Shown here: positions 1 through 64,000 of the stretch, piece by piece | Position numbering within the stretch: position 1 is the stretch's first letter | Layout of the letters: each line of letters opens with the position of its first letter | Source: Candidatus Latescibacterota bacterium | Lineage (GTDB): Bacteria; Latescibacterota; UBA2968 | NCBI GenBank assembly: GCA_965116885.1 | Contig: OZ220741.1 | Coordinates: forward strand, 1,504,001-1,568,000 | DNA length: 64,000 nt | Direction: 5' to 3' | Made by a program: the position numbers and the translations under genes | Notes under the pieces: model-generated | The model's database searches: none | What the model was told of the DNA's origin: nothing | What the model saw: the letters and a program-made list of their open reading frames with translations, nothing else

Positions 1-380
1 TGGACGGCGAGTTTTTCAGCTATGCCCGGTTCGATGCTTTTTGATCCGCATCCCGGGCGCGATTCGGGCAGGTCTGCGCCGAGGGGGCTGAGTCCCGATA
101 CGGATTCCCAATCGCCGCGATGCCATCCGATAGTTCGTGCCACTTCTCGCCCTTTTTCAAAAAGGAGCAGGGTCGGGACGGTTTCGATATTGAGGCGATA
201 CGAGTGTTCCAGACCGGTGTCGTCAATAAGGTTTGCAATGCCAGCGGGAAAATCGGGATTGTCCTGCGTGTAAACCGCGAGTGTATCGTCCCGATTTTCA
301 ATTTGCCTGAGCACAGGTGCAATGAGGGTGCAGGTCGGGCAGTCCTGCTTGACCACGGCTATTAAGCTGTGTGTGCTCAT
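1..380 (-). CDS. Thioredoxin-fold (CPTC) protein, N-terminal part; runs off the window start
   Basis: Not in the ORF track. Manual translation from the ATG at 380: MSTHSLIAVVKQDCPTCTLIAPVL...NIETVPTLL...RPGCGSKS, with a CxxC and the cis-Pro VPT motif; open to the window edge. Confidence 0.8.
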   Translation of the reverse strand, partial: MSTHSLIAVVKQDCPTCTLIAPVLRQIENRDDTLAVYTQDNPDFPAGIANLIDDTGLEHSYRLNIETVPTLLLFEKGREVARTIGWHRGDWESVSGLSPLGADLPESRPGCGSKSIEPGIAEKLAV

Positions 381-561
381 TTATTTTTTCCTTTTAAAAT
401 ATTTTTTTGCGCAGATTGTCGTAATTTACCGGCTCCGGGTGTGGCGCAGCACAGATGGCGAAGTGTTATTCTGCCTGTAAAAACAGTTATGCGCTGCAAG
501 TTTGATGCCCGCTCCATCACGCTGTTCAAACGAGAGATTTCTTGCTACACAGGTACTTATA

Positions 562-577
562 TGCAATATCTGTGCCA
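562..577 (-). promoter_or_regulatory. sigma54 (-24/-12) promoter
   Basis: Minus strand reads TGGCACAGATATTGCA, an exact TGGCAC-N5-TTGC match, facing the 1..380 gene. Confidence 0.7.
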
Positions 578-842
578 ATGTGAGTCTGTTCGGATGGTCA
601 CACTCGCAAATAATTGTTTTTACTTAATATATACTAATGAAAAAAGAAAAAATTAGATAGAGAGGTTTTTACTATTAGACAATATATCGTCCAATTTTTA
701 CGACCAATGGATGATATACAGACCAATAGCTGAAATAAAAACCACAAGAGGGGATATAGGGGATATACAAGATATTGTGGGGAAATGAAGCAATGGACTG
801 TTAATGTAGAACAGGTCGTGTTTTTAGGGAAGAAAAAAATAC

Positions 843-885
843 AAAGCGCGTTCTGCCTGTTTTTATAGTAATGAACGCGCTTTTT
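843..885. terminator. Probable intrinsic terminator
   Basis: AAAGCGCGTTC-N19-GAACGCGCTTTTT inverted repeat downstream of the minus-strand 1-6.4 kb gene run. Confidence 0.5.
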
Positions 886-1028
886 GGAGGGTTGGCCGGA
901 TCGAGATGATATACCAACCCTGGACGGTATAAATCTTAAAAAATTGAGAGGGATATACAAAAACAGCCCCAACACCAAGCCCGATTATCAAGCCTTTACC
1001 CATGTTCCTATACTGTCCCCTGCTTACT

Positions 1029-1364
1029 TCAAGATGAGAGATTGAAGTAATAGGTACTTAAAAAAATGTTGTATGTCCTTGTTGGATACCCTCTTGGGCA
1101 CGAATTCGGCGGGACGAAATTGTGCGTACTTGCTGAGAAGTTGCGCGTTGTATAACGAGCGTGTCTTGCGTCATTAATCCAGCCCTTTTCCGATTTCTGT
1201 TTATTCTTGCTATCGTAATAAGTGACTACAGCGTAGGCATCTTGAATGAGCGTGTCGGCATTGACCTGTGCACCTTGCAGGTATGTGGCTGCATACGCCA
1301 GCGTTGGAGCCATTGTATTGAGCAAGAGGGTCGCAATTACAAAGACAGCAGCTAATTTTTTCAT
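1029..1364 (-). pseudogene. Probably truncated secreted protein related to its two upstream neighbours
   Basis: Signal peptide MKKLAAVFVIATLLLNTMAPTLAYA, then AVVTYYDSKNKQKSEKGWIN resembling the neighbours; protein-like sequence is lost after about nt 1170. Confidence 0.5.
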
Positions 1365-1413
1365 GAGGTTCTTCCTTTTGAGACTAATCTACTTCACTGA
1401 TTCCGCTCAAAAG

Positions 1414-1866
1414 TTAGTCAAACTTGTCAAATTCTATTTTTATATAAATAAAAAAGAAAAGTCCTAAAATAAAAATTGTACCTGCAACGTATTCTCCAAT
1501 GGGAATTTTCTTTTTTATTAGCTCTATCTTTTTGATGTGTTCGAAAAAGATACTGACCTCCTTATCCCTAAATCCGGGGTTGTAGGTGATAATAATGGCA
1601 TCTGCTGTGACAGATTTCACCCGTCCTATCTGGCGTTTTGGTTTTGTAGATGAGCCATCCAGATAGGTAATGCGAATGAGTTGTTCCACTTTCAGATTTA
1701 ATGGCTTGTAATTCTCTTCCTTCAGTTCTTCCTGTTCGATGGATTTCAGGACTTTTGTCGTTTGGCATCCCGTCTGAATCAGGAGCACGCACGCCAGTAG
1801 CAGGCACAAGATTTTGCGAGAGATCTCAAAGCCATTGGTTACAACTTTACGAATTTTCTGGTTCAT
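1414..1866 (-). CDS. Putative lipoprotein with C-terminal TM helix
   Basis: GGAGG RBS before the ATG at 1866; hydrophobic stretch ending IQTGC (lipobox-like); C-terminal hydrophobic helix. Confidence 0.65.
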   Translation of the reverse strand: MNQKIRKVVTNGFEISRKILCLLLACVLLIQTGCQTTKVLKSIEQEELKEENYKPLNLKVEQLIRITYLDGSSTKPKRQIGRVKSVTADAIIITYNPGFRDKEVSIFFEHIKKIELIKKKIPIGEYVAGTIFILGLFFFIYIKIEFDKFD

Positions 1867-1908
1867 CCATGATACCTCCCTCAAAATACAAAAGCATTGG
1901 TAGCTAAC

Positions 1909-2718
1909 TCAAAATCGAAGTGTAGCAACAGCGGATACTCTGCCATTGGAACCGGGCAACAGACCGATGGAGACGCGACGATTCTCTAACGGTTTTCGGA
2001 AAAACTCGGACATGATCGCCGCGCTAACAAGGGGACAGATAATAAGAGTCCAGAACTCGTCTTTAGAGTCCGTTAGTGCAAGACTTGCTGCACCTCCTAT
2101 CAGGCTACCTGCCAATGAATATGTGAAGCGATCCTGTGGATCCATTCGGTTCATGCCGATGGGTAAGCCGACGACATAACCATACCATCCAAAAATAAAA
2201 AAGTTTTCTATTTCACAGAATGAAGCGTCCTCTGGGCAGTCAACGATCGCCGCACCGGTCATGCCTACTGTCATACCGGCCAGGAATCCTCCAAGAACGC
2301 TGCCCGCCAACTTTTTGGCAATCCGTCCTTCCACAATGCCTGTACTATGGTGTTCTTGTTGTCTATTATCTATCACAGAAAGCGTATCAGTCGCCTCTTT
2401 AAGCCTGTCTATTTCACGACCAGACTCAGCAAGGATCAGCTTTTGAATGCGCTCAAAAGCGATCTGCTCCTTCCAAAGACCGCGGCCAATGGTCAAACTC
2501 TCTGCATCAACGGCTTTAATATATCCCTGTGCCGTGTTCAGTTTCTCCCACTTCCCTGAGACTTGATCCCGCTCGCCGGTTCCATAGATGACCTCGGCAT
2601 AGACACCGACTTTCACCTTGCTGCTGTCAATCTCACCAGCTTCGAGGATCACCCCTGCCAACAGGGTCTGTGGCAGACATAGACCCAAAATCAGAACGAT
2701 TGCTGCTATCTGTGCCAT
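1909..2718 (-). CDS. Secreted/membrane protein with Gly-rich TM helices and terminal Phe
   Basis: AGGAGG RBS, signal peptide, small beta domain, Gly-rich hydrophobic helices, ends VSAVATLRF. Confidence 0.75.
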   Translation of the reverse strand: MAQIAAIVLILGLCLPQTLLAGVILEAGEIDSSKVKVGVYAEVIYGTGERDQVSGKWEKLNTAQGYIKAVDAESLTIGRGLWKEQIAFERIQKLILAESGREIDRLKEATDTLSVIDNRQQEHHSTGIVEGRIAKKLAGSVLGGFLAGMTVGMTGAAIVDCPEDASFCEIENFFIFGWYGYVVGLPIGMNRMDPQDRFTYSLAGSLIGGAASLALTDSKDEFWTLIICPLVSAAIMSEFFRKPLENRRVSIGLLPGSNGRVSAVATLRF

Positions 2719-2759
2719 GAATTCCTCCTGACAGAAAACTGTCTCCTATCCTGAAAAAA

Positions 2760-5700
2760 TCAACCATCATTGGGAGGGAAGTGACTGACAAAGATCGCAA
2801 AATCGGCACTATTAATGGTCCCATCGTCATTCAGATCCATATCAGCATCGAAACCATCCTCACCTTCTGATTTACCAAATGCGGCCACAAAGAGCAAATG
2901 ATCTGACGTATTGACCGCACCATCACCATTAAAATCCCCGATCAGACTGACAGACATAGAGAAACTATCCGTTGCAGTCGTACTTGCATTATCGGTCACG
3001 GTCACAGTAAGTGTGAAACTCCCTGCCGATGTTGGTGTGCCGGTGATGCTACCACTCGAATTGATCGAAAGACCAGAGCCTGTGGTGGGGTTGCTGGACA
3101 TGGCATACGTGTATGGCGTTTGACCTCCTGATACTGATACCTGAATAGGGGTAATAGCACTGTTGGTCTGCACAGCACTGATCTTGACTGTTATATCATC
3201 TATATCTGCGACTGTCAGTGCCGAAACGGGCGCAGGCGCATTTACCGTCAAGGTGAAACTCTCTGTTGCTGTCCTGCTTTCTGCATCGGTCACTGTGACA
3301 GAAATGGTGAACGAGCCAGTCGTTGTTGGTGTGCCGCTGATCTGTCCACTGCTTGAAATAGAGAGACCCGATGGCGCACCGGACATAGAATAGGTGTAGG
3401 GTGTCTGACCACCAGATGCTGAGACTTGAATGGATGTTATGGCCTGATTCTGAGTCGCGGTCACATTCGATATGGATGCAATTGTCAGCGGTGATCTGAC
3501 ACGCATCGTGAAAGAACGCTCTACCTTAGTGGTAGCAGCAGTGCCTGTCGCACCACCACTACCATCACTCACACTCACTGTTACTGTGAAAGTCCCACTC
3601 GCTGTGGGGGTGCCTGTAATGCGACCACTATCTGAAATCGAAAGCCCTGCTCCCGTTTTGGGGTCGCTCGCTATGGAATATGTATAGTTCCCTTGACCAC
3701 CTGATGCTGAGACCTGTATGGGGGTAATTGCCACATTTTGAGTGGCTGTAACATCCGCTATTGTTGCGACTTTCAGGGCTTGAAAAGGCGCAGAAACAGA
3801 CAGGTTAAACGTTGTCGATGCTTCGCCACTTACAGCATCTCGCACGGTTACTGTAATGTCAGATTCGCCAGTCGCTGTGGGTGTACCTTTGATGAGGACT
3901 TTGTCTTGATCAAAGACGATACCTGAGGGTAAGTCAGATGTGGAATACGTATAAGGTTTCCATCCCCCTGAGGCACTCACCGATATATCTGTAATTTCCA
4001 CATTCTGAGTCGCTGTAACATCCGCTATTGACGCAATTGCCAAGGGGGTGGTATTATTCCTGGTATTGTTCGACAATGTCATATCCGTCAGTGTCTGCGT
4101 CCCTTGCAAATCCAGGCCAACCACTGAATGTTGAATCGTAAAATGGCTCATGGTTAAATTGCCGTGATTCCTGATGCCATACCAGTTTCCAGACGCGGGA
4201 GTTGAAGTATCGGAACGAAATACAATAGGCTGATCGCTTGATCCATTGGCGATGATCTTTCCATAGTTGATAATATCGACGCGATTTTCATCTTTCATGT
4301 CGTGAATATCTCGATTGGGGTAAGCCTTGATCGTCGTGCCAGCATCAATTGTCAGGGTTGCGCCAGGACACACCACAATATCACCAATCAGCTTGATTGT
4401 ATCACGCCAGGTCACGTTTTGCACAATTGGGAATTGTTGAAACTCGGTATAAGGAACATTAACCTTATCGTAACCACTCGCTCCCCAACTGCCCCAACCA
4501 CTATGCAACGGCCCAGCAGCAGCCTTACTATCTCCTTGGCTTGGGACGTGTACTGTTCCCCATAATGCTCCTGTACCTAACCAACTCATTTCTGGTGCCA
4601 AACCTTTATTGGGTTGATTTGGATCGGGATTGGGCAGAAGAATTAAATCATACGATTGCGCGATGTCAGGATTTGTGTCCTCAACGCTGGTACTCAGGAC
4701 TATCCCGTCCGTCGTCAGGTCTTCACTAACACTGGCTTTAGCAGCATTGTTATAATTGCCTCCTGTGGGAAATGAACCATGGGAACCTGCTCCTACATAG
4801 ATAACAGGGTGGGTTTCGCCTTCAGCAGGCGCAAATTGTGTCCGGGGGTTGAAAGTCCTTTCGCCAATGCTGGTATAATTCATACCCTTGCTATGGAATT
4901 TGTAGTCAATTCCAACAAGTTCAGCCACTTCTGGATCATAGGACGTTATGCGAACATTAACGTGTGGCCAATCCCCTTCGTGGTCATTTTGAAAATCATT
5001 GAAGGGATAAAAGTAATAATACTGTATTACGACTTGACCGCCTTCTTCAAAAATATGCACGTATGCTGTATGAGGAAAATCTGGATGATCCCCACGCTTA
5101 GGATGCGTAGTGCTATTATAGTAATCATACCAGCTATCTTTACCCTTACTCTCATCATCCCTGTCCCCGTTACCAGGATATTCAAAATGTGCCGTCACCG
5201 GATGGGCTGCAGTAGCGTAATCTCCCGGAGGACGACCGGTATAACTTAAAACTTCAGGTAAAGACGCAAATTTATTCTGTGAAAAATTAATATCAGCATA
5301 CAGATTTTGGTAAGCACTAAGCAGATCAGAACTCCATCCTGACGCGGGATATTGAAAATGTTCTAAAAATTGTCCTGTAGCAGTATGGAGGCTAAACCAA
5401 AGGTTAGAAACGGACTCTGCACCCATGATTTCTACGGGTTCGGGGAAGATCACTTTGCGGTCTGGTTGCGTTGGATTTTTTGTCAAAATTAAAATTGGAG
5501 AAAATTTCTCGGCAAGTTCTATCGAATAAACACTCATACTGAAACTACGCTCCGCAGTGCTGCCGTGATCATCGGTCACTGTCACGATAATTGGGAAAGT
5601 CCCATCCTGTGAGGGCTTACCTGTGATGAAATTATCACTTGATAAAGAGATACCCATCGGCGCGCCAGATATCGAATACGTATAGGGTTCCCAACCGCCA

Positions 5701-6443
5701 GATGCTGATAAATGAATCGGGATAATCGAATTGTCCTTTTCGACTGTTTTATGCGCTATTGGTGAGACGTTCAGTGCCGGACGAATCGTGATGTTCAGAT
5801 CATGACTCATACTCTGACCTGCATCATCCCGCACATTTACTGTCACTGTGAAAGTCCCATTCTCTGTAGGTGTGCCTGTGAGGGTTCCCGACAGATCAAT
5901 AGAAAGACCATCAGGTGCTCCCTCTGTTTCTATTTCATCTGTTTCTATTTCATACGTATAGGAGGGTCGGCCTCCGGATACGCTTATTTGAGGGGGCGTA
6001 GATGTTAATGAGGTCCAGATGGAACTGTCCTCCGTACCCTTGATATCTTCAGGCCACGTTACTGTCAATGGCGGCAAGACCGGCGTGGCACTCGCGCTGA
6101 CGGATGTGCCATTTCCAGTCGCATTCACCGCACGCACCTCAAAGGTGTACGCGGTGTCATTTGTCAGGTTCTCTACCGTGTGACTGGTTGTGTTCTTATT
6201 ACTATTGGTAATATTCGTCCAGTCCGGTGACCAATTGCTGCCACTATCTGTGCTCTGTCGATACTGATACGTCGTGATGCTCTCATTATTCGGGTTATCC
6301 CAACTCAGCGTCACCTGTTGATCTCCTGCCACCGCAGCGAGGTTTGTCACTGCAGCAGGAGCAGACGGGGATTGGGCAGAAACAGGTCCAGAGATCAGGA
6401 TAACACTTATGGCTATGGCAGACAATACAGATTGTATCTTCAT
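2760..6443 (-). CDS. Large secreted protein: FN3 + putative Ig repeats + Vps62/NPP1-like core + Ig repeats + dockerin-like double EF-hand
   Basis: AGAGG RBS and start MKIQSVLS (signal peptide); FN3 (LSWDNP..YQY..YTFEVRAVN); about six SGG..PYTY..GLSI..G.I.GTPT repeats; QYYYFYPFND..HEGDW core; DFNGDG/DLNDDG at the C-terminus. Confidence 0.85.
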   Translation of the reverse strand: MKIQSVLSAIAISVILISGPVSAQSPSAPAAVTNLAAVAGDQQVTLSWDNPNNESITTYQYRQSTDSGSNWSPDWTNITNSNKNTTSHTVENLTNDTAYTFEVRAVNATGNGTSVSASATPVLPPLTVTWPEDIKGTEDSSIWTSLTSTPPQISVSGGRPSYTYEIETDEIETEGAPDGLSIDLSGTLTGTPTENGTFTVTVNVRDDAGQSMSHDLNITIRPALNVSPIAHKTVEKDNSIIPIHLSASGGWEPYTYSISGAPMGISLSSDNFITGKPSQDGTFPIIVTVTDDHGSTAERSFSMSVYSIELAEKFSPILILTKNPTQPDRKVIFPEPVEIMGAESVSNLWFSLHTATGQFLEHFQYPASGWSSDLLSAYQNLYADINFSQNKFASLPEVLSYTGRPPGDYATAAHPVTAHFEYPGNGDRDDESKGKDSWYDYYNSTTHPKRGDHPDFPHTAYVHIFEEGGQVVIQYYYFYPFNDFQNDHEGDWPHVNVRITSYDPEVAELVGIDYKFHSKGMNYTSIGERTFNPRTQFAPAEGETHPVIYVGAGSHGSFPTGGNYNNAAKASVSEDLTTDGIVLSTSVEDTNPDIAQSYDLILLPNPDPNQPNKGLAPEMSWLGTGALWGTVHVPSQGDSKAAAGPLHSGWGSWGASGYDKVNVPYTEFQQFPIVQNVTWRDTIKLIGDIVVCPGATLTIDAGTTIKAYPNRDIHDMKDENRVDIINYGKIIANGSSDQPIVFRSDTSTPASGNWYGIRNHGNLTMSHFTIQHSVVGLDLQGTQTLTDMTLSNNTRNNTTPLAIASIADVTATQNVEITDISVSASGGWKPYTYSTSDLPSGIVFDQDKVLIKGTPTATGESDITVTVRDAVSGEASTTFNLSVSAPFQALKVATIADVTATQNVAITPIQVSASGGQGNYTYSIASDPKTGAGLSISDSGRITGTPTASGTFTVTVSVSDGSGGATGTAATTKVERSFTMRVRSPLTIASISNVTATQNQAITSIQVSASGGQTPYTYSMSGAPSGLSISSSGQISGTPTTTGSFTISVTVTDAESRTATESFTLTVNAPAPVSALTVADIDDITVKISAVQTNSAITPIQVSVSGGQTPYTYAMSSNPTTGSGLSINSSGSITGTPTSAGSFTLTVTVTDNASTTATDSFSMSVSLIGDFNGDGAVNTSDHLLFVAAFGKSEGEDGFDADMDLNDDGTINSADFAIFVSHFPPNDG

Positions 6444-7085
6444 CTTAAATTTACCTCTTTTCTTGAGAAGTTGAATGCAGTGCGAAGCCCTTTTGTTTTT
6501 CAGACATATCTTTACGGTTCTATTTTCCATTTTCACGCTTACATGATTATCACCTATCCTTATAGTCCAAATAAATTATAGAAGTCTAATTCATTGTTTG
6601 GGAGATAGGCTGTATAATTCAATGCTTTTTGTCAAGAACATCTTTTCACACGATTCACACGTTTGCCACACACGTTGGCAAATAAAGGTGTGACTATCCA
6701 GATATCCACATCTTTTAAACAGTTATATATTCAGGAGTAAAAGGGAAAGAATGGCTGGCTAAAATTAAAGGTTATTGAGTCAAAAATAAACGTCAGTCGC
6801 CAGATAGTGAGCAGACTTCTCAATGTAAAAGCGACCAGACTCCATTACAAAATCGCAGTGAAGTTGACAGACGAAAAAGGAGACCGGGCAACCGGTCCCC
6901 TTAAAATTTACTGCATCAAACCTGTCTGCTTTCACCACAGGTTAGGCCTTATAGCATGGCAAAACGATACACATCCTCAAAAACAACTACAGCGATAACC
7001 CGATACAATACATTCTTGACAAATGCGCAATATATCATTACCCACAATATCATTGGATACTTCAACGCGAACTTATCTCTATCTT

Positions 7086-9062
7086 ATGGCACTTGCACAA
7101 TCACAACCCGAACCTGCGCGTCCGCAGCGTATTACCTTCCGGTCCATTGTCCTGGGTACGGCTACTGCGGCGTTGCTCAATATTTACAGCGATTACACGG
7201 GCATGATTTTGGGGTCTGCTTCGCTGGTCAAGTCGCAGTTGTCCATGGCTATGCTTTTGCCCTTTGTGGCGTGGCTCGTGATCAATCTCATTTTGAAGCT
7301 GGCATGGCCGCGCATGGCTTTGCGAGGCACAGAGCTTCTGGTTATTTACAGTATGTCGTGGATTGTGGGTACAGTTTCGGCAAGTGGGTGGACGACCTAC
7401 TGGGGCGGTATTGTCAGTACGCCGTTTTATTACGCTTCGCCCGAGAATCGATGGGAAGAAGTCCTTTTTGACATTTTGCCGTGGTGGTGTTTGCCGCAGG
7501 CAGCGCCTGAGATTATTCGGACGTATTACGAAGGTCTTCCCGATGGCGCGAGCATTCCCTGGCGCGGATGGCTGGCTTCTCTGCACTGGTGGTTCGCCGT
7601 GTCTATTGCCCTTGTTGTTGCAGGATTGTGCCTTGCGGTCATTTTTCAAAAGCAATGGGAGGAGAATGAGCGTCTCACTTTTCCTCTTGCGGCTTTTCCG
7701 ATTGCATTGACCGAGGGTTTTGATGAACCTGGCCGCGTGATACCCGGTATTTTTCGGAATAAACTCTTCTGGGTGGGATTTTTTGTTGTTTTCGGTGTTT
7801 TTGCCTGGAATATTCTCGGTTATTTTGCCATTAGCTTGCCTCGAATTGGCATTTACGACGGTTATCTGACCAAAGAGGTGCCTATTGCGCGCAATTTTCC
7901 ATCGTTCTATTTGCGTATTCTGCCTCCTGTTCTGGGGCTTACTTATATGTGTAATCTGGACATCCTCTTCAGTTTCTGGGCTTTTCGTCTTATCGCTATT
8001 GTCAAAGAAGGGGTGATGGCTCGCACGGGTTTTAATGTGGGCCTTTCCGGGCAACAAGCAGAAGCGAGTGAGATTCTGATTTTGGAATCTCACGGTGCTT
8101 TCATCTTTCTGGCGGTGTGGGCGGTATGGGTCGCACGAGGCCATTTGCGAGATGTTCTTCGCGCAGCCGTGACGGGTGAGGCAGATCATGGTCTCGTATC
8201 TTATCGCCTGGCGTTGCTCGGTTTTATTGCGGCGACTATCTTTGTTTTTGGCTGGTTCATCGCGGTGGGTTTGTCTCCTTTTCTCGCTCTTTTTCACCTT
8301 TTACTGCTTTATGCAGCGTATTTTACTGTGGCAAAATACACCGCGGCGAGTGGCTTTTCCTATCTTTTTCCGGTTGGAGGTAAGGGAGGACAAATTGTCG
8401 AGATTTTTACGGGGACCGCAACGCTCACGCAACAAAATACCGTTGCATTGGGCGTGATTAATTCGAGTGCTTTTTTTGGCAATTCGCGCATTCCCGCATG
8501 GCCCGCGTTGCCTCATCACCTCAAACTTTTGGGGAATGACGCCCGCCGTCGCTGGGTTTTCTGGATCGTTCTGCTGGCTTTTGCCTCGGGGTTCTTCGGG
8601 TCTTGTCTTTTTATTGTCCATTTGGGATATGACTACGCGGGTCAAAACCTGGGGCTGTCGGGTTTTAGCGGGTCCAATATTCGCACGTACGATCGCATGG
8701 TTTCCGCTATTGTCGGTGCGGATAAAACGGTTTTTGATCCGGGTAAAATAGCGGTCTGGGTTTTTGGGTTTGGGCAAGCGGGTCTGCTTATGCTCCTTCG
8801 CAATCGCGTCCCGTGGTGGCCCCTGCATCCCCTGGGTCTGGCTTTTCAGAAGATGTCGGGGTCTCGGGTCTATGCTTTCAGTATTTTTCTGACATGGGCG
8901 TCCAAGCTCATTATTCTGCGCATTGGTGGCATTTCGCTCTATCGGCGCTGTATCCCTTTGTTCTTTGGTCTTGTGATCGGTTATGTCGTCGGCGTGGGTG
9001 TGTCTTCTATTGTCGATTTTACCTTTTTCCCGGAAGAAGGGCATTCTGTTCACGGGTGGTAG
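7086..9062 (+). CDS. DUF6785/DUF6784-like polytopic membrane protein
   Basis: Many TM segments; YYASPEN, QWEENERLTFP and WPLHPLG motifs shared with 61605..63611; start chosen at MALAQ. Confidence 0.75.
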   Translation: MALAQSQPEPARPQRITFRSIVLGTATAALLNIYSDYTGMILGSASLVKSQLSMAMLLPFVAWLVINLILKLAWPRMALRGTELLVIYSMSWIVGTVSASGWTTYWGGIVSTPFYYASPENRWEEVLFDILPWWCLPQAAPEIIRTYYEGLPDGASIPWRGWLASLHWWFAVSIALVVAGLCLAVIFQKQWEENERLTFPLAAFPIALTEGFDEPGRVIPGIFRNKLFWVGFFVVFGVFAWNILGYFAISLPRIGIYDGYLTKEVPIARNFPSFYLRILPPVLGLTYMCNLDILFSFWAFRLIAIVKEGVMARTGFNVGLSGQQAEASEILILESHGAFIFLAVWAVWVARGHLRDVLRAAVTGEADHGLVSYRLALLGFIAATIFVFGWFIAVGLSPFLALFHLLLLYAAYFTVAKYTAASGFSYLFPVGGKGGQIVEIFTGTATLTQQNTVALGVINSSAFFGNSRIPAWPALPHHLKLLGNDARRRWVFWIVLLAFASGFFGSCLFIVHLGYDYAGQNLGLSGFSGSNIRTYDRMVSAIVGADKTVFDPGKIAVWVFGFGQAGLLMLLRNRVPWWPLHPLGLAFQKMSGSRVYAFSIFLTWASKLIILRIGGISLYRRCIPLFFGLVIGYVVGVGVSSIVDFTFFPEEGHSVHGW

Positions 9063-9067
9063 ATCTT

Positions 9068-9679
9068 ATGTCCAATCGCTATCCCATTCCTGCCGAGACA
9101 TGCCGCGTAGAGGACGAAATTAAGCGTAGTCGATTTATTACGACGTTGGCACATACATCGGCACGAGAAGACGCTCTAATATTTATCGATCAAATTCGCG
9201 CCGAATTTGCAGATGCTTCACACAATTGTTGGGCATTCCTGATCGGGCCACCAGGCACGACGGGCAATGTGGGGATGAGCGATGATGGAGAGCCGCACGG
9301 TACGGCGGGTCGTCCTATGCTGACTGTGCTGACGCATTCGGGGCTGGGCGATGTGGTAGTGGTGGTGACGCGGTACTTTGGTGGGACAAAGTTGGGCAAG
9401 GGCGGACTTGTGCGGGCTTATTCAGGCGGGGTGCAGCACGCGCTTGAGAAGGTTCAATGTACGGAGCGCGTGACGCGGGTCGCTGTTTTGGCGACGATTG
9501 GTTATGCAGCTTATGAATCTTTCAAGCGGTTGCTTCCGGATTTTGAAGTGCGTGTTGTCGCTGAAGATTTTGGGACTGATATTACATGTGAACTGGCTGT
9601 GCCTGAAGAACAGGTTGGACCTTTCAAACAGGCGGTGGGGGATCTGACCAGGGGACAGGCACAGGTTGAGGAGGTGTGA
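9068..9679 (+). CDS. yigZ: YigZ/IMPACT family protein
   Basis: IKRSRF, ASHNCWA, SDDGEPHGTAG, VTRYFGGTKLGKGGLVRAY. Confidence 0.93.
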   Translation: MSNRYPIPAETCRVEDEIKRSRFITTLAHTSAREDALIFIDQIRAEFADASHNCWAFLIGPPGTTGNVGMSDDGEPHGTAGRPMLTVLTHSGLGDVVVVVTRYFGGTKLGKGGLVRAYSGGVQHALEKVQCTERVTRVAVLATIGYAAYESFKRLLPDFEVRVVAEDFGTDITCELAVPEEQVGPFKQAVGDLTRGQAQVEEV

Positions 9680-9687
9680 GGTGCGTA

Positions 9688-10857
9688 TTATGGTTTATCG
9701 CGCAATAAGTTTGGCAAGCGGGTGTTGGGATTGATGCCGATGGCGTGTTTGCCGTTTAAGAGTGCGATCAGGTCTGCGCCTAAAAATTCGCGTCGCCAAC
9801 CTGTGTGCAACGGATTATCCGTCGCATTTTTTGGGGGGGAAATAAATTCTTTGACTTCTGATCGCGATGCGACCATTGTGATGTCGATTCCTTCTGATAG
9901 ACATCGTCCGCGCATAAATGCCATGGCGAGATCGAGACGTGCATCTTCAAAGGGATCGGGTCGCACAGGTGGCGATATGGATGGGCAATTTTTTTCGTCG
10001 ATTGTCAATCCGCGCTGTACAGCTTTGAGGAGGCTGTTGCTGTGCTGATTTATGGATGATCTTGAGATACCCCGCAATCGTTTTAGCGACTGAATTGATT
10101 GCGGTTTGCGCCGGGCAATTTGCACGAGCGCATCATCCCTTATGATCCAGGCTCTGGGGCGGTCTGCCTGTCGGGCCTTTTGTTCGCGCCAGGCCGCCAG
10201 TTCGCGCACGATGGCCATGTCGCGCCTTGACAGTCGTCCTGTGCCTTTTACGCGCGTGTATTGTTCTTCGGGTGCGCGGTCGTCGTACAATTTGGCAACA
10301 TCGTACTGGCGGAGTTCTTCTGCCAACCAGTTTTCTCGGTCTCGTCTCTGTATTTCGGTCAGGAGATGTTCGCGAAGGGCGGGCAAATAGCGCACGTCAT
10401 TCAGGGCATAGGCGTGCTGATTATCCGATAATGGTCGCCTCAACCAGTCTGTGCGCGTTTCTGTTTTGGGTAATTGTATATTGAGACGCATGCGCAATAA
10501 ATTGCCCAGCGATAGGGTTGAACTCAAACCCGCGAAGCCCGCTGCACAACGCGTGTCAAATATATTGCAGGGTACCGCATCAGTTATCCGCCTCAAGATC
10601 CAGAGGTCTTGCTGTGCATCGTGCAAAATTTTCACGGTGTGGGGGTCTGATAATAAGATCCCCAGAGGCGATAGATCCGATAATGTGACGGCATCTATCA
10701 GGTGGCAATCATTTTCTGAAAATCCCACCTGTACAATGCCCAGGCGCGGATAATAGGTTTGTTCCCAGACAAATTCTGTATCAATGCCCACACAGGGCGC
10801 GTCCAGGGCGCGGTTGACAAGGGTTTCGAGCGCGTCGGGTGTATTGATTAGTGGCAT
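9688..10857 (-). CDS. rnd: Ribonuclease D
   Basis: GIDTEF, KILHDAQQD, IFDT, TDWLRRPL, YALNDV, HRDC region, GWRRE. Confidence 0.92.
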   Translation of the reverse strand: MPLINTPDALETLVNRALDAPCVGIDTEFVWEQTYYPRLGIVQVGFSENDCHLIDAVTLSDLSPLGILLSDPHTVKILHDAQQDLWILRRITDAVPCNIFDTRCAAGFAGLSSTLSLGNLLRMRLNIQLPKTETRTDWLRRPLSDNQHAYALNDVRYLPALREHLLTEIQRRDRENWLAEELRQYDVAKLYDDRAPEEQYTRVKGTGRLSRRDMAIVRELAAWREQKARQADRPRAWIIRDDALVQIARRKPQSIQSLKRLRGISRSSINQHSNSLLKAVQRGLTIDEKNCPSISPPVRPDPFEDARLDLAMAFMRGRCLSEGIDITMVASRSEVKEFISPPKNATDNPLHTGWRREFLGADLIALLNGKHAIGINPNTRLPNLLRDKP

Positions 10858-10936
10858 GAGGAATCCGTTCTGGTTAATGTGTTGAGATCAAGGTATCACA
10901 TCACGCGCTTAATATCAAGCACTGAAAGGAGTCTGT

Positions 10937-11848
10937 ATGAACCATCGACAACTTGGCAAAGACGGTGCCGACATCCCGGTTATTGGCCTGGGTGCCTGGC
11001 CCATTGGCGGCGGTATGGGCAATATGGGCGATAGGGATAGTATTGATACTGTGCGTACTGCTATTGACAGCGGTATTACTCTGCTCGACACTGCACAGGC
11101 ATATCGCACGAGCGAAGCCACGTTGGGCAGAGCGCTCAAAGATGGCTATCGCGAGCGGTGCTTTCTCGCGACGAAAGTCAGTCGTCAATATTCTCGCGGG
11201 GATATTGAAAGCGCGATGGAAAATAGTCTGCGAAATCTCGATGTCGATTACGTAGATTTGTATCAAATCCACAGTTGGAACCCGCAATATCCTATTGAAG
11301 AGAGCATGGAAACTATGGCCCGGTTGCAAGAACAGGGCAAGACGCGCTTTATCGGGGTTTCCAATTTCAACGCCGCACAGATGCAACAGGCGTACGATAT
11401 TGCGCCATTTCACTCGAATCAACCGCGCTACAATATGTTTGACCGGAATATTGAAGCCGAAGACCTGGGTTTTTGCAGACAAACGGGTATTGGTATCCTC
11501 GCCCACAGTCCCCTGGGAAAAGGTTTGCTTACGGGCAAATACGCGCCTGGCCATGTTTTTTCGGAAGACGACGAGCGCGCCGGTTCGCCTCGCTTTCAAG
11601 GCGATCTTTTTGCCGGTTATCTCGCAGTGGCAGATGAGTTAAAATCCGTTGCTGCCGATAAAAATATTACGATGGTCCAACTCGCCATCGCCTGGCTTCT
11701 TCGCCGCGAGGAAGTCACATGTGTGCTCGTTGGCGCGAAAAATTCCGATCAGGTCAAAGAACATGTCGGCGCAGCAGATGTCGCGTTTTCGGATGATGAG
11801 TTGGAACGTATCGAGAAGATTTTGCAAGATACGCCGAGCGGCTTTTAG
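10937..11848 (+). CDS. Aldo/keto reductase
   Basis: GLGAW, DTAQAY, ATK, DLYQIH, IGVSNF, SPLGKGLL. Confidence 0.92.
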   Translation: MNHRQLGKDGADIPVIGLGAWPIGGGMGNMGDRDSIDTVRTAIDSGITLLDTAQAYRTSEATLGRALKDGYRERCFLATKVSRQYSRGDIESAMENSLRNLDVDYVDLYQIHSWNPQYPIEESMETMARLQEQGKTRFIGVSNFNAAQMQQAYDIAPFHSNQPRYNMFDRNIEAEDLGFCRQTGIGILAHSPLGKGLLTGKYAPGHVFSEDDERAGSPRFQGDLFAGYLAVADELKSVAADKNITMVQLAIAWLLRREEVTCVLVGAKNSDQVKEHVGAADVAFSDDELERIEKILQDTPSGF

Positions 11849-11858
11849 GAGGTTTATC

Positions 11859-12683
11859 ATGATTATTGATCCCCATCTCCATGTATGGAGCGATGACGAA
11901 GAAACCTATCCCTATGGTCCCAGCCAACCCCATGAGGCGGGTTCGGTCGAGCTTTTGTTTGAGACGATGACGGATGCAGGGGTGGATAAAGCGGTTATTG
12001 TTCAGCCGATCCACTATCTTTTTGATAATCGGTATGTGGCCGATTGTCTCAAGCGGTATCCGGATAAACTCGCGGCGCAGGCACTTGTGGATCCCACGTC
12101 ACCCGATGCTGCGGATGAGCTGGAGCGTTTGCACAGGGAAGAGGGTTTTGGCGGGATGCGTATTCATTTGTCGCGTTATGGAGACCCTAAAGGTCTGGCG
12201 GCGTCTGATAAAGATCCGCTGTGGGCGCGTGCCCGAGATCTGGGCCTGTGTTTTAATCTGTTTGGCGGGGCTGAGGATCATGCGCCCGTTGAACCCATTA
12301 TTGCCCGGTTTCCCGAGGTCAATGTTGTGGTTGATCACATTGCCGGTATTCCCGTGGATGAGCCGGATCCCAAACCCTTGCTGACCAATTTGCTCAATTG
12401 GGGACACTATCCCAATGTTCATGTCAAGATTTCCAATGTGGGACAGCGATCCAATATGCCCTATCCGCACCGCGATACGCACGATATGATCAAGCGCGTT
12501 TACGATGTGTACGGTCCGGAGCGTTTGATGTGGGGTACGGATTTTCCCCATGTGTTCAGGAGTTGTGGGTACAGAGGGTCTCTGGATTTGATACGCGACC
12601 ACATGTTCTTTAACGATGACGATCTCGAATGGATTCTATGTAAGACGATTCTCAAGCTGTGGTCTTTTGATGAGCGCGGATGA
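11859..12683 (+). CDS. Amidohydrolase family protein (Amidohydro_2)
   Basis: IIDPHLHVW, VVDH, HVKIS, LMWGTDFP; GGAGG RBS. Confidence 0.88.
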   Translation: MIIDPHLHVWSDDEETYPYGPSQPHEAGSVELLFETMTDAGVDKAVIVQPIHYLFDNRYVADCLKRYPDKLAAQALVDPTSPDAADELERLHREEGFGGMRIHLSRYGDPKGLAASDKDPLWARARDLGLCFNLFGGAEDHAPVEPIIARFPEVNVVVDHIAGIPVDEPDPKPLLTNLLNWGHYPNVHVKISNVGQRSNMPYPHRDTHDMIKRVYDVYGPERLMWGTDFPHVFRSCGYRGSLDLIRDHMFFNDDDLEWILCKTILKLWSFDERG

Positions 12684-12706
12684 GAATTCGGTGGGATTTT
12701 TCGTAA

Positions 12707-12746
12707 AATAAAAGAGCCATAACATTCAGGTGTTATGGCTCTTTTT
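12707..12746. terminator. Bidirectional intrinsic terminator
   Basis: AAAGAGCCATAACA-TTCAGG-TGTTATGGCTCTTTTT between convergent genes. Confidence 0.85.
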
Positions 12747-12757
12747 GTGGTCAATCG

Positions 12758-13588
12758 CTATCCCAGTGCTTCGAGATATTCTTCGCCTTTGTGTTCGCGC
12801 AGCCAGCTTTTGAGGGGAACATCGGCTTCTGTGGGTTGCCACCATCCTTTGACGTCTGTGCCATCGCCGAGTAGCTGGCGGCGGATGGGGTCGCATTTAT
12901 TCAGTATATTTTCGGGCATGAGGTTGTAATCCAGTCCCCGCAGCCAGCGATAGCTGTAGCCAAAGAACAATACGCGGCGCGTGACGTCGGATGTGTTAAT
13001 CCCCCGCCGGTGCCACATTCTGCGGTCAAAGAGGACGGCTGTTCCCGCCTTGACGCATACGGGCATCACATCGCATCCTTCGGGTTTTGTGTCCAGCTTA
13101 TGGCTGCGCGGCACAATTTGCATTGCGCCGTGTTCTGGCGTGTCAACATCGCTTAACCAGTAGCTGATTTTCAGGGATAGGCGCGGGTGGGGGCGTTCCA
13201 TCTCGGGCACGGGTCGCCCGCCGTCTTGATGCCAGCCGCCCTGGTGTATCTCGTCTTTCTTTTGCTCGGGTGGATATACGATTAGATGGGAGATATAGAG
13301 CTGGATATTCCATCCCAAAATATCCCATAATAGCGGGAATGTTTTGGGATTATCGAGTAATTCCAGAAAGACATCGTCTTCCACTACGGTTCGGAATTTT
13401 TTCAATAATGCATCTGGTTTCAGTCCTTTTGCCTCGCGTTCCCGCGCTTCTACCCGATCGACGGCGTCATTCAATCGCGCGAGCAAGTCGGGCGATAGGG
13501 CGTCTTCGACGATCAAATATCCCTCATCGTTAAATTGCCTGAGTTGCGCTTCTGTCGCGCAGTGTTGCAACCATTTTTTTTCGTCCAT
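12758..13588 (-). CDS. Phytanoyl-CoA dioxygenase (PhyH) family Fe/2OG dioxygenase
   Basis: GYLIVEDAL, WHQD, VPRSH, AGTAVLFDRRMWH, RRVLF. Confidence 0.9.
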   Translation of the reverse strand: MDEKKWLQHCATEAQLRQFNDEGYLIVEDALSPDLLARLNDAVDRVEAREREAKGLKPDALLKKFRTVVEDDVFLELLDNPKTFPLLWDILGWNIQLYISHLIVYPPEQKKDEIHQGGWHQDGGRPVPEMERPHPRLSLKISYWLSDVDTPEHGAMQIVPRSHKLDTKPEGCDVMPVCVKAGTAVLFDRRMWHRRGINTSDVTRRVLFFGYSYRWLRGLDYNLMPENILNKCDPIRRQLLGDGTDVKGWWQPTEADVPLKSWLREHKGEEYLEALG

Positions 13589-13643
13589 GGTTGTTCTCCT
13601 TTGGTGTGTTCACCTGTCTCCTGCACCGTATTGAGGATTCTTC

Positions 13644-13671
13644 TTCCTCCTTCACCCTTCCTCCTTCACCC
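13644..13671. repeat. Intergenic 7-bp tandem array
   Basis: TTCCTCC TTCACCC TTCCTCC TTCACCC just after the permease stop codon. Confidence 0.7.
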
Positions 13672-13674
13672 TTC

Positions 13675-15891
13675 TCACCCTCGCCTGCTGATCATGATGG
13701 TGGCACAGGTGATATTTTGTGCGAGGGCCGGTGCGAGTTGTCCAAATTGTCTGCGGTTTTTGTCAATGCGCTCCAATCCCAAAATCGTCAGATCGTGATT
13801 ATTTGCCATATCCGTAATTGCTTCGAGGGGTTTGTTGTGGCGCACCACCAGGGCATCGGCTCTGGTGGGGACTTCTTCATTTGCATATTGCGTCAGTCTG
13901 CGCTGTGCGCGGTCACACTGAAAATCACTGCTGTGTTCGGGCAATACCTGCAAAAAGGTGACTTCGCGTTTGCCCGTGCGGCACAGACTGCCCAGCAAGC
14001 GGGCGCGAAATTTGTCGTGGGCACCGAGACTTCGCGTGGGTACCAGTACGCGATGTACGTTCTTTAAGTGCCAACCCGGTGGCGCGTGCAATACCACGAC
14101 ATCACATGCCACAGAACTGATGAGTTCTTCCAAATGGGCACTGTTGACATCGCTCAAACCCAATAGTAAACTCTCGCAGCGGTGCGCGCGAGAAACCCGC
14201 ACAATCTCGGTCCAGGGTTGTGGCGCGATGGTCATCAGTGCTTCGGGTGCCATTCCAGCGGCAAACGAGGCTGTTACGGCTTCTCTGAGTACTGTCTGTG
14301 TGTCGCGCAAGGTATGAGGTGGTTCTTCCTCGCGCCACCCCTCTTCTGGGGTAGCTACTACGGACAATAGCAATACGCGTCCTACGCCCGGTGGTGCGAG
14401 CGCGTGGGCAACTGCGACCATAGCAGAGGCATTTTGAGGATTGGCCACGGGTACGAGGACCAGGGGGCTGCGACCGCGCATTTGAAGCAGTTGCGGGTCG
14501 AGAGCTTCGGCAGAGGCATCGACAACGCGTGCGCGGCGCGCCAATAATGCCCAATACAATAATCCACCCAGTCCCAGCCATACCGCCGAGATCAAGCCAG
14601 CGGTTGGCACGGATATGGCCTGAAAGAGTGCCAGTCCGGCGCAACACAAACCGCCTGTAACGGGAATGAGCGGAAATAATGGCGTGTGGAATGGTGCGGG
14701 TGTTCGCCGTCGCGTTCGGGCCAAGATGCTGGTCCAGTGCGTCATGGCAAAAGAGATGAGGAAAATCAAACTCGCCGCAGCACCGGCAGCCGCTACATCG
14801 GGCACGACCATCAGCAGGATTGCCATTGTCAGGGCACTGACACAGATTGCCGTTATGGGCGTGTTATAGCGAATGTGTACTTCGCCAATAGGTGCGGGAA
14901 GGGTGCGGTCTTGCGCCATGGTGAGGGCTACGCGGGAAGCCGCCAGCAAATTGGCCTGTAGTGCCGATAGCATGGACAAGATGGCGGCGACCAGCACGAG
15001 CCAGAAACCCGTTTCACCCAGGAAATGTCGCGCCGCGAGAGCCACTACCACTTCGGGATGGTTGGCGCTCAGGCCACCTATGGTGTGTCCAGGTGGGACA
15101 CCCACGGTCGCGATAACAAAGAGCAGGGGCAAATAAACGCCCAGAGCCGCTGCCAGCGATAATAGCATGGCCCGCGGCAATGTGCGTTCGGGGGTGCGTA
15201 CTTCGCCGGCAACGGCGGCGATGAGATCAAAACCCTGGAGAGCGATAAAAGTATATCCCATGGCTTTAAAAAATCCCGCTGTACCATGGGTGAGAAATGG
15301 GGTCAAGCTGGCGTGTATGGCCCCCAGGCTGCGGCCCGTGAGTACCCATAGACCGCCGCCGATAAGCACGGCGAAGACGGCCATTTTTGCAAAGTTGATC
15401 CAGTTGTCTCCGCCCCCGCTGGTGCGAATGAGGCCGAAGGTATAATAGGCGGTTGCGCCTATGGCCAGTGTTGCGACCATCGCCTGTCCAAGGAGCCATT
15501 CTGGTGCGACGCCAAAGAGAAGACGCACACATTCTTGTAGTGCTATCGCAGCATAGGATGCAAAGCCCATTGCGTAGAGTACGCCGGCGACGATGGATGC
15601 AAACCAGCCCACCCATCCAAAGGCGAAAGCCGCGCGTACGGATAATACGTTTTTGGCAAATGTATAGGTGCCGCCGGACTGGGGAAATGCGGTTGACATC
15701 TCGGCAAAGCTCAATGCGGTCAGTACTGCTATTAAACCATTGGCTGCGAAGACGAGCAGTGTCGCCGGTCCAGTGGTCGCATAGGCCACGCCTGCAAGTG
15801 CGAGTATGCCGCCTCCGACAATGGCGCCAATGCCCACGCCTGTCGCGCCTGCCAGACCGATGGAACGTTCTATGGCTCCCTGTTTGTTCAT
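13675..15891 (-). CDS. APC-family amino acid permease with C-terminal USP-like domains
   Basis: GAIVGGGI, AEMSTAFPQSGGTY, GFDLIAAVAGEV; VLVPVANP and CDVVV USP-like tail. Confidence 0.9.
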   Translation of the reverse strand: MNKQGAIERSIGLAGATGVGIGAIVGGGILALAGVAYATTGPATLLVFAANGLIAVLTALSFAEMSTAFPQSGGTYTFAKNVLSVRAAFAFGWVGWFASIVAGVLYAMGFASYAAIALQECVRLLFGVAPEWLLGQAMVATLAIGATAYYTFGLIRTSGGGDNWINFAKMAVFAVLIGGGLWVLTGRSLGAIHASLTPFLTHGTAGFFKAMGYTFIALQGFDLIAAVAGEVRTPERTLPRAMLLSLAAALGVYLPLLFVIATVGVPPGHTIGGLSANHPEVVVALAARHFLGETGFWLVLVAAILSMLSALQANLLAASRVALTMAQDRTLPAPIGEVHIRYNTPITAICVSALTMAILLMVVPDVAAAGAAASLIFLISFAMTHWTSILARTRRRTPAPFHTPLFPLIPVTGGLCCAGLALFQAISVPTAGLISAVWLGLGGLLYWALLARRARVVDASAEALDPQLLQMRGRSPLVLVPVANPQNASAMVAVAHALAPPGVGRVLLLSVVATPEEGWREEEPPHTLRDTQTVLREAVTASFAAGMAPEALMTIAPQPWTEIVRVSRAHRCESLLLGLSDVNSAHLEELISSVACDVVVLHAPPGWHLKNVHRVLVPTRSLGAHDKFRARLLGSLCRTGKREVTFLQVLPEHSSDFQCDRAQRRLTQYANEEVPTRADALVVRHNKPLEAITDMANNHDLTILGLERIDKNRRQFGQLAPALAQNITCATIMISRRG

Positions 15892-15895
15892 GGTT

Positions 15896-16744
15896 TTATT
15901 GTGAGGCTTTGGGAAAGTCCCCTGGGTGGTGGGGCTTGCCGTTTTCGCTCTGGACGAATTCGGGGGGAAATGCGGTGCATATTTCGCCGTTTTTCATGCC
16001 CCAGCGGTGTAGCGGACGCATGCGTCCGGCGTTGATTTTGGGGTTTGTCCATACGCCCGCAATGGCTATGCGGCTGTTTGGGCTGGGGTTTGGCGGGCTG
16101 TAATGCCACAGGCTGCTGTGCCAGCAGACCACGTCGCCCGGGTTGAGTTCGATGTGTTCTGTGCCGCATTGTTCTATGCGCGTTTTTACGAGGTCGCGAG
16201 GCAGTTCGCCGTGAATGCTGTCTTCGTACATGACGTGTTGTATGATCTCACCTTTGTGACTGCCTGGAACAAATTGCATACACCCATTTTCGCGGGTTGC
16301 CGGGTCGAGAGCCATCCAGGCATTAAAGGGTTCGGTTTCTCCGTCGCGCCAGAGGCCGTTGTCCTGATGCCAGGGTGTTGCGCTACCCGTTTTGGCGGGT
16401 TTTACAAATACGCTGTTGAATTTGACGATGATGTCGTTGCCCAGGAAATATCGCGCCATGGCGAGCATTTCTCGTCCGGCGTGAAATGTGTGCCAGATGA
16501 GGGGGGATTCGACGCAGAAATTGCCCAATTTCCGAAATCTCAGGGCGCGCGCTTCGGGGGTGTCACCCATGGGGTCCATGGGGTCTGGATTGGGGTTGCC
16601 ACTTGGTTCGGGTTTGAGCAGTTCGTTTTTTATGACGCCGCGCATGTCAAAAGCAATGCTTTCTGGGACAACGTTGTGCTCGATAAAGAATCCCTTTTCT
16701 TCCCATTGGTGTTTTTGTTCGGCGGAGGGTTTCCAATTATTCAT
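15896..16744 (-). CDS. PhyH family Fe/2OG dioxygenase
   Basis: TPWHQD, WMALD, ENGCMQFVPGSH, PGDVVCWHSSLWHYS. Confidence 0.92.
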   Translation of the reverse strand: MNNWKPSAEQKHQWEEKGFFIEHNVVPESIAFDMRGVIKNELLKPEPSGNPNPDPMDPMGDTPEARALRFRKLGNFCVESPLIWHTFHAGREMLAMARYFLGNDIIVKFNSVFVKPAKTGSATPWHQDNGLWRDGETEPFNAWMALDPATRENGCMQFVPGSHKGEIIQHVMYEDSIHGELPRDLVKTRIEQCGTEHIELNPGDVVCWHSSLWHYSPPNPSPNSRIAIAGVWTNPKINAGRMRPLHRWGMKNGEICTAFPPEFVQSENGKPHHPGDFPKASQ

Positions 16745-16902
16745 GGTATCGATCTCCTTTATGTAGAATGGAAAGACAATACAAATAATCCGACATTTCT
16801 GAGTTTGTCAAGTTTTTAGAATTGTCAGGCTATGGATTTTGAGGTTTACAGAGGTGGGGCGATCCGTTAAATTGGTTTTAAACTTAATCATGGAGGTGCG
16901 TT

Positions 16903-17814
16903 ATGCTTATTGCTACGTCGCGAACAGTGCATGCGGGCTTTGAGGATCAGGACGCTCCTGTGCAGATTGTAGAGGGCGATGTTGCCGCGCTTGCCAGGGG
17001 CGATGTTTATCGCGTTGTTGCCCTCAAGAGTGGCGATTTGTTTGTGTGTACCGAAACGGGGTCCCAGACAGTTGCTACGGGCATTGAAGAGGATATCGAG
17101 TGTTTGATTATCATTGACGAAGAACCCCTGCGCTTGCTGATCGGTACGGGAGAATCTCGTATTTATTGTTATGATGATGGGAAGACGCATCGGGTTGAGT
17201 CTTTTGACCAGTTGCCGGTGCGCGAGAAGTGGTACACGCCCTGGGGTGGTCCGCCAGATGTGCGCAGTTTTGCCAGGACAACAGATGGCTGGGTTTATGC
17301 CGATATTCACGTGGGTAGTATTATGCGTTCGGCAGATTGCGGTGAGACATGGGAACCCGTGACGCCGGATTTGCACGATGATGTGCATCAGGTGGCTACT
17401 TCGCCGCAGGACGATGACCGCGTGTATGCGAATACGGCGCGTGCGGTGTTTGTGAGCGATGACCGCGGGAGGTCGTGGTCCCACCGGTCTGAGGGTTTTC
17501 CCTATTATTACGGTCGCGCTATTGCCGTGCATCCCGATGATCCGGATTGTGTGCTGGCTACGGTGAGCAAGGGGCCACACGGAGAGGCTTCGGGCCAGCT
17601 TTACCGCTCGGATGATGCGGGTGGTACATGGGAACACGTTACAGAGGGTTTTCCAGGTACGGTTCCGCACAATATCGATACGTTTCATATTGCGTTTTCA
17701 AAGGATGGGTGTGCATGGGCTGCTGTGGATAAGACGCTTTATACGAGTGAGGATCGAGGTAAATCATGGGTGGGTGTATGGGAGGCGCAGGAGAAGATAC
17801 GGATGATTGCATGA
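16903..17814 (+). CDS. BNR/Asp-box repeat beta-propeller protein
   Basis: SADCGETW, SDDRGRSW, SDDAGGTW, SEDRGKSW Asp-boxes. Confidence 0.85.
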   Translation: MLIATSRTVHAGFEDQDAPVQIVEGDVAALARGDVYRVVALKSGDLFVCTETGSQTVATGIEEDIECLIIIDEEPLRLLIGTGESRIYCYDDGKTHRVESFDQLPVREKWYTPWGGPPDVRSFARTTDGWVYADIHVGSIMRSADCGETWEPVTPDLHDDVHQVATSPQDDDRVYANTARAVFVSDDRGRSWSHRSEGFPYYYGRAIAVHPDDPDCVLATVSKGPHGEASGQLYRSDDAGGTWEHVTEGFPGTVPHNIDTFHIAFSKDGCAWAAVDKTLYTSEDRGKSWVGVWEAQEKIRMIA

Positions 17815-17830
17815 AGACACAGGAGCATTT

Positions 17831-18805
17831 ATGGCACATCATAATTTTATCCCTACGCATTATCATACGACTATTGGATCACACGACCCGGTTCTCACCA
17901 TTGCAAGTGGCGATGCGCTTTCGACCACGACGGTTTGTGCGGGTGGCAGGGATATGACGGGCGAGCAGGTGACCGAGGGCGGCAATCCCCAGACGGGTCC
18001 TTTTTATATTGACGGTGCAGAGCCGGGGGATTCGATTTCGGTTGTGTTTGATCACCTGATGCCCAATCGGTCCCATGGCTATACGTCTGCGCGCGTTGCG
18101 CCCAATGTGCTCGATCCGGGTTATGTGCCCAAATTTGAGGATGATATTTCGCGGGTTTTATGGGCGATCGATTTTGAAAATCGCACGGCACGCCCGGTGG
18201 AGGTTTCTCGTAACCGCGACCATACCACGCCCGGTTATGGCAGTCCCGCGTCCCGTCCGTTAAGCGATCTAATTTTGCCGCTCAATCCGCATCCCGGATG
18301 TTTTGGGGTTGCGCCGCCGCGGGGTCAGGCGATTTCGACTGCGACGTCATCCACGCACGGTGGGAATATGGATTACAAGCGTTTCAACGAGGGCACGACG
18401 GTTTATTTGCCGGTTTTTGTCGAGGGCGCGCTTTTTCACATTGGCGATGGACACGCGCTTCAGGGCGATGGTGAAATTGTGGGTACGGGTATTGAAATTT
18501 CTTTTGATGTCCGTTTTACGGTTCATTTGCACAAGGGCAAAACCATCAACTGGCCGCGGGGTGAAAATGAGACGCATATTTTTACGGTTGGCAATGCCCG
18601 TCCGCTCGATCAGTGTGTCGAACATGCCACCACTGAAATGATCCGCTGGCTTGTATCGGATTTTGGGTTGGATGAGCGCACCGTGCATGTGTTACTGGGC
18701 GAGGCGGTTGAATACGATATGGGCAATATGTTTGATCCCGCTTATACTTTTGTTTGTAAAATTCCCAAGCAAGTTCTCGAAACCCTGGGCGCGTCCCGCG
18801 CGTAG
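17831..18805 (+). CDS. Acetamidase/formamidase family protein
   Basis: TGPFYIDGAEPGD, HGGNMD, GDGHALQGDGEIVGTGIE. Confidence 0.92.
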   Translation: MAHHNFIPTHYHTTIGSHDPVLTIASGDALSTTTVCAGGRDMTGEQVTEGGNPQTGPFYIDGAEPGDSISVVFDHLMPNRSHGYTSARVAPNVLDPGYVPKFEDDISRVLWAIDFENRTARPVEVSRNRDHTTPGYGSPASRPLSDLILPLNPHPGCFGVAPPRGQAISTATSSTHGGNMDYKRFNEGTTVYLPVFVEGALFHIGDGHALQGDGEIVGTGIEISFDVRFTVHLHKGKTINWPRGENETHIFTVGNARPLDQCVEHATTEMIRWLVSDFGLDERTVHVLLGEAVEYDMGNMFDPAYTFVCKIPKQVLETLGASRA

Positions 18806-18811
18806 TGTGCG

Positions 18812-19798
18812 ATGAAAAAATCTCACTGGATTATTTCCCCGTCTGTCGATTTGTGCTGTATTTCGCTCGGATGGCTGGTCTTTTTTGCCGCTCCTTATCT
18901 GCTCTCTGACTACAGTGAGACCTTCCGCCTCATTGCGGTCACGTCATTTGTAGCCCACCGGTATTTCACTTTTCCCCTCGTTTATCTCGACCGCATTGAA
19001 TTTGAACGGCGACGGCTGATTTATCTCATAACTCCGGTGCTGTGTCTGGGGTTCGTCGCTCTGTGTTACTATTTTCGGGTTGAAGAGCCCGAGATGTTCG
19101 CGTTCTGGTATCTTTTTAATTATTTCCATTTTGTTCGCCAAAAGTACGGCATTTTGCGGATTTATTCCGGGAAGGGACAATGGGGGCACAAACAACTCGA
19201 TGCCTGGACTTCATATCTCTGGGGCATTGCGGGGTTTGGGTATCTGTTTGCTTTTCAGGCCGATGTCGAAGGTCGCGTTATACATTATTTGCATACGCTC
19301 ATCGGCACGCCGCTTCCCTCTGTGGGGGCGCAGGGGATATATGTCGCGGCTATCGCTGTTACTATTGCGTGGCTTATTTACGAGTTTCGGGGCGCGCAGA
19401 TCAACTGGCCTAAGTTGCTTTTTTTTGTTTCGGTCGCGTTTATGTATGGCGTTGTGCCCATTTTGTCGTCAGAAGCGCTTTTTATTGCGACCAGCTTTAG
19501 CCATGCGGCGGAATATATCGCCCTTGTTGCGCTTACGGTTCACAATAAGGCAAAACTCGATGCGTTTGCGTCGCCTGTGCTGACGCGAGCGGGAAAGCGT
19601 ATTGTTCCCTATACTGCGGGTTTTATTGTTGTGGTCAGCGGCTTGTTATACGGTCTCAAATTTCTTTCTCTTCCGATTTTTCTGGTCTTTACGTATGGCA
19701 CGTCGTTTATGCACTTTATCTACGATGGCATGATCTGGAAGTTGCGTCGTCCCCGGGTTGCGCGGGAGGTTGGCGCGGCGATGAGCGATGGACGATGA
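18812..19798 (+). CDS. Uncharacterised polytopic membrane protein with His motifs
   Basis: Multiple TM helices; AHRYFT, HFVRQKYG, SHAAEY, HFIYDGMIWK. Confidence 0.75.
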   Translation: MKKSHWIISPSVDLCCISLGWLVFFAAPYLLSDYSETFRLIAVTSFVAHRYFTFPLVYLDRIEFERRRLIYLITPVLCLGFVALCYYFRVEEPEMFAFWYLFNYFHFVRQKYGILRIYSGKGQWGHKQLDAWTSYLWGIAGFGYLFAFQADVEGRVIHYLHTLIGTPLPSVGAQGIYVAAIAVTIAWLIYEFRGAQINWPKLLFFVSVAFMYGVVPILSSEALFIATSFSHAAEYIALVALTVHNKAKLDAFASPVLTRAGKRIVPYTAGFIVVVSGLLYGLKFLSLPIFLVFTYGTSFMHFIYDGMIWKLRRPRVAREVGAAMSDGR

Positions 19799-19834
19799 GA
19801 CCTACCCCCGGCCCCTTCCTACAAGGAAGGGGAG
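19799..19834 (+). repeat. Solo C-tail/hairpin repeat (BoxC-like)
   Basis: GACCTACCCCCGG-CCCCTTCCT-ACA-AGGAAGGGG-AG, near-identical to 58880..58917. Confidence 0.85.
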
Positions 19835-19892
19835 CAAAGCGGATGGGTGTGCCTGTCCTGAGCCATGCCCTGAAGCGAAGGGCAAATAAAAA

Positions 19893-23057
<3,165 letters not shown>

Positions 23058-23061
<4 letters not shown>

Positions 23062-23360
23062 ATATATCTGAAGAAATTGGCACCAAATTGCTTTTTGAAA
23101 ACGACCGCGTGCGCGTTTGGGATCTCGCGCTTGCCCCGGGCGAGAGTACGGGCATGCACCGGCACGAGAATGACTATTTGTACGTGGTTATCGGCGGGGG
23201 GACTCTTCAGGGCGTTTCTTCAGAGGGGGCCAAACGCGAGGCCCGTGATATGGCGGATGGGCAGGTGCAATGGCGAGATGTCGATGGCGAAGATGTTCAC
23301 GAGGCTATCAATGTGGGGGATGGCCCCTGGCGGAATATTATTGTGGAGTTAAAGAAATAA
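23058..23360 (+). CDS. Cupin domain protein
   Basis: LLFENDRVRVW, LAPGESTGMHRH, HEAINVG, IVELK. Confidence 0.88.
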
Positions 23361-23395
23361 AAAAAGCGGGCACACAATCGTGCCCGCTTTTTTTT
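23359..23395. terminator. Bidirectional intrinsic terminator
   Basis: A-tract-GCGGGCAC-ACAATC-GTGCCCGC-T-tract between convergent genes. Confidence 0.92.
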
Positions 23396-23399
23396 GTCC

Positions 23400-25394
23400 C
23401 TACCGGTTGGCGAGGAGGTCGTCAACGACGGTTGGGTCGGCGAGGGTGGAGGTGTCGCCGAGGTCCGAGGTGTCGTCTTCGGCGATTTTGCGCAGGATTC
23501 GGCGCATGATTTTGCCCGATCGCGTTTTGGGCAAGCCCGGTGCCCAGTGGATTACGTCCGGGGTGGCGATGGGGCCAATTTCTGTGCGGACTTGTTGGAC
23601 GAGTTCGGCTTTGAGGTCGTCGGTATAGGCTTCGCCTACGTTGAGGGTGACGTAGGCATAGATGCCCTGTCCTTTGATTTCGTGCGGGAAGCCGACTACA
23701 GCGGCTTCGGCCACTTTGGCGTGTGAGACCAGGGCGCTTTCGACTTCGGCGGTGCCCATGCGGTGGCCCGAGATATTGATGACGTCATCTACGCGGCCGG
23801 TGATCCAGTAGTAGCCGTCTTCGTCTCGACGACAGCCATCACCGGTGAAGTAGAAGCCTTTGTATTGCTGAAAGTAGGTTTCTTCAAAGCGTTTGTGATC
23901 CCCATAGACGGTGCGCATTTGTCCCGGCCAGGGTTCTGAGATGGCGAGTACGCCATCGACGCCATTGCCATCGATGATTTTGCCCGATTCGGGTTCGAGG
24001 ACCACGGGTTTGATGCCGTAGAGGGGAAAGGTCGCCGATCCGGGTTTGGTGGGGGTTGCGCCGGGCAGAGGACTGATGAGGATGCCTCCGGTTTCGGTTT
24101 GCCACCAGGTATCTACGATGGGGCATCGCTCTCGCCCGACATTGCGGTGATACCATTGCCAGGCTTCGGGGTTGATGGGTTCGCCCACTGTGCCGAGTAT
24201 TTTGAGGGATGACAGGTCGTATTTGGCGGGCCATTCGTCGCCTTCTCGGGTGAGGGCGCGTATGGCTGTGGGCGCGGTGTAGAATTGGTTGACTTTGTAT
24301 TTGTCGATGACTTGCCAATATCGGCCTGGATCGGGATAGACAGGCGTGCTTTCAAACATGATGGTGGTGGCGGCATTTGATAGAGGCCCATAAATGATGT
24401 AGGAGTGGCCTGTGACCCAGCCTATGTCGGCGGCGCAAAAGTAGATGTCGCCGTCCTGATAGTCAAAGACGTTTTTGTGCGTGTAGCCCGTGTACACCAT
24501 GTAGCCACCCACGTTGTGCTGCACGCCTTTGGGTTTGCCCGTGGAGCCAGATGTGTAGAGGATGAAGAGGGGGTCTTCGGCGTCCATTTCTTCGCATGGG
24601 CAGTCGGCATCAGCTTCTGACATGGCTTCGTGCCACCATAAGTCGCGTCCCTCTTGCATGGGACATGCGATGCCACTGTCTTCGCCCACGCGCTGGACGA
24701 CGATGCAGGTGTGAACGCTGGTGTTGCCCATGCGCGAGTTGGCCAGTGCAATGGCTTCGTCGGCGGGTTGTTTGCGTTCCATGGGGCGGTCGCCGCGGAA
24801 CATGCCATCTGTGGTGAGTACGATCTGACAGGCGGAATCGACGATGCGGTCTGCCAATGCTTCGGCTGAGAAGCCGCCAAAGACGATGGAGTGGACGGCG
24901 CCGATGCGCGCGCAGGCCAGCATGGCGATGGCGAGTTCGGGGATCATGGGCATATAGATGGAGACACAGTCGCCTTTTTTTACGCCTCGGGATTTGAGTA
25001 CGTTGGCAAATTTGCAGACTTGTTCGTGCAGTTCACTGTAGGTGAGTTTGGCGTCTTCACCAGGCTCATTGCCTTCCCAAATGATGGCGATTTGATCTCC
25101 TCGAGACGCGAGGTGACGGTCGATGCAGTTGTACGTGACGTTGGTTGTGGCTCCTTCAAACCACTTGATAGAGATTGGTCCGTTATCTATATTGTAGTTG
25201 TAGGATCGCACGGTGTCCCATTTTTTGTACCAGTGGAATGTATCGGCGATTTCCGCCCAGAATGCTTCGGGATCGGCAATCGATTTTTCGTATTGTTTCC
25301 CATAGGCATCTATGCTGGGGACATGTGCATTGGTGCTGAGATTTTGCGGTGGGATGTATTTTCCGTTTTGTTCGACCACCTGATTTGCTGCCAT
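23400..25394 (-). CDS. acs: Acetate-CoA ligase
   Basis: [37 protein letters not shown]; start MAANQ after AGAAAGCGAGG. Confidence 0.97.
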
Positions 25395-25507
25395 CGGGGT
25401 TCCTCGCTTTCTTACGTGAATGTCATTAATTTTAGGATTTGGGGTGATGAATATAAGACGGGATTGACAAGGGCGCAATGCGGAAAAACAGGCGGCGCGT
25501 ATTTTTG

Positions 25508-25535
25508 GGAACCCTGAGGGCGTATGAAGGGTTTA
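25508..25535 (+). promoter_or_regulatory. Possible ECF-sigma (autoregulatory) promoter
   Basis: GGAAC-N17-GGTTT upstream of the ECF sigma gene. Confidence 0.4.
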
Positions 25536-25603
25536 ATAGTAGGATTGAGGATATAAAGCTTTGGGAAGGGAGGGGGAATACATGCCCGAAGGGGAGGGAT
25601 TCC

Positions 25604-26215
25604 ATGCTTATGGCAAATTCGAGATATGGACTGGGCGAACAGTCAGATGTGGATATTTTAGCTGAGGTATCTGCTGGAGATATTGATGCTTATGGAAAAA
25701 TTGTGCGGCGCTATCAAGGGCGGTTGTACAATTTTGTTTTTCGCTTTGTGGGCGATCGGGAAACAGCAGAGGATATCGTACAAGAGGCGTTTTTGCGTGC
25801 GTTTGGAAAGCGCGAGGAATATCGCGCCATTGCCAATTTTTCTACATGGCTATTTACGATTGCCGGAAATTTGGCCAAAAGTGAACTGAGAAGGCGCAAG
25901 CGATGGCGGTTGTTTTCACTGCATCGAGACGAGGAGTCAGATACGGGCATGGAATTGCCCGATGAATCTATGCGTCCCGATCGCGTGGCGGAATCTTCTC
26001 TGGTTGATGTGGAGATTCAGAAAGCTATTGCTTCGTTGCCCGATAATTACCGCCAGGTGATTTTGTTGCGCGATGTGGAAGGTATGTCATATTATGAAAT
26101 TTCTGAAATTGTGAAGTGTCCGGTTGGGACGGTGAAATCGCGCGTCAATCGCGGGCGCTTAAAATTACAACAAAAATTGAAAAATGAAGGTCGGGATGTG
26201 GGCCTGAATGTCTAA
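25604..26215 (+). CDS. ECF RNA polymerase sigma factor (RpoE-like)
   Basis: AEDIVQEAF, FSTWLFTIA, LRDVEGMSY, GTVKSRVNRGR. Confidence 0.95.
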   Translation: MLMANSRYGLGEQSDVDILAEVSAGDIDAYGKIVRRYQGRLYNFVFRFVGDRETAEDIVQEAFLRAFGKREEYRAIANFSTWLFTIAGNLAKSELRRRKRWRLFSLHRDEESDTGMELPDESMRPDRVAESSLVDVEIQKAIASLPDNYRQVILLRDVEGMSYYEISEIVKCPVGTVKSRVNRGRLKLQQKLKNEGRDVGLNV

Positions 26216-26253
26216 GATATCCCGGAAACCCTGTTCGGAGGTAAAATATAGAC

Positions 26254-26850
26254 ATGACCGTTACTGATTTTGAAGCGCGAGTTTCGGCTTATGTAGATGG
26301 TGAAATGAGTCCGGTTGAGATGGCAGAAATGGAGCGCAAAGCTGCCGAGTGCGAGCATTGTCGCATTTTGTTAGCCGATGTGCAGGCTTTGAAGGAGCGC
26401 ATGGCGCAATTGCCAAAGGTTCTCCCATCGGCTGAGTTTGATTTTACCCTGCGTAGCCATTTGGCGATGGCTGTTTCAAAAGAAAAACAGCTTTTGCACA
26501 AAGCGCAGCGCACAATGTTCTCTTCTGTCTCACGGACCATTACAACGCTGGCTGCGGCTGTGGTGATCGGTCTGGGGCTGACCCAGATGGTTTTCTATGG
26601 CGATACAACACCTATCCCACAAGTGGCAGTGGAGCGTCCGGAAATTCCATTGGTGCCGGGCGAGAGATTGCCGAATGTTGATGTGGGTGCTCTGGAATTG
26701 GAGCGTTTGTCCAAGGAGTCTTATAGTCTGGATTCTCGTCATTATCGGGACTCGGCGCGTGTGGATTCCGCATCTCAGTTGAAGCAGCGGCCATCGAATA
26801 TGCGCGACCTGCGCGATGTGAAACAGGTTCCCGTTTCGTATTCATTTTGA
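26254..26850 (+). CDS. Membrane-anchored anti-sigma factor (zf-HC2-like)
   Basis: SAYVDGEM..CEHC, then one TM helix; follows the ECF sigma. Confidence 0.85.
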   Translation: MTVTDFEARVSAYVDGEMSPVEMAEMERKAAECEHCRILLADVQALKERMAQLPKVLPSAEFDFTLRSHLAMAVSKEKQLLHKAQRTMFSSVSRTITTLAAAVVIGLGLTQMVFYGDTTPIPQVAVERPEIPLVPGERLPNVDVGALELERLSKESYSLDSRHYRDSARVDSASQLKQRPSNMRDLRDVKQVPVSYSF

Positions 26851-26882
26851 CGTTGACTCGACAAGTGGAGAGAGGCGGGGTC

Positions 26883-27995
26883 ATGAGATCTTTGTGTTGC
26901 GCAATGGCGTTGTGTCTGCTTGTTATAGGCAAGGGATGGACAGAAGAACGCAGCCTATTGTGCGCGCTTGAAGAGGAAATTGCGGCAATTTTGGAAGATA
27001 ATCGGCAGAGCGTGGTGCGGATTCACACGCTGTATCCCCGTGCGCGGGCAGATAGCGAATCGTTTGGTTCGGTGTTTACCCACGGTACGGGGTTTATTTT
27101 TGATCCCCAGGGTTATATTTTAACGATTGAAGCCGCTATTGCAGATGCCGATGAGATTCGGGTGACGCTCGCTTCTGGCGTGCAGGTGCGGGCTGCGCTC
27201 GTGGGGGCAGATCCGATTTCGGGGATTGCTGTTATTCGCGTTGAGGCAGAAAATTTGCCCACAGTTGTGGTGGGAGATTCACAGCATATTAAAATTGGGC
27301 ATTATGCCCTTTTGTTGGGCAATGACTTTGGCAATCTGGTGCCTGCTGTTGGGATGGTGCACGAAATCTATCGGGATACGGATTTGTTTCAGGTGTCGGC
27401 CCGCGTGCAGAGCAGTTATGGCGGGGCACCTGTGTTTTGCAGCAATGGACGGGTTGGGGGTCTGGTGTGGCGCTATGAAGACCCGGTTCGCGCTGTTGGA
27501 CAAGACAATAGCCCGCTATTTGGATGGGGTTCCATGCCGTCATCTGTTTTTGTTATTCCGATCAATCGCGCGATGCGGGTGGCGCGTGCATTGGTCGCAC
27601 ATGGGCAGATGGCGTATGGCAAATTGGGTGTGGAGGTTGCACCACGAGACAACGAGGTGGTGGTGGTCAATGTACAGCCCAATAGTCCTGCAACTGAGGG
27701 CGGGATTCAGCCAGGCGATGTGGTGCTTTCATATCGGGGACGTGCGATTGGTGGTCCGGTGCATTTGAAGCGGATGGTGCTGGAAAGTACGCCGGGTGAG
27801 ACCGCAACGCTGGGTATTCGACGCAAGGGACGGGTGGTGGCGATACAGGTCGAGTTGGATCAGATGGATAGCTCTGCTCTGGTTGCTTTGCGTCCGACAC
27901 CTCTGATAGAGCCAAAAGACGCAGCGGTTTATCAACACATGAGTTATTTGCAACGCGAATTCGGGCGTTTGTGGCAAATTTTGCATCGCAAGTAG
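26883..27995 (+). CDS. HtrA/DegP-like trypsin + PDZ protein, catalytic triad absent
   Basis: Signal peptide, GTGFIFD, LVGAD, GDS, PDZ (VQPNSPA..GIQPGDVV). Confidence 0.85.
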   Translation: MRSLCCAMALCLLVIGKGWTEERSLLCALEEEIAAILEDNRQSVVRIHTLYPRARADSESFGSVFTHGTGFIFDPQGYILTIEAAIADADEIRVTLASGVQVRAALVGADPISGIAVIRVEAENLPTVVVGDSQHIKIGHYALLLGNDFGNLVPAVGMVHEIYRDTDLFQVSARVQSSYGGAPVFCSNGRVGGLVWRYEDPVRAVGQDNSPLFGWGSMPSSVFVIPINRAMRVARALVAHGQMAYGKLGVEVAPRDNEVVVVNVQPNSPATEGGIQPGDVVLSYRGRAIGGPVHLKRMVLESTPGETATLGIRRKGRVVAIQVELDQMDSSALVALRPTPLIEPKDAAVYQHMSYLQREFGRLWQILHRK

Positions 27996-28011
27996 ATGCG
28001 TACAGTAAACG

Positions 28012-28052
28012 AAAAAAAGCGGTGGTCTTCGGATCGCCGCTTTTTTATTTTT
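28012..28052 (+). terminator. Intrinsic terminator
   Basis: AAAAAAAGCGGTGGTC-TTCG-GATCGCCGCTTTTTT. Confidence 0.9.
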
Positions 28053-28103
28053 TAATGGTTTGCTCTCTTCGACGAATCGTTACCATACCAAAGGAGTTGA
28101 TCC

Positions 28104-29900
28104 ATGCTTAGTCCCGCGCCTATTGCTGATTTTTCACCCGCTGATTTTGCCGATAGAGAACTCGATTTGCCCTATTATTTGTCGCATTTTCATCGGGTTG
28201 CCAATGCTGTTGAGATGGATGGTCTGGATCGCGGCTTTATCAATATTTCGGTCTGGCGGAATCCGAAGGATAACAAACCGCACAATGCGCGTATTATGGA
28301 AAATATTCTCGCGCTGGCCTTCTTTTTTTGCACCGACCGCCCCTGGAATGTGTTTTACGCGCAGCCCGACCTGCGCCAACGTCTCGAGGCTGCTCTTGAC
28401 TTCTGGTGTGGCATTCAAAATGGAGATGGGCGTTTTAGCGAATACGGTCCCGGCAATTGGAATCTCGCCGCCACAGCTTTTGCCACAAAGTTTATGGGGC
28501 AAACCCTCCATCTGCTCGACAGCGGCCCGGACATTGATTCAGCTCTGCACGAGCACGTTATCGCTGCTGACCGCAAAGCACTCTACGCCACTTTTACTAT
28601 AGATGAGTTGCAAACCCATGGTCGCAACTTTACCAATCAGTACGCCAATGCCTGGGGCGGCGCGCTGGCGTATCTCAACCTCTTTCCCGATGCAGAAATC
28701 GAGCGTTTGCTCGATCAGCGTCTCGAAGAGAGTTTGACGGAATTTCAGAGTCCAGCGGGTTATTTTTACGAGCGCAGCGGTCCCGATTGGGGCTATTTTC
28801 TCGGTACTCACCACAGCGATATCCACGTTGCGTATCACTATGCTCGCGGTACGGATCGGGCGTCCGTTTTTCTGAAAAAAGAACGGTGCTGGTACGATTG
28901 GTTTTCCTACAATGCGGTGCGCGAACCCGATGGTACGGGTTACGCGCTCAACCGCGGTATTGAAACCCGCCAGCAGAGAGCTTTTCTCACTGAGTACCGC
29001 GCCAATCTCGGCGGTGCCGAGAGGTCTAATTCTGGGGATATCGACACGACTGCGCTCGGTGAAGTACTCGAGTTACCCCGCGCTTATGGGCGCACGGCTG
29101 GGGCACATGCACGGGATATTGCAGATGCGCGCGCCCGCCTTGAAGCCAATTGGCCCACTGTTGCGCCGCTTCAGGTCGGTGAATTTTGGGCTTTTACGCC
29201 TTATGCGTTTTTGCACCGAGATCACATTGCATGGTATCCCAAGCTGGATCAAAAAAAAGCGGCCACTGCGACATTGCCGTATATCGCACGAGACCACTTT
29301 ACACACCAGCGGGGTGACAGTCGCCATCCAGTCGTTTTTACGTTTGTTCGTCGTCCAACCTATTATGCTGCTTTTAATACGGGGCCTGTGCTGAGTGCCC
29401 AACAGCGGTATGGGCTGGGGTTGCTCTGGCATCCTCGCGCTGGTGCTGTTCTGCAATCCCAAACGGATACAGACCATGCTTCCTGGGGGACGGTTGTCAA
29501 TCATACGCTCTGCGAAAAGGCCGATATTGCCGCTGCTTTTCGGATTGATGGGGTTCCGGTCATACCGCGACCCGGTATCCGCGACCTGCCCGATGGCAAT
29601 CTCGAGATTACCTATCCTCTGGGTGGAACCGGCAGCAAGACGATTATCTTTGCCAGCGATGCGATCACCGTTTCTGTCAATTACCCCGGTGCATTTACCG
29701 AGGTTCTCCCGCTTTTGAAAGGAGAAATGGACAGAATAGAGAACGGAGCGGTTCTCACGCGCGGTGATGTTTCGCTCTGTATTGAAACCGAAAGCGTGCT
29801 CACTTTTTCCGATACCGATCTCAAGTCCGGCGACCGCCAGGTCGTGACAGCTCGCATTGATGCTGAAAATACCTTGACTTATCGCATCGCGTTTCGGTGA
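28104..29900 (+). CDS. Uncharacterised protein (possible alpha/alpha toroid + beta domain)
   Basis: 598-aa ORF with AAGGAG RBS; QNGDGRF and QSPAGYFYE toroid-like turns; function not recognised. Confidence 0.75.
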   Translation: MLSPAPIADFSPADFADRELDLPYYLSHFHRVANAVEMDGLDRGFINISVWRNPKDNKPHNARIMENILALAFFFCTDRPWNVFYAQPDLRQRLEAALDFWCGIQNGDGRFSEYGPGNWNLAATAFATKFMGQTLHLLDSGPDIDSALHEHVIAADRKALYATFTIDELQTHGRNFTNQYANAWGGALAYLNLFPDAEIERLLDQRLEESLTEFQSPAGYFYERSGPDWGYFLGTHHSDIHVAYHYARGTDRASVFLKKERCWYDWFSYNAVREPDGTGYALNRGIETRQQRAFLTEYRANLGGAERSNSGDIDTTALGEVLELPRAYGRTAGAHARDIADARARLEANWPTVAPLQVGEFWAFTPYAFLHRDHIAWYPKLDQKKAATATLPYIARDHFTHQRGDSRHPVVFTFVRRPTYYAAFNTGPVLSAQQRYGLGLLWHPRAGAVLQSQTDTDHASWGTVVNHTLCEKADIAAAFRIDGVPVIPRPGIRDLPDGNLEITYPLGGTGSKTIIFASDAITVSVNYPGAFTEVLPLLKGEMDRIENGAVLTRGDVSLCIETESVLTFSDTDLKSGDRQVVTARIDAENTLTYRIAFR

Positions 29901-29931
29901 ACGGGTTTGAGAATTGGTTTATCTGACACAC

Positions 29932-29971
29932 AAAAACGCCCCGGCAAAACGATGCTGGGGCGTTTTCTTTT
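29932..29971. terminator. Bidirectional intrinsic terminator
   Basis: AAAAACGCCCCGGCA-loop-TGCTGGGGCGTTTT between convergent genes. Confidence 0.85.
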
Positions 29972-29979
29972 ACGCAACC

Positions 29980-31104
29980 TTACGCGCGGTGTTTGGCAAC
30001 GACTGATTCGTCGAGTTCGACGCCCAGACCAGGTCCTGTTGGCGGGGTAATATAGCCGCTTTCAAATTGGATTGGTTCTATGAATATTTCGCTGTGGAGA
30101 TCGTTGGCATTGAATTCCTGGATTAAGAAATTCGGCGAGCAGGTGTCGAGTTGCACTGCGGCTGCTGCTGCGACGGGTCCGCAATACATGTGGGGGGCGA
30201 TGAGGGCGTAGTGGGCTTCGGCCATGCTGGCGATTTTTTTGGATTCCAATATGCCGCCACATTGTCCCACATCTAATTGGAGGATTTGTGCGGCCTGTTT
30301 TTTGAGGAGTTCGGCAAATTCGTATTTGGTGACGAGCCGTTCGCCCGTGGCTATAGGGATGCTGGTGTGGGCGGCGACGCGGGCCATTTCGTCGATGTTT
30401 TCCGGGGGGACGGGTTCCTCAAACCAGAAGGGGCTAAATTCTTCCAGTTCTTTTGCCACGCGGATTGCGCCAGATGTGCTGAATTGTCCGTGGGTGCCGA
30501 TGCCGATTTCCAGTTCGTCGCCGACCGCGTCCCGGATGCTTTTGAATATTTTGGCGACGTGGCTAATGGTTTTGAGTGGGAAGTCGCGCGGATTGGGAAA
30601 GATCGGGTGGAAGGGGTCGAATTTGCAGGCGGTGTTTCCGTCCTCAACCAGGCGGGTCGCGATTTCACCTGCGCGTTCTGGATTTTCCCAGATGCCGTCG
30701 GTCGGCATATAGGCATAAGCCCTGAGTTTGTCGTGAACCCTGCCGCCGAGCAGATTGTAGATGGGCTGGTTTAATGCTTTGCCTACGATGTCCCAACACG
30801 CCATTTCAATGGCGCTCAAGGCGGGTGTTGCGTCGAGGCCGGGATGGCGGTAGTCGTGCCGGGATGCAAAGATGCGCTGCCACAGGCTTTCGATGTCAAA
30901 GGGGCTTGTGTCGATGGCGAATTGCTGGCAGAGGTTTTTGATGAGGCTGATTTGGGCGTCCAGATTGGTGGCATTTCCCGAGGGTCGCTCACCCAATCCC
31001 ACGATGCCTTCGTCGGTGATGAGTTGAATAAAGAGCCAGTATCGCCCCCCGCGATAGGGCTGGATGTTTTTAATTACGATGGTTTCTACATCGGTGATTT
31101 TCAT
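29980..31104 (-). CDS. Mandelate racemase/enolase superfamily enzyme (acid-sugar dehydratase-like)
   Basis: MKITDVET, TDEGIVGLGE, AIEMACWDIVGK, WFEEP, IATGER, PGLGVELD. Confidence 0.92.
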   Translation of the reverse strand: MKITDVETIVIKNIQPYRGGRYWLFIQLITDEGIVGLGERPSGNATNLDAQISLIKNLCQQFAIDTSPFDIESLWQRIFASRHDYRHPGLDATPALSAIEMACWDIVGKALNQPIYNLLGGRVHDKLRAYAYMPTDGIWENPERAGEIATRLVEDGNTACKFDPFHPIFPNPRDFPLKTISHVAKIFKSIRDAVGDELEIGIGTHGQFSTSGAIRVAKELEEFSPFWFEEPVPPENIDEMARVAAHTSIPIATGERLVTKYEFAELLKKQAAQILQLDVGQCGGILESKKIASMAEAHYALIAPHMYCGPVAAAAAVQLDTCSPNFLIQEFNANDLHSEIFIEPIQFESGYITPPTGPGLGVELDESVVAKHRA

Positions 31105-31130
31105 GGGTGATGTGCTCCTGTGCTGGTGTG

Positions 31131-32096
31131 TTAATGATGAACGGTCAGTTTCTCTTTGATTACACGGCATTGCCAGAATGCTTTGTTGCGCCATCCGAAT
31201 TGCCACGGGTGCGATGTTGTGAATCGCTGTGGCAAGGCTTCGTATAGCAAGGCGAGTGTTTGTACGGTGGCTGCGAATTGATGGGTGTCCTGTTTGTCGC
31301 GTTCTGCGTGCGCTTTGTAATAGGAGATGAGTACATCTGCTGTGCGGTGTAGCGCGGCGTTTGCTTCTGTCTCGCGCCACCCGATGGCTTTTGGCAGTCG
31401 CGATAGCAGATAGACCGCGTCCATGGTTGAAAAGTTGGGGCTTCCGTGCCAGAAGCCGTTCTTTTCCTGGAGAGTTAGCATGGCATCTATGATTTTCTCA
31501 GGTTGTGGTGGGAGTTTGTCCATTCCGGTGTAGATCAGGCTGTAGGCAAATGTGCGGCTGATGTTGGTGGGTTCTTCAGCGGGCCATGTTCCCAGTGTGG
31601 GGTGCTGTTGTGCGGCGAGTTCGTCGAAGAAAGCGTTGATCCAGGCGGGGTCTGGATGGCTGACGAGCATAGGGACGCGCGCGAGTACTTCGTGATGGGT
31701 GTCGCCCGATGCTTTCCACGTTTTGAACCACTGGCGGAGTCCGGCGACGGTTGTTGCGCTGCGCTGGTCGTCGGGGAATTTCAGGACCTGAGCACCCAGC
31801 ATGTTGAGTGCGCGAACTGCGTTCCAGAACGCGATTCCCCGCCTGTCTGAGGGCGGGAAGGCAAAGGATCCGTCCTGTTCGCTCTGTTGCGATTGGATCC
31901 AGGCGACCCATTTTGCGCGGTCAAGCGCGACTGCGTCGAGCGCGTTCATGCTGTACAGGATATAGGTGATGAAAAGGGTGCTCGGGAGACTGGGCGCGGG
32001 TGTGTCGCCATTGCGAAAGGCGCCGGTGTCCGGGAGGTAGAGGGATTCCGCCCAGGCGATCAAATCGTCGCGGATGGGGTTGAGGGAGATTGTCAT
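31131..32096 (-). CDS. Uncharacterised protein with prenyltransferase-like (QW) repeats
   Basis: WIQSQQSEQDGSF, QQHPTLGTW, LQEKNGFW. Confidence 0.65.
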   Translation of the reverse strand: MTISLNPIRDDLIAWAESLYLPDTGAFRNGDTPAPSLPSTLFITYILYSMNALDAVALDRAKWVAWIQSQQSEQDGSFAFPPSDRRGIAFWNAVRALNMLGAQVLKFPDDQRSATTVAGLRQWFKTWKASGDTHHEVLARVPMLVSHPDPAWINAFFDELAAQQHPTLGTWPAEEPTNISRTFAYSLIYTGMDKLPPQPEKIIDAMLTLQEKNGFWHGSPNFSTMDAVYLLSRLPKAIGWRETEANAALHRTADVLISYYKAHAERDKQDTHQFAATVQTLALLYEALPQRFTTSHPWQFGWRNKAFWQCRVIKEKLTVHH

Positions 32097-32107
32097 GCGG
32101 TTCTCAT

Positions 32108-34036
32108 TTATGCCAGGGCCGCCTGGAGTCCAGGGACCTGGTCCGCGCCCTCTGGCACCTGAATTTTCGATCCTTGAAAGTCCTCTCCGACTGGTTCAAA
32201 CTGTCCGCCCAGGTGCTCGGACAAGAACGCCTCGGCGACGGCGTAAAACGATAAGCGATTTTCCGGCCGTGCGAATCCGTGCCCTTCGTCCGGATAAAGC
32301 ACGTAGGTCACGGGGATGTTTTTTTGTTTCATCGCCTCGACGATTTGATCGGATTCGACTTGCTTGACGCGCGGGTCGTTGGCACCTTGGCCGATCAGCA
32401 GAGGCCGCTGGATCTGATCTACACGCGCAAGCGGTGATTTGGCGAGCAAGGATTCCTGCCCCTCCTCTGTTGTCCAGTCACCTACGCGATCTTTCATCAT
32501 CGGCAGGATCGGAACCCAATAAGGCGGCACGTTTTGTAGTAACGTGACGAGGTTGCTCGGACCGACGATATCGACGCCGCAGACGAATGTCTCGGGCGTG
32601 AAGGTCAATCCGACCAGGGTCGCGTATCCGCCGTAGCTGCCGCCCATTATCGCCACCTGGTCGCGTTGCGTGATCTTTTCATGGACTGCCCAGTTGACAG
32701 CGTCAATCAGGTCGTCGTGCATTTTGCCGGTCCACTCGCCATTGCCGGCGTTGGTGAATTTCTTGCCGAAGCCGGTTGAGCCGCGGAAGTTGACGCTCAG
32801 CACGGCGTAACCGCGGTTTGACAGCCATTGATGCTGCGGATCGTAGCCCCAGATGTCGCGTCCCCAGGGACCCCCGTGAACCAGCAAGACCAACGGGACC
32901 GGATTGCTCGGCCGAGCATCGCCGTCGGGAGTGCTATCGGGGGGGAGCGTCAGATAGCTGATCAGGTTCCACCCGTCGCGGGATTTGATGGTCAGCGAAT
33001 GCATCCTGGCCAGTTGGTACTCGTCCAGGTCCGTGCGGTTGCTAAACAGGTAAGTCGCCTGTTTTCTGGCGCGGTCGTACAGGTAGTATTTGACCGGTCC
33101 GTTGTCCAGGACGTAAGCCGCCGTCCACAAGCGGTCGTCGAGCGTGCGGCTGGTGATGGACAATTCGCCGTCTTCCACCGAGTGCAAGTAATCCATGTCC
33201 TCTTGTATCGCCGGGTCCAGCACGTGCCAGCGGTTGCGGTCGTAAATGAACGATACGGCTTGTACGTGTTTCTCTGTCGGATGAACCAATATCCCGCCCA
33301 CATCTGCGTGGTCGTCCTCGGCCACCAGTTCTTGTTTGCCGGACGCCAGGTCGAGGGTGAACAAGGCGGCTGTGTTTCGCTTGCGGCTGTCGATCAGATA
33401 GAGGATCTGGTTTGATTTGTCAAAGCCGGTCAGATAGGTCGTCAGGGCGTCGGTGTTGGGAACCTCTATGAAGGGTTGCCACTGGTTGTTCTCGTCCCAT
33501 TGGAGGATCTCCTGTCCCCCGGTCGGCGAAAACGTCATGGCAAAACGCGTGCGGTCGTCGTTGTCGAACAAGTAAGAGACAAAGCCCGGATTCTCTTCGA
33601 TCAGGGTCCGCTCGCCGGTGGAAAGCGCGATTCGATAGACGTCGTGTAGTTGTGGATTGCGGTTGTTGATGCCGATCAGGATTTCGTTGGGTGTCTTTTC
33701 ATTGACTGAGAGAATCTGCGCGTTGACTTTTTCAAAGGGCGTCAGGTCTCGGGTCTCGCCCGTGGCGATATTCGTCGCGTACACGTGCCAGTCTTCGTCG
33801 CCTTTGGCATCCTGGTAGTACAGGATGTGCTGACCGTCATAGGTCCAGTCGTAGTAGCGGATGCCGCGTTCCTCGTCTTTGGTGATCGGCTTGGCTGAGT
33901 CGGGATTTTCTACTGTGGCGACCCAGACGTTCAAGACGCCCTCTACTGGCGCGAGGTAGCTCAGGTACTCGCCGTCGGGACTGATCCGAGCCATGGTTTT
34001 TTCTGGGTTGCCGAATAGCACTTGTCTGGGAATCAA
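32108..34036 (-). CDS. S9 family peptidase (dipeptidyl aminopeptidase/acylaminoacyl peptidase)
   Basis: VHGGPW, NFRGSTGFG, GGSYGGY, GANDPRV, DEGHGF; TTG start after AAGGAG. Confidence 0.95.
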   Translation of the reverse strand: MIPRQVLFGNPEKTMARISPDGEYLSYLAPVEGVLNVWVATVENPDSAKPITKDEERGIRYYDWTYDGQHILYYQDAKGDEDWHVYATNIATGETRDLTPFEKVNAQILSVNEKTPNEILIGINNRNPQLHDVYRIALSTGERTLIEENPGFVSYLFDNDDRTRFAMTFSPTGGQEILQWDENNQWQPFIEVPNTDALTTYLTGFDKSNQILYLIDSRKRNTAALFTLDLASGKQELVAEDDHADVGGILVHPTEKHVQAVSFIYDRNRWHVLDPAIQEDMDYLHSVEDGELSITSRTLDDRLWTAAYVLDNGPVKYYLYDRARKQATYLFSNRTDLDEYQLARMHSLTIKSRDGWNLISYLTLPPDSTPDGDARPSNPVPLVLLVHGGPWGRDIWGYDPQHQWLSNRGYAVLSVNFRGSTGFGKKFTNAGNGEWTGKMHDDLIDAVNWAVHEKITQRDQVAIMGGSYGGYATLVGLTFTPETFVCGVDIVGPSNLVTLLQNVPPYWVPILPMMKDRVGDWTTEEGQESLLAKSPLARVDQIQRPLLIGQGANDPRVKQVESDQIVEAMKQKNIPVTYVLYPDEGHGFARPENRLSFYAVAEAFLSEHLGGQFEPVGEDFQGSKIQVPEGADQVPGLQAALA

Positions 34037-34060
34037 TTTGGTATCTCCTTTTAGTTTTGC

Positions 34061-35290
34061 TTAAGACCAACCGCGCACCATATACGCCTGTAATATGCCG
34101 CTTTCATCGGAGTTGAAGAAGCCCGATTGTCCATCCGGAGAGAGGAAGGGGTGGATGTGCGTGTGTTTTTGCCAGGACGATCCGGGGTCCGCGACTTTCC
34201 GCGCGTTTGCGAGCGCGCCTTCCTCTTCTTCGGGGAGGTCGAATAGCCAGACTGCTCCGCCCGCATCTATTGGACCTGCGTCTGTGATTAGTCGTTTCCC
34301 GTCAATGTCTGTTGCGAAGTGGCAGAAGTCGGGCGTGTCGAAGGATCGGGACAGGTCGTTTCGCCAGCCGCCCGGGGTGTTGATGCCTTCGTCTCCGACG
34401 TGAGGCGCGGCGCGTCCGGAGATGAGTTGTCTTTCAGCGGGTTCGCGCGTGCTCGTGCTGGTGATGGCGATGTCGCTTTGTCCCTGCCAGCATTGATGCC
34501 CCTGACAGAATTCGTTTCCGTCTCGTCCCCAGGGAAAGTCGCGCAGTGCCGTGCCGTCGTCGCGGATCAGGTGGATGTCTGCGCCCTGTCCGCTGACGAG
34601 TGTTTCTACGCTGCCGTCGGGTGATGCGGTGTTTCCGTGGTTTTCCTGGATCATGATGTCGTGGGAGGCGACAGGGTCTGTCTGGCGCGTGTATTGTGGG
34701 TGGATGTTGCACCAGGAGGGTCCGTGAAAGATCAGGCGTACGGATGGTTTTTCAATTTCAAAGACGAGGAGGCCCCATGGCGCGCCTGCGGTTTTGCCGT
34801 CGCCGAGGAATCCCGAGATTGCGATGCGCTTGCCGTCGGATGAGATTGTGGAGAGGGGATACGGTCGGCTCAACCTGAAGTCGGTGTCGGATATGGGGTG
34901 ATCCAGGACATAGATGGTGTCGCGTTCTGTTCCGTCCATTTTGACGCGTTTGAGCGTCAAGCGTCCGCCCCCGGGTTCTGTTTCGTTGACGAAGTAGTAG
35001 AGCCATTCGCCATCGGGCGAGATGGATGGTCCGGTTGTTCCGAGTTCGGTGGTGATTGGCGTTAAGCTGCAATGATCCTCCAGGTCGCAGATGAGGAACT
35101 GATGCTCGGGGTCCTTTGGGTCGGAGCCGTGGGGATGTGCAGACCGGTGAATGATTAGCCGCTGAGAGTCGGGCGTGAAGATCTGCGCTTCCATGTAGAT
35201 GTGTGATGAAGGGACCGATTCATCCGTGAGCTGGATGACTTCGAGGTTGTTCCGCTCGGTCTCCGGGACGAGGTCGGGTCGGATTTTCAT
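34061..35290 (-). CDS. Oligogalacturonate lyase-like (PL22) beta-propeller
   Basis: SHIYMEAQIFTPDS, GHQCW, CHF, HIHPFLSPDG..FNSD.SG. Confidence 0.75.
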   Translation of the reverse strand: MKIRPDLVPETERNNLEVIQLTDESVPSSHIYMEAQIFTPDSQRLIIHRSAHPHGSDPKDPEHQFLICDLEDHCSLTPITTELGTTGPSISPDGEWLYYFVNETEPGGGRLTLKRVKMDGTERDTIYVLDHPISDTDFRLSRPYPLSTISSDGKRIAISGFLGDGKTAGAPWGLLVFEIEKPSVRLIFHGPSWCNIHPQYTRQTDPVASHDIMIQENHGNTASPDGSVETLVSGQGADIHLIRDDGTALRDFPWGRDGNEFCQGHQCWQGQSDIAITSTSTREPAERQLISGRAAPHVGDEGINTPGGWRNDLSRSFDTPDFCHFATDIDGKRLITDAGPIDAGGAVWLFDLPEEEEGALANARKVADPGSSWQKHTHIHPFLSPDGQSGFFNSDESGILQAYMVRGWS

Positions 35291-36018
35291 TTTTTGTTTT
35301 CCTTTGTATAGGTATGCGCGAGGTCGTCCTTTGGTTCCCATCCCAGAATACGCTTTGCTTTTTCGTTTGAGAATTTCTGGTGCGGTCGGTTTGCAAAGAT
35401 GTTGAAGACTTCACATTGCGATGGCAGGGTTTTGAGGTCGATGGTCAGGCCCGGTAAGAACGCGGCTGCTGCATCTCGCCAGGTTACGAGGAATGGGCGG
35501 TTTAGACCGGGTCTCGACAGGTCGTCGTGATAGCAGAAGATGTAGAATAAGTAACACAGTACATAGACATCGCTCTGCTCGGCAAAGATTCGGCAGATTT
35601 CTTGTCCCAGGCCCTTGGATAGGGCGTATAGATTTGTGCTGGGTTTGGGGGGGACATCGGGACCGATGTTGTGATCCAATGCCTCGTAGGGTGCGCCCTG
35701 TACGGTGAAGTGCGGTCCTGTGTTGATGACCCGCGGGATCCCTTGTTCAACTGCTGCGCGCATGATGTTGTAGCATCCCAGGGTGTTGACATCAAAGGCG
35801 ATCTGTCGGTGGGGACGCAAGACGGATAGGTTGATGATTGCGTCCATGCCCTCTGCTGCGCGCGTGACCGCATCGGGGTCTGATACATCTACGATCATCA
35901 TTTCGTGTGGGGTGTCATAAGGCTCCAGGTCGGTCAAACGCAGATCTACATGTCCTTCCAGTGCTTTGACTACGTGCGGTCCCAACTGGCCATTGCTTCC
36001 GTAGATTACGACTTTCAT
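35287..36018 (-). CDS. NAD-dependent epimerase/dehydratase (uronate dehydrogenase-like)
   Basis: VIYGSNGQLG, YALSK. Confidence 0.85.
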   Translation of the reverse strand: MKVVIYGSNGQLGPHVVKALEGHVDLRLTDLEPYDTPHEMMIVDVSDPDAVTRAAEGMDAIINLSVLRPHRQIAFDVNTLGCYNIMRAAVEQGIPRVINTGPHFTVQGAPYEALDHNIGPDVPPKPSTNLYALSKGLGQEICRIFAEQSDVYVLCYLFYIFCYHDDLSRPGLNRPFLVTWRDAAAAFLPGLTIDLKTLPSQCEVFNIFANRPHQKFSNEKAKRILGWEPKDDLAHTYTKENKK

Positions 36019-36059
36019 GTTCTTCTCCAAAAAATTATTGTTTTGCAATAGCTTACGGT

Positions 36060-36083
36060 GGCGGGTTGGGAAACCCGCCCTAC
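36060..36083 (-). repeat. GTAG-type REP element (second class)
   Basis: Minus strand GTAG-GGCGGGTT-TCCC-AACCCGCC, intergenic. Confidence 0.75.
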
Positions 36084-36121
36084 GTTTCTTTCGTCTATAA
36101 TCCCTACAGGTTCGGGTGCTT

Positions 36122-36766
36122 CTAAAGTCCCAGTGTTTGCTTTGCCTGGGCTGTGGGGAACCGGGCATTTTCAACGTCTGATTGTACGTGCAATACCTGC
36201 CACATGGGTCCGTTTGTCGCGAGTGCTTTTCCGATGGCTTTTACTGCGTCTTCTGTTGTCAATGCTGTGTCGCCGTCGCCGTCTATGTCTCCGAATCGCA
36301 AGCAGGTTACGCGGACTGAGTGCTCTCGCGCAAATTCTCGGCAGGTAAATTCACCCAGGTAGCGCGCCATGGGACCCGATTCTGTTGTGGGTCTCGGTGC
36401 CCAGACTTCTGTGACGTTCCAGTTGGGGTCGCAGGACGCGAATAGGCTGAGGGAACTGACATAGATGACGTGGGGGACGTTTTTCTCCCGTGCCGCGTGC
36501 ATGATGTTGTAAGTACATCGGGTTTGAAAGTCTATTTCCCGTTCGTCATTTTTCAGTTCTTCGGGCAGTTCCGCGAGATGCACGATGGCGTCCATACCCT
36601 GTACGAGGGCTTCTGTTTCTCCTTCGTGCCCGAGTTCGCATTTAACAAAGTCGCAATCTGTCTCTACTTCCACGAGATCTGTCAGGACGACTTCGTGCTC
36701 TTTCGACAGATCCGCTGATAGTGCCCGGGATAGTGCTGTTTTGCCCGAGGTGATCAATACGTTCAT
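36122..36766 (-). CDS. NAD-dependent epimerase-like protein, degenerate motifs
   Basis: VLITSGKT, DAIVHLA, IYVSS, CLRFG; canonical YxxxK not seen. Confidence 0.75.
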   Translation of the reverse strand: MNVLITSGKTALSRALSADLSKEHEVVLTDLVEVETDCDFVKCELGHEGETEALVQGMDAIVHLAELPEELKNDEREIDFQTRCTYNIMHAAREKNVPHVIYVSSLSLFASCDPNWNVTEVWAPRPTTESGPMARYLGEFTCREFAREHSVRVTCLRFGDIDGDGDTALTTEDAVKAIGKALATNGPMWQVLHVQSDVENARFPTAQAKQTLGL

Positions 36767-36782
36767 GGTTTGCTCCTGTTTT

Positions 36783-37633
36783 TTATCCTGCGTACCGTCC
36801 GATATTTGCTTCGTCGTAGTATTTATTCACATTTGGTATTTCGCGCATGCCGTGCCAGACGCCGCGGAACAGGGTTTGTCGCTTTGGGGGCATGGCGGCA
36901 ATGACTTCAGGTGGCGGGCACCCTTTGCCCCATTTTGCATTTACGGTGTTGTAACAGGTGAATAGGCTCAACCTATCCCATTCTTCGTTGCCCCATTTTG
37001 TGCCGGTATGACACAGGGCTTCGGTGAAGATCAGTGCGGATCCCGCGGCGCAGGAATACGTGTCCCACAGGTCGCTTTCGCGTCCGCTGAGGGTTTCGGG
37101 TCGCGGGAATGCGGCTTTGTGACTGCCCGATAAGAACATGGTGCCGTCGCCTTCTCGCACTTCGTTCAATTCCCAGACGACGCGGATCAATCCCGCGTGA
37201 ATTTTCCCCGGTTGCATCTGATAGATGTGCGAGTTGCCGCAGAAGTTGAAGTATCCACCCCCGCCATGGGGTCGGAAGTTGTCGTGACCGGCTTGTCGAT
37301 GACTGGTGTACGTATGGTCGAACCGAAATCCGTAGCAGTCTTCGGTTGCCAGTCTCTGATGTGAGATGATTTCGTTTAATACGCCGACCACAGCCGGGTG
37401 GTCGAGTAGGATTTGCGATGCGCCGCCGTGATTGTCGCGTTCATCAGGGAGCATGAGTCGCGTTCGTACAGAAATTTCATCTGGTGTTCGCGCACGGGTA
37501 TGAGTTCTTCTTCACTGAGCAAGCCGGGCAGACAGACCCATCCCTTCAGGTCAAACCGGTATTTCTGCTCTTCACTCATGGGCACGATGGGTAAGCCGTC
37601 GGCATTGGTCGTGGGTAGTAATGAGTTAGACAT
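36783..37633 (-). pseudogene. PhyH family dioxygenase split by a 1-nt frameshift (or sequence error)
   Basis: N-part QKYRFDLKGW (37633 to about 37455) and C-part LLDHP..LSGSHKA..FTEALCH lie in different frames. Confidence 0.75.
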
Positions 37634-37654
37634 AAAAACACTCCTGAGAAATGG

Positions 37655-38644
37655 TTATATCCTCAACAATTCCTTCCACTGATCCTCATCTACGAGCACG
37701 CCTTTCTCCTCGCTCTCGCGTCGTGTCCGCAACATGCCTTCGCCGGGATAGCGCGCGGATTCGTGAACTTCATGCAGGTCGTCAATGATGCCGTTTACAA
37801 TGCGTTCACACAGTTCACGTCCGTTTAGTGATGTGACGTCAATTGCAATATAGGTTTGCGATACGGCGTGTTCATCGCCCTGGGCACCGATGTCGTGCGT
37901 TGTTTGACCGGCTGATAATAGCGCGGCGAGGGTGTCGAGTACAATTGCGAGTGCCGATCCTTTCCAGTAGCCTATTGGGAGGGCGCGTTTTGAATCGAGG
38001 ATGGCGCCGGGGTCGCAGGTCAGATTGCCCTCTGTGTCAAATCCGCCGGCGATGGGCAGGGTTTCTCCTCGCGCTTGCAAGACTTCCAGTTTGCCATTGG
38101 AATACTGGCTCATCGCCATGTCCAGGAGGATGTGTCCCTCTTTTCTCGGGATGGCCATTGTCATGGGATTGTTTCCAATGCGTTTTTCCGTTGCGCCCCA
38201 GGGCGGCATGAGTGGGGTTGTGTTGGTCCAGCACATGCCGATGCATCCCGCGTCGGCGGCTTGCAGGCCATAAGCTCCGGCGCGCATCCAGTGGTTTGTG
38301 TTGCGCAAGCCTATGCATCCCATGCCGTTTGCTTTTGCGATTTCGATTGCGCGTCCCATTGCGAGATGGGCATTGACCAGCCCGATTCCCATTTTGCCAT
38401 CCCATTGTTCTAAGACGCCGAGTGCTTTTACGCATTCGGGTTCGGCAGTGCCGTCTAATCGCCCTTCGCGCAGTTTTGCCAGTAGTCCGGGAAATCGGTT
38501 CAGGCCATGGGAATAGACGCCGTCGCGCTGATTTTCTGCGAATAATCGCCCGCATAATTCCGCGCGGTCCTGTGACAATTTTCCTTTCAGGAGTGCCGCG
38601 ACAAATGCGTCTTTTAATTTATTAAAAGGAACCCGTGTTTGCAT
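37655..38644 (-). CDS. yiaK: 2,3-diketo-L-gulonate reductase (3-dehydro-L-gulonate 2-dehydrogenase)
   Basis: GVYSHGLNRF, LRNTNHWMR, GNNP, DMAMSQYS, IGYWKGS. Confidence 0.92.
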   Translation of the reverse strand: MQTRVPFNKLKDAFVAALLKGKLSQDRAELCGRLFAENQRDGVYSHGLNRFPGLLAKLREGRLDGTAEPECVKALGVLEQWDGKMGIGLVNAHLAMGRAIEIAKANGMGCIGLRNTNHWMRAGAYGLQAADAGCIGMCWTNTTPLMPPWGATEKRIGNNPMTMAIPRKEGHILLDMAMSQYSNGKLEVLQARGETLPIAGGFDTEGNLTCDPGAILDSKRALPIGYWKGSALAIVLDTLAALLSAGQTTHDIGAQGDEHAVSQTYIAIDVTSLNGRELCERIVNGIIDDLHEVHESARYPGEGMLRTRRESEEKGVLVDEDQWKELLRI

Positions 38645-38675
38645 CTGATTTTTCCTTATTTAAGCATGGATTATC

Positions 38676-38748
38676 GTAGGGGACGGCCCCCGTGCCGTCC
38701 CGCTTGTCGTTGTTCTATGACGGGCGGGCACAGGGGCACCGCCCCTAC
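38676..38748. repeat. Inverted REP doublet (REPIN/BIME-like)
   Basis: GTAGGGGACGGCCCCCGTGCCGTCCC-N20-GGGCGGGCACAGGGGCACCGCCCCTAC. Confidence 0.88.
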
Positions 38749-38751
38749 ATG

Positions 38752-39687
38752 TTACGCAATATCCCCAAATTTCCGATACAGGTCCTCTTCCAGCAAGGCG
38801 GCACCTGCTCGCGCATTGTCTATTACTTGTTCGACTTTTGTTGCGCCGGGGATGACGACGGGATTGGATTTGTGGGAGATGACATACCGGAGAGCGGTTT
38901 CCACGAGCTTTGAATCATCTCCAATAGCTTCTTTGATCGCTTCCAGCTTGTCCAGCATGTCTTCGTATTCTTCGCGGTCGGATTGTCCCGGGTTCCAGTC
39001 GTCGCGCACGGTGTCGCCAAATACGCTTTCGCGGTTGTATTTGCCGGATAAGACGCCCTTGGCCAATGGGCCTCGCACGAGGATGCCCAGGTTTTTTTCT
39101 GTGCAATAATCGAGAAATCCCGCTTCTGGTTCGCGATTGATCAGTGAGTAATCCACTTCTACTACGGCGCAGGCGCCGTTTGATAGTTCGTAGAAGTTTT
39201 TCAGGACATCCAGGCTATTTGTCGAAATGCCATAGGTGCGGACAAAACCCTCTTGGCACAGGGTATTAAAGCCTTCAATGTACACGGTTGGGTCTTCAAT
39301 GCTACCTTCATGGCATAACATGACGTCGATTCGGTCGGTTTGCATGCGGCCCAGACATGCATGTCCGCACAGGCGAATGGCATCAGCGCCTGTTTTTGGC
39401 ACAGGCGCCCCGGTGCGACTTCCCCAGTTGCCGATTTTGCTCACGATGATCAGTTTGTCGCGCATTGAAGGTGTCAGGGTTTTGCCGATGCGCAATTCGC
39501 TCATGCCGTTGGGGATGCCATAAGATTCGGCGGCGTCCAGCAGGTTCATGCCATTGTCAATCGCGGCTAATATAATATCGGTTGCCTCCTGATCGCTCAA
39601 CTCGCCCCACTGGTTGCCCAGGTTCCAGGTTCCCAATCCTACGACGGAAACACGCCACCCGGTTTTGCCAAATGTTCGATAGATCAT
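38752..39687 (-). CDS. Aldo/keto reductase
   Basis: GLGTW, DAAESYG, SKIG, YGIS, PLAKGVL, VIPGA. Confidence 0.9.
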   Translation of the reverse strand: MIYRTFGKTGWRVSVVGLGTWNLGNQWGELSDQEATDIILAAIDNGMNLLDAAESYGIPNGMSELRIGKTLTPSMRDKLIIVSKIGNWGSRTGAPVPKTGADAIRLCGHACLGRMQTDRIDVMLCHEGSIEDPTVYIEGFNTLCQEGFVRTYGISTNSLDVLKNFYELSNGACAVVEVDYSLINREPEAGFLDYCTEKNLGILVRGPLAKGVLSGKYNRESVFGDTVRDDWNPGQSDREEYEDMLDKLEAIKEAIGDDSKLVETALRYVISHKSNPVVIPGATKVEQVIDNARAGAALLEEDLYRKFGDIA

Positions 39688-40832
39688 TCTTGTCTCCTGT
39701 TTTTATTTTTCCACATGGGATAATCCTTTTCCAAAATTCGCGCAGGCCAGTATCCGTACCACGCATATCCGGTTCGCCTTTCCAGGGCGACCTGTGATAG
39801 AGAATAGACTTTGTTGCCGTCCCGGTTGGCCATGAAGGGGCGGTTTGTACCTATTTCGTGAAAGCGCGCCCACAAAGGCGGGGCGTCCGGGTCTTTGACA
39901 ACGATCAGGTCTGTGGTCGCGGTGTGATTTCTGAAGCGCGTGGGAGATATTTCGATGCGTTTTAGTCGAATGCCTTCTATTTTTGCGTTGTGAAACCATT
40001 GTACCGCACTTTCAATTGCGTCTATTATTTCGGGGCTTGGATTTTCAATACGCATTAAAAAATGCACGATCTTCGCCGTTTGTCCCGCTGTAATAGACGG
40101 CAATTCATAGGTGCGCGCTTTTACGGGTTTATAAGTTGTATGGTCGTGTTGTTGACACCATCCCGTTTTTTTGCCTTTGACGACGATCTGACATTTCAGG
40201 GTTACAGCAATCGCCCGGTGCAGTGCGGCTCTGGCTTTGGTGTGCAGTTCATCACTTGCCCATGCAAATTGAGGCTTGCGGTCTGCGATATCTTTCAACA
40301 GGGTCATTATGCCAATCATGACGCCATCATTATATGTAATGGCATCTACATCCCAACCACGCCATCCACCTGTGGGGTGTTGCTCTCGGAATATATAGTC
40401 CAGCCCCCGTTCGACTGCATTGCGATATCGCGTCAGGTCAGTCGCAACGTACACATTTGCCAGATAATCGATCTGTGAGAACGTGTTGTGATTGTCAAAT
40501 GTGCTGACCATCCGCCGTTCGCCTTTGATCGCTCTGACTGTGTCGGGGTCGATCTGCGCCTGCCAATCTACATTGTTGGGCCAGCCACCATCTGCGTTCT
40601 GGTAAGCGAGCATGTTTTCGGCAATATGGACAATTTGCGAGGGATCGTACATCGGATCGTTGCGGTCGCGTCCGTATCGCTTGCGCCAGTGACTCATCCC
40701 ATCTCGCAATGGGTGAAGGTCAATGGCTTGATATGTTTGCGCTTTGGCTGTTTCAATCCTGTCATTGGCTTGACAAAGCCCAATAGCGAGAAAATAGAAG
40801 ATTAAAAATAGGCAAAGTTTCATCTTTTTCAT
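39684..40832 (-). CDS. Secreted pectate lyase, PL10 (PelA-type)
   Basis: Signal peptide; YQNADGGWP, TFDN, ITYND, WCQQHD, ARTYEL, ERRTGYAWY. Confidence 0.9.
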   Translation of the reverse strand: MKKMKLCLFLIFYFLAIGLCQANDRIETAKAQTYQAIDLHPLRDGMSHWRKRYGRDRNDPMYDPSQIVHIAENMLAYQNADGGWPNNVDWQAQIDPDTVRAIKGERRMVSTFDNHNTFSQIDYLANVYVATDLTRYRNAVERGLDYIFREQHPTGGWRGWDVDAITYNDGVMIGIMTLLKDIADRKPQFAWASDELHTKARAALHRAIAVTLKCQIVVKGKKTGWCQQHDHTTYKPVKARTYELPSITAGQTAKIVHFLMRIENPSPEIIDAIESAVQWFHNAKIEGIRLKRIEISPTRFRNHTATTDLIVVKDPDAPPLWARFHEIGTNRPFMANRDGNKVYSLSQVALERRTGYAWYGYWPARILEKDYPMWKNKNRRQE

Positions 40833-41236
40833 CCATCCTCTCGATAGCCCAATACGACGAGCAGACATGAGCCATCGCCGATGACCGAAAGCCCCAATTT
40901 TTCTCCCGTTGATATCGCTTTTGCGCTCTCAGCACCGGGTTGCATCCACACATGTTGAATGCCCGCTTCGCGAGCTTGAGGGATTATGGTTTCTGTCACA
41001 GGGGGCGGTGTGATGATTGAGATGCCGTGAACGGGTTCGGGGAGTGAATTCAGGTCGGGGAAACAGGGTTGTCCCTCGATTTCTGTCTCTTTGGGATTTA
41101 CGGGATAAGCGGTCAATCCGTTCTGTAGATAGCACCGCAAGATCTTGTTGCCGTATTTTGCCCGGTCTCGCGATGCGCCGACAACGCCGAATGCTTTTCC
41201 TTTGAGAAATTCGTCAATTCGTTTTGGGATTGTCAT
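40829..41236 (-). CDS. CoA-binding protein (YccU-like)
   Basis: VVGAS, YPVNP, VWMQPGA. Confidence 0.92.
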   Translation of the reverse strand: MTIPKRIDEFLKGKAFGVVGASRDRAKYGNKILRCYLQNGLTAYPVNPKETEIEGQPCFPDLNSLPEPVHGISIITPPPVTETIIPQAREAGIQHVWMQPGAESAKAISTGEKLGLSVIGDGSCLLVVLGYREDG

Positions 41237-41414
41237 GCAAGCCTCATTGATTTAATGGTATTGAGGAAGTCAACGGCCATGTTTTAAGATATTCGAAATA
41301 TAGCAGAAAATCCACGTTGAAAAAGGGTGCTGTCTTAAAATTTTACGTGTATAGCAAAATAAAAAATTGAGGATCAAACGTCCCTAAATAGTGTATCGAT
41401 CATTCCTGATGATA

Positions 41415-41444
41415 GCGACATATCGTTTTTTCGCGACATATCGC
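41415..41444. promoter_or_regulatory. Putative enhancer (bEBP) binding sites
   Basis: Direct repeat GCGACATATCG x2 about 140-170 bp upstream of a sigma54 promoter. Confidence 0.55.
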
Positions 41445-41554
41445 TATTTTTATATAACCTGTTGTAATAAAAAAAATTATGCATCATTTCGGTTGGTTTT
41501 TTATGATATATCGTGAAAATTATGAAATTTAGAAAAATTAAAAATGTTCAATAA

Positions 41555-41567
41555 AATCAATATGTTA
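41555..41567 (+). promoter_or_regulatory. IHF site
   Basis: AATCAATATGTTA matches WATCAA-N4-TTR in AT-rich DNA. Confidence 0.6.
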
Positions 41568-41583
41568 TATAAATAATTAGAGT

Positions 41584-41598
41584 TGGCACGGATATTGC
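41584..41598 (+). promoter_or_regulatory. sigma54 (-24/-12) promoter
   Basis: TGGCACGGATATTGC, exact consensus. Confidence 0.8.
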
Positions 41599-41665
41599 TC
41601 CTTTCAAATAGTCTGTAGTAGCTATGCCAGTTAATCTATCTACACTATCTCAGGAGGGAGATAAT

Positions 41666-44443
41666 ATGTATAAAAAGCCTTTTATCTGTGTACTCTTCAC
41701 TTTTCTCGCGCTGTCCGCCTCTCCAACTCTTGCCCAGCACTCGGTGGCGCGGCAGTGGAACGATGCCTTGTTGACGGCGATTAGCAATGATAAAGCCTTT
41801 CCCACAATCCAGGCTCGCAATCTTTTTCACACCAGTATCGCGTTGTACGATGCATGGGCGGTGTACGGCGATGGACCCGAGCAGACTTATTTGCTGGGTA
41901 AAACCGTCAATGGTTTTGCTGTTCCCTTTGCCGGTGCGCCCCGTCCCGATGATGTAGAGGAGGCCCGCCACGAGGCCATGAGCTATGCGGCTTATCGCCT
42001 CATAGAACACCGCTTTGCCTATTCGCCTGGTGCGAGGACGACGTTCAACCACATCGGCACGCTTATGGCACAACTGGGATACGATCCGAATTTCACCTCC
42101 ACAGACTATACCGATGGCAACCCTGCGGCTTTGGGCAACTATATCGCCCGGCAATTGATTCAGTTCGGCTTGCAGGACGGTGCCAATGAGCGAGACGCTT
42201 ACCGCATTCGCTACTACACGCCGCTCAATCCGTCTTTAGACCCCTTCCGGCCGGGACATAACGGTCTTATTGATCCCAACTTCTGGCAGCCTCTCAGCCT
42301 TGGAGAATACGACGCGTTTCTCACGCCAGAATGGGGTTCCATGATGTCTTTTGCCCTCGGCGAAGAGGACATGACGATGTACCAACGGGACGGCATTAAC
42401 TATCCAGTCTTCCACGATCCGGGACCGCCGCCCTGTATAGACTTCCAACAACAAAACAGTGAGCGCGCTGGACAGAGAATGGCGTCCGAAGAGTATCAAT
42501 GGGGCTTTGCTCTGGTCGCGCTGTGGTCGTCCCATCTCGACCCGGCTGATGGCGTCCTGTGGAATATTTCGCCCGGTGCTATCGGCAATGCGCCAGCATT
42601 GCCGCAGACCTTGAGCGAGTATAAGGCGTTCTACAACTTTTTCGACGGCGGTGATGCCAGCCAGGGGCATTCGGTTAATCCCCATACCGGGCAGCCGTAT
42701 GAAGACCAGTGGGTGCCGCGCGCCGACTATGCCCGGGTGCTGGCCGAATTTTGGGCCGATGGTCCAGATACCGAGACGCCGCCGGGCCACTGGTTCAGTA
42801 TCCTCAACTATGTCAGTGACCATCCGCTTTTTGAGAAGCGTTTTAAAGGACAGGGACCGATTCTCGACGATCTGGAATGGGATGTAAAGGCATACCTGTC
42901 CCTGGGGGGAGCCATGCACGATGCCGCGGTGAGTTCGTGGAGCATAAAGGCCTGGTACGACTATGTCCGTCCTATTTCGGCCGTTCGCTGGCTGGCTGAC
43001 CGCGGCCAGAGTAGCGATCCCGATCTACCGCGCTATGACCTGGCTGGTCTGCCGCTCGTGGATGGCTATATCGAGTTGGTCAAAGCCAGCGATCCCCTCG
43101 CTGGTACATACGGCGAACACATCGACAAAATCAAATTGAAGGCCTGGCGTGGTCCGGATTATGTCAGGGATACGGCGACTGATATCGCCGGCGTGGGCTG
43201 GATATTGGCCGAGAATTGGTGGCCATATCAGCGGTCCAATTTTGTGACGCCACCTTTTGCTGGCTATGTTTCGGGGCATTCGGTTTTCTCGAATGCTGGT
43301 GCCAGAGTTTTGACTTTGCTCACTGGGGATCCGTTTTTTCCAGGGGGGATGGGCGAGTTTCGCATCCAGCGCAATCGCTTTCTCGTTTTTGAAGAAGGTC
43401 CCAGTGTGGATGTGGTGCTGCAATGGGCTACGTATCAGGACGCTTCAGATCAGAGTTCTCTCTCGCGTCTTTGGGGCGGCATCCATCCGCCTGTAGATGA
43501 TATTCCCGCGCGTATAATTGGTGCCCATATTGGCGAGGATGCTTTTGAGCTATCTGAAGCGTATTTTGGTCAGCCGCTACCATGGGTACTTGATGCGCCT
43601 GTGGTGACGGGATCATCGGCGACCCGTGTGACAGTGAATTGGGAGGCTCCCACCACGACTGTCACGAGCTACGATTTGCGCTACCGACAGGGCGATACGC
43701 TGGTCTTTACGGACGGTCCGCAGGATGTGACCGGGACGAGTGCGACCATTACGGGGCTAAGGCCCAATACCGCATACGTAGTGCAGGTGCGGGGGAGCAA
43801 TGCGACAGGCGATGGCGATTGGTCGCCCGTGGGTGTTGGTAAGACGGCCACGCCGTCTGTTTCTCTGGATGTGGATGATGCTGAAGCGGACCAGTCCCTG
43901 TCCTTTCTCGATGTTTTTCCCGAGCGCGTTATCTCTATCCAGATTTTTGGTAGGTATTTTCAAGCGATAGATAATTTTTCACTGCGCTTTGAATACGATG
44001 CGACGCAGGTGGTTTATGAGGGATTTAGCAGGGGTAGTGTATCTGGCACCTCGGCTCTTTCCGGAAGAGATTTTGTGGCGATAGGGATGACGTTGTCAAA
44101 AGAAAAGCCAGTGGTTGATGGCAGTCTGATGGGCACGATTCGCTTTCGCACTACAGAGGTTTTTTCAGGCACAGATATACGCCTGATGCGGGTGAGCGTT
44201 GTGGGAGAGGAATACGCCGAGATGCTACCCGTGGATCTGAATATTGCCCTGGGCAAGGCTACTCCGCCTTCTCCGGACTTTGACGGCAATGGGATTGTTG
44301 GTATCTCTGACTTTTTGCTCTTTGCTGAGGTGTTTGGTGCCCGGGTGGGTCAAGCAGGGTATGAGGAAAAATACGACCTGGATGGCGATGGCGAGATTGG
44401 AATTTCCGATTTTCTGATCTTTGTGGAGAGCTTTGGCAAATGA
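41666..44443 (+). CDS. Secreted vanadium-dependent haloperoxidase-like protein + FN3 + cohesin-like + dockerin-like domains
   Basis: GGAGGGAG RBS, signal peptide; KAWYDYVRP, YVSGHS, SRLWGGIH vanadate-site motifs; DFDGNG/DLDGDG C-terminus. Confidence 0.88.
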   Translation: MYKKPFICVLFTFLALSASPTLAQHSVARQWNDALLTAISNDKAFPTIQARNLFHTSIALYDAWAVYGDGPEQTYLLGKTVNGFAVPFAGAPRPDDVEEARHEAMSYAAYRLIEHRFAYSPGARTTFNHIGTLMAQLGYDPNFTSTDYTDGNPAALGNYIARQLIQFGLQDGANERDAYRIRYYTPLNPSLDPFRPGHNGLIDPNFWQPLSLGEYDAFLTPEWGSMMSFALGEEDMTMYQRDGINYPVFHDPGPPPCIDFQQQNSERAGQRMASEEYQWGFALVALWSSHLDPADGVLWNISPGAIGNAPALPQTLSEYKAFYNFFDGGDASQGHSVNPHTGQPYEDQWVPRADYARVLAEFWADGPDTETPPGHWFSILNYVSDHPLFEKRFKGQGPILDDLEWDVKAYLSLGGAMHDAAVSSWSIKAWYDYVRPISAVRWLADRGQSSDPDLPRYDLAGLPLVDGYIELVKASDPLAGTYGEHIDKIKLKAWRGPDYVRDTATDIAGVGWILAENWWPYQRSNFVTPPFAGYVSGHSVFSNAGARVLTLLTGDPFFPGGMGEFRIQRNRFLVFEEGPSVDVVLQWATYQDASDQSSLSRLWGGIHPPVDDIPARIIGAHIGEDAFELSEAYFGQPLPWVLDAPVVTGSSATRVTVNWEAPTTTVTSYDLRYRQGDTLVFTDGPQDVTGTSATITGLRPNTAYVVQVRGSNATGDGDWSPVGVGKTATPSVSLDVDDAEADQSLSFLDVFPERVISIQIFGRYFQAIDNFSLRFEYDATQVVYEGFSRGSVSGTSALSGRDFVAIGMTLSKEKPVVDGSLMGTIRFRTTEVFSGTDIRLMRVSVVGEEYAEMLPVDLNIALGKATPPSPDFDGNGIVGISDFLLFAEVFGARVGQAGYEEKYDLDGDGEIGISDFLIFVESFGK

Positions 44444-44505
44444 TGCACAAGTGCCGGTGGTTTTTAGGTGATTAGTTCCGAAATTGTTTTTTGTGGGAGA
44501 ATATT

Positions 44506-45099
44506 ATGAGCAAAGAAAATGCAGAGGTAGTACCAGATATAGAAGTCTATATTAAAATTATAGAGGAAATTAAACAGAGGGTAGATGTTGTATTACGACT
44601 GCATAAGGGGGAATTGTTTGTGGAGTATCGGGCTACGCAGGTTGAATCAATGATACTTCAAGTTCGTAAGATTTTAGAGTTAATAGTACTGGCGTCGTTG
44701 TCTGCGAATAAATCAATTTTTGAGCAAAACAGGAAGAAATTTGAAGATCATTGGCGTCCTAAAGACATAATTAAGGATATAGAAAGCATAAATCCGGGCT
44801 TTTATCCTATACCAGTTGAGGAAAAACCGTCGGAAGATGAAGGAGTTGTGGACCTGGTTGATGTAAAAACAAAGTTTATGGATCGGGTGGAACTTCTTTT
44901 CGTTTATAGTGAGTGCAATAGATGTTTACATGCATCAAATCTGTACGGGGAAGGTATAGATTATGAGTATTATATAAAAAAAGTGTCTATATGGATAGAT
45001 TGGATTGTTGGGTTGCTCCATACTCACAAGATAGTACTTTTGAATGACAATGACATATATCTTGTGCGTATGGATGTAAAGGGTGAAGTACGCATATAG
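44506..45099 (+). CDS. Hypothetical protein, AT-rich
   Basis: GGAG RBS, about 197-aa ORF, no recognised family. Confidence 0.7.
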   Translation: MSKENAEVVPDIEVYIKIIEEIKQRVDVVLRLHKGELFVEYRATQVESMILQVRKILELIVLASLSANKSIFEQNRKKFEDHWRPKDIIKDIESINPGFYPIPVEEKPSEDEGVVDLVDVKTKFMDRVELLFVYSECNRCLHASNLYGEGIDYEYYIKKVSIWIDWIVGLLHTHKIVLLNDNDIYLVRMDVKGEVRI

Positions 45100-45219
45100 T
45101 TTTGTGTTGGAACGAAATTTTTGGTATTTTTTTCGGCACTATTGAATATAATTCCCAAAAATTAAGAAACACCGAGTTTATATCTGTTTAATCTTTCGGA
45201 AATAATCAGACTGTAATTT

Positions 45220-45265
45220 TTACCCCGTCGCGATCATCCGGTATTGCGATGGGGTAATGTTTTAT
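45220..45265 (+). terminator. Hairpin, probable terminator
   Basis: TTACCCCGTCGCGAT-N8-ATTGCGATGGGGTAA (15 bp including two G-U pairs) followed by TGTTTT. Confidence 0.55.
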
Positions 45266-45344
45266 ATGAACATCGGGTATCGCTTTGTTGAAAGGAGGCT
45301 TTTTGTAGGCTAACCTATTCGTTAAGAAGATTTTGTTTTTTCGA

Positions 45345-45360
45345 TGTATCACAAACTACA
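45345..45360. promoter_or_regulatory. TGTA-N8-TACA palindrome (NtcA-box-like) upstream of urtA
   Basis: TGTATCACAAACTACA, 8 nt before the GGAGG RBS. Confidence 0.45.
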
Positions 45361-45383
45361 CACTGGATGGAGGTATCACGCGT

Positions 45384-46710
45384 ATGAAAAAGTTTTTGAA
45401 TATTTTGTTTGTCGCTGCATTGCTATGTACCACGGGTCTTAGTGTTCACGCGGAGGAGACGGTTAAGCTCGGCGTGTTGCACTCTCTGAGTGGGACCATG
45501 GCGATCTCTGAGGTTTCACTGCGCGATGTCGTGCTTATGGCTGTTGGGGAGATCAATGCCAGTGGCGGCGTGCTGGGGAAGAAGATTGAACCCGTGGTTG
45601 TCGATCCGGCATCGGACTGGGATCTGTTTGCCGAGAAAGCCAAAATGTTGCTTCGGGAGGAGAAGGTCGCCGTGACTTTTGGGTGCTGGACTTCGGTTTC
45701 GCGCAAGTCTGTTTTGCCGGTTTTTGAAGAGAGCAATGGTTTGCTTTTTTATCCGGTTCAATACGAAGGGGAGGAGTGTTCTCGAAATATTATTTATACC
45801 GGTGCTTTTTTATCCGGTTCAATACGAAGGGGAGGAGTGTTCTCGAAATATTATTTATACCGGTGCTACGCCCAACCAGCAACTGATTCCCGCTGCTGAA
45901 TATCTGATGAGTGAAGAAGGGGGCAGTTATAAGAAGTTTTATCTGCTGGGTACGGACTATGTTTTCCCGCGTACCGCGAATAAGATTCTTCGCGCTTTCT
46001 TGCTGCACAAGGGTGTGCCCGAAGAGAATATTATTGAAGAATATACGCCTTTTCACCATCAGGACTATCAGACCATAGTCCAGAAGATCAAGCGCTTTGC
46101 CGCCAATGGCGATGCCGCTGTTTTATCCACTATCAATGGCGATTCCAATGTTCCGTTCTACAAGGAATTTGCCAATCAGGGTCTCACATCGGCAATGTGC
46201 CCGATTATGGCGTTTTCTGTCGCTGAAGATGAGTTGCGTTCGATGGATACGGAGTTTCTCGTCGGTCATCTGGCTGCCTGGAACTATTTCCAATCTATTC
46301 CCGTTGCGGAAAATCGCGCGTTTGTGAAAAAGTTTAAAGATTATTGCGCGGCAAACGGGTTGCCCGGTGGTGCCAAGCGCGTTACCGATGATCCCATCGT
46401 GTGGTCTTATGTGGGTGTTTATCTCTGGAAAGCAGCAGTTGAAAAAGCCGGTTCTTTTGATGTTGATGCCGTGCGTCCCGCGCTTTACGGCCTCACATTT
46501 GACGGTCCGGGTGGTACGGTGATGATGGATCCGGTGAATCACCATTTGCACAAGCCCGTGCTGATTGGCGAGATCCGCAAGAACGGTCAATTCAAGATTG
46601 TATATGAGACCGATGGTCTCGTCGCTCCCGATCCCTGGGACGATATCACGAGTGCGGACAAAGATTGCGATCATGTCAAGCACATGGGAACCTATACACT
46701 CAAACAGTAG
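45384..46710 (+). pseudogene. urtA: Urea ABC transporter substrate-binding protein, frameshifted by a 61-bp duplication
   Basis: [44 protein letters not shown] split over two frames. Confidence 0.88.
45742..45867. repeat. Perfect 61-bp tandem duplication
   Basis: ATCCGGTTCAATACG.. at 45751 and 45812; identity spans 2x61+4 nt with TGCT at both ends. Confidence 0.97.
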
Positions 46711-46759
46711 TGAATTGGGCGGAGCAATTCGATTGTTCCGCCCGTAAAAGGAGAAAAAA

Positions 46760-47659
46760 ATGAAAAAATTGTTGCTGCTTCTCGCGATCCTGGCTTTTTC
46801 AGCCACATCGTCATTCGCTCAGATCAAAATTACAGATAACCTCACGGTTACGGGATTTTTCGATATGTCGTCAACGTATGATACGGCAACCAAATCCAAT
46901 AGTCTGTCTTTTGATCAGTTTGAAGTTGACTTTATTTACAACTATGGACGCGGGCTGTCAGCCCAGGCCGATATCAATAGCTTGAGTGGCGGGTCTGTTG
47001 ATCTCGAGCAGGCTTTTGTGACTTATAAAGCACCGAATGGATTCAGTATTACGGGCGGCAAATTTTTGAGTTGTTCGGGTTGGGAGACTGCAGAACCCAC
47101 AGGTTTGTATCAATATTCTTATTCTGCTACACTTGTTTATGGTGGTTATCAAAATGGTGCCGCTGTGGGGTTTGGCAATGGCAAAGTTGGTTTCTTTGGC
47201 TCTGTTGTTTCCAGCGTGTGGGATGGGTCCGATACCAGTTTTGATGATCTGGGTTTTGAAGCACAGATTGCTTTTACACCTGTTGAAGCATTTACAGCTA
47301 AGGTCGCGTACCTCTGGGAAGATATGGGTGGTTTTGAACAATCGCTTCTCAATGGTTGGGCAATGTATGCCACGGGCCCTGTGACACTGGCTGCGGAATA
47401 CAACTATCTGGCGAACTGGGGGGAAAGTGGAAATGGTGGCTATGGCTGGATTTTAATGGGTAATATGGCTTTGTCCGACAAGGTCGGTGCCACGGTGCGC
47501 TACAGTGGTCTGGATACAGATGCCGATGGAAAGTTTACGGAGATTACTTTTAGTCCCAGCTATACGATTACCGATAACTGGGGTGTGTTGGCCGAATTGC
47601 GCCGCGATATTGATTCAGAAGTAACCCTGTTTGCTTTTGAATCTATCTTTACGTTTTAA
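46760..47659 (+). CDS. Outer-membrane beta-barrel porin
   Basis: Signal peptide, amphipathic strands, LEQAFVTY, GKF, terminal IFTF. Confidence 0.85.
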   Translation: MKKLLLLLAILAFSATSSFAQIKITDNLTVTGFFDMSSTYDTATKSNSLSFDQFEVDFIYNYGRGLSAQADINSLSGGSVDLEQAFVTYKAPNGFSITGGKFLSCSGWETAEPTGLYQYSYSATLVYGGYQNGAAVGFGNGKVGFFGSVVSSVWDGSDTSFDDLGFEAQIAFTPVEAFTAKVAYLWEDMGGFEQSLLNGWAMYATGPVTLAAEYNYLANWGESGNGGYGWILMGNMALSDKVGATVRYSGLDTDADGKFTEITFSPSYTITDNWGVLAELRRDIDSEVTLFAFESIFTF

Positions 47660-47754
47660 CTTGAAAAAATCCCCCGCAAAAGAGGGATGCCGCTCTCCTC
47701 TGGGTCTCTCCCAGGTGGCGGTATCTCTCACTGTGGAGGAGCTGACTTAAACGC

Positions 47755-49428
47755 ATGAAAATAAAACGCCACAATTTTTTGCGCTCTGTCTGCGCGCTGG
47801 CCCTCATTTTGGGCGTATCGCCCATCCAGGCACAGATGGATCACCCGTTGCAACTCGGGCGCATTGTCAGCAATGACCGCGATAGCATCACTACTGCGGT
47901 CAGAGTTATTTCCGATGCGAAAGATATCGCTTATTATGCCCTGATGGTTGCGCTTTTTAACGGTGAACTCTATCTAAAGAATAATGAGCTCGTCATTATC
48001 GGCGACATGCAAGAAGACGATTATGGCGATACCTTCGCCCCGCTCTACACCGCTTATCCCAAACGCCATCCCATTCTGAACGATGAGGGCAAGCCCCTTA
48101 TTGCGCCGCTGATTGATCTCGAAGAGATTGACAGCAATCGTCGCATCCGCGCGCTTATTCAACCTTATCTTACGCAGATGGAGATTTTTCATCCAGATCC
48201 CGGCAAGCGCCGCGTTGCTGTAGAAACGCTCGGCAATCGCGGTGATCTGGGCGCAGTCCCCATGCTGCGAGATGCTCTGGATAAAGAGGCGGATAGCAGT
48301 ATTCAAAGTCTGATCCGCGTTGCTCTGGGCAAGCTCGAACTCACGCATCCCGACGCCGAGATTCGTCTCAATGCGGCTAAAGCGCTGGGTGAACTCAATA
48401 ATACATTCGTTCTTTCTTTTTTGCGCGCGCGTGTTGAACCCGATGTCAGTGGCAATATTGCCGAGTCAGATCCCGCGGTTCGGAACGAGATACGCGATGC
48501 AATTCAGTGGCTGGAAACATTTAACCAGATCATGGTTGTGATCCAGACAGCTTTTGTCGGTCTCAGTCTGGGGTCTATTCTCATTCTGGTTGCGCTTGGT
48601 CTGGCGGTTATTTATGGGCAGATCGGTATTATCAATATGGCGCATGGCGAATTTATGATGGTTGGGGCTTATTTTACGTTTATTGTGCAGAATATTTGCA
48701 TGATTGTCCTGCCCGCTGCCTATATCGATCTGTTTTTTCTGCTGTCTTTACCCATTGCATTTCTCACGGCTGGTGGTATGGGGTTGCTTGTGGAGTCTCT
48801 GGTTATTCGCCGCCTTTACAATCGTCCTCTCGAGAGTTTGCTGGCTACGTGGGGGATTGGTCTTATTCTCGTACAGCTCGCGCGTACGATTTTTGGGGAT
48901 CTCACGGCTGTCAAGTTGCCCCAGATTCTCAGTGGCGGTTTCGAATTGGCGCCGCAGGTTATGCTGCCGTATAACCGGATCTTTATCATCTGTCTGACCG
49001 CTGTTATCCTGGTTGGTTTGGTCGCATTTTTCTTTAAGACCCGGTTTGGTCTTCGGTTGCGCGCGGTTACACAAAATCGTGAGATGAGTGCTTGTATGGG
49101 TATTCCCACCCGTCGCGTTGATGCGATTGCTTTTTTTCTTGGTACGGGTATCGCAGGGATCGCGGGCTGGGCTATGACGCTTATTGGCAATGTCGTTCCA
49201 AATATGGGGCAGACGTATATTGTCGATGCTTTTCTCGTGGTTGTCGTTGGCGGTGTTGGAAAAATTTTAGGGACGATTGTCGCGGGTCTGGGTATTGGCA
49301 TGTCCAATAAGGTTATTGAACCCTTTGCCGAAGCCGTTTATGCCAAGGTTCTCATTTTGGGCCTTATTATCCTCTTTTTACAGTTGCGTCCCACGGGCAT
49401 CTTTCCCGCGAAGGGGAGAGATGAATAG
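47755..49428 (+). CDS. urtB: Urea ABC permease with N-terminal periplasmic HEAT-like repeats
   Basis: GLSLGSIL, INMAHGEF, RPLESLLATWG, VVVGGVG. Confidence 0.93.
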   Translation: MKIKRHNFLRSVCALALILGVSPIQAQMDHPLQLGRIVSNDRDSITTAVRVISDAKDIAYYALMVALFNGELYLKNNELVIIGDMQEDDYGDTFAPLYTAYPKRHPILNDEGKPLIAPLIDLEEIDSNRRIRALIQPYLTQMEIFHPDPGKRRVAVETLGNRGDLGAVPMLRDALDKEADSSIQSLIRVALGKLELTHPDAEIRLNAAKALGELNNTFVLSFLRARVEPDVSGNIAESDPAVRNEIRDAIQWLETFNQIMVVIQTAFVGLSLGSILILVALGLAVIYGQIGIINMAHGEFMMVGAYFTFIVQNICMIVLPAAYIDLFFLLSLPIAFLTAGGMGLLVESLVIRRLYNRPLESLLATWGIGLILVQLARTIFGDLTAVKLPQILSGGFELAPQVMLPYNRIFIICLTAVILVGLVAFFFKTRFGLRLRAVTQNREMSACMGIPTRRVDAIAFFLGTGIAGIAGWAMTLIGNVVPNMGQTYIVDAFLVVVVGGVGKILGTIVAGLGIGMSNKVIEPFAEAVYAKVLILGLIILFLQLRPTGIFPAKGRDE

Positions 49429-49440
49429 ACGAGCTATCTT

Positions 49441-50535
49441 ATGACTTATTACCGTCCCATTATCGTATTCCTTCTCTTTGGCATTGCCGCGCCTGTGCTC
49501 AATGAGATGGGGTTGCTTTCAGATACGACGTTGAATCTTTGGGGTCGTTATTTTTGTTTTGCGATTGCCGCACTGGGGATTGATCTGATCTGGGGATATA
49601 CGGGTATTCTGTCGCTGTGTCAGGCGTTCTTTTTTTGTTTGGGCGGGTATGCGATTGGCATGCACATGTTGCTCAAGACGGGTACGCAAGGGGTTTATGG
49701 GAGTGCGTTACCCGATTTTATGGTGTGGAACCGCGTGGAGCAATTGCCGCTTTTTTGGGAGCCTTTTCACACTTTTACATTTGCGTTTATTCTGGCGCTT
49801 ATGATTCCGGCGATTATTGCGCTCATTTTTGGGTTCCTCGCTTTTCGCAGCCGGCTTCAGGGGGTTTATTTTGCCATTATTACGCAGGCTCTTGCCCTGG
49901 GGGTCTGGCTTATTTTTTTGCGGAATGAGACCATGCTCGGCGGTACCAATGGTCTGACGGATTTTAAGACGTTGCTCGGTTTTGAATTGGCGGATCCGGC
50001 GAGCAAACGCGGTCTTTATATCATTGCGTTTGTCACGCTTTTTGTTTCCTATTTTTTGTGTCGTTTTGTGGTGAAATCCAAGCTCGGGCGCGTGCTTATT
50101 GCGGTTCGAGATAGTGAGCATCGGTTGCGTTTTATCGGCTATCGCGTTATGAGCTACAAGGTATTTGTTTTTGTGATGGCCAGTATGCTCGGTGCTCTGG
50201 GCGGGTTGCTCTATGTGCCTCAGACCGGGATTATTACACCGGGGCGGATGGATGTGCAGGCTTCTATTGAGATGGTGATATGGGTTGCTGTTGGCGGGCG
50301 GGGGACTCTGATCGGTCCGATTATTGGCGCGGTGCTTGTGAATCTTCTCTACAGTTTTTTGACGGGCGCGTTCCCCGGTACATGGCTCTACTTTTTGGGC
50401 TTTCTTTTTATCGGTGTTGTGCTCTTTTTCCCCGATGGTCTTATTGGTCTGCGATCTAAGATAAAGATAAGGAGTTTGAAGCGATTTTTGCCCACACGCA
50501 TCCCAGCACCTGTACCTGCTGAAAGTCAGGATTAA
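49441..50535 (+). CDS. urtC: Urea ABC permease
   Basis: DLIWGYTGILSL, PDFMVW, GVYFAIITQAL, GGTNGLTDF. Confidence 0.95.
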   Translation: MTYYRPIIVFLLFGIAAPVLNEMGLLSDTTLNLWGRYFCFAIAALGIDLIWGYTGILSLCQAFFFCLGGYAIGMHMLLKTGTQGVYGSALPDFMVWNRVEQLPLFWEPFHTFTFAFILALMIPAIIALIFGFLAFRSRLQGVYFAIITQALALGVWLIFLRNETMLGGTNGLTDFKTLLGFELADPASKRGLYIIAFVTLFVSYFLCRFVVKSKLGRVLIAVRDSEHRLRFIGYRVMSYKVFVFVMASMLGALGGLLYVPQTGIITPGRMDVQASIEMVIWVAVGGRGTLIGPIIGAVLVNLLYSFLTGAFPGTWLYFLGFLFIGVVLFFPDGLIGLRSKIKIRSLKRFLPTRIPAPVPAESQD

Positions 50536-50536
50536 T

Positions 50537-51289
50537 ATGATTTTTGATCCGGTTCTGCTGACTGTTGAAAATTTGCGCGTGTCCTTTGATGGATTTGTCG
50601 CGCTCGATATAGACGAGTTTGTCCTGCACGACCGCGAATTGCGCGTTGTTATCGGTCCAAATGGTGCGGGTAAGACCACTTTTCTCGATGTTTTGTGCGG
50701 GAAGACCAGACCCGATCGCGGCAGTGCGCGTTTTGAAAAGTTCGATCTTACCCAGATGAGTGAAGATGCGATTGTCAAAGCGGGGGTTGGGCGGAAGTTT
50801 CAAACGCCGTCTGTTTTTACCTCTCTCACGGTGTACGAGAATCTGATGCTGGCGCTCAAGACTGACCGCACAGTTCTCTTTTCGCTTGTTTCGCGTCTGT
50901 CGGACAAGAATCGCGACCGCATCCAGGCTGTTGCAGAGCAGACGGGGCTGGCCGATCATCTGCATACGGTTGCCGATGCGCTTTCGCACGGGCAGAAACA
51001 GTGGCTGGAGATTGCGATGGTTATTTTGCAAGATCCAGAACTTTTTTTGATTGACGAACCCGCTGCTGGTATGACGGATGAAGAGACGGTTAAGACGGGG
51101 GAGCTTCTCGAACGCCTGACGATGAATCACGCGATTATTGTTATTGAACACGATATGGAATTTGTGAGACAGATCGCCCGCACGGTTACGGTTCTCCACG
51201 AGGGCAAGGTGCTTGTTGAAGGACCGATGGATCAGGTGCAAAATGATCCCCGGGTTATTGAGTGTTATTTGGGTAGTGCGCAGCATTGA
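50537..51289 (+). CDS. urtD: Urea ABC ATP-binding protein
   Basis: GPNGAGKTT, GRKFQTP, LSHGQKQWLEI, IEHDM. Confidence 0.95.
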   Translation: MIFDPVLLTVENLRVSFDGFVALDIDEFVLHDRELRVVIGPNGAGKTTFLDVLCGKTRPDRGSARFEKFDLTQMSEDAIVKAGVGRKFQTPSVFTSLTVYENLMLALKTDRTVLFSLVSRLSDKNRDRIQAVAEQTGLADHLHTVADALSHGQKQWLEIAMVILQDPELFLIDEPAAGMTDEETVKTGELLERLTMNHAIIVIEHDMEFVRQIARTVTVLHEGKVLVEGPMDQVQNDPRVIECYLGSAQH

Positions 51290-51315
51290 ATTAAGAATTA
51301 AAAATTAAGAATTGG
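51288..51315. repeat. Intergenic 7-bp tandem array
   Basis: GAATTAA GAATTAA AAATTAA GAATTGG. Confidence 0.8.
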
Positions 51316-51327
51316 GATAGTATTTCA

Positions 51328-52047
51328 ATGACTACGATCACAGACACCGCTCTCACTGTTCGAGGTCTGGATGTTTATTACGGTGAGAGTCTCATTTTGC
51401 GCGATATTGATATGGATATTCCCAGAGGGGCGATTGTGGCGGTTATGGGGCGCAATGGGGTTGGGAAGACGACGCTTATCAAGACGATCATGGGTTTGTT
51501 GCAACCTCGGGGAGGCGATATTCTGTTGAATGGGGTGAATATAACGGGGCAGACACCGGATTTTCGGGCGCGTGCGGGTTTGAGTTATGTGCCGCAAGGG
51601 CGCGAGATTTTTCCGAAATTGACAGTGAACGAGAATTTGCAGATTGGTTTGGAAGCGCGGACAGATGGTCTTACTACTCTGCCGGAGGATCTGATTTACG
51701 ATCTTTTTCCCGTGTTGGCCGATATGCAAGATCGAATGGGTGGAAATCTCAGTGGCGGACAGCAACAGCAACTCGCCATTGCCCGTGCGCTTGTTGGCGA
51801 TCCGGATATTCTCATTCTGGACGAACCTACAGAAGGTATTCAGCCTTCGATTATTCTCGATATAGAGAATGTGTTGATCCATCTGAAGGACAAAGGGAAT
51901 CTCACCATTATTCTGGTGGAGCAGTACTTTGATTTTGCCCGGCAGATTGCCGATTATTTTTATTTGATGGATCGCGGAACGATTGCGTTGTGCGGTTCTG
52001 CGGATGAATTGTCGGATGAGAGTATTAAGCAGTATCTTACGTTTTGA
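51328..52047 (+). CDS. urtE: Urea ABC ATP-binding protein
   Basis: [38 protein letters not shown]. Confidence 0.95.
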
Positions 52048-52060
52048 TCAGGGATTTTTC

Positions 52061-52825
52061 ATGTATTTATCGCCCAAAGAAATTGACAAATTGATGCTTC
52101 ACAACGCGGGTTTTCTCGCGCAGAAGCGGTATGCTCGGGGCTTGCGTCTCAATTACCCGGAATCTATATCGCTTATCGCGGCACAGCTTCTCGAGTTTAT
52201 TCGCGATGGCGAGTCCGTTGCCACGCTTATGGATAAGGGCAAGCAGTTGCTGGGTACGGAAGATGTTTTGCCCGGTGTTCCGGATATGGTTCACGAGGTG
52301 CAGGTGGAGGGTACGTTTCCCGATGGGACGAAGCTCGTGACGGTTCATCATCCTATTTGCCGCGCAGAAGGCGATTCTGAACTCGCGTTGTACGGTTCGG
52401 GGCTTACGCGCGTTCGCTCGCCCTGGTCGCCGGATAATGCGGTTTCTGATACGCCGGGTGCCGGAGCTACGGCTGCTGATCCAATTGCGCTCAATGCGGA
52501 CCGGGAGACGATTTCTCTTTCTGTGACCAATACCGGAGATCGCCCGATACAGGTGGGTTCGCATTATACATTTTTTGAAGTTAATCCCGCGCTTTCGTTT
52601 GATCGCGAGAAAGCTTATGGCTTCCGTCTCGATATTCCATCTGGTACTGCCGTGCGTTTTGAACCGGGTGAGAGCAGGACGGTTGATCTCGTCGCTATTG
52701 CCGGGAACCGCACGGTCTATGGGGGGAATGGCCTTATTTCGGGGCAGATCGATGAGAATAAGGCAGAGGCTTTGCAACGGGCGGGAGATGGTGGATTTAA
52801 GGGGGTTCCAAATGTCTCAGATTGA
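52061..52825 (+). CDS. ureAB: Urease gamma-beta fusion subunit
   Basis: [19 protein letters not shown] (gamma) plus [20 protein letters not shown] (beta). Confidence 0.96.
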
Positions 52826-54515
52826 TCGAATTGCTTATGCCAGTATGTACGGTCCCACAACGGGAGACCGCGTTCAATTGGGCGATACCCATCTCGTCGT
52901 TGAGGTGGAAAATGATTACACGATTTACGGCGATGAATGCAAATTTGGCGGGGGTAAGGTGCTCCGCGACGGCATGGGTCAGGCTACGGGTGTGTCGCAG
53001 GATAGGGCGCTGGATCTCGTTATTACCAATACGCTTGTGGTTGATTCTACGGGGATATACAAAGCGGATGTTGGGATTAAAGACGGGCGTATCGCCGGTA
53101 TTGGCAAAGCGGGTAATCCCGATATTATGTCGGGTGTTGATCCCGATCTCATCGTGGGGGTTACGACCGAGGTTATTGCGGGTGAAGGTCATATGCTCAC
53201 GGCTGGTGCGCTCGATGTGCATGTCCATTTTATTTGTCCTCAGCAAGTTGAGGAGGCGATTGCTTCGGGTATTACGACTATGCTGGGTGGTGGTACGGGT
53301 CCGGCGACGGGGACCAATGCTACGACCTGCACGCCGGGGGCGCACCACATTCGCATGATGCTGGAGTCGAGTGATGCTTTTCCCCTCAATTTTGGATTTT
53401 TGGGCAAGGGCAATTCCTCGCTTCCGCAAGGGCTTGTTGAGCAGATTGAGGGTGGGGCTTGTGGTCTCAAGCTCCACGAGGACTGGGGTACGACGCCTGC
53501 GGCTATTGATGCCTGTCTTTCGGTTGCCGATGAATACGATGTTCAGGTGGCGATTCATACGGATACGCTCAATGAGTCGGGTTTTGTGGAGCAGAGTTGT
53601 GCAGCTTTTAAGGGGCGCACGATTCATACGTATCACACCGAGGGCGCGGGTGGGGGACACGCGCCGGATATTATGCGTCTTTGCGGCGAGGCGAATGTTT
53701 TGCCTTCATCTACGAATCCCACGCGGCCTTTTACGGCGAATACGATTGACGAGCATCTGGATATGCTTATGGTGTGTCATCATCTGGATAAAAATATACC
53801 CGAGGATGTGGCTTTTGCCGAGAGTCGCATTCGGCAGGAGACGATTGCGGCAGAAGATATTTTGCACGATATGGGGGCGCTGTCGATTATTGCATCGGAT
53901 AGTCAGGCGATGGGGCGCGTGGGGGAGGTTGTTTGTCGTACATGGCAGACTGCCCATAAGATGCGCGAGCAGCGGGGTGCACTGCGCGGCGATCGGGGGC
54001 ATGATAATGGGCGCGTGAAGCGGTATATTGCCAAATATACGATTAATCCCGCGACGGCTCATGGTTTGAGCGATTATATCGGTTCGGTTGAGGCGGGCAA
54101 GCTCGCGGATCTGGTGCTCTGGAAGCCATCTTTTTTTGGGGCAAAACCCGAGATGGTGATTAAGGGGGGTATAATCGCGTATTCGCAGATGGGCGATCCA
54201 AATGCTTCGATTCCCACGCCGCAACCCGTGTATCCGCGTCCTATGTTCGGCGCTTATGGCAATGCCGTGGGTTCTACGTCGCTGGCTTTTGTCTCCCGTG
54301 CTTCGCTGGATACTGTTGCGTCTTATGATCTGTCCAAAGGCGTTGTTGCGGTGTCCAATTGTCGGGATATTGGGAAGAAGGATATGAAGCTCAACGACTT
54401 TATTCCCGATATTCATATTGATCCGGAGACTTATAGCGTTACGGTCGATGGCGAGTTGCTCACCTGTGAGGCGGCAGAGAAACTGCCGCTGGCGCAGCTT
54501 TATAATTTGTTTTGA
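52812..54515 (+). CDS. ureC: Urease alpha subunit
   Basis: [44 protein letters not shown]. Confidence 0.98.
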
Positions 54516-54517
54516 TT

Positions 54518-55186
54518 ATGCTACTCGATCTTCTCACACTTGCCGATAGCAATTTCCCTACGGGTGGATACGCATTTTCCAATGGGCTGGAGGCCACCAA
54601 ACAAATGGGGTTGTTGCGTTCTTCCAATGATCTGGATGCGTATCTTCAAACGGTGATTCACGCGACGGCAAGGGGTGAGATTCCGTTTATTAATACGTGT
54701 TTTAAAGGTGATCCGGTTCCCGCTAATTTGACGGATATGCTGCTCACTTACGACGCGATGCTGACGGCACCGGCGATTGTCCGCGGCAGTGAGGTGCAGG
54801 GTTGCAATTTGTTGCGGCTGATGCGCGATTTGTATTTTTCCGATGCGATGACGCGGTTGTACAAAATCTTACTTTCGCAACCTGTGCCGGCTCATTATAC
54901 GATTGTTTTTGGTACGACGTTTCGGATTGCGGGTCTTAAACGCGGGCATACGTGTCGGATTTTTATGTATCAGTTTTTGCGCGATCAGATCAGTGCGGCT
55001 GTTCGCCTGGGGCAGATTGGTCCTCTCGAAGCCGCGCGGTTGCAAAAACGCCATCACAAGACGGCGATTAGAGCTATGACTTCTGTCGCGCAGGCAGATT
55101 ATACCTGTGCGACGCGCTGTGCGCCCCAATGGGATATTGCACAGGGTATGCACGAGTATCTGTATTCGCGGTTGTTTCAGAGTTAG
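54518..55186 (+). CDS. ureF: Urease accessory protein F
   Basis: [28 protein letters not shown]. Confidence 0.93.
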
Positions 55187-55196
55187 AGGATTTGCT

Positions 55197-55907
55197 ATGC
55201 ACGATCATAATCACGACCACGATCATTCTCACGAGCCTTTTGAATCTCCGGGGGACTTTGCTTTGCGCGAGTCGGTCCTTTGTGATCGCGATTTTTCACA
55301 GCGGGCGTTTACCGTGGGGGTTGGCGGTCCGGTGGGTACGGGGAAGACGGCGCTTGTTCGCGTGTTGTGCGAAGCCCTGCGCGATCGGTTTAGTCTCGGT
55401 GTGGTTACGAATGATATTTTTACGCGCGAGGATGCCGAATTTCTTTTGCGTCACAAGGCGCTTGAGGCCGATCGCATTATTGGGGTTGAGACGGGCGGAT
55501 GCCCGCATGCAGCTATTCGCGAGGATATTTCGCTCAATTTGAATGCGCTCGAGGATTTGATGATCCGCTTTGCGTGCGATATCGATTTGCTTTTTGTGGA
55601 GAGTGGCGGCGATAATCTGGCGGCGCATTTTAGCAAGGAGCTTGTCGATTACGCTATTTATGTGATTGATGTCTCTGCTGGGGACAAGATTCCCCGAAAA
55701 GGGGGTCCGGGGATTACGCAATCGGATTTGCTGGTTATTAATAAGACTGATCTGGCCGGTCTGGTTGGCGCAGATCTGGGGGTTATGGGGCGAGATGCAA
55801 AGAAGATGCGCGGCGATGGTCCCACGCTTTTTTCCTGTCTCAAACACGGGTCGGGGCTTGACGAGATTATTGAGTATGTTCTCCGAGCGCGCAGGTCTAT
55901 TTTGTGA
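55197..55907 (+). CDS. ureG: Urease accessory GTPase with His-rich N-terminus
   Basis: [27 protein letters not shown]. Confidence 0.97.
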
Positions 55908-55940
55908 ATTAAAAATTAAAAATTGAGAATTAACAATTGC
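55906..55940. repeat. Intergenic 7-bp tandem array
   Basis: GAATTAA AAATTAA AAATTGA GAATTAA CAATTGC. Confidence 0.8.
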
Positions 55941-56761
55941 TTCCTTCCCAAATTGAAGTGACCCGCAATGGCTCCCGTTCTGTTCTGACTGCCTGTCGCT
56001 CAGTCGCGCCTTTGAAGTTGCTCAATCCCGCCGCACAGGGCGATTATTGCGCTGTTGTGCTTTCCAGTTATGGAGGCGGTATGGTGGAGGGGGATGCGAC
56101 GACGCTGTGTGTGCGTTGTGGTGAGGGGGCAGCTCTTTATCTGGGGACTCAGGCGTTTACCAAAGTTTATAAGAGTCCCCGTGGTATTCCGTGTAAACAA
56201 ATAATTAACGGTGAGGTGGAAGCCGGGGGCCTTGCCGTTGTTTTGCCCGATCCCATTGTTCCATACTCGCGAAGTGTTTTTGAGCAGGCGCAGACGTGGC
56301 ATCTGGGGACTGACGCATGTCTGGTGCTCGCCGATGGTCATACGGCTGGACGCATGGCTTTTGGGGAGTGTTTTGGGTACACGAGTTACAGGTCTGATAT
56401 TACTGTGCATACGGCTGAACGCCCGATTCTGATGGAGCGCTATTATTCCGAGCCGGGGGTGTTGTCGCCGGTACATACGGGTGCTTTTGGGGCTTATGGT
56501 GTTGTTTTTAATATTTTTGTTGCGGGTAATTCCGCGCGTTTTAGCTGTTTGGTTGAAAGTCTTTCCCAATCGCTCACTCCTTTGTTGAAACCCTCGCAGG
56601 ATTCTTTGTTGCTTTCCTTTGCTTCCCCCAGGCCCGATCTTTTTGTGATACGATCCCTCGCGCAAAATGTCGAGTGTCTTCATCCTCTCTATAAAGCTCT
56701 CCGCAATGCAATCGCCCATCCCAATGTCCTCGGTGCAGATCCGCTGGCGCGAAAGTATTGA
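55937..56761 (+). CDS. ureD: Urease accessory protein D
   Basis: PLKL, YGGGMVEGD, TQAFTKVYK, LPDP, GR..GE; TTG start uncertain. Confidence 0.9.
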   Translation: MLPSQIEVTRNGSRSVLTACRSVAPLKLLNPAAQGDYCAVVLSSYGGGMVEGDATTLCVRCGEGAALYLGTQAFTKVYKSPRGIPCKQIINGEVEAGGLAVVLPDPIVPYSRSVFEQAQTWHLGTDACLVLADGHTAGRMAFGECFGYTSYRSDITVHTAERPILMERYYSEPGVLSPVHTGAFGAYGVVFNIFVAGNSARFSCLVESLSQSLTPLLKPSQDSLLLSFASPRPDLFVIRSLAQNVECLHPLYKALRNAIAHPNVLGADPLARKY

Positions 56762-56934
56762 AGCGGTCTGTTCATCCGGCCTCCAGCTCTCAATCTCCAG
56801 TAATACTTGATATTGCCGAAAAAATGAGTTAGTTTGAGGTTGAGACGCCAGGAAGCTGTTTATGCGTCATGTGGATGACCTTTTGGCGGAGTTGTACACC
56901 CCTTACCTGGCATTGACCAGAGGAGAACTTAGAA

Positions 56935-58026
56935 ATGAAGATTACGAGCGTTGATTTGACCCCTGTTGCATCGAGGCGTGAGACTGGGCATTTGTCTCGT
57001 CACGTCATTATTCGCATGCACACAGATGAGGGATTGATCGGTCTGGGGGAGATGTCCGATGTGGGTGACTGGGGTGTTATGTACAATCTCGATGATGTCA
57101 AGGGTGCGTACGAGTCGTTGCTCGTGGGGAAGGATCCGCTGGCGTGGCGTACGATTACCATTGCAGCGAGGTCCCGGTTGCGAATGGGTGGGGCGATTCG
57201 AGCGGGGTTTGAGATCGGTCTTTTCGATTTGGTCGGCAAGATCCAGGGGCAGTCGGTTGCGGGTGTGTTTGGCGGGGCGCTGAGGGATAAGTGGCGCGTG
57301 TGTTATCCGATTTTCAGGAATTATCATAGGGAAGATGCCGAGGCGAATATCGCGCGTGTCAATCGCCGGATGAAAGAGGGACAGGATCTGTTTCGATTGT
57401 ATCACGGCGGAAATGTGGAGGCAGATGAGATTTTTTTGGATGGGGTGAAGTCGTCCTGGGGCGATCAGTTCGTGTTGAAGTCGCTCGATTTTAGCGGCGC
57501 GCACAAGTGGAAACGGGTGGTGCAGGCGCTGGATGTTTTGCTGAGATACTACAGGCCTTTTCATCTGGAATCCGTTTCTGACCGGCGAGATCTGGAGGGT
57601 CAATACGAGGTGCGAAAACGCATTGATCTGCCGATTAGTGAGCACGTCAGTTCACTGGATCAGGCCTATCAGTTTGCCCGGCACCGGTATGTCGATATTT
57701 TTAATATCAGTTTGTCGGGTGCGGGGGGGTTCACAAATGCGCTGCATATCGCGCAGGTTGCCGATGCGGCTGGTCTGTCGTGTCTGGTGGGTACGACGCA
57801 GGAGTTGTCCATTGGCGTGGCGGCTCAGGCGACGTTTGGTTCTGTGGTGGAGAATCTCGATTATCCGGGCGATCCAACAGGTGGGTTGCTGTACGAGAGC
57901 GATGTGGTGAAAGAGCGCATACAATACGAGAAGGGTTACGTGATTTTGCCAGAAGGTCCGGGGTTGGGTATGGAATTGGATGAGGAGAAGATCGCCGCGA
58001 TTTCAGAGCCTTTGAGTTCTGTGTAG
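56935..58026 (+). CDS. Mandelate racemase/muconate lactonizing enzyme family protein
   Basis: MKITSV, TDEGLIGLGE, FDLVGK, PEGPGLGMELDE. Confidence 0.88.
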   Translation: MKITSVDLTPVASRRETGHLSRHVIIRMHTDEGLIGLGEMSDVGDWGVMYNLDDVKGAYESLLVGKDPLAWRTITIAARSRLRMGGAIRAGFEIGLFDLVGKIQGQSVAGVFGGALRDKWRVCYPIFRNYHREDAEANIARVNRRMKEGQDLFRLYHGGNVEADEIFLDGVKSSWGDQFVLKSLDFSGAHKWKRVVQALDVLLRYYRPFHLESVSDRRDLEGQYEVRKRIDLPISEHVSSLDQAYQFARHRYVDIFNISLSGAGGFTNALHIAQVADAAGLSCLVGTTQELSIGVAAQATFGSVVENLDYPGDPTGGLLYESDVVKERIQYEKGYVILPEGPGLGMELDEEKIAAISEPLSSV

Positions 58027-58044
58027 CTGTGAGAGGAGAACACG

Positions 58045-58878
58045 ATGTCTCAAACAGCGGTCTGGTCCCCTGTTGAGGGCACAGTTGATGAGATTCTCGC
58101 GCAGGTTCCGCGGCCGTTCGATGCGATGATGGCGAGCGAGATTCCCGCTGTTATTGTGCGTCGCGCGTTTCCGTCGGATCACTGTGCGGCTCTTATTGAG
58201 CGGTTTTACGAGCGCGGTTTGCTCTACGATCCGCGCAAGGTGGGTGATGGCAGTCCCCGCCGGGTCGATATTGGTACGAGTCTGGGTCACCACGGGAATG
58301 ATCCCGATGCCTTTTACGAACATTCTCGCCAAACGCACGATCTTTTTTCATATTTGTTTGACGGGTACGATGATCCCGTGAAGACGCTGTACCATGCGCT
58401 TGATAGGATGCTTCCGGATAAGCGGGTTATGACGGCTCGGAGCGTTGATGGTCGTCTTTACGGTCCGGCTATTTTTAGGACTTATCACGAGGGCGTGGGG
58501 CATTACCCGCATTACGATTCCGTGTCCAAGCGGTCCAAACGCTACAATTTTACGGTTTCCCGGTTCAGACATCAGTTTGCGGGTGTGCTGTGTTTTCAGA
58601 ATAGTGAGGATCGAGGTGATAGCGGCGAGGGGGTCCTGTACAGGGCACCTATGTCGCCGGCGTTTCAACGTCCTCTCGAGGAGAGGCGATTTCGCGAGTA
58701 CGCGGAGGAGGAGGGGATTGCGCGCGTGCAGGTCAGTCTGGAACCGGGGGATCTCTACTTTTTTTATTCGGAGACGATTCACGAAGTTCCTTTTGTCGCA
58801 GGCTCTCAGCCCCGCGTTGTGCTGGCGTCGTTTATCGGTATGTCTGAAGACGATCCAGAGGTTTATTTGTGGTCATGA
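58045..58878 (+). CDS. Fe(II)/2OG-dependent oxygenase
   Basis: PHYD, LEPGDLYFF..IHEV..R facial-triad pattern. Confidence 0.82.
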   Translation: MSQTAVWSPVEGTVDEILAQVPRPFDAMMASEIPAVIVRRAFPSDHCAALIERFYERGLLYDPRKVGDGSPRRVDIGTSLGHHGNDPDAFYEHSRQTHDLFSYLFDGYDDPVKTLYHALDRMLPDKRVMTARSVDGRLYGPAIFRTYHEGVGHYPHYDSVSKRSKRYNFTVSRFRHQFAGVLCFQNSEDRGDSGEGVLYRAPMSPAFQRPLEERRFREYAEEEGIARVQVSLEPGDLYFFYSETIHEVPFVAGSQPRVVLASFIGMSEDDPEVYLWS

Positions 58879-58879
58879 A

Positions 58880-58917
58880 GACCTACCCCCTAACCCCCTT
58901 CCTACAAGGAAGGGGGA
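58880..58917 (+). repeat. Left C-tail/hairpin repeat flanking the DUF559 gene
   Basis: GACCTACCCCCTAA-CCCCCTTCCT-ACA-AGGAAGGGGG-A. Confidence 0.88.
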
Positions 58918-58975
58918 ACTGTGATCGGTTGATCAACTGTTAGTATTGAAAGATTAGCTGAATACATTTCGTTTT

Positions 58976-59353
58976 ATGAAAAAATCCAAACGAAATATTG
59001 TGATTGGTCAACGCGTTACGCCTGAGAAAGTAAACCTGTCGCGAAGTTTGCGAACTCAGATGACAGCAGAAGAGAAACGGCTCTGGCAACGGTTACGTGC
59101 GAATCGGCTTGATGGCTTTCACTTTCGACGGCAGCAAATTATTGATGGTTTTATTGTCGATTTCTACTGTCATAAAGCTGGCTTGGTAATAGAAGTTGAT
59201 GGCGAAGTTCATAAAGATCAGATCGCTTATGATGCACAACGAGATGAGATTCTCAAAGCGCGCGGATTACAAATTTTACGTATTCCAAATGCTGAAGTCC
59301 GCAACAATTTAGATGGCGTTCTCGAATCCATCAGAGCTTATATTAACACTTAA
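58976..59353 (+). CDS. DUF559 (Vsr-like) endonuclease domain protein
   Basis: MTAEEKRLWQRLR, FRRQ, IVDFYC, LVIEVDG..H, RD..L..G..ILR..N. Confidence 0.93.
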   Translation: MKKSKRNIVIGQRVTPEKVNLSRSLRTQMTAEEKRLWQRLRANRLDGFHFRRQQIIDGFIVDFYCHKAGLVIEVDGEVHKDQIAYDAQRDEILKARGLQILRIPNAEVRNNLDGVLESIRAYINT

Positions 59354-59380
59354 TTTCACCTCCTTCATTTCTCGATTTCT

Positions 59381-59422
59381 CTCCCCCTCTCCTCTCAGGA
59401 GAGGGGGCCGGGGGGAGAGGTC
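59381..59422 (-). repeat. Right C-tail/hairpin repeat, inverted
   Basis: Minus strand GACCTCTCCCCCCGG-CCCCCTCTCCT-GAG-AGGAGAGGGGG-AG. Confidence 0.88.
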
Positions 59423-59446
59423 CACTTTCACTTTTGGATTTTTCCT

Positions 59447-60448
59447 ATGAACCAACCTCCTGAATCATTCGTTCACGTCTATGAAGATCGCCTTCTGGAT
59501 TTTGCTGCGGCTTGTTTTGAAAAGGCGGGGCTTGAGGCCGATCACGCGAGGGTTATCAGCCGCTTGCTGGTCAATAGCGATCTGCGAGGTGTTCGCAGCC
59601 ACGGTACGCGGACTGTGAATGGCTATTGTAAGAGTTTTGAAAATGGGAGTCTCAATCCGCGTCCCAATGTGCGGGTGATCGGTGAGACGCCGACGTGTGC
59701 TGTTATTGATGGGGATGGTACGGTGGGGTATTTGCCGATGGTGCGCGCAGCAGAGCATGCGATTCGCAAAGCTCAAGAGCTGGGTATGGGTATGGGGCTG
59801 GCGCGACATGTGGGGCATATTGGTTCGGCGGGTCATTATGCGCGGATGTGTTCCGAGGCGGGGTGTATTGGTTTTTGCGTGCAGGGCAGGCAGCTGGGCA
59901 ATGCAAAGCGGGATGGGAGAGGACCGCTTCTCGGCTATTTTGGCAATCCTCCAATATGTTTTGCAATTCCCTCTGGGGACGAGCCTCCAATTGTTCTGGA
60001 TGCGGCGACCTGTATTTTGGCGGATTATCAGCGGGGTCCGGAGTTTGAGGCTTTGTTCGAGATGATTCCGGCGGCGTTTTTTAAGAGTATTGGGTACACG
60101 GCGGTGGCTTCGATTATGGGGGGTGGGCTGGCAGGTGCCAGTCTTCCGTCTTCTCATGAGATGAAGGAGAAATGGCCCTCGTCAGGCGCGGGTGGTTGTG
60201 TTCTTGCGATCCGCGTTGATCAGGCGGTTTCCGAGGAGGTTTTCAGGGCTGAGTCAGATCACATGGTGAGAACGGTGCGCGAGACGTACGAGCCGATGCC
60301 GGGACATGATCGCGCGCTGCTGCCGGGTGCGATTGAAGAAGAGCGCATGGCGTTTCACCGCGCCGAGGGTATTCGCTATGGCGAGATGGAGCAGGAAAAC
60401 GCACGCGAGGTTAGTGCGCGTCTGGGGGTGCCGCTTCCCTGGGGTTGA
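59447..60448 (+). CDS. Ldh_2 family (malate/L-lactate dehydrogenase-like) oxidoreductase
   Basis: DLRGVRSHG, HIGSAGHY, GNPPICFAIP, LPG. Confidence 0.9.
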   Translation: MNQPPESFVHVYEDRLLDFAAACFEKAGLEADHARVISRLLVNSDLRGVRSHGTRTVNGYCKSFENGSLNPRPNVRVIGETPTCAVIDGDGTVGYLPMVRAAEHAIRKAQELGMGMGLARHVGHIGSAGHYARMCSEAGCIGFCVQGRQLGNAKRDGRGPLLGYFGNPPICFAIPSGDEPPIVLDAATCILADYQRGPEFEALFEMIPAAFFKSIGYTAVASIMGGGLAGASLPSSHEMKEKWPSSGAGGCVLAIRVDQAVSEEVFRAESDHMVRTVRETYEPMPGHDRALLPGAIEEERMAFHRAEGIRYGEMEQENAREVSARLGVPLPWG

Positions 60449-60469
60449 TGGGACAAAGGTCTAATAACT

Positions 60470-60503
60470 AAAGCCCTATAGCTTATTGCTCTGGGGCTTT
60501 TTT
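60470..60503 (+). terminator. Intrinsic terminator
   Basis: AAAGCCCTA...TGGGGCTTTTTT. Confidence 0.75.
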
Positions 60504-60539
60504 AATCGGGCTTTCAAATGGAAAGCCAAATCATACACA

Positions 60540-60568
60540 TTGACATTGAGAGAATCGGAACTTATTTT
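60540..60568 (+). promoter_or_regulatory. Possible sigma70 promoter
   Basis: TTGACA-N17-TATTTT. Confidence 0.45.
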
Positions 60569-60617
60569 GGCATTTAACGCACTATCGCAGTTCTAACTTC
60601 ACAAATTGGAGGCTACC

Positions 60618-61601
60618 ATGTATATCGGAACACAGGTGGGGTGTCGGAACGACACGGATATTGAGGTTCTCGCGCAACTCGGGGTTTTTAATGTCGATCA
60701 AACACCGGAGGGACCCTGGGCGGAGTGGAGTGCCGATGCGATTAAGTCCATGCGCGACCGGTTTGATAAATACGGTATTAATTTGGAGATGATTCACATT
60801 CCGCTGGGTTCAAGCAGTGCTTTTAAGAATGAGGCTGGGGCGATTTTCCTGGGGCCAAGCGACGAGCGCGACCGGGCTATTGAGCGGATGTGCGAGACGG
60901 TTAGAATGGCGGCGGAAGCGGGGTTGCGAGGGCTCAATTACAATATCACGATTTTGGGGCATATGCGGACAGAGCCGCGATACGGACGCGGGGGCGCGAG
61001 GCTGTCGTCGTTTGAGTACGATAAATTGGACCAGTCTTTGGGCGAGTTTGAAGGCGGCGCTGCGGATGAAGACGAGATGTGGGCGCGCATCGATCACTGG
61101 TTGCAGAATATTATGCCCGTGGCGGAGGAGTACAAGATCCAGATGGCGTGTCATCCCTCGGATCCGGGTATCGGATATGGGACCACGTATCGGGGGGTCG
61201 CGCGCGTGCTCGGTATGGTGGATGGGTTTAAGAAGTTTATCGATTTGTACGATAGTCCGTATAATGGATTGAATTTCTGCCTGGGCTGTATGTCCGAGAG
61301 CCTGGAAGATCCCAGTGCAGACGCGTATGATGTGATCCGTTATTTTGGAGAGCGCAAGAAGATCTTCAATGTGCATTTCCGCAATATCAAGGGTGGGCTT
61401 CGCAATTTTGTCGAGGTGTTTCCCGATGAGGGCGATGTGGATATGCTGAAGGCTTTGCGGACGTTCAAAGAAGTCGGCTACGAGTATATGATTATGCCCG
61501 ACCACGTTCCGGGTATTTCCGGTCCGGAAGCCAGGCAGGTCGGTTTTGCGTACACGTACGGGTACATCCACGCGCTGCTGCAAGCGGTTAATGAAGAGTA
61601 A
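60618..61601 (+). CDS. Mannonate dehydratase (UxuA) family protein
   Basis: ACHPSDP, NGLNFCLG, VHFRN, GDVDM, MPDHVP. Confidence 0.88.
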   Translation: MYIGTQVGCRNDTDIEVLAQLGVFNVDQTPEGPWAEWSADAIKSMRDRFDKYGINLEMIHIPLGSSSAFKNEAGAIFLGPSDERDRAIERMCETVRMAAEAGLRGLNYNITILGHMRTEPRYGRGGARLSSFEYDKLDQSLGEFEGGAADEDEMWARIDHWLQNIMPVAEEYKIQMACHPSDPGIGYGTTYRGVARVLGMVDGFKKFIDLYDSPYNGLNFCLGCMSESLEDPSADAYDVIRYFGERKKIFNVHFRNIKGGLRNFVEVFPDEGDVDMLKALRTFKEVGYEYMIMPDHVPGISGPEARQVGFAYTYGYIHALLQAVNEE

Positions 61602-61604
61602 TCT

Positions 61605-63611
61605 ATGTCCGCATCTCCAGAACCGCGCCTTCCCAAATCAGAAACCGCCGAAGGCTCTTCCGTTATTACCAAACGATCCCTCCTGATTGGGCTGGGTATG
61701 GCCATGCTTATGCCTCTGTGGCCGACTTATACCAGCTTTGTGGTGAATTCAACGCGGGCTGATCATTCTCATCTTTCGATGGCGATGCTCATTCCTTTTG
61801 TGGGGCTTCTGATTCTGAACGCCTTTCTCGAGCGGCGCGGTATCGGATTTTCTCCAACGGAATTGCTCACGGTTTGCTGTATCGGTTTTGTCGCATCTAC
61901 TATGCAGGGCGAGTGGCTCACGGTGTGGTTTTTGCAGATGCTGACGATGCCGGCGTATTACGCGTCGCCAGAGAATCGATTCGATGAGCTTCTCCTGCCG
62001 TACATGCCGAGTTGGACGACGATTACCAATCGCGATGCAGTGCGCGGATTTTACGAGGGGCAAGTGCCCGGTGCAGCGTTTCCGTGGGGCGAGTGGTTTT
62101 CGGTGCTTTTCTGGTGGGGTGCGCTGATTGCGAGTATTTTGGCGATTCACCTGTGTCTGAGCGTTTTGCTGCGGAAACAGTGGATGGAATATGAGCGGCT
62201 GTCTTTTCCGGTTGCTACCGCGTTGCTGGAGCTTACAGGTGTTTCGGGTACGACGGGTACGCTGAGGACGCTTGTGCGCAATCGTCTGTTTCAATGGGGG
62301 TTTGGCCTTACGTTTGCCATTATTGCGTGGAATGTGTTCACGTGGTTTTCAGTCAATTTGCCGATGTTTCCTTTTCTGGCGGGGCGATATGGGCGGAATG
62401 TGATTTCGGTGGCGCCGGGCTTTCCGAGTATTGTGACTACGTTTGTGTTGCTCACGTTTTGTCTGGGGTATTTCACCAAGCTGGAGGTGCTTTTCAGCCT
62501 GTGGTTTTTCCATGTGGTTCAGATCTGTGTGGTGGGGTTGTTCAACCGCTTTGGCCTGGATTTGGGTGCGAACGATCCGTGGAGTTCGAGCCATCCGGCG
62601 ATTGGCTGGATGACATTTGGGGGGATGGCCGTTTTTGTCGGCTGGGGGTTCTGGATTGCGCGGTCTCATTTTCGAGATGTTTTTCGCAAGGCGTTTTTGC
62701 GCGATGAGCGTGTAGATGATTCCGAAGAGATTATGTCTTATCGCACGGCTGTCTGGCTTTTGCTGACGTGTTGCGGTTTTGTTTTTCTGTGGCTCTGGCG
62801 CGCGGGGATGGGGCCGGAGACGATTCTCGCATGGTCATTTGCGATGCTCGTTTTGTTTGTGGGGATGTCCCGCATTGTGGTGGAGAGCGGTCTGGTCTAT
62901 CTTCGGGTGCCTCTCACGGCGCCGGGGTTTACATGGCATGCCGTCGGCGTGGGGAATATGGGGCCTGCTGGCGCTTCTATTTTGACGCTTACGATGAGTC
63001 TTGTGGCGGATGGGAAGACGTTTGCGACGACGCAGATGGCGCATGTTCCGAGGTTGAGCATGGCGATGGCAAAGCGCAGTCGAAAAGCCGTGGCGCCGAC
63101 TGTGCTCTTCGGGTGTTTGCTCGGTGCGGCGGTGGTTATCATATTCGTCATATACCAGGGGTATTACGGTATTGGCAGTGCCAATTTTGGCCGGACGACT
63201 TTTAAGGGTATTGGATCTCTCAATGGGGCGGGTTTTAGCCGGCTGGCTGTGTCCCGAATTCAGGGCGATGTGCTGTTCACGGATTGGAATCGCGTTTTGT
63301 TTATGGGTATTGGTGGCATTTTTACGGGTACGCTCTACTTTCTGCGGTATCGCTTCCCGGGTTTTCCGATCCATCCCATTGGTTTTACGATCTGCGGCAT
63401 GGTCGAGATGCAGGATAATTCTTTTAGCATTTTCCTGATGTGGGGTGTGAAGACGATTATTATGAAGTTGGGCGGTTTGGAGCGCTATCGGCACTATGCA
63501 CCCTTTTTCCTGGGGATGATTATGGGCTATATTGCGGGTGTTTTTTTGGGTGTTTTTGTCGATGTTTTCTGGTTTCCCGGAGAGGGGCACGAGATCCATT
63601 GCGACCCATGA
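61605..63611 (+). CDS. DUF6785/DUF6784-like polytopic membrane protein
   Basis: YYASPENR, QWMEYERLSFP, FPIHPIG; paralogue of 7086..9062. Confidence 0.78.
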   Translation: MSASPEPRLPKSETAEGSSVITKRSLLIGLGMAMLMPLWPTYTSFVVNSTRADHSHLSMAMLIPFVGLLILNAFLERRGIGFSPTELLTVCCIGFVASTMQGEWLTVWFLQMLTMPAYYASPENRFDELLLPYMPSWTTITNRDAVRGFYEGQVPGAAFPWGEWFSVLFWWGALIASILAIHLCLSVLLRKQWMEYERLSFPVATALLELTGVSGTTGTLRTLVRNRLFQWGFGLTFAIIAWNVFTWFSVNLPMFPFLAGRYGRNVISVAPGFPSIVTTFVLLTFCLGYFTKLEVLFSLWFFHVVQICVVGLFNRFGLDLGANDPWSSSHPAIGWMTFGGMAVFVGWGFWIARSHFRDVFRKAFLRDERVDDSEEIMSYRTAVWLLLTCCGFVFLWLWRAGMGPETILAWSFAMLVLFVGMSRIVVESGLVYLRVPLTAPGFTWHAVGVGNMGPAGASILTLTMSLVADGKTFATTQMAHVPRLSMAMAKRSRKAVAPTVLFGCLLGAAVVIIFVIYQGYYGIGSANFGRTTFKGIGSLNGAGFSRLAVSRIQGDVLFTDWNRVLFMGIGGIFTGTLYFLRYRFPGFPIHPIGFTICGMVEMQDNSFSIFLMWGVKTIIMKLGGLERYRHYAPFFLGMIMGYIAGVFLGVFVDVFWFPGEGHEIHCDP

Positions 63612-63626
63612 TCGCGGGGTGAGAGA

Positions 63627-64000
63627 ATGAAAATTACGGATGTCAAGACCTATACTGCTGGGCAGGATGGCAGAAATTTTTTGTTTTGCAGAGTTTTTAC
63701 GGATGAGGGGATCTATGGCGTGGGAGAGGCGTCTGGATGGCCGAGTATTCAGACGGAGATTCACCACAAGGCGAGCGTGATTATTGGCGAGGATCCCTTT
63801 AATATCGAGCGGTTGTGGAGTAAGATGTTTTTGCAGACCCATGGGATGTCGGGCATTGTGGGCGCAGGTGCGATTTCAGCTATTGAGATGGCGCTGTGGG
63901 ATATTAAGGGGAAAGCGTTTAATATGCCGGTCTGGCAATTGCTGGGGGGGCGAATGCGCGAGCGATTGCGGGTGTACACGCACGCGAATACGGCCGAGCG
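63627..64000 (+). CDS. Mandelate racemase/galactonate dehydratase-like enzyme, partial
   Basis: Not in the ORF track. Manual translation MKITDVKT..FTDEGIYGVGEA..AISAIEMALWDIKGK..LLGG; open to the window end. Confidence 0.9.
   Translation, partial: MKITDVKTYTAGQDGRNFLFCRVFTDEGIYGVGEASGWPSIQTEIHHKASVIIGEDPFNIERLWSKMFLQTHGMSGIVGAGAISAIEMALWDIKGKAFNMPVWQLLGGRMRERLRVYTHANTAE

Follow-up and report, generated by a model that had tools for sequence, protein, structure and literature searches.

The closest described system is the single-chain urease of eukaryotes (jack bean, 3LA4; pigeon pea, 4G7E), which in plants and fungi is served by UreD, UreF and UreG and lacks UreE. According to the available text of a 2018 review (PMC6077230), single-chain ureases arose through a three-to-one transition in which the two-chain urease of Helicobacter is not an intermediate, and the reason why eukaryotes have no UreE is given there as unknown. 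The Helicobacter enzyme requires both UreE and HypA (PMC7055735, available part). Among bacteria, Table 1 of Haas et al. (2009; PMC2770081) lists Cytophaga hutchinsonii, Anaeromyxobacter Fw109-5, Sorangium cellulosum, mycobacteria and streptomycetes as lacking UreE and carrying a His stretch in UreG. The available part of that paper treats the tail as compensation for the missing UreE, lumps these taxa with Actinobacteria, and draws no connection from subunit structure or phylogeny to eukaryotes. A 2023 study, in the part available (PMC10100864), states that bacterial UreG is not known to carry a His-rich extension with HXH.

Here we describe a bacterial operon for urea uptake and a two-chain urease, whose maturation likely needs no accessory proteins beyond UreD, UreF and a His-tailed UreG. 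With considerable confidence, we assign it to a family of bacterial systems within which the single-chain ureases of eukaryotes, those of plants, fungi and animals alike, likely arose. In the literature searched, from which a 2013 urease phylogeny was absent, we found no paper linking this family phylogenetically to eukaryotic ureases.

A urea-uptake and urease operon in Latescibacterota

The window is a stretch of 64,000 nucleotides from a Candidatus Latescibacterota bacterium (contig OZ220741.1) that is likely associated with a sponge. Its genome was searched as one contig that is 98.4% complete. Genes for a urea ABC transporter are followed, all on the forward strand, by ureAB, ureC, ureF, the His-tailed ureG and ureD. 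The binding-protein gene urtA (45384..46710) is frameshifted in the assembly, and its larger piece scores 397 bits with TIGR03407, which is under the cut-off. The frameshift stems from a perfect 61-nt tandem duplication (45742-45863) whose extra copy is missing from three other sequencing runs, and urtA is a single reading frame in all nine relatives that possess it. Within the urt operon lies a gene for a putative outer-membrane beta-barrel porin (BBP2; 46760..47659; PF07642, 36 bits versus a cut-off of 26.2). The permease genes are urtB (47755..49428; TIGR03409, 385.8 bits versus 250.3), which has an N-terminal HEAT-repeat extension (HEAT_2), and urtC (49441..50535; TIGR03408, 432.9 versus 296.2). 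The ATPase genes are urtD (50537..51289; TIGR03411, 357.1 versus 304.1) and urtE (51328..52047; TIGR03410, 323.1 versus 285.8).

Downstream of the urease structural genes are ureF (54518..55186; PF01730, 71.8 versus 23.3), ureG, and ureD, which has a TTG start (55937..56761; PF01774, 136.9 versus 27) and encodes the motifs YGGG and PDP that an earlier sequence-only reading had pointed out. Promoter and terminator scans return chance levels (18 versus 14.6 +/- 3.9; 25 versus 18.2 +/- 4.3), and nothing in the GC content points to recent transfer. Parts of urtA, of the porin gene and of ureC are covered by contigs from two RNA libraries, which is not proof of transcription; the run examined as raw reads places just 3 reads.

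A two-chain urease with a long gamma-beta linker

The gene ureAB (52061..52825) encodes a fused gamma-beta subunit of 254 amino acids, in which Pfam places the gamma domain at residues 1-99 and the beta domain at 132-229. Its partner ureC (52812..54515; TIGR01792, 957 versus 680) encodes a catalytic alpha subunit of 567 amino acids. All three domains score above their family cut-offs. By motif position, UreC retains H137, H139, K220, H249, H275 and D363, which we take from established urease biochemistry to be the metal ligands (K220 in carbamylated form), together with the flap residues C322 and H323. These domains and residues indicate that UreAB-UreC is likely a nickel urease (EC 3.5.1.5).

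The N-terminal 23 residues of UreAB and the 15-residue linker stretch quoted in the sequence-only reading are both found as given, and the two motifs that it gave for eukaryotic proteins do occur in jack bean urease and in plant UreG. The best PDB match to UreAB is jack bean urease, which aligns in one stretch at 259.6 bits, versus 229 bits in two separate stretches for the short-linker H. pylori protein. Across the linker (about residues 100-131; 52358..52453), alignment with the jack bean enzyme requires only one gap, of a single residue. The motif-to-motif span measures 67 amino acids in the window, 65-68 across its subclade (defined below) and 66-77 in 25 eukaryotic proteins, versus 42-44 in six other bacterial fusions. 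UreC likewise matches plant ureases best (877 bits versus 816 for H. pylori).

UreAB passes NCBIfam NF009671 (PRK13192; bifunctional urease gamma/beta, 336 versus 243), but so do short-linker fusions that are accompanied by UreE and branch elsewhere, and thus the model does not define the family. The Helicobacter enzyme (UreA/UreB) is divided between the gamma-beta and alpha chains in the same way, yet the window's proteins fall below both Helicobacter equivalogs (NF010592, 265 versus 353; NF010591, 903 versus 1083).

UreAB and UreC are separate chains, as in all family loci examined: ureAB has its own stop codon (52823-52825) and ureC its own start. Because ureAB ends at 52825 and ureC starts at 52812, the two genes overlap by 14 nt, as the sequence-only reading had noted in describing the locus as one fusion short of a single chain. 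The overlap is real, but that exact spacing is conserved only within the window's genus (12 loci). Overlaps of any length occur at 15 of 38 and 6 of 23 family loci, and spacing elsewhere in the family ranges from -8 to 2207 nt, a variability that led us to reject overlap as a sign of coming fusion. A hypothetical read-through would create a junction of at most 46 amino acids, shorter than 27 of 28 eukaryotic junctions (46-65 amino acids). Among the unnamed full-length matches tested, no single-chain bacterial urease was found, as these fell among eukaryotes or were long-branched. One candidate, metagenome locus L218, was rejected as bacterial since its neighbouring genes look fungal and it clusters with fungi in the tree.

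Placement among bacterial and eukaryotic ureases

Urease trees were built from gamma, beta and alpha domains with the linker excluded (LG+C20; three taxon sets, which contain no true Helicobacter, named cyanobacterial or named myxobacterial sequences), and a UreG tree was built from the protein core with the tail excluded. They define a widespread family of two-chain bacterial systems from Latescibacterota, Cytophagales, Acidobacteriota, Planctomycetota and soil contigs. This family joins eukaryotes at 100/100 in the urease tree, with 100 in all three taxon sets, and at 100/99 in the UreG tree. Trees from both proteins therefore place the system with eukaryotes rather than with Helicobacter-like or ordinary bacterial ureases, bearing out this part of the sequence-only reading.

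This joint placement bears directly on whether the resemblance could be convergent, with a gamma-beta fusion of ordinary bacterial or Helicobacter/Deinococcus type having independently acquired a His tail and lost ureE, as in Actinobacteria. Each ingredient can be found elsewhere: gamma-beta fusions at loci L136, L146 and L188, and His-tailed UreG without UreE at L075, L149, L150 and L152, as well as in the tabulated part of PMC2770081. Moreover, the raw alpha identity of the family to eukaryotes (66-72%) overlaps that of some ordinary bacteria (up to 71.8%). However, the support of 100 is obtained without the linker or the tail, and forcing the window's subclade to group with short-linker fusions (the Helicobacter-like proxy L188, Deinococcus and Methylobacterium) is rejected (p-AU 3e-44 and 2e-56). 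L188 itself branches with Clostridium. The actinobacterial operons (ureABC-F-G-D; Gordonia L149, Streptomyces L150, Acidimicrobiia L075) resemble the window's in downstream gene order, in a His-containing UreG N-terminus and in the lack of ureE in the cluster, but they encode three chains, their tails lack the conserved UreG arm described below, and their ureases do not group with the family. Their UreG adjoins the family-eukaryote clade at 92/84, a node that is unstarred. The trees refute convergence with Deinococcus- or Helicobacter-like fusions (p<1e-40), and we hold convergence in general to be highly improbable.

Two bacterial subclades are evident. The window's subclade includes Latescibacterota, Cytophagales and some delta-group genomes, with support of 100/98 in the concatenated urease tree and 95/93 in the UreG tree. 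The second, with the gene order ureD-AB-C-F-G, groups with eukaryotes at 99/96 in the 44-row concatenated tree, leaving the window's subclade outside. Thus, as sister to the second subclade plus eukaryotes, the window's subclade sits one node further from eukaryotes. The same groups are recovered when gamma-beta and alpha are analysed separately (SH-aLRT 99.5/99.2 and 91.9/92.1), with 92 in each partition for the second subclade plus eukaryotes.

The sequence-only reading had proposed a sister lineage to eukaryotic ureases. Its placement in the same clade holds, but the best trees put the second subclade closer. A direct sister relationship of the whole family, or of the window's subclade, to eukaryotes, with no sampled bacterial branch closer, finds some room in AU tests: the window's subclade as direct sister is not rejected in three of five comparisons (p=0.18 in a two-tree test; 0.135 and 0.099 in multi-tree tests), and neither is a single clade uniting all family bacteria (p 0.066 and 0.077). 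One of the constrained trees is, however, rejected (p=0.008 and 0.027), and the arrangement is absent from every unconstrained IQ-TREE tree. The second subclade also agrees with eukaryotes in its linker residues, reading GSFL and QKRLARG at positions that read GSGL and QKRYARG in the window. Similarly, with Closterium as the sole eukaryotic source, second-subclade accessory proteins score higher (median bits of 110 for the second subclade, 70 for the window's subclade and 30 for others with the UreD segment; 46, 36 and 9 with the UreF segment). We consider direct sisterhood unlikely. The window's subclade is usually the first branch in the trees, and is most likely an early side branch rather than the closest relative of eukaryotic ureases.

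The direction of transfer could also be the opposite, such that bacteria acquired the eukaryotic single-chain system and split beta from alpha, making the family derived. In the FastTree tree the family falls within eukaryotes, though weakly supported, and the UreG tree places four soil loci there. Furthermore, eukaryotic monophyly is unstarred in every concatenated tree: two of these show eukaryotes as one clade (SH-aLRT 94 and 92), and the 44-row tree shows them as two groups joined in a polytomy. The family is also unevenly scattered over phyla (13 of 151 Cytophagales-order, 1 of 201 Acidobacteriota and 2 of 151 delta-group genomes), which shows that it moves horizontally. Against this direction, the first split inside the family-eukaryote clade parts bacteria from the rest in every IQ-TREE mixture-model tree. 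Short constrained searches that nest all family bacteria with fungi give p-AU 0.028/0.018 under LG/PMSF; the values are 0.017/0.079 with fungi and the red alga and 0.007/0.001 with green plants. In addition, scattered eukaryotic genes would presumably need to be reassembled into compact operons with bacterial urt transporters. A eukaryote-to-bacterium origin thus seems improbable to us.

UreG extension and the missing UreE

Nickel delivery in this system must be considered in the light of the absence of ureE, which had been noted for the cluster and extends to the genome. There, PF02814 gives a best E-value of 0.99, PF05194 has no match, and a profile of 56 UreE sequences gives a best E-value of 3.6; the same profile scores 47-176 bits on UreE of those outgroup loci printed with scores. 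UreE_C is found in none of 28 family genomes and in all five three-chain controls. Searches for other nickel proteins in the genome found no HypA, HypB, NicO or HupE/UreJ. Its SlyD-like FKBP has no His tail, and two CobW-family (COG0523) genes lie elsewhere in the genome.

The gene ureG (55197..55907; TIGR00101, 294 versus 204) encodes a GTPase that carries the previously quoted His tail at residues 1-12. This His-rich extension, with an HXH, precedes a conserved arm at about residues 17-41, ahead of the P-loop. In the predicted structure, pLDDT is 48-54 for residues 1-20 and 75-90 for residues 21-40, such that the arm is predicted to be more ordered than the tail. The arm motif occurs in 51 of 53 and 7 of 8 family loci and in 41 of 44 eukaryotic proteins, but in none of 83 other loci. 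Like the long gamma-beta linker, the arm is common to the family and eukaryotes and missing from the other bacteria sampled. The combination of a His-tailed UreG with no UreE is not unique to this operon, given its prior tabulation for Cytophaga, Anaeromyxobacter, Sorangium and Actinobacteria in the available part of PMC2770081. Indeed, the Cytophaga His stretch shown there matches the tail of our Cytophagales locus L111, and thus cultured family members were already present in the 2009 table.

The tail may not be the replacement for UreE, since many Bacteroidota family members keep the arm and have just 1-3 His residues. It is conceivable, though we lean against it, that the tail is a dispensable nickel store and that the arm or another metal chaperone, such as one of the two COG0523 proteins, makes UreE unnecessary; this would be compatible with the tree. 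The His-poor members, from Flavobacteriaceae and Flammeovirga, also lack ureE, the greater predicted order of the arm is in keeping with such a role, and K. aerogenes UreE can do without its own His tail (PMC7055735, available part). Nevertheless, family tails have a median of 6-7.5 His residues versus 0 in other loci, and, according to the available part of PMC10100864, UreG of Cryptococcus and of Arabidopsis has been shown to require its N-terminal extension for nickel transfer.

Discussion

The operon differs from the eukaryotic system in that beta and alpha are encoded by separate genes next to a bacterial urt transporter. The two share the long linker, the tailed and armed UreG, the UreD/UreF/UreG set without UreE, and a common clade in both trees. 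We propose that the porin and UrtABCDE would bring urea into the cell, although urtA is frameshifted in this assembly. By analogy with plant, fungal and Helicobacter work, the UreG tail and arm may collect nickel in place of UreE, and UreG may then pass the metal via UreF-UreD to apo-urease upon GTP hydrolysis.

With regard to history, the trees suggest two steps. In bacteria, a three-chain urease would have given rise to the gamma-beta fusion with its long linker, ureE being lost and the UreG arm gained; the whole kit would then have been transferred to early eukaryotes, where beta and alpha fused. The window's subclade most likely diverged earlier than the subclade closest to eukaryotes. We therefore favour, with moderate confidence, the hypothesis that eukaryotes received their complete urease system from this bacterial family, with the long-linker two-chain enzyme as a true three-to-two-to-one intermediate, UreE replaced in the donor by tailed UreG, and the arm as the ancestral UreE substitute. 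The 44-row tree leaves a small chance of two separate uptakes and fusions, one in fungi with red algae and one in other eukaryotes.

The window's operon is one member of a large family and probably not the closest branch to eukaryotes. The family as a whole offers a candidate two-chain intermediate other than the Helicobacter enzyme, and a simple answer to the puzzle of UreE absence in eukaryotes, namely that the state was inherited. If this is true, the replacement of UreE took place in the bacterial donor, which is why eukaryotes do not have the protein. Through Hymenobacter, Pontibacter, Flammeovirga and Cytophaga, the family also provides culturable bacterial models for UreE-free nickel delivery.

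A urea uptake and urease locus in a genome without UreE

The five urease genes lie where the sequence-only reading placed them, and Pfam and NCBIfam matches support their identities: ureAB (52061-52825), ureC (52812-54515, overlapping ureAB by 14 nt), ureF (54518-55186), ureG (55197-55907) and ureD (55937-56761). Motif positions indicate that UreC retains the full set of nickel ligands and an intact flap Cys-His pair, residues whose roles we take to be those established for ureases. Immediately upstream, the same databases identify urtABCDE and a porin. A BBP2-family porin gene (46760-47659), situated between urtA and urtB, is a candidate outer-membrane urea channel. A perfect 61-nt tandem duplication at 45742-45863 breaks the urtA reading frame. 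Since urtA forms a single frame in the nine relatives that have it and the second copy is missing from three other runs, the duplication reflects either a lesion in this strain or an error of assembly. Also upstream, 41624-44443 encodes a secreted protein of 939 aa that combines fibronectin III domains with vanadium haloperoxidase-like ones (DUF6851, weak VCPO). After ureD (56935-58878) come one gene of the enolase superfamily and one of the WelO5-like Fe/2-oxoglutarate halogenase family.

The absence of ureE, first noted for the cluster, extends to the whole genome, a single contig that is 98.4% complete. Profile searches for UreE (background on this protein from PMC7055735) were negative with PF02814 (best E 0.99), PF05194 (no match) or a purpose-built 56-sequence profile (best E 3.6) that gives 47-176 bits on the UreE of outgroup loci with printed scores. 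Likewise, HypA, HypB, NicO and HupE/UreJ were not found in the genome, its SlyD-like FKBP carries no His tail, and its two CobW/COG0523 genes are located elsewhere. Gene content, intact ligands and the lack of UreE or the usual alternative nickel donors are observed; in the proposed mechanism, by analogy with eukaryotes (PMC6077230, PMC10100864), UreG would capture nickel with its extension and deliver it via UreF and UreD.

A widespread bacterial family with two subtypes

The locus belongs to a bacterial urease family that is widespread, two-chain and UreE-free. Relatives at 92-95% identity are labelled Ca. Latescibacterota, and the named DNA runs that share at least half of the locus's words are sponge metagenomes. 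Of the other genomes of the genus, 18 of 20 encode UreAB, as against 0 of 16 in a neighbouring family. UreG occurs in 49 of 151 genomes of the phylum, with every match starting at query positions 1-8; thus, the extension is present. A matching gamma-beta protein is found in Pontibacter, Hymenobacter, Rufibacter, Flammeovirga and Wenyingzhuangia, as well as in a Verrucomicrobiota bin, Terriglobia and a delta-group bin. Among sampled genomes, the family urease appears in 13/151 from the order of Flammeovirga, 1/201 from the phylum of the Terriglobia bin (a second match is three-chain) and 2/151 from that of the delta bin (four further matches are three-chain). UreE_C turned up in none of 28 family genomes, which are related and hence not 28 independent cases, versus 5 of 5 three-chain controls.

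Members of the window type carry GSGL within the linker and the motif QKRYARG, with the genes mostly in the order AB-C-F-G-D, with ureD placed first in delta-group and Terriglobia members. A second type, found among the best 80 of 596 candidates from an alignment-guided metagenome scan, has GSFL and QKRLARG, as in eukaryotes, in the order D-AB-C-F-G; ureE is not present in its clusters. One such locus (L118) comes from a genome in the same phylum as the Terriglobia bin, another (L164) from a cluster named Planctomycetota.

Several variations in arrangement were observed. Two genomes (G015 and G042) each carry two copies of the family cluster. In one Latescibacterota family (f3; L120-L130), no ureD was detected in the ~3 kb flanking the ureAB-C-F-G block on each side. 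In Hymenobacter/Pontibacter-type loci (L105-L110, L135), 450-2200 nt including a small gene separate ureAB from ureC; in those clusters where ureD was seen, it runs convergently from the other strand.

Characters shared with eukaryotic ureases

The best PDB matches for both UreAB and UreC are plant ureases. UreAB aligns with plant urease as a single stretch that spans the linker (259.6 bits) versus two stretches with H. pylori (229), and the alpha chain scores 877 versus 816 bits. From one fixed motif to another, the gamma-beta region spans 65-68 aa in window-type loci (n = 52), 65-96 in second-type loci (n = 34) and 66-77 in eukaryotic proteins (n = 25), versus 42-44 in six further bacterial fusions. 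A seventh row classed as 'other' (L190) measures 74 aa; it is a fragmented, eukaryotic-looking single-chain gene.

In UreG, the conserved arm between the His tail and the P-loop follows a motif (PG-F/Y ... R-x-F/W-xx-R-x-F-T), drawn up post hoc from the sequences, that is present in 51/53 and 7/8 family loci, 0/83 other loci and 41/44 eukaryotic proteins (plants, fungi, oomycetes, a mollusc and an ostracod). Because the arm is retained in several Bacteroidota members whose tail has just 1-3 His, it is the arm and not the run of His that stays constant. In an AlphaFold2 model, the tail (residues 1-20) has low confidence, with pLDDT 48-54, and the arm after it a higher 75-90.

Median scores against the UreD segment of the alga Closterium are 110 bits for the second type, 70 for the window type and 30 for others, and against its UreF segment 46, 36 and 9, the top 'other' row (L006) being the window's own locus. 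Closterium gene models (P0162, P0242) place urease, UreF and UreD in one protein of 1589-1629 aa, which is either a genuine fusion or the product of merging adjacent genes. If the latter, the alga would carry a urease gene cluster.

The 14-nt overlap of ureAB and ureC is present as described, but as a hint of a coming fusion it fails, being a genus trait only. A metagenome locus (L227:2199-4238) encodes beta and alpha in one 679-aa reading frame, with separate gamma and with UreE; beta and alpha may have fused independently here, or the sequence may contain an error.

Phylogenetic position

Urease trees were built from domain cores (770 columns, linker omitted), with rows hand-picked from a larger pool for diversity and completeness and frameshifted or partial loci omitted. 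FastTree (104 rows) joined the family with eukaryotes, nesting the bacteria among the latter with weak support. Under LG+C20 PMSF (61 and 70 rows), the joint node received 100, and successive splits gave the window subclade (97, 98), second-type bacteria and monophyletic eukaryotes (94, 92). A 44-row tree likewise recovered the joint clade (100/100), the window's subclade (100/98) and the second type with eukaryotes (99/96), the eukaryotes forming two groups in a polytomy. With fast LG+G4, gamma-beta alone and alpha alone supported the joint clade (99.5, 99.2) and grouped the second type with eukaryotes (91.9, 92.1). A tree of UreG cores (74 rows, without the tail) agrees: family and eukaryotes 100/99, the window's subclade 95/93, and eukaryotes with four second-type loci 98/92.

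Actinobacterial UreG (L075, L149, L150) adjoins the family-plus-eukaryote clade in that tree (92/84). These proteins have a His-containing N-terminus and their clusters lack ureE, whereas their ureases do not adjoin the clade. Given this UreG position, loss of ureE may be older than the family.

Are other placements compatible with the data? AU tests (44 rows, 14 trees) were scored under LG and PMSF. Grouping the window subclade with short-linker fusions from Deinococcus, Methylobacterium and Helicobacter-like L188, a proxy that scores best on the Helicobacter model yet below cut-off, is rejected (p 3e-44, 2e-56). Eukaryote monophyly is not rejected (p 0.73 and 0.61) and is the best tree under PMSF. 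A single clade of all family bacteria gives p 0.066 and 0.077. The window subclade directly with eukaryotes gives 0.135/0.099 for one tree, 0.008/0.027 for another and 0.18 in a two-tree test. Nesting the family with fungi gives 0.028/0.018, with fungi plus red alga 0.017/0.079 and with green plants 0.007/0.001. Rejections near p 0.02-0.03 are soft because the constrained searches were short.

Relation to earlier work and to eukaryotic ureases

Bacteria lacking ureE with a His-stretch UreG are already known: Table 1 of PMC2770081 includes Cytophaga hutchinsonii, Anaeromyxobacter and Sorangium, and its Cytophaga His stretch matches our locus L111. In its available text, PMC6077230 describes a 3-to-1 transition, does not regard Helicobacter two-chain enzymes as intermediates and gives the cause of UreE absence in eukaryotes as unknown. 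The accessible text of PMC10100864 states that bacterial UreG is not known to carry the extension and has bacterial, plant and fungal clades separate in a supplementary tree, and that of PMC3073912 reports scattered beta/gamma fusions with no accompanying tree. Full-text literature searches, with subscription journals mostly outside the scope, turned up no paper that nests eukaryotic ureases within this family. They did not take in the 2013 phylogeny on which the 3-to-1 view rests, nor the figures and supplementary files of PMC2770081; any of these sources may bear on novelty.

The trees uphold the proposed link to eukaryotes; the window's own subclade is probably an early branch, and a direct sister position is less likely. 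The two-chain, UreE-free family likely gave rise to the eukaryotic urease system.

Follow-up and report, generated by a model that had tools for sequence, protein, structure and literature searches.

The window analysed here is a stretch of 64,000 nucleotides from a Candidatus Latescibacterota bacterium. Between genes for a 2OG oxygenase and an Ldh_2 protein it carries a 543 bp unit, in which two BoxC-type repeats read inward around a single DUF559 gene. A further repeat stands alone elsewhere in the window. The features are as follows.

58880-59422, no strand assigned: the whole unit (repeat, DUF559 gene, repeat), 543 bp, present or absent among related genomes.
58880-58916, + strand: left BoxC-type repeat, type A, with a mirror tail, a TAA linker (C-rich strand) and a 10 bp hairpin.
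58976-59353, + strand: DUF559 gene, encoding 125 aa with a predicted Vsr/EDxHD-like nuclease fold.
59383-59422, − strand: right BoxC-type repeat, type B, with a CGG linker and an 11 bp hairpin.
59416-59422, + strand: outer 7 nt of the right repeat; identical or near-identical letters pre-exist in the empty allele.
19799-19832, + strand: solo repeat; compared with congeners it is inserted, and the junction coincides with the tail's outer end.
19833-19898, + strand: about 65 nt of extra DNA on the hairpin side of the solo repeat.
58045-58878, + strand: upstream host gene, 2OG oxygenase/WelO5-like (context, outside the unit).
59447-60448, + strand: downstream host gene, Ldh_2 (context, outside the unit).

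A preliminary description, made from the sequence alone, had reported an AT-richer unit of this size with one DUF559 open reading frame (ORF). The coordinates, the Pfam match and the base composition all agree with this; the DUF559 ORF has a GC content of 41.9%, compared with 54.7% and 56.8% for the neighbouring genes. Both ends were also correctly described as perfect hairpins with a 3 nt loop, and with stems that differ yet stay paired. The left hairpin has 10 bp arms at 58894-58903 and 58907-58916, and the right hairpin has 11 bp arms at 59383-59393 and 59397-59407. Where the stem of the right repeat differs from that of the left, its tail differs to match. The G-rich (−) strand of the left repeat is compatible with a purine-motif intrastrand triplex. 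The solo copy was found where it had been placed, starting at position 19799. The product of the upstream host gene matches WelO5-type halogenases/2OG oxygenases (Pfam PF22814, 67 bits), and the gene stands in a cluster with enolase-family and UxuA-like genes.

The DUF559 ORF matches PF04480 with a score of 125 bits, against a cut-off of 20.6. Its AlphaFold model has a pLDDT of 86.7. Among solved structures, it most resembles 3hrl and the catalytic domain of the homing endonuclease I-Bth0305I, and after these PvuRts1I and Vsr. For I-Bth0305I (3r3p) the Foldseek E-value is 3e-4 and the sequence profile E-value is 2e-4. Residue D62 aligns with the position of D196, the mutated catalytic residue of I-Bth0305I, and H79 lies close to H213. 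Residues E73, D75, H79, D86 and R89 are invariant in 80/80 homologues and D62 is present in 78. Taken together, the model and alignments predict a DNA nuclease of the Vsr/EDxHD-type PD-(D/E)XK fold, which has been described as a Vsr-type nicking or cutting domain (PMC3239194). In the available text of PMC1189080, YcjD, the Escherichia coli DUF559 protein, appears solely as a predicted PD-(D/E)XK nuclease. No nuclease activity for the family was noted among the papers found in a literature search. Compared with the gene in the related genome G008, the window gene has 11 synonymous and 9 non-synonymous codon differences, which are too few for a selection call.

The 5.56 Mb source genome contains 44 copies of the repeat at 28 sites. 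Sixteen of these sites are pairs, with a spacer of 10 nt in 13/16, 9 nt in one and 57 nt in one; the remaining pair is the gene unit. Three 6-mer block shuffles of the genome yielded 0, 0 and 0 copies. Similarly, a degenerate pattern gave 62 raw matches, and 0 when reversed. Just 7/44 copies fall within any ORF of at least 150 aa, compared with 82% of random positions, and 35/44 lie no more than 1 Mb from the GC-skew origin. The C-rich strand is the leading strand for 17/44 copies, and hence there is no clear strand bias among the 44. The genome encodes one free-standing DUF559 gene and one weak DUF559 domain within a long ORF; no repeat was found close to the latter.

Judged by sequence, the window repeats represent a variant form of the BoxC/PIT/TM triplex motif known from the literature. 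Holder et al. (2015) described purine-motif intrastrand triplex repeats with type A (TTA) or type B (CCG) loops (PMC4666352). The two types pair as inverted A+B doublets and the copies of E. coli K-12 cluster near the origin; the repeats are intergenic, vary among strains and, in the available text, have no known mobility gene (PMC4666352). A function and a mover for BoxC repeats have been lacking since the 1990s according to the same source (PMC4666352), the main text of which contains neither 'ycj' nor 'nuclease'. The repeats described here share the C-rich stem, short loop and G-rich stem, the 3 nt TTA/CCG loop and the second G tract. They also share the inverted A+B pairs, intergenic location, origin-side clustering and variability among strains. 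The preliminary description had suggested a resemblance to BoxC; the linkers and the A+B pairing are those of PMC4666352, and the identification holds. Conversely, stems here are 9-11 bp and, in a direct comparison, the window repeats deviated from the exact TM(ECO) consensus.

The preliminary description had also raised triplex formation, in which case the tail should mirror the stem. To quantify this pattern we used 191 unique motifs, related sequences included, from the gene loci and the source genome. Purine-motif rules were obeyed by 92.7% of tail-stem triads, compared with 83.8% (maximum 85.4% in 1000 trials) when tails were re-dealt among stems. Perfect motifs numbered 104/191, against at most 41 with re-dealt tails. 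Of 361 tail bases opposite a stem T, 185 were T and 161 were A (T or A in 346/361). Because A and T are interchangeable in the tail, we infer that the G-rich DNA strand is the folded form. A folding program returned the hairpin alone. Triplex formation has been demonstrated in vitro only with E. coli oligonucleotides (PMC4666352). On the strength of the tail-stem pattern, the G-rich strand probably adopts a purine-motif triplex inside the cell.

These data also bear on whether the hairpins might instead be elements of transcripts, with the DUF559 protein an RNA-processing nuclease. The copies are mostly intergenic, and mitoribosomal proteins occur among the fold matches, both of which would suit such a system. 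However, the mitoribosomal matches are weak and rank below the DNA nucleases. Furthermore, the interchange of T and A opposite a stem T fits a purine-motif triplex, which cannot form in RNA (PMC4666352). An Rfam search returned two chance matches, far under the cut-off. No terminator-like sites were found and promoter-like sites were no commoner than chance. A structured RNA gene or terminator was dropped as a candidate on these grounds, and we consider an RNA-level system extremely improbable.

We next consider the association between gene and repeat. A first set of loci comprised the best 80 of 374 relatives from species genomes of cyanobacteria, Chloroflexota, Latescibacterota and others. 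Among these best 80, and counting loci with the flank in question, a repeat lay within about 250 nt upstream of the gene in 67/75 cases and downstream in 50/74. Both sides were flanked at 46/69 loci with full flanks. In control windows of like size, placed distally, repeats occurred in 6/123. A second set, from an independent clade, was obtained with E. coli YcjD as the query, after removal of 28 near-E. coli rows and 3 duplicates. In a looser scan of either flank, repeats accompanied 70/72 close homologues from the best 80 of 374 (controls 6/127) and 34/39 YcjD-like homologues (controls 0/56). Hence, the motif is enriched beside DUF559 genes, a check that the preliminary description had proposed, with the proviso that the genomes are kin and counts of homologues and genomes overstate independence. 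Tails of the CCCTCACCC-type were assigned, with a crude classifier, to 34/54 flanks of YcjD-like genes and 6/129 flanks of close homologues. By these sequence classes, the repeat subtype tracks the protein clade.

The arrangement of the repeats is less constant than their presence. For 48 doubly flanked loci, the tails point toward the gene in 28, outward in 9 and in the same direction in 11. The inward-facing inverted repeats of the window, which had been put forward as the layout of the system, correspond to the outward tails and account for 9/48 loci, so the repeats do not qualify as terminal inverted repeats of a fixed kind. In several homologues, repeat arrays surround the gene, and in one the gene is tandemly duplicated. 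DUF559 domains also occur within long ORFs of 600-800 aa in genomes G032, G034, G038, G045 and G048. A repeat lies at the edge of the DUF559 domain in two 600-800 aa ORFs (locus L020, 1473-1495; locus L023, 1818-1840). Such domains, two with a repeat at the edge, suggest in-frame insertions into host genes.

The number of repeats follows the presence of the gene, a correlation that the preliminary description had proposed to examine. In the genus of the source organism, the four genomes with an intact gene have 62, 73, 151 and 615 raw matches. There are 36 in G014, where the gene is deleted, and 0-14 in the 16 remaining genomes. The genome with 615 matches, G010, has about tenfold the number of the source genome. 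In a second genus, the sole carrier has 33 matches and the other 27 of 28 genomes have 0-12. In a set of 140 genomes from the phylum, each of the 14 that carry a close full-length gene has at least 32 matches. Median counts were 67.5 for these 14, 5 for 23 genomes with other DUF559 genes only and 0 for 103 genomes without DUF559, defined as no match at an E-value of 1e-10. Repeats also persist where the gene is absent. Of the 103 genomes, 9 with no DUF559 match still have at least 20 repeat matches and, in genus g7, repeats occur in 15/15 genomes and an intact close gene in 4.

It is possible to imagine that the repeats are spread by some other mover, such as a RAYT or an IS-type transposase that works on a miniature shell, and that the DUF559 gene is mere cargo that repeatedly lands between them. 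A short inverted outer motif with TNA-like triplet borders does surround 7/44 copies here and 17/86 in relatives, and this IS-like shell might be mobile by itself. One filled and empty pair (locus L182 and G000) shows a 3 bp duplication. The TNA-bounded shell may be what we take to be a composite MITE of an IS5-like transposase. However, the shell is missing from most copies, including all three in the window. The source genome does encode one Y1 transposase, situated about 31 kb from the closest repeat copy. None was found in G010, with its 615 matches, or in G014, and G003, G006 and G019 have a Y1 transposase and 0 repeat matches. Because Y1 presence does not follow repeat number, RAYT/Y1 was ruled out as the repeat partner. 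A cargo role would also not explain why repeat subtype tracks protein clade. We therefore regard another mover as improbable. Shelled BoxC doublets are located in G000:C1 near 238140-238234, 246172-246303, 1370632, 2045157 and 2762094, and at loci L143, L173 and L182. Separately, in G008 and G014, doublets at L134, L167, L173, L181, L182 and L261 have an extra piece of 30-60 nt inside the type A hairpin loop, which suggests that this loop is a break or insertion point.

Comparison of congeners permits the history of the window site to be followed. The upstream gene was found in 20/20 congeners, at 21 loci. The full unit is present at one (G008) and a deleted derivative at another (G014), in which the deletion runs from the left hairpin loop to the gene's 3′ end. 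Spacers of 30-37 nt occur at 12 loci and of 40-56 nt at 2; four loci have other DNA and at one Ldh_2 is not nearby. Hence, empty alleles between the 2OG oxygenase and Ldh_2 genes, which had been named as a check on the preliminary description, exist as a short spacer at 14/21 loci. At L034, L039, L053 and L052 (G015, G009 and G018), unrelated inserts of 323-631 nt lie between the two genes; with four congener loci carrying such inserts, this intergenic site is possibly a hot spot for insertion. Trees built for each flanking gene show the three close relatives that branch basally to have empty alleles. This favours a gain, and so a recent arrival of the unit at the window site, although the three carriers do not group as a clade in these trees, which are poorly resolved there. 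Assembled contigs of two sequencing runs contain the unit and one contig shows the empty allele. Read mapping listed no circular or excision joint, from raw-read runs that gave 0 and 13 reads. A scan of viral contigs for phage carriage, with only two peptide patterns, produced one weak match.

In most of the 12 closest empty alleles and in one contig (run X1), the outer 6-7 nt of the right repeat are present in the spacer even without the unit. For this reason the target was possibly chosen by microhomology. The preliminary description had noted no target-site duplication. No constant duplication was found; two ancestral alleles are possible at the window site, and a 2 bp duplication there is compatible with just one of them.

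From sequence comparison, another three sites resemble gains. The first is that of the solo copy, which is motif-free in 19/20 congener loci with both flanks and filled in one (G015); 14 of the motif-free loci share a 27 nt spacer. The solo copy is present in the gene-free G015 and missing from the gene carrier G008. A second copy of the adjoining 65 nt or so, which would identify a donor, was not found in the source genome. Part of this DNA (19845-19885) resembles what we take to be another small palindromic repeat family. Of the two further sites, one is filled solely in G000, G008 and G014 (2/20 other loci) and the other solely in G000 and G008 (1/20 other loci). Hence, two of the three gain-like sites are filled only where the lineage holds or held the unit. 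On a broader scale, of 60 repeat sites from five relatives, 36 are repeat-free in the source genome, 17 are shared and 7 have no syntenic match. At 50 junction ends, homology ended between −8 and +3 nt from the tag in 17, within 11 nt in 33 (these 17 included) and up to 140 nt away in the rest; these are raw counts from unpolarised, partly redundant pairs. Several empty sites keep half a repeat and, by their sequence, look like deletion scars. Fixed transposon ends or a constant target duplication were dropped as candidates, given four orientation classes and ragged junctions. Variable repeat orientation, ragged ends, the lack of a fixed target duplication and repeats that persist where the gene is absent argue against a plain transposon.

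Ragged ends and half-repeat scars are compatible with repair, and the G014 deletion begins in the left hairpin loop. Thus, the repeats might spread with no enzyme of their own: the triplex would stall replication, repair would copy or delete the repeat and its neighbours, and DUF559 would be a long-fixed passenger. Holder et al. proposed fork stalling for TM repeats and, in the available text, found no mobility gene (PMC4666352). Enzyme-free spread does not, however, predict the near-zero repeat counts of gene-free congeners. Nor does it predict that one gene family should adjoin the repeat, in either orientation, in different phyla. We consider it very improbable.

In E. coli the same partners occur. 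The ycjD gene of K-12 encodes a DUF559 protein that is 40% identical to the window protein. A TM copy lies 168 nt beyond its stop codon, which bears out the proximity of BoxC and ycjD mentioned in the preliminary description; there is none upstream. At locus L001 of K-12 (1823-1930), part of the ycjD 3′ end occurs a second time, with an intact repeat on one side and a degenerate one on the other, and this duplicate resembles gene-end fragments in the arrays of L008, L011 and L056. In this species ycjD has a single fixed locus, at which 3375-3378 of 5426 genomes carry it. In five ycjD-free records, the fabI-sapF gap is occupied by other genes, named eefRABCD (PMC12817139). TM counts were 23, 15, 11, 23 and 27 for five chromosomes with ycjD and 11, 5, 3, 1 and 6 for five without, a comparison of ten chromosomes that is confounded by phylogroup.

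A fixed locus might be expected if the nuclease served its host by resolving or cutting repeats that fold where forks stall or in single-stranded DNA that enters the cell, with the repeats accumulating only because they are tolerated or useful in the presence of the gene. Such a role would explain the same association and tail-stem co-variation. It would also suit the observations that TMs halt polymerase and are located in unstable regions (PMC4666352). There is a precedent in SsnA, a nuclease that modulates transformation in Neisseria and for which movement of repeats is not reported in the available text (PMC11893778). Conversely, the gene is patchy and at unrelated loci in congeners, tandem gene duplicates and long repeat arrays form around it, and carrier lineages show new repeat sites. 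We judge a host-serving nuclease to be rather unlikely.

The observations are best accommodated by a DUF559 protein that acts on the repeat and promotes its spread. It is quite likely, from the sequence associations, that the protein is the cognate binder and cutter of the repeat. Since the gene lies between two copies, is absent from this site in most relatives and is present in repeat-rich genomes, its product is likely to recognise the repeat and to assist in its spread. We propose that the protein would recognise the folded G-rich strand when exposed in replication or DNA uptake, and would nick DNA beside the folded single-stranded repeat. Host repair would then copy repeat-bearing pieces, sometimes with the gene, into new intergenic sites, and would leave deletions and arrays, together with an occasional ectopic copy whose ends are ragged. 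The Vsr-type fold is not known to carry out covalent strand transfer. Spread would be driven by the predicted cutting, followed by repair or by template switching where short microhomologies occur, and not by covalent strand transfer; we assign this reading as a whole a probability of about 0.55. A bolder formulation, to which we give somewhat less than even odds, is that DUF559/YcjD proteins may be triplex-reading nucleases that define a third class of selfish repeat-and-enzyme pair, beside RAYT/REP and Ssn/NTS. In this class the enzyme would cut, and repair would paste the repeat with or without the gene, from E. coli to cyanobacteria and Latescibacterota and with no transposase.

No paper linking DUF559 or ycjD to BoxC was found in a literature search, which covered sources other than subscription papers such as the original BoxC and PIT reports. 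In the available text of a REP survey (PMC3733652), boxC is unmentioned. The enzyme-repeat pairing is real and apparently unpublished, and is built on a new fold. The YcjD/DUF559 family is widespread and no substrate is known for it; the link gives repeat and enzyme testable partners. At the window locus, empty, full and deleted alleles occur in a densely sampled group of congeners; a contrast of gene and repeat within each of two genera and the exclusion of Y1 are further contributions. The pairing is also testable in E. coli K-12, whose genome contains ycjD and 23 repeats. Should it hold, the proposal would provide a natural enzyme that reads triplex DNA and a third fold converging on a REP-like lifestyle. 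It would also account for the instability reported at TM sites.

Several characterised systems invite comparison. Classical IS elements and MITEs have fixed terminal inverted repeats and a constant target duplication, neither of which was found here. EDxHD homing endonucleases (I-Bth0305I, PMC3239194), together with Vsr, provide the nearest characterised fold. However, the window ORF has no N-terminal NUMOD/HTH region and no intron or intein host, and DUF559 genes occupy many loci rather than a single homing site. The likeness to RAYT (TnpA-REP) proteins and their REP/REPIN/BIME repeats is closer. Both have a single-copy enzyme gene amid cognate repeats (PMC8266576), inverted doublets with a constant spacer (here 10 nt in most pairs) and arrays near the gene, and in both doublets and arrays are gained and lost among relatives. 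Unlike RAYT systems, the window system has no HUH/Y1 domain, GTAG tag or known covalent strand-transfer route.

Chenal et al. (2025) described Ssn/NTS, in which a GIY-YIG nuclease gene is flanked by a hairpin repeat that SsnA cleaves only as single-stranded DNA; these authors raise the RAYT analogy themselves (PMC11893778). Here too, a small single-domain nuclease gene is flanked by a hairpin repeat with an asymmetric tail. Repeat number follows the gene in both systems and flanking rates are similar (71% on either side for Ssn). The enzymes differ: Ssn has a GIY-YIG domain, which the window protein lacks, whereas the window protein has the predicted Vsr/EDxHD-type PD-(D/E)XK fold. The window repeat is a predicted triplex, in place of a plain hairpin, and cleavage, demonstrated for Ssn, is for the window protein a prediction from sequence and fold. 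The preliminary description had proposed a REP/RAYT-analogous system with a non-HUH nuclease. The pairing and abundance data partly support this, and the nearest precedent for such a nuclease is Ssn/NTS, not RAYT. By analogy, and at slightly better than even odds, the unit is best read as a putative Ssn/RAYT-like system with a third enzyme fold, that of Vsr/EDxHD.
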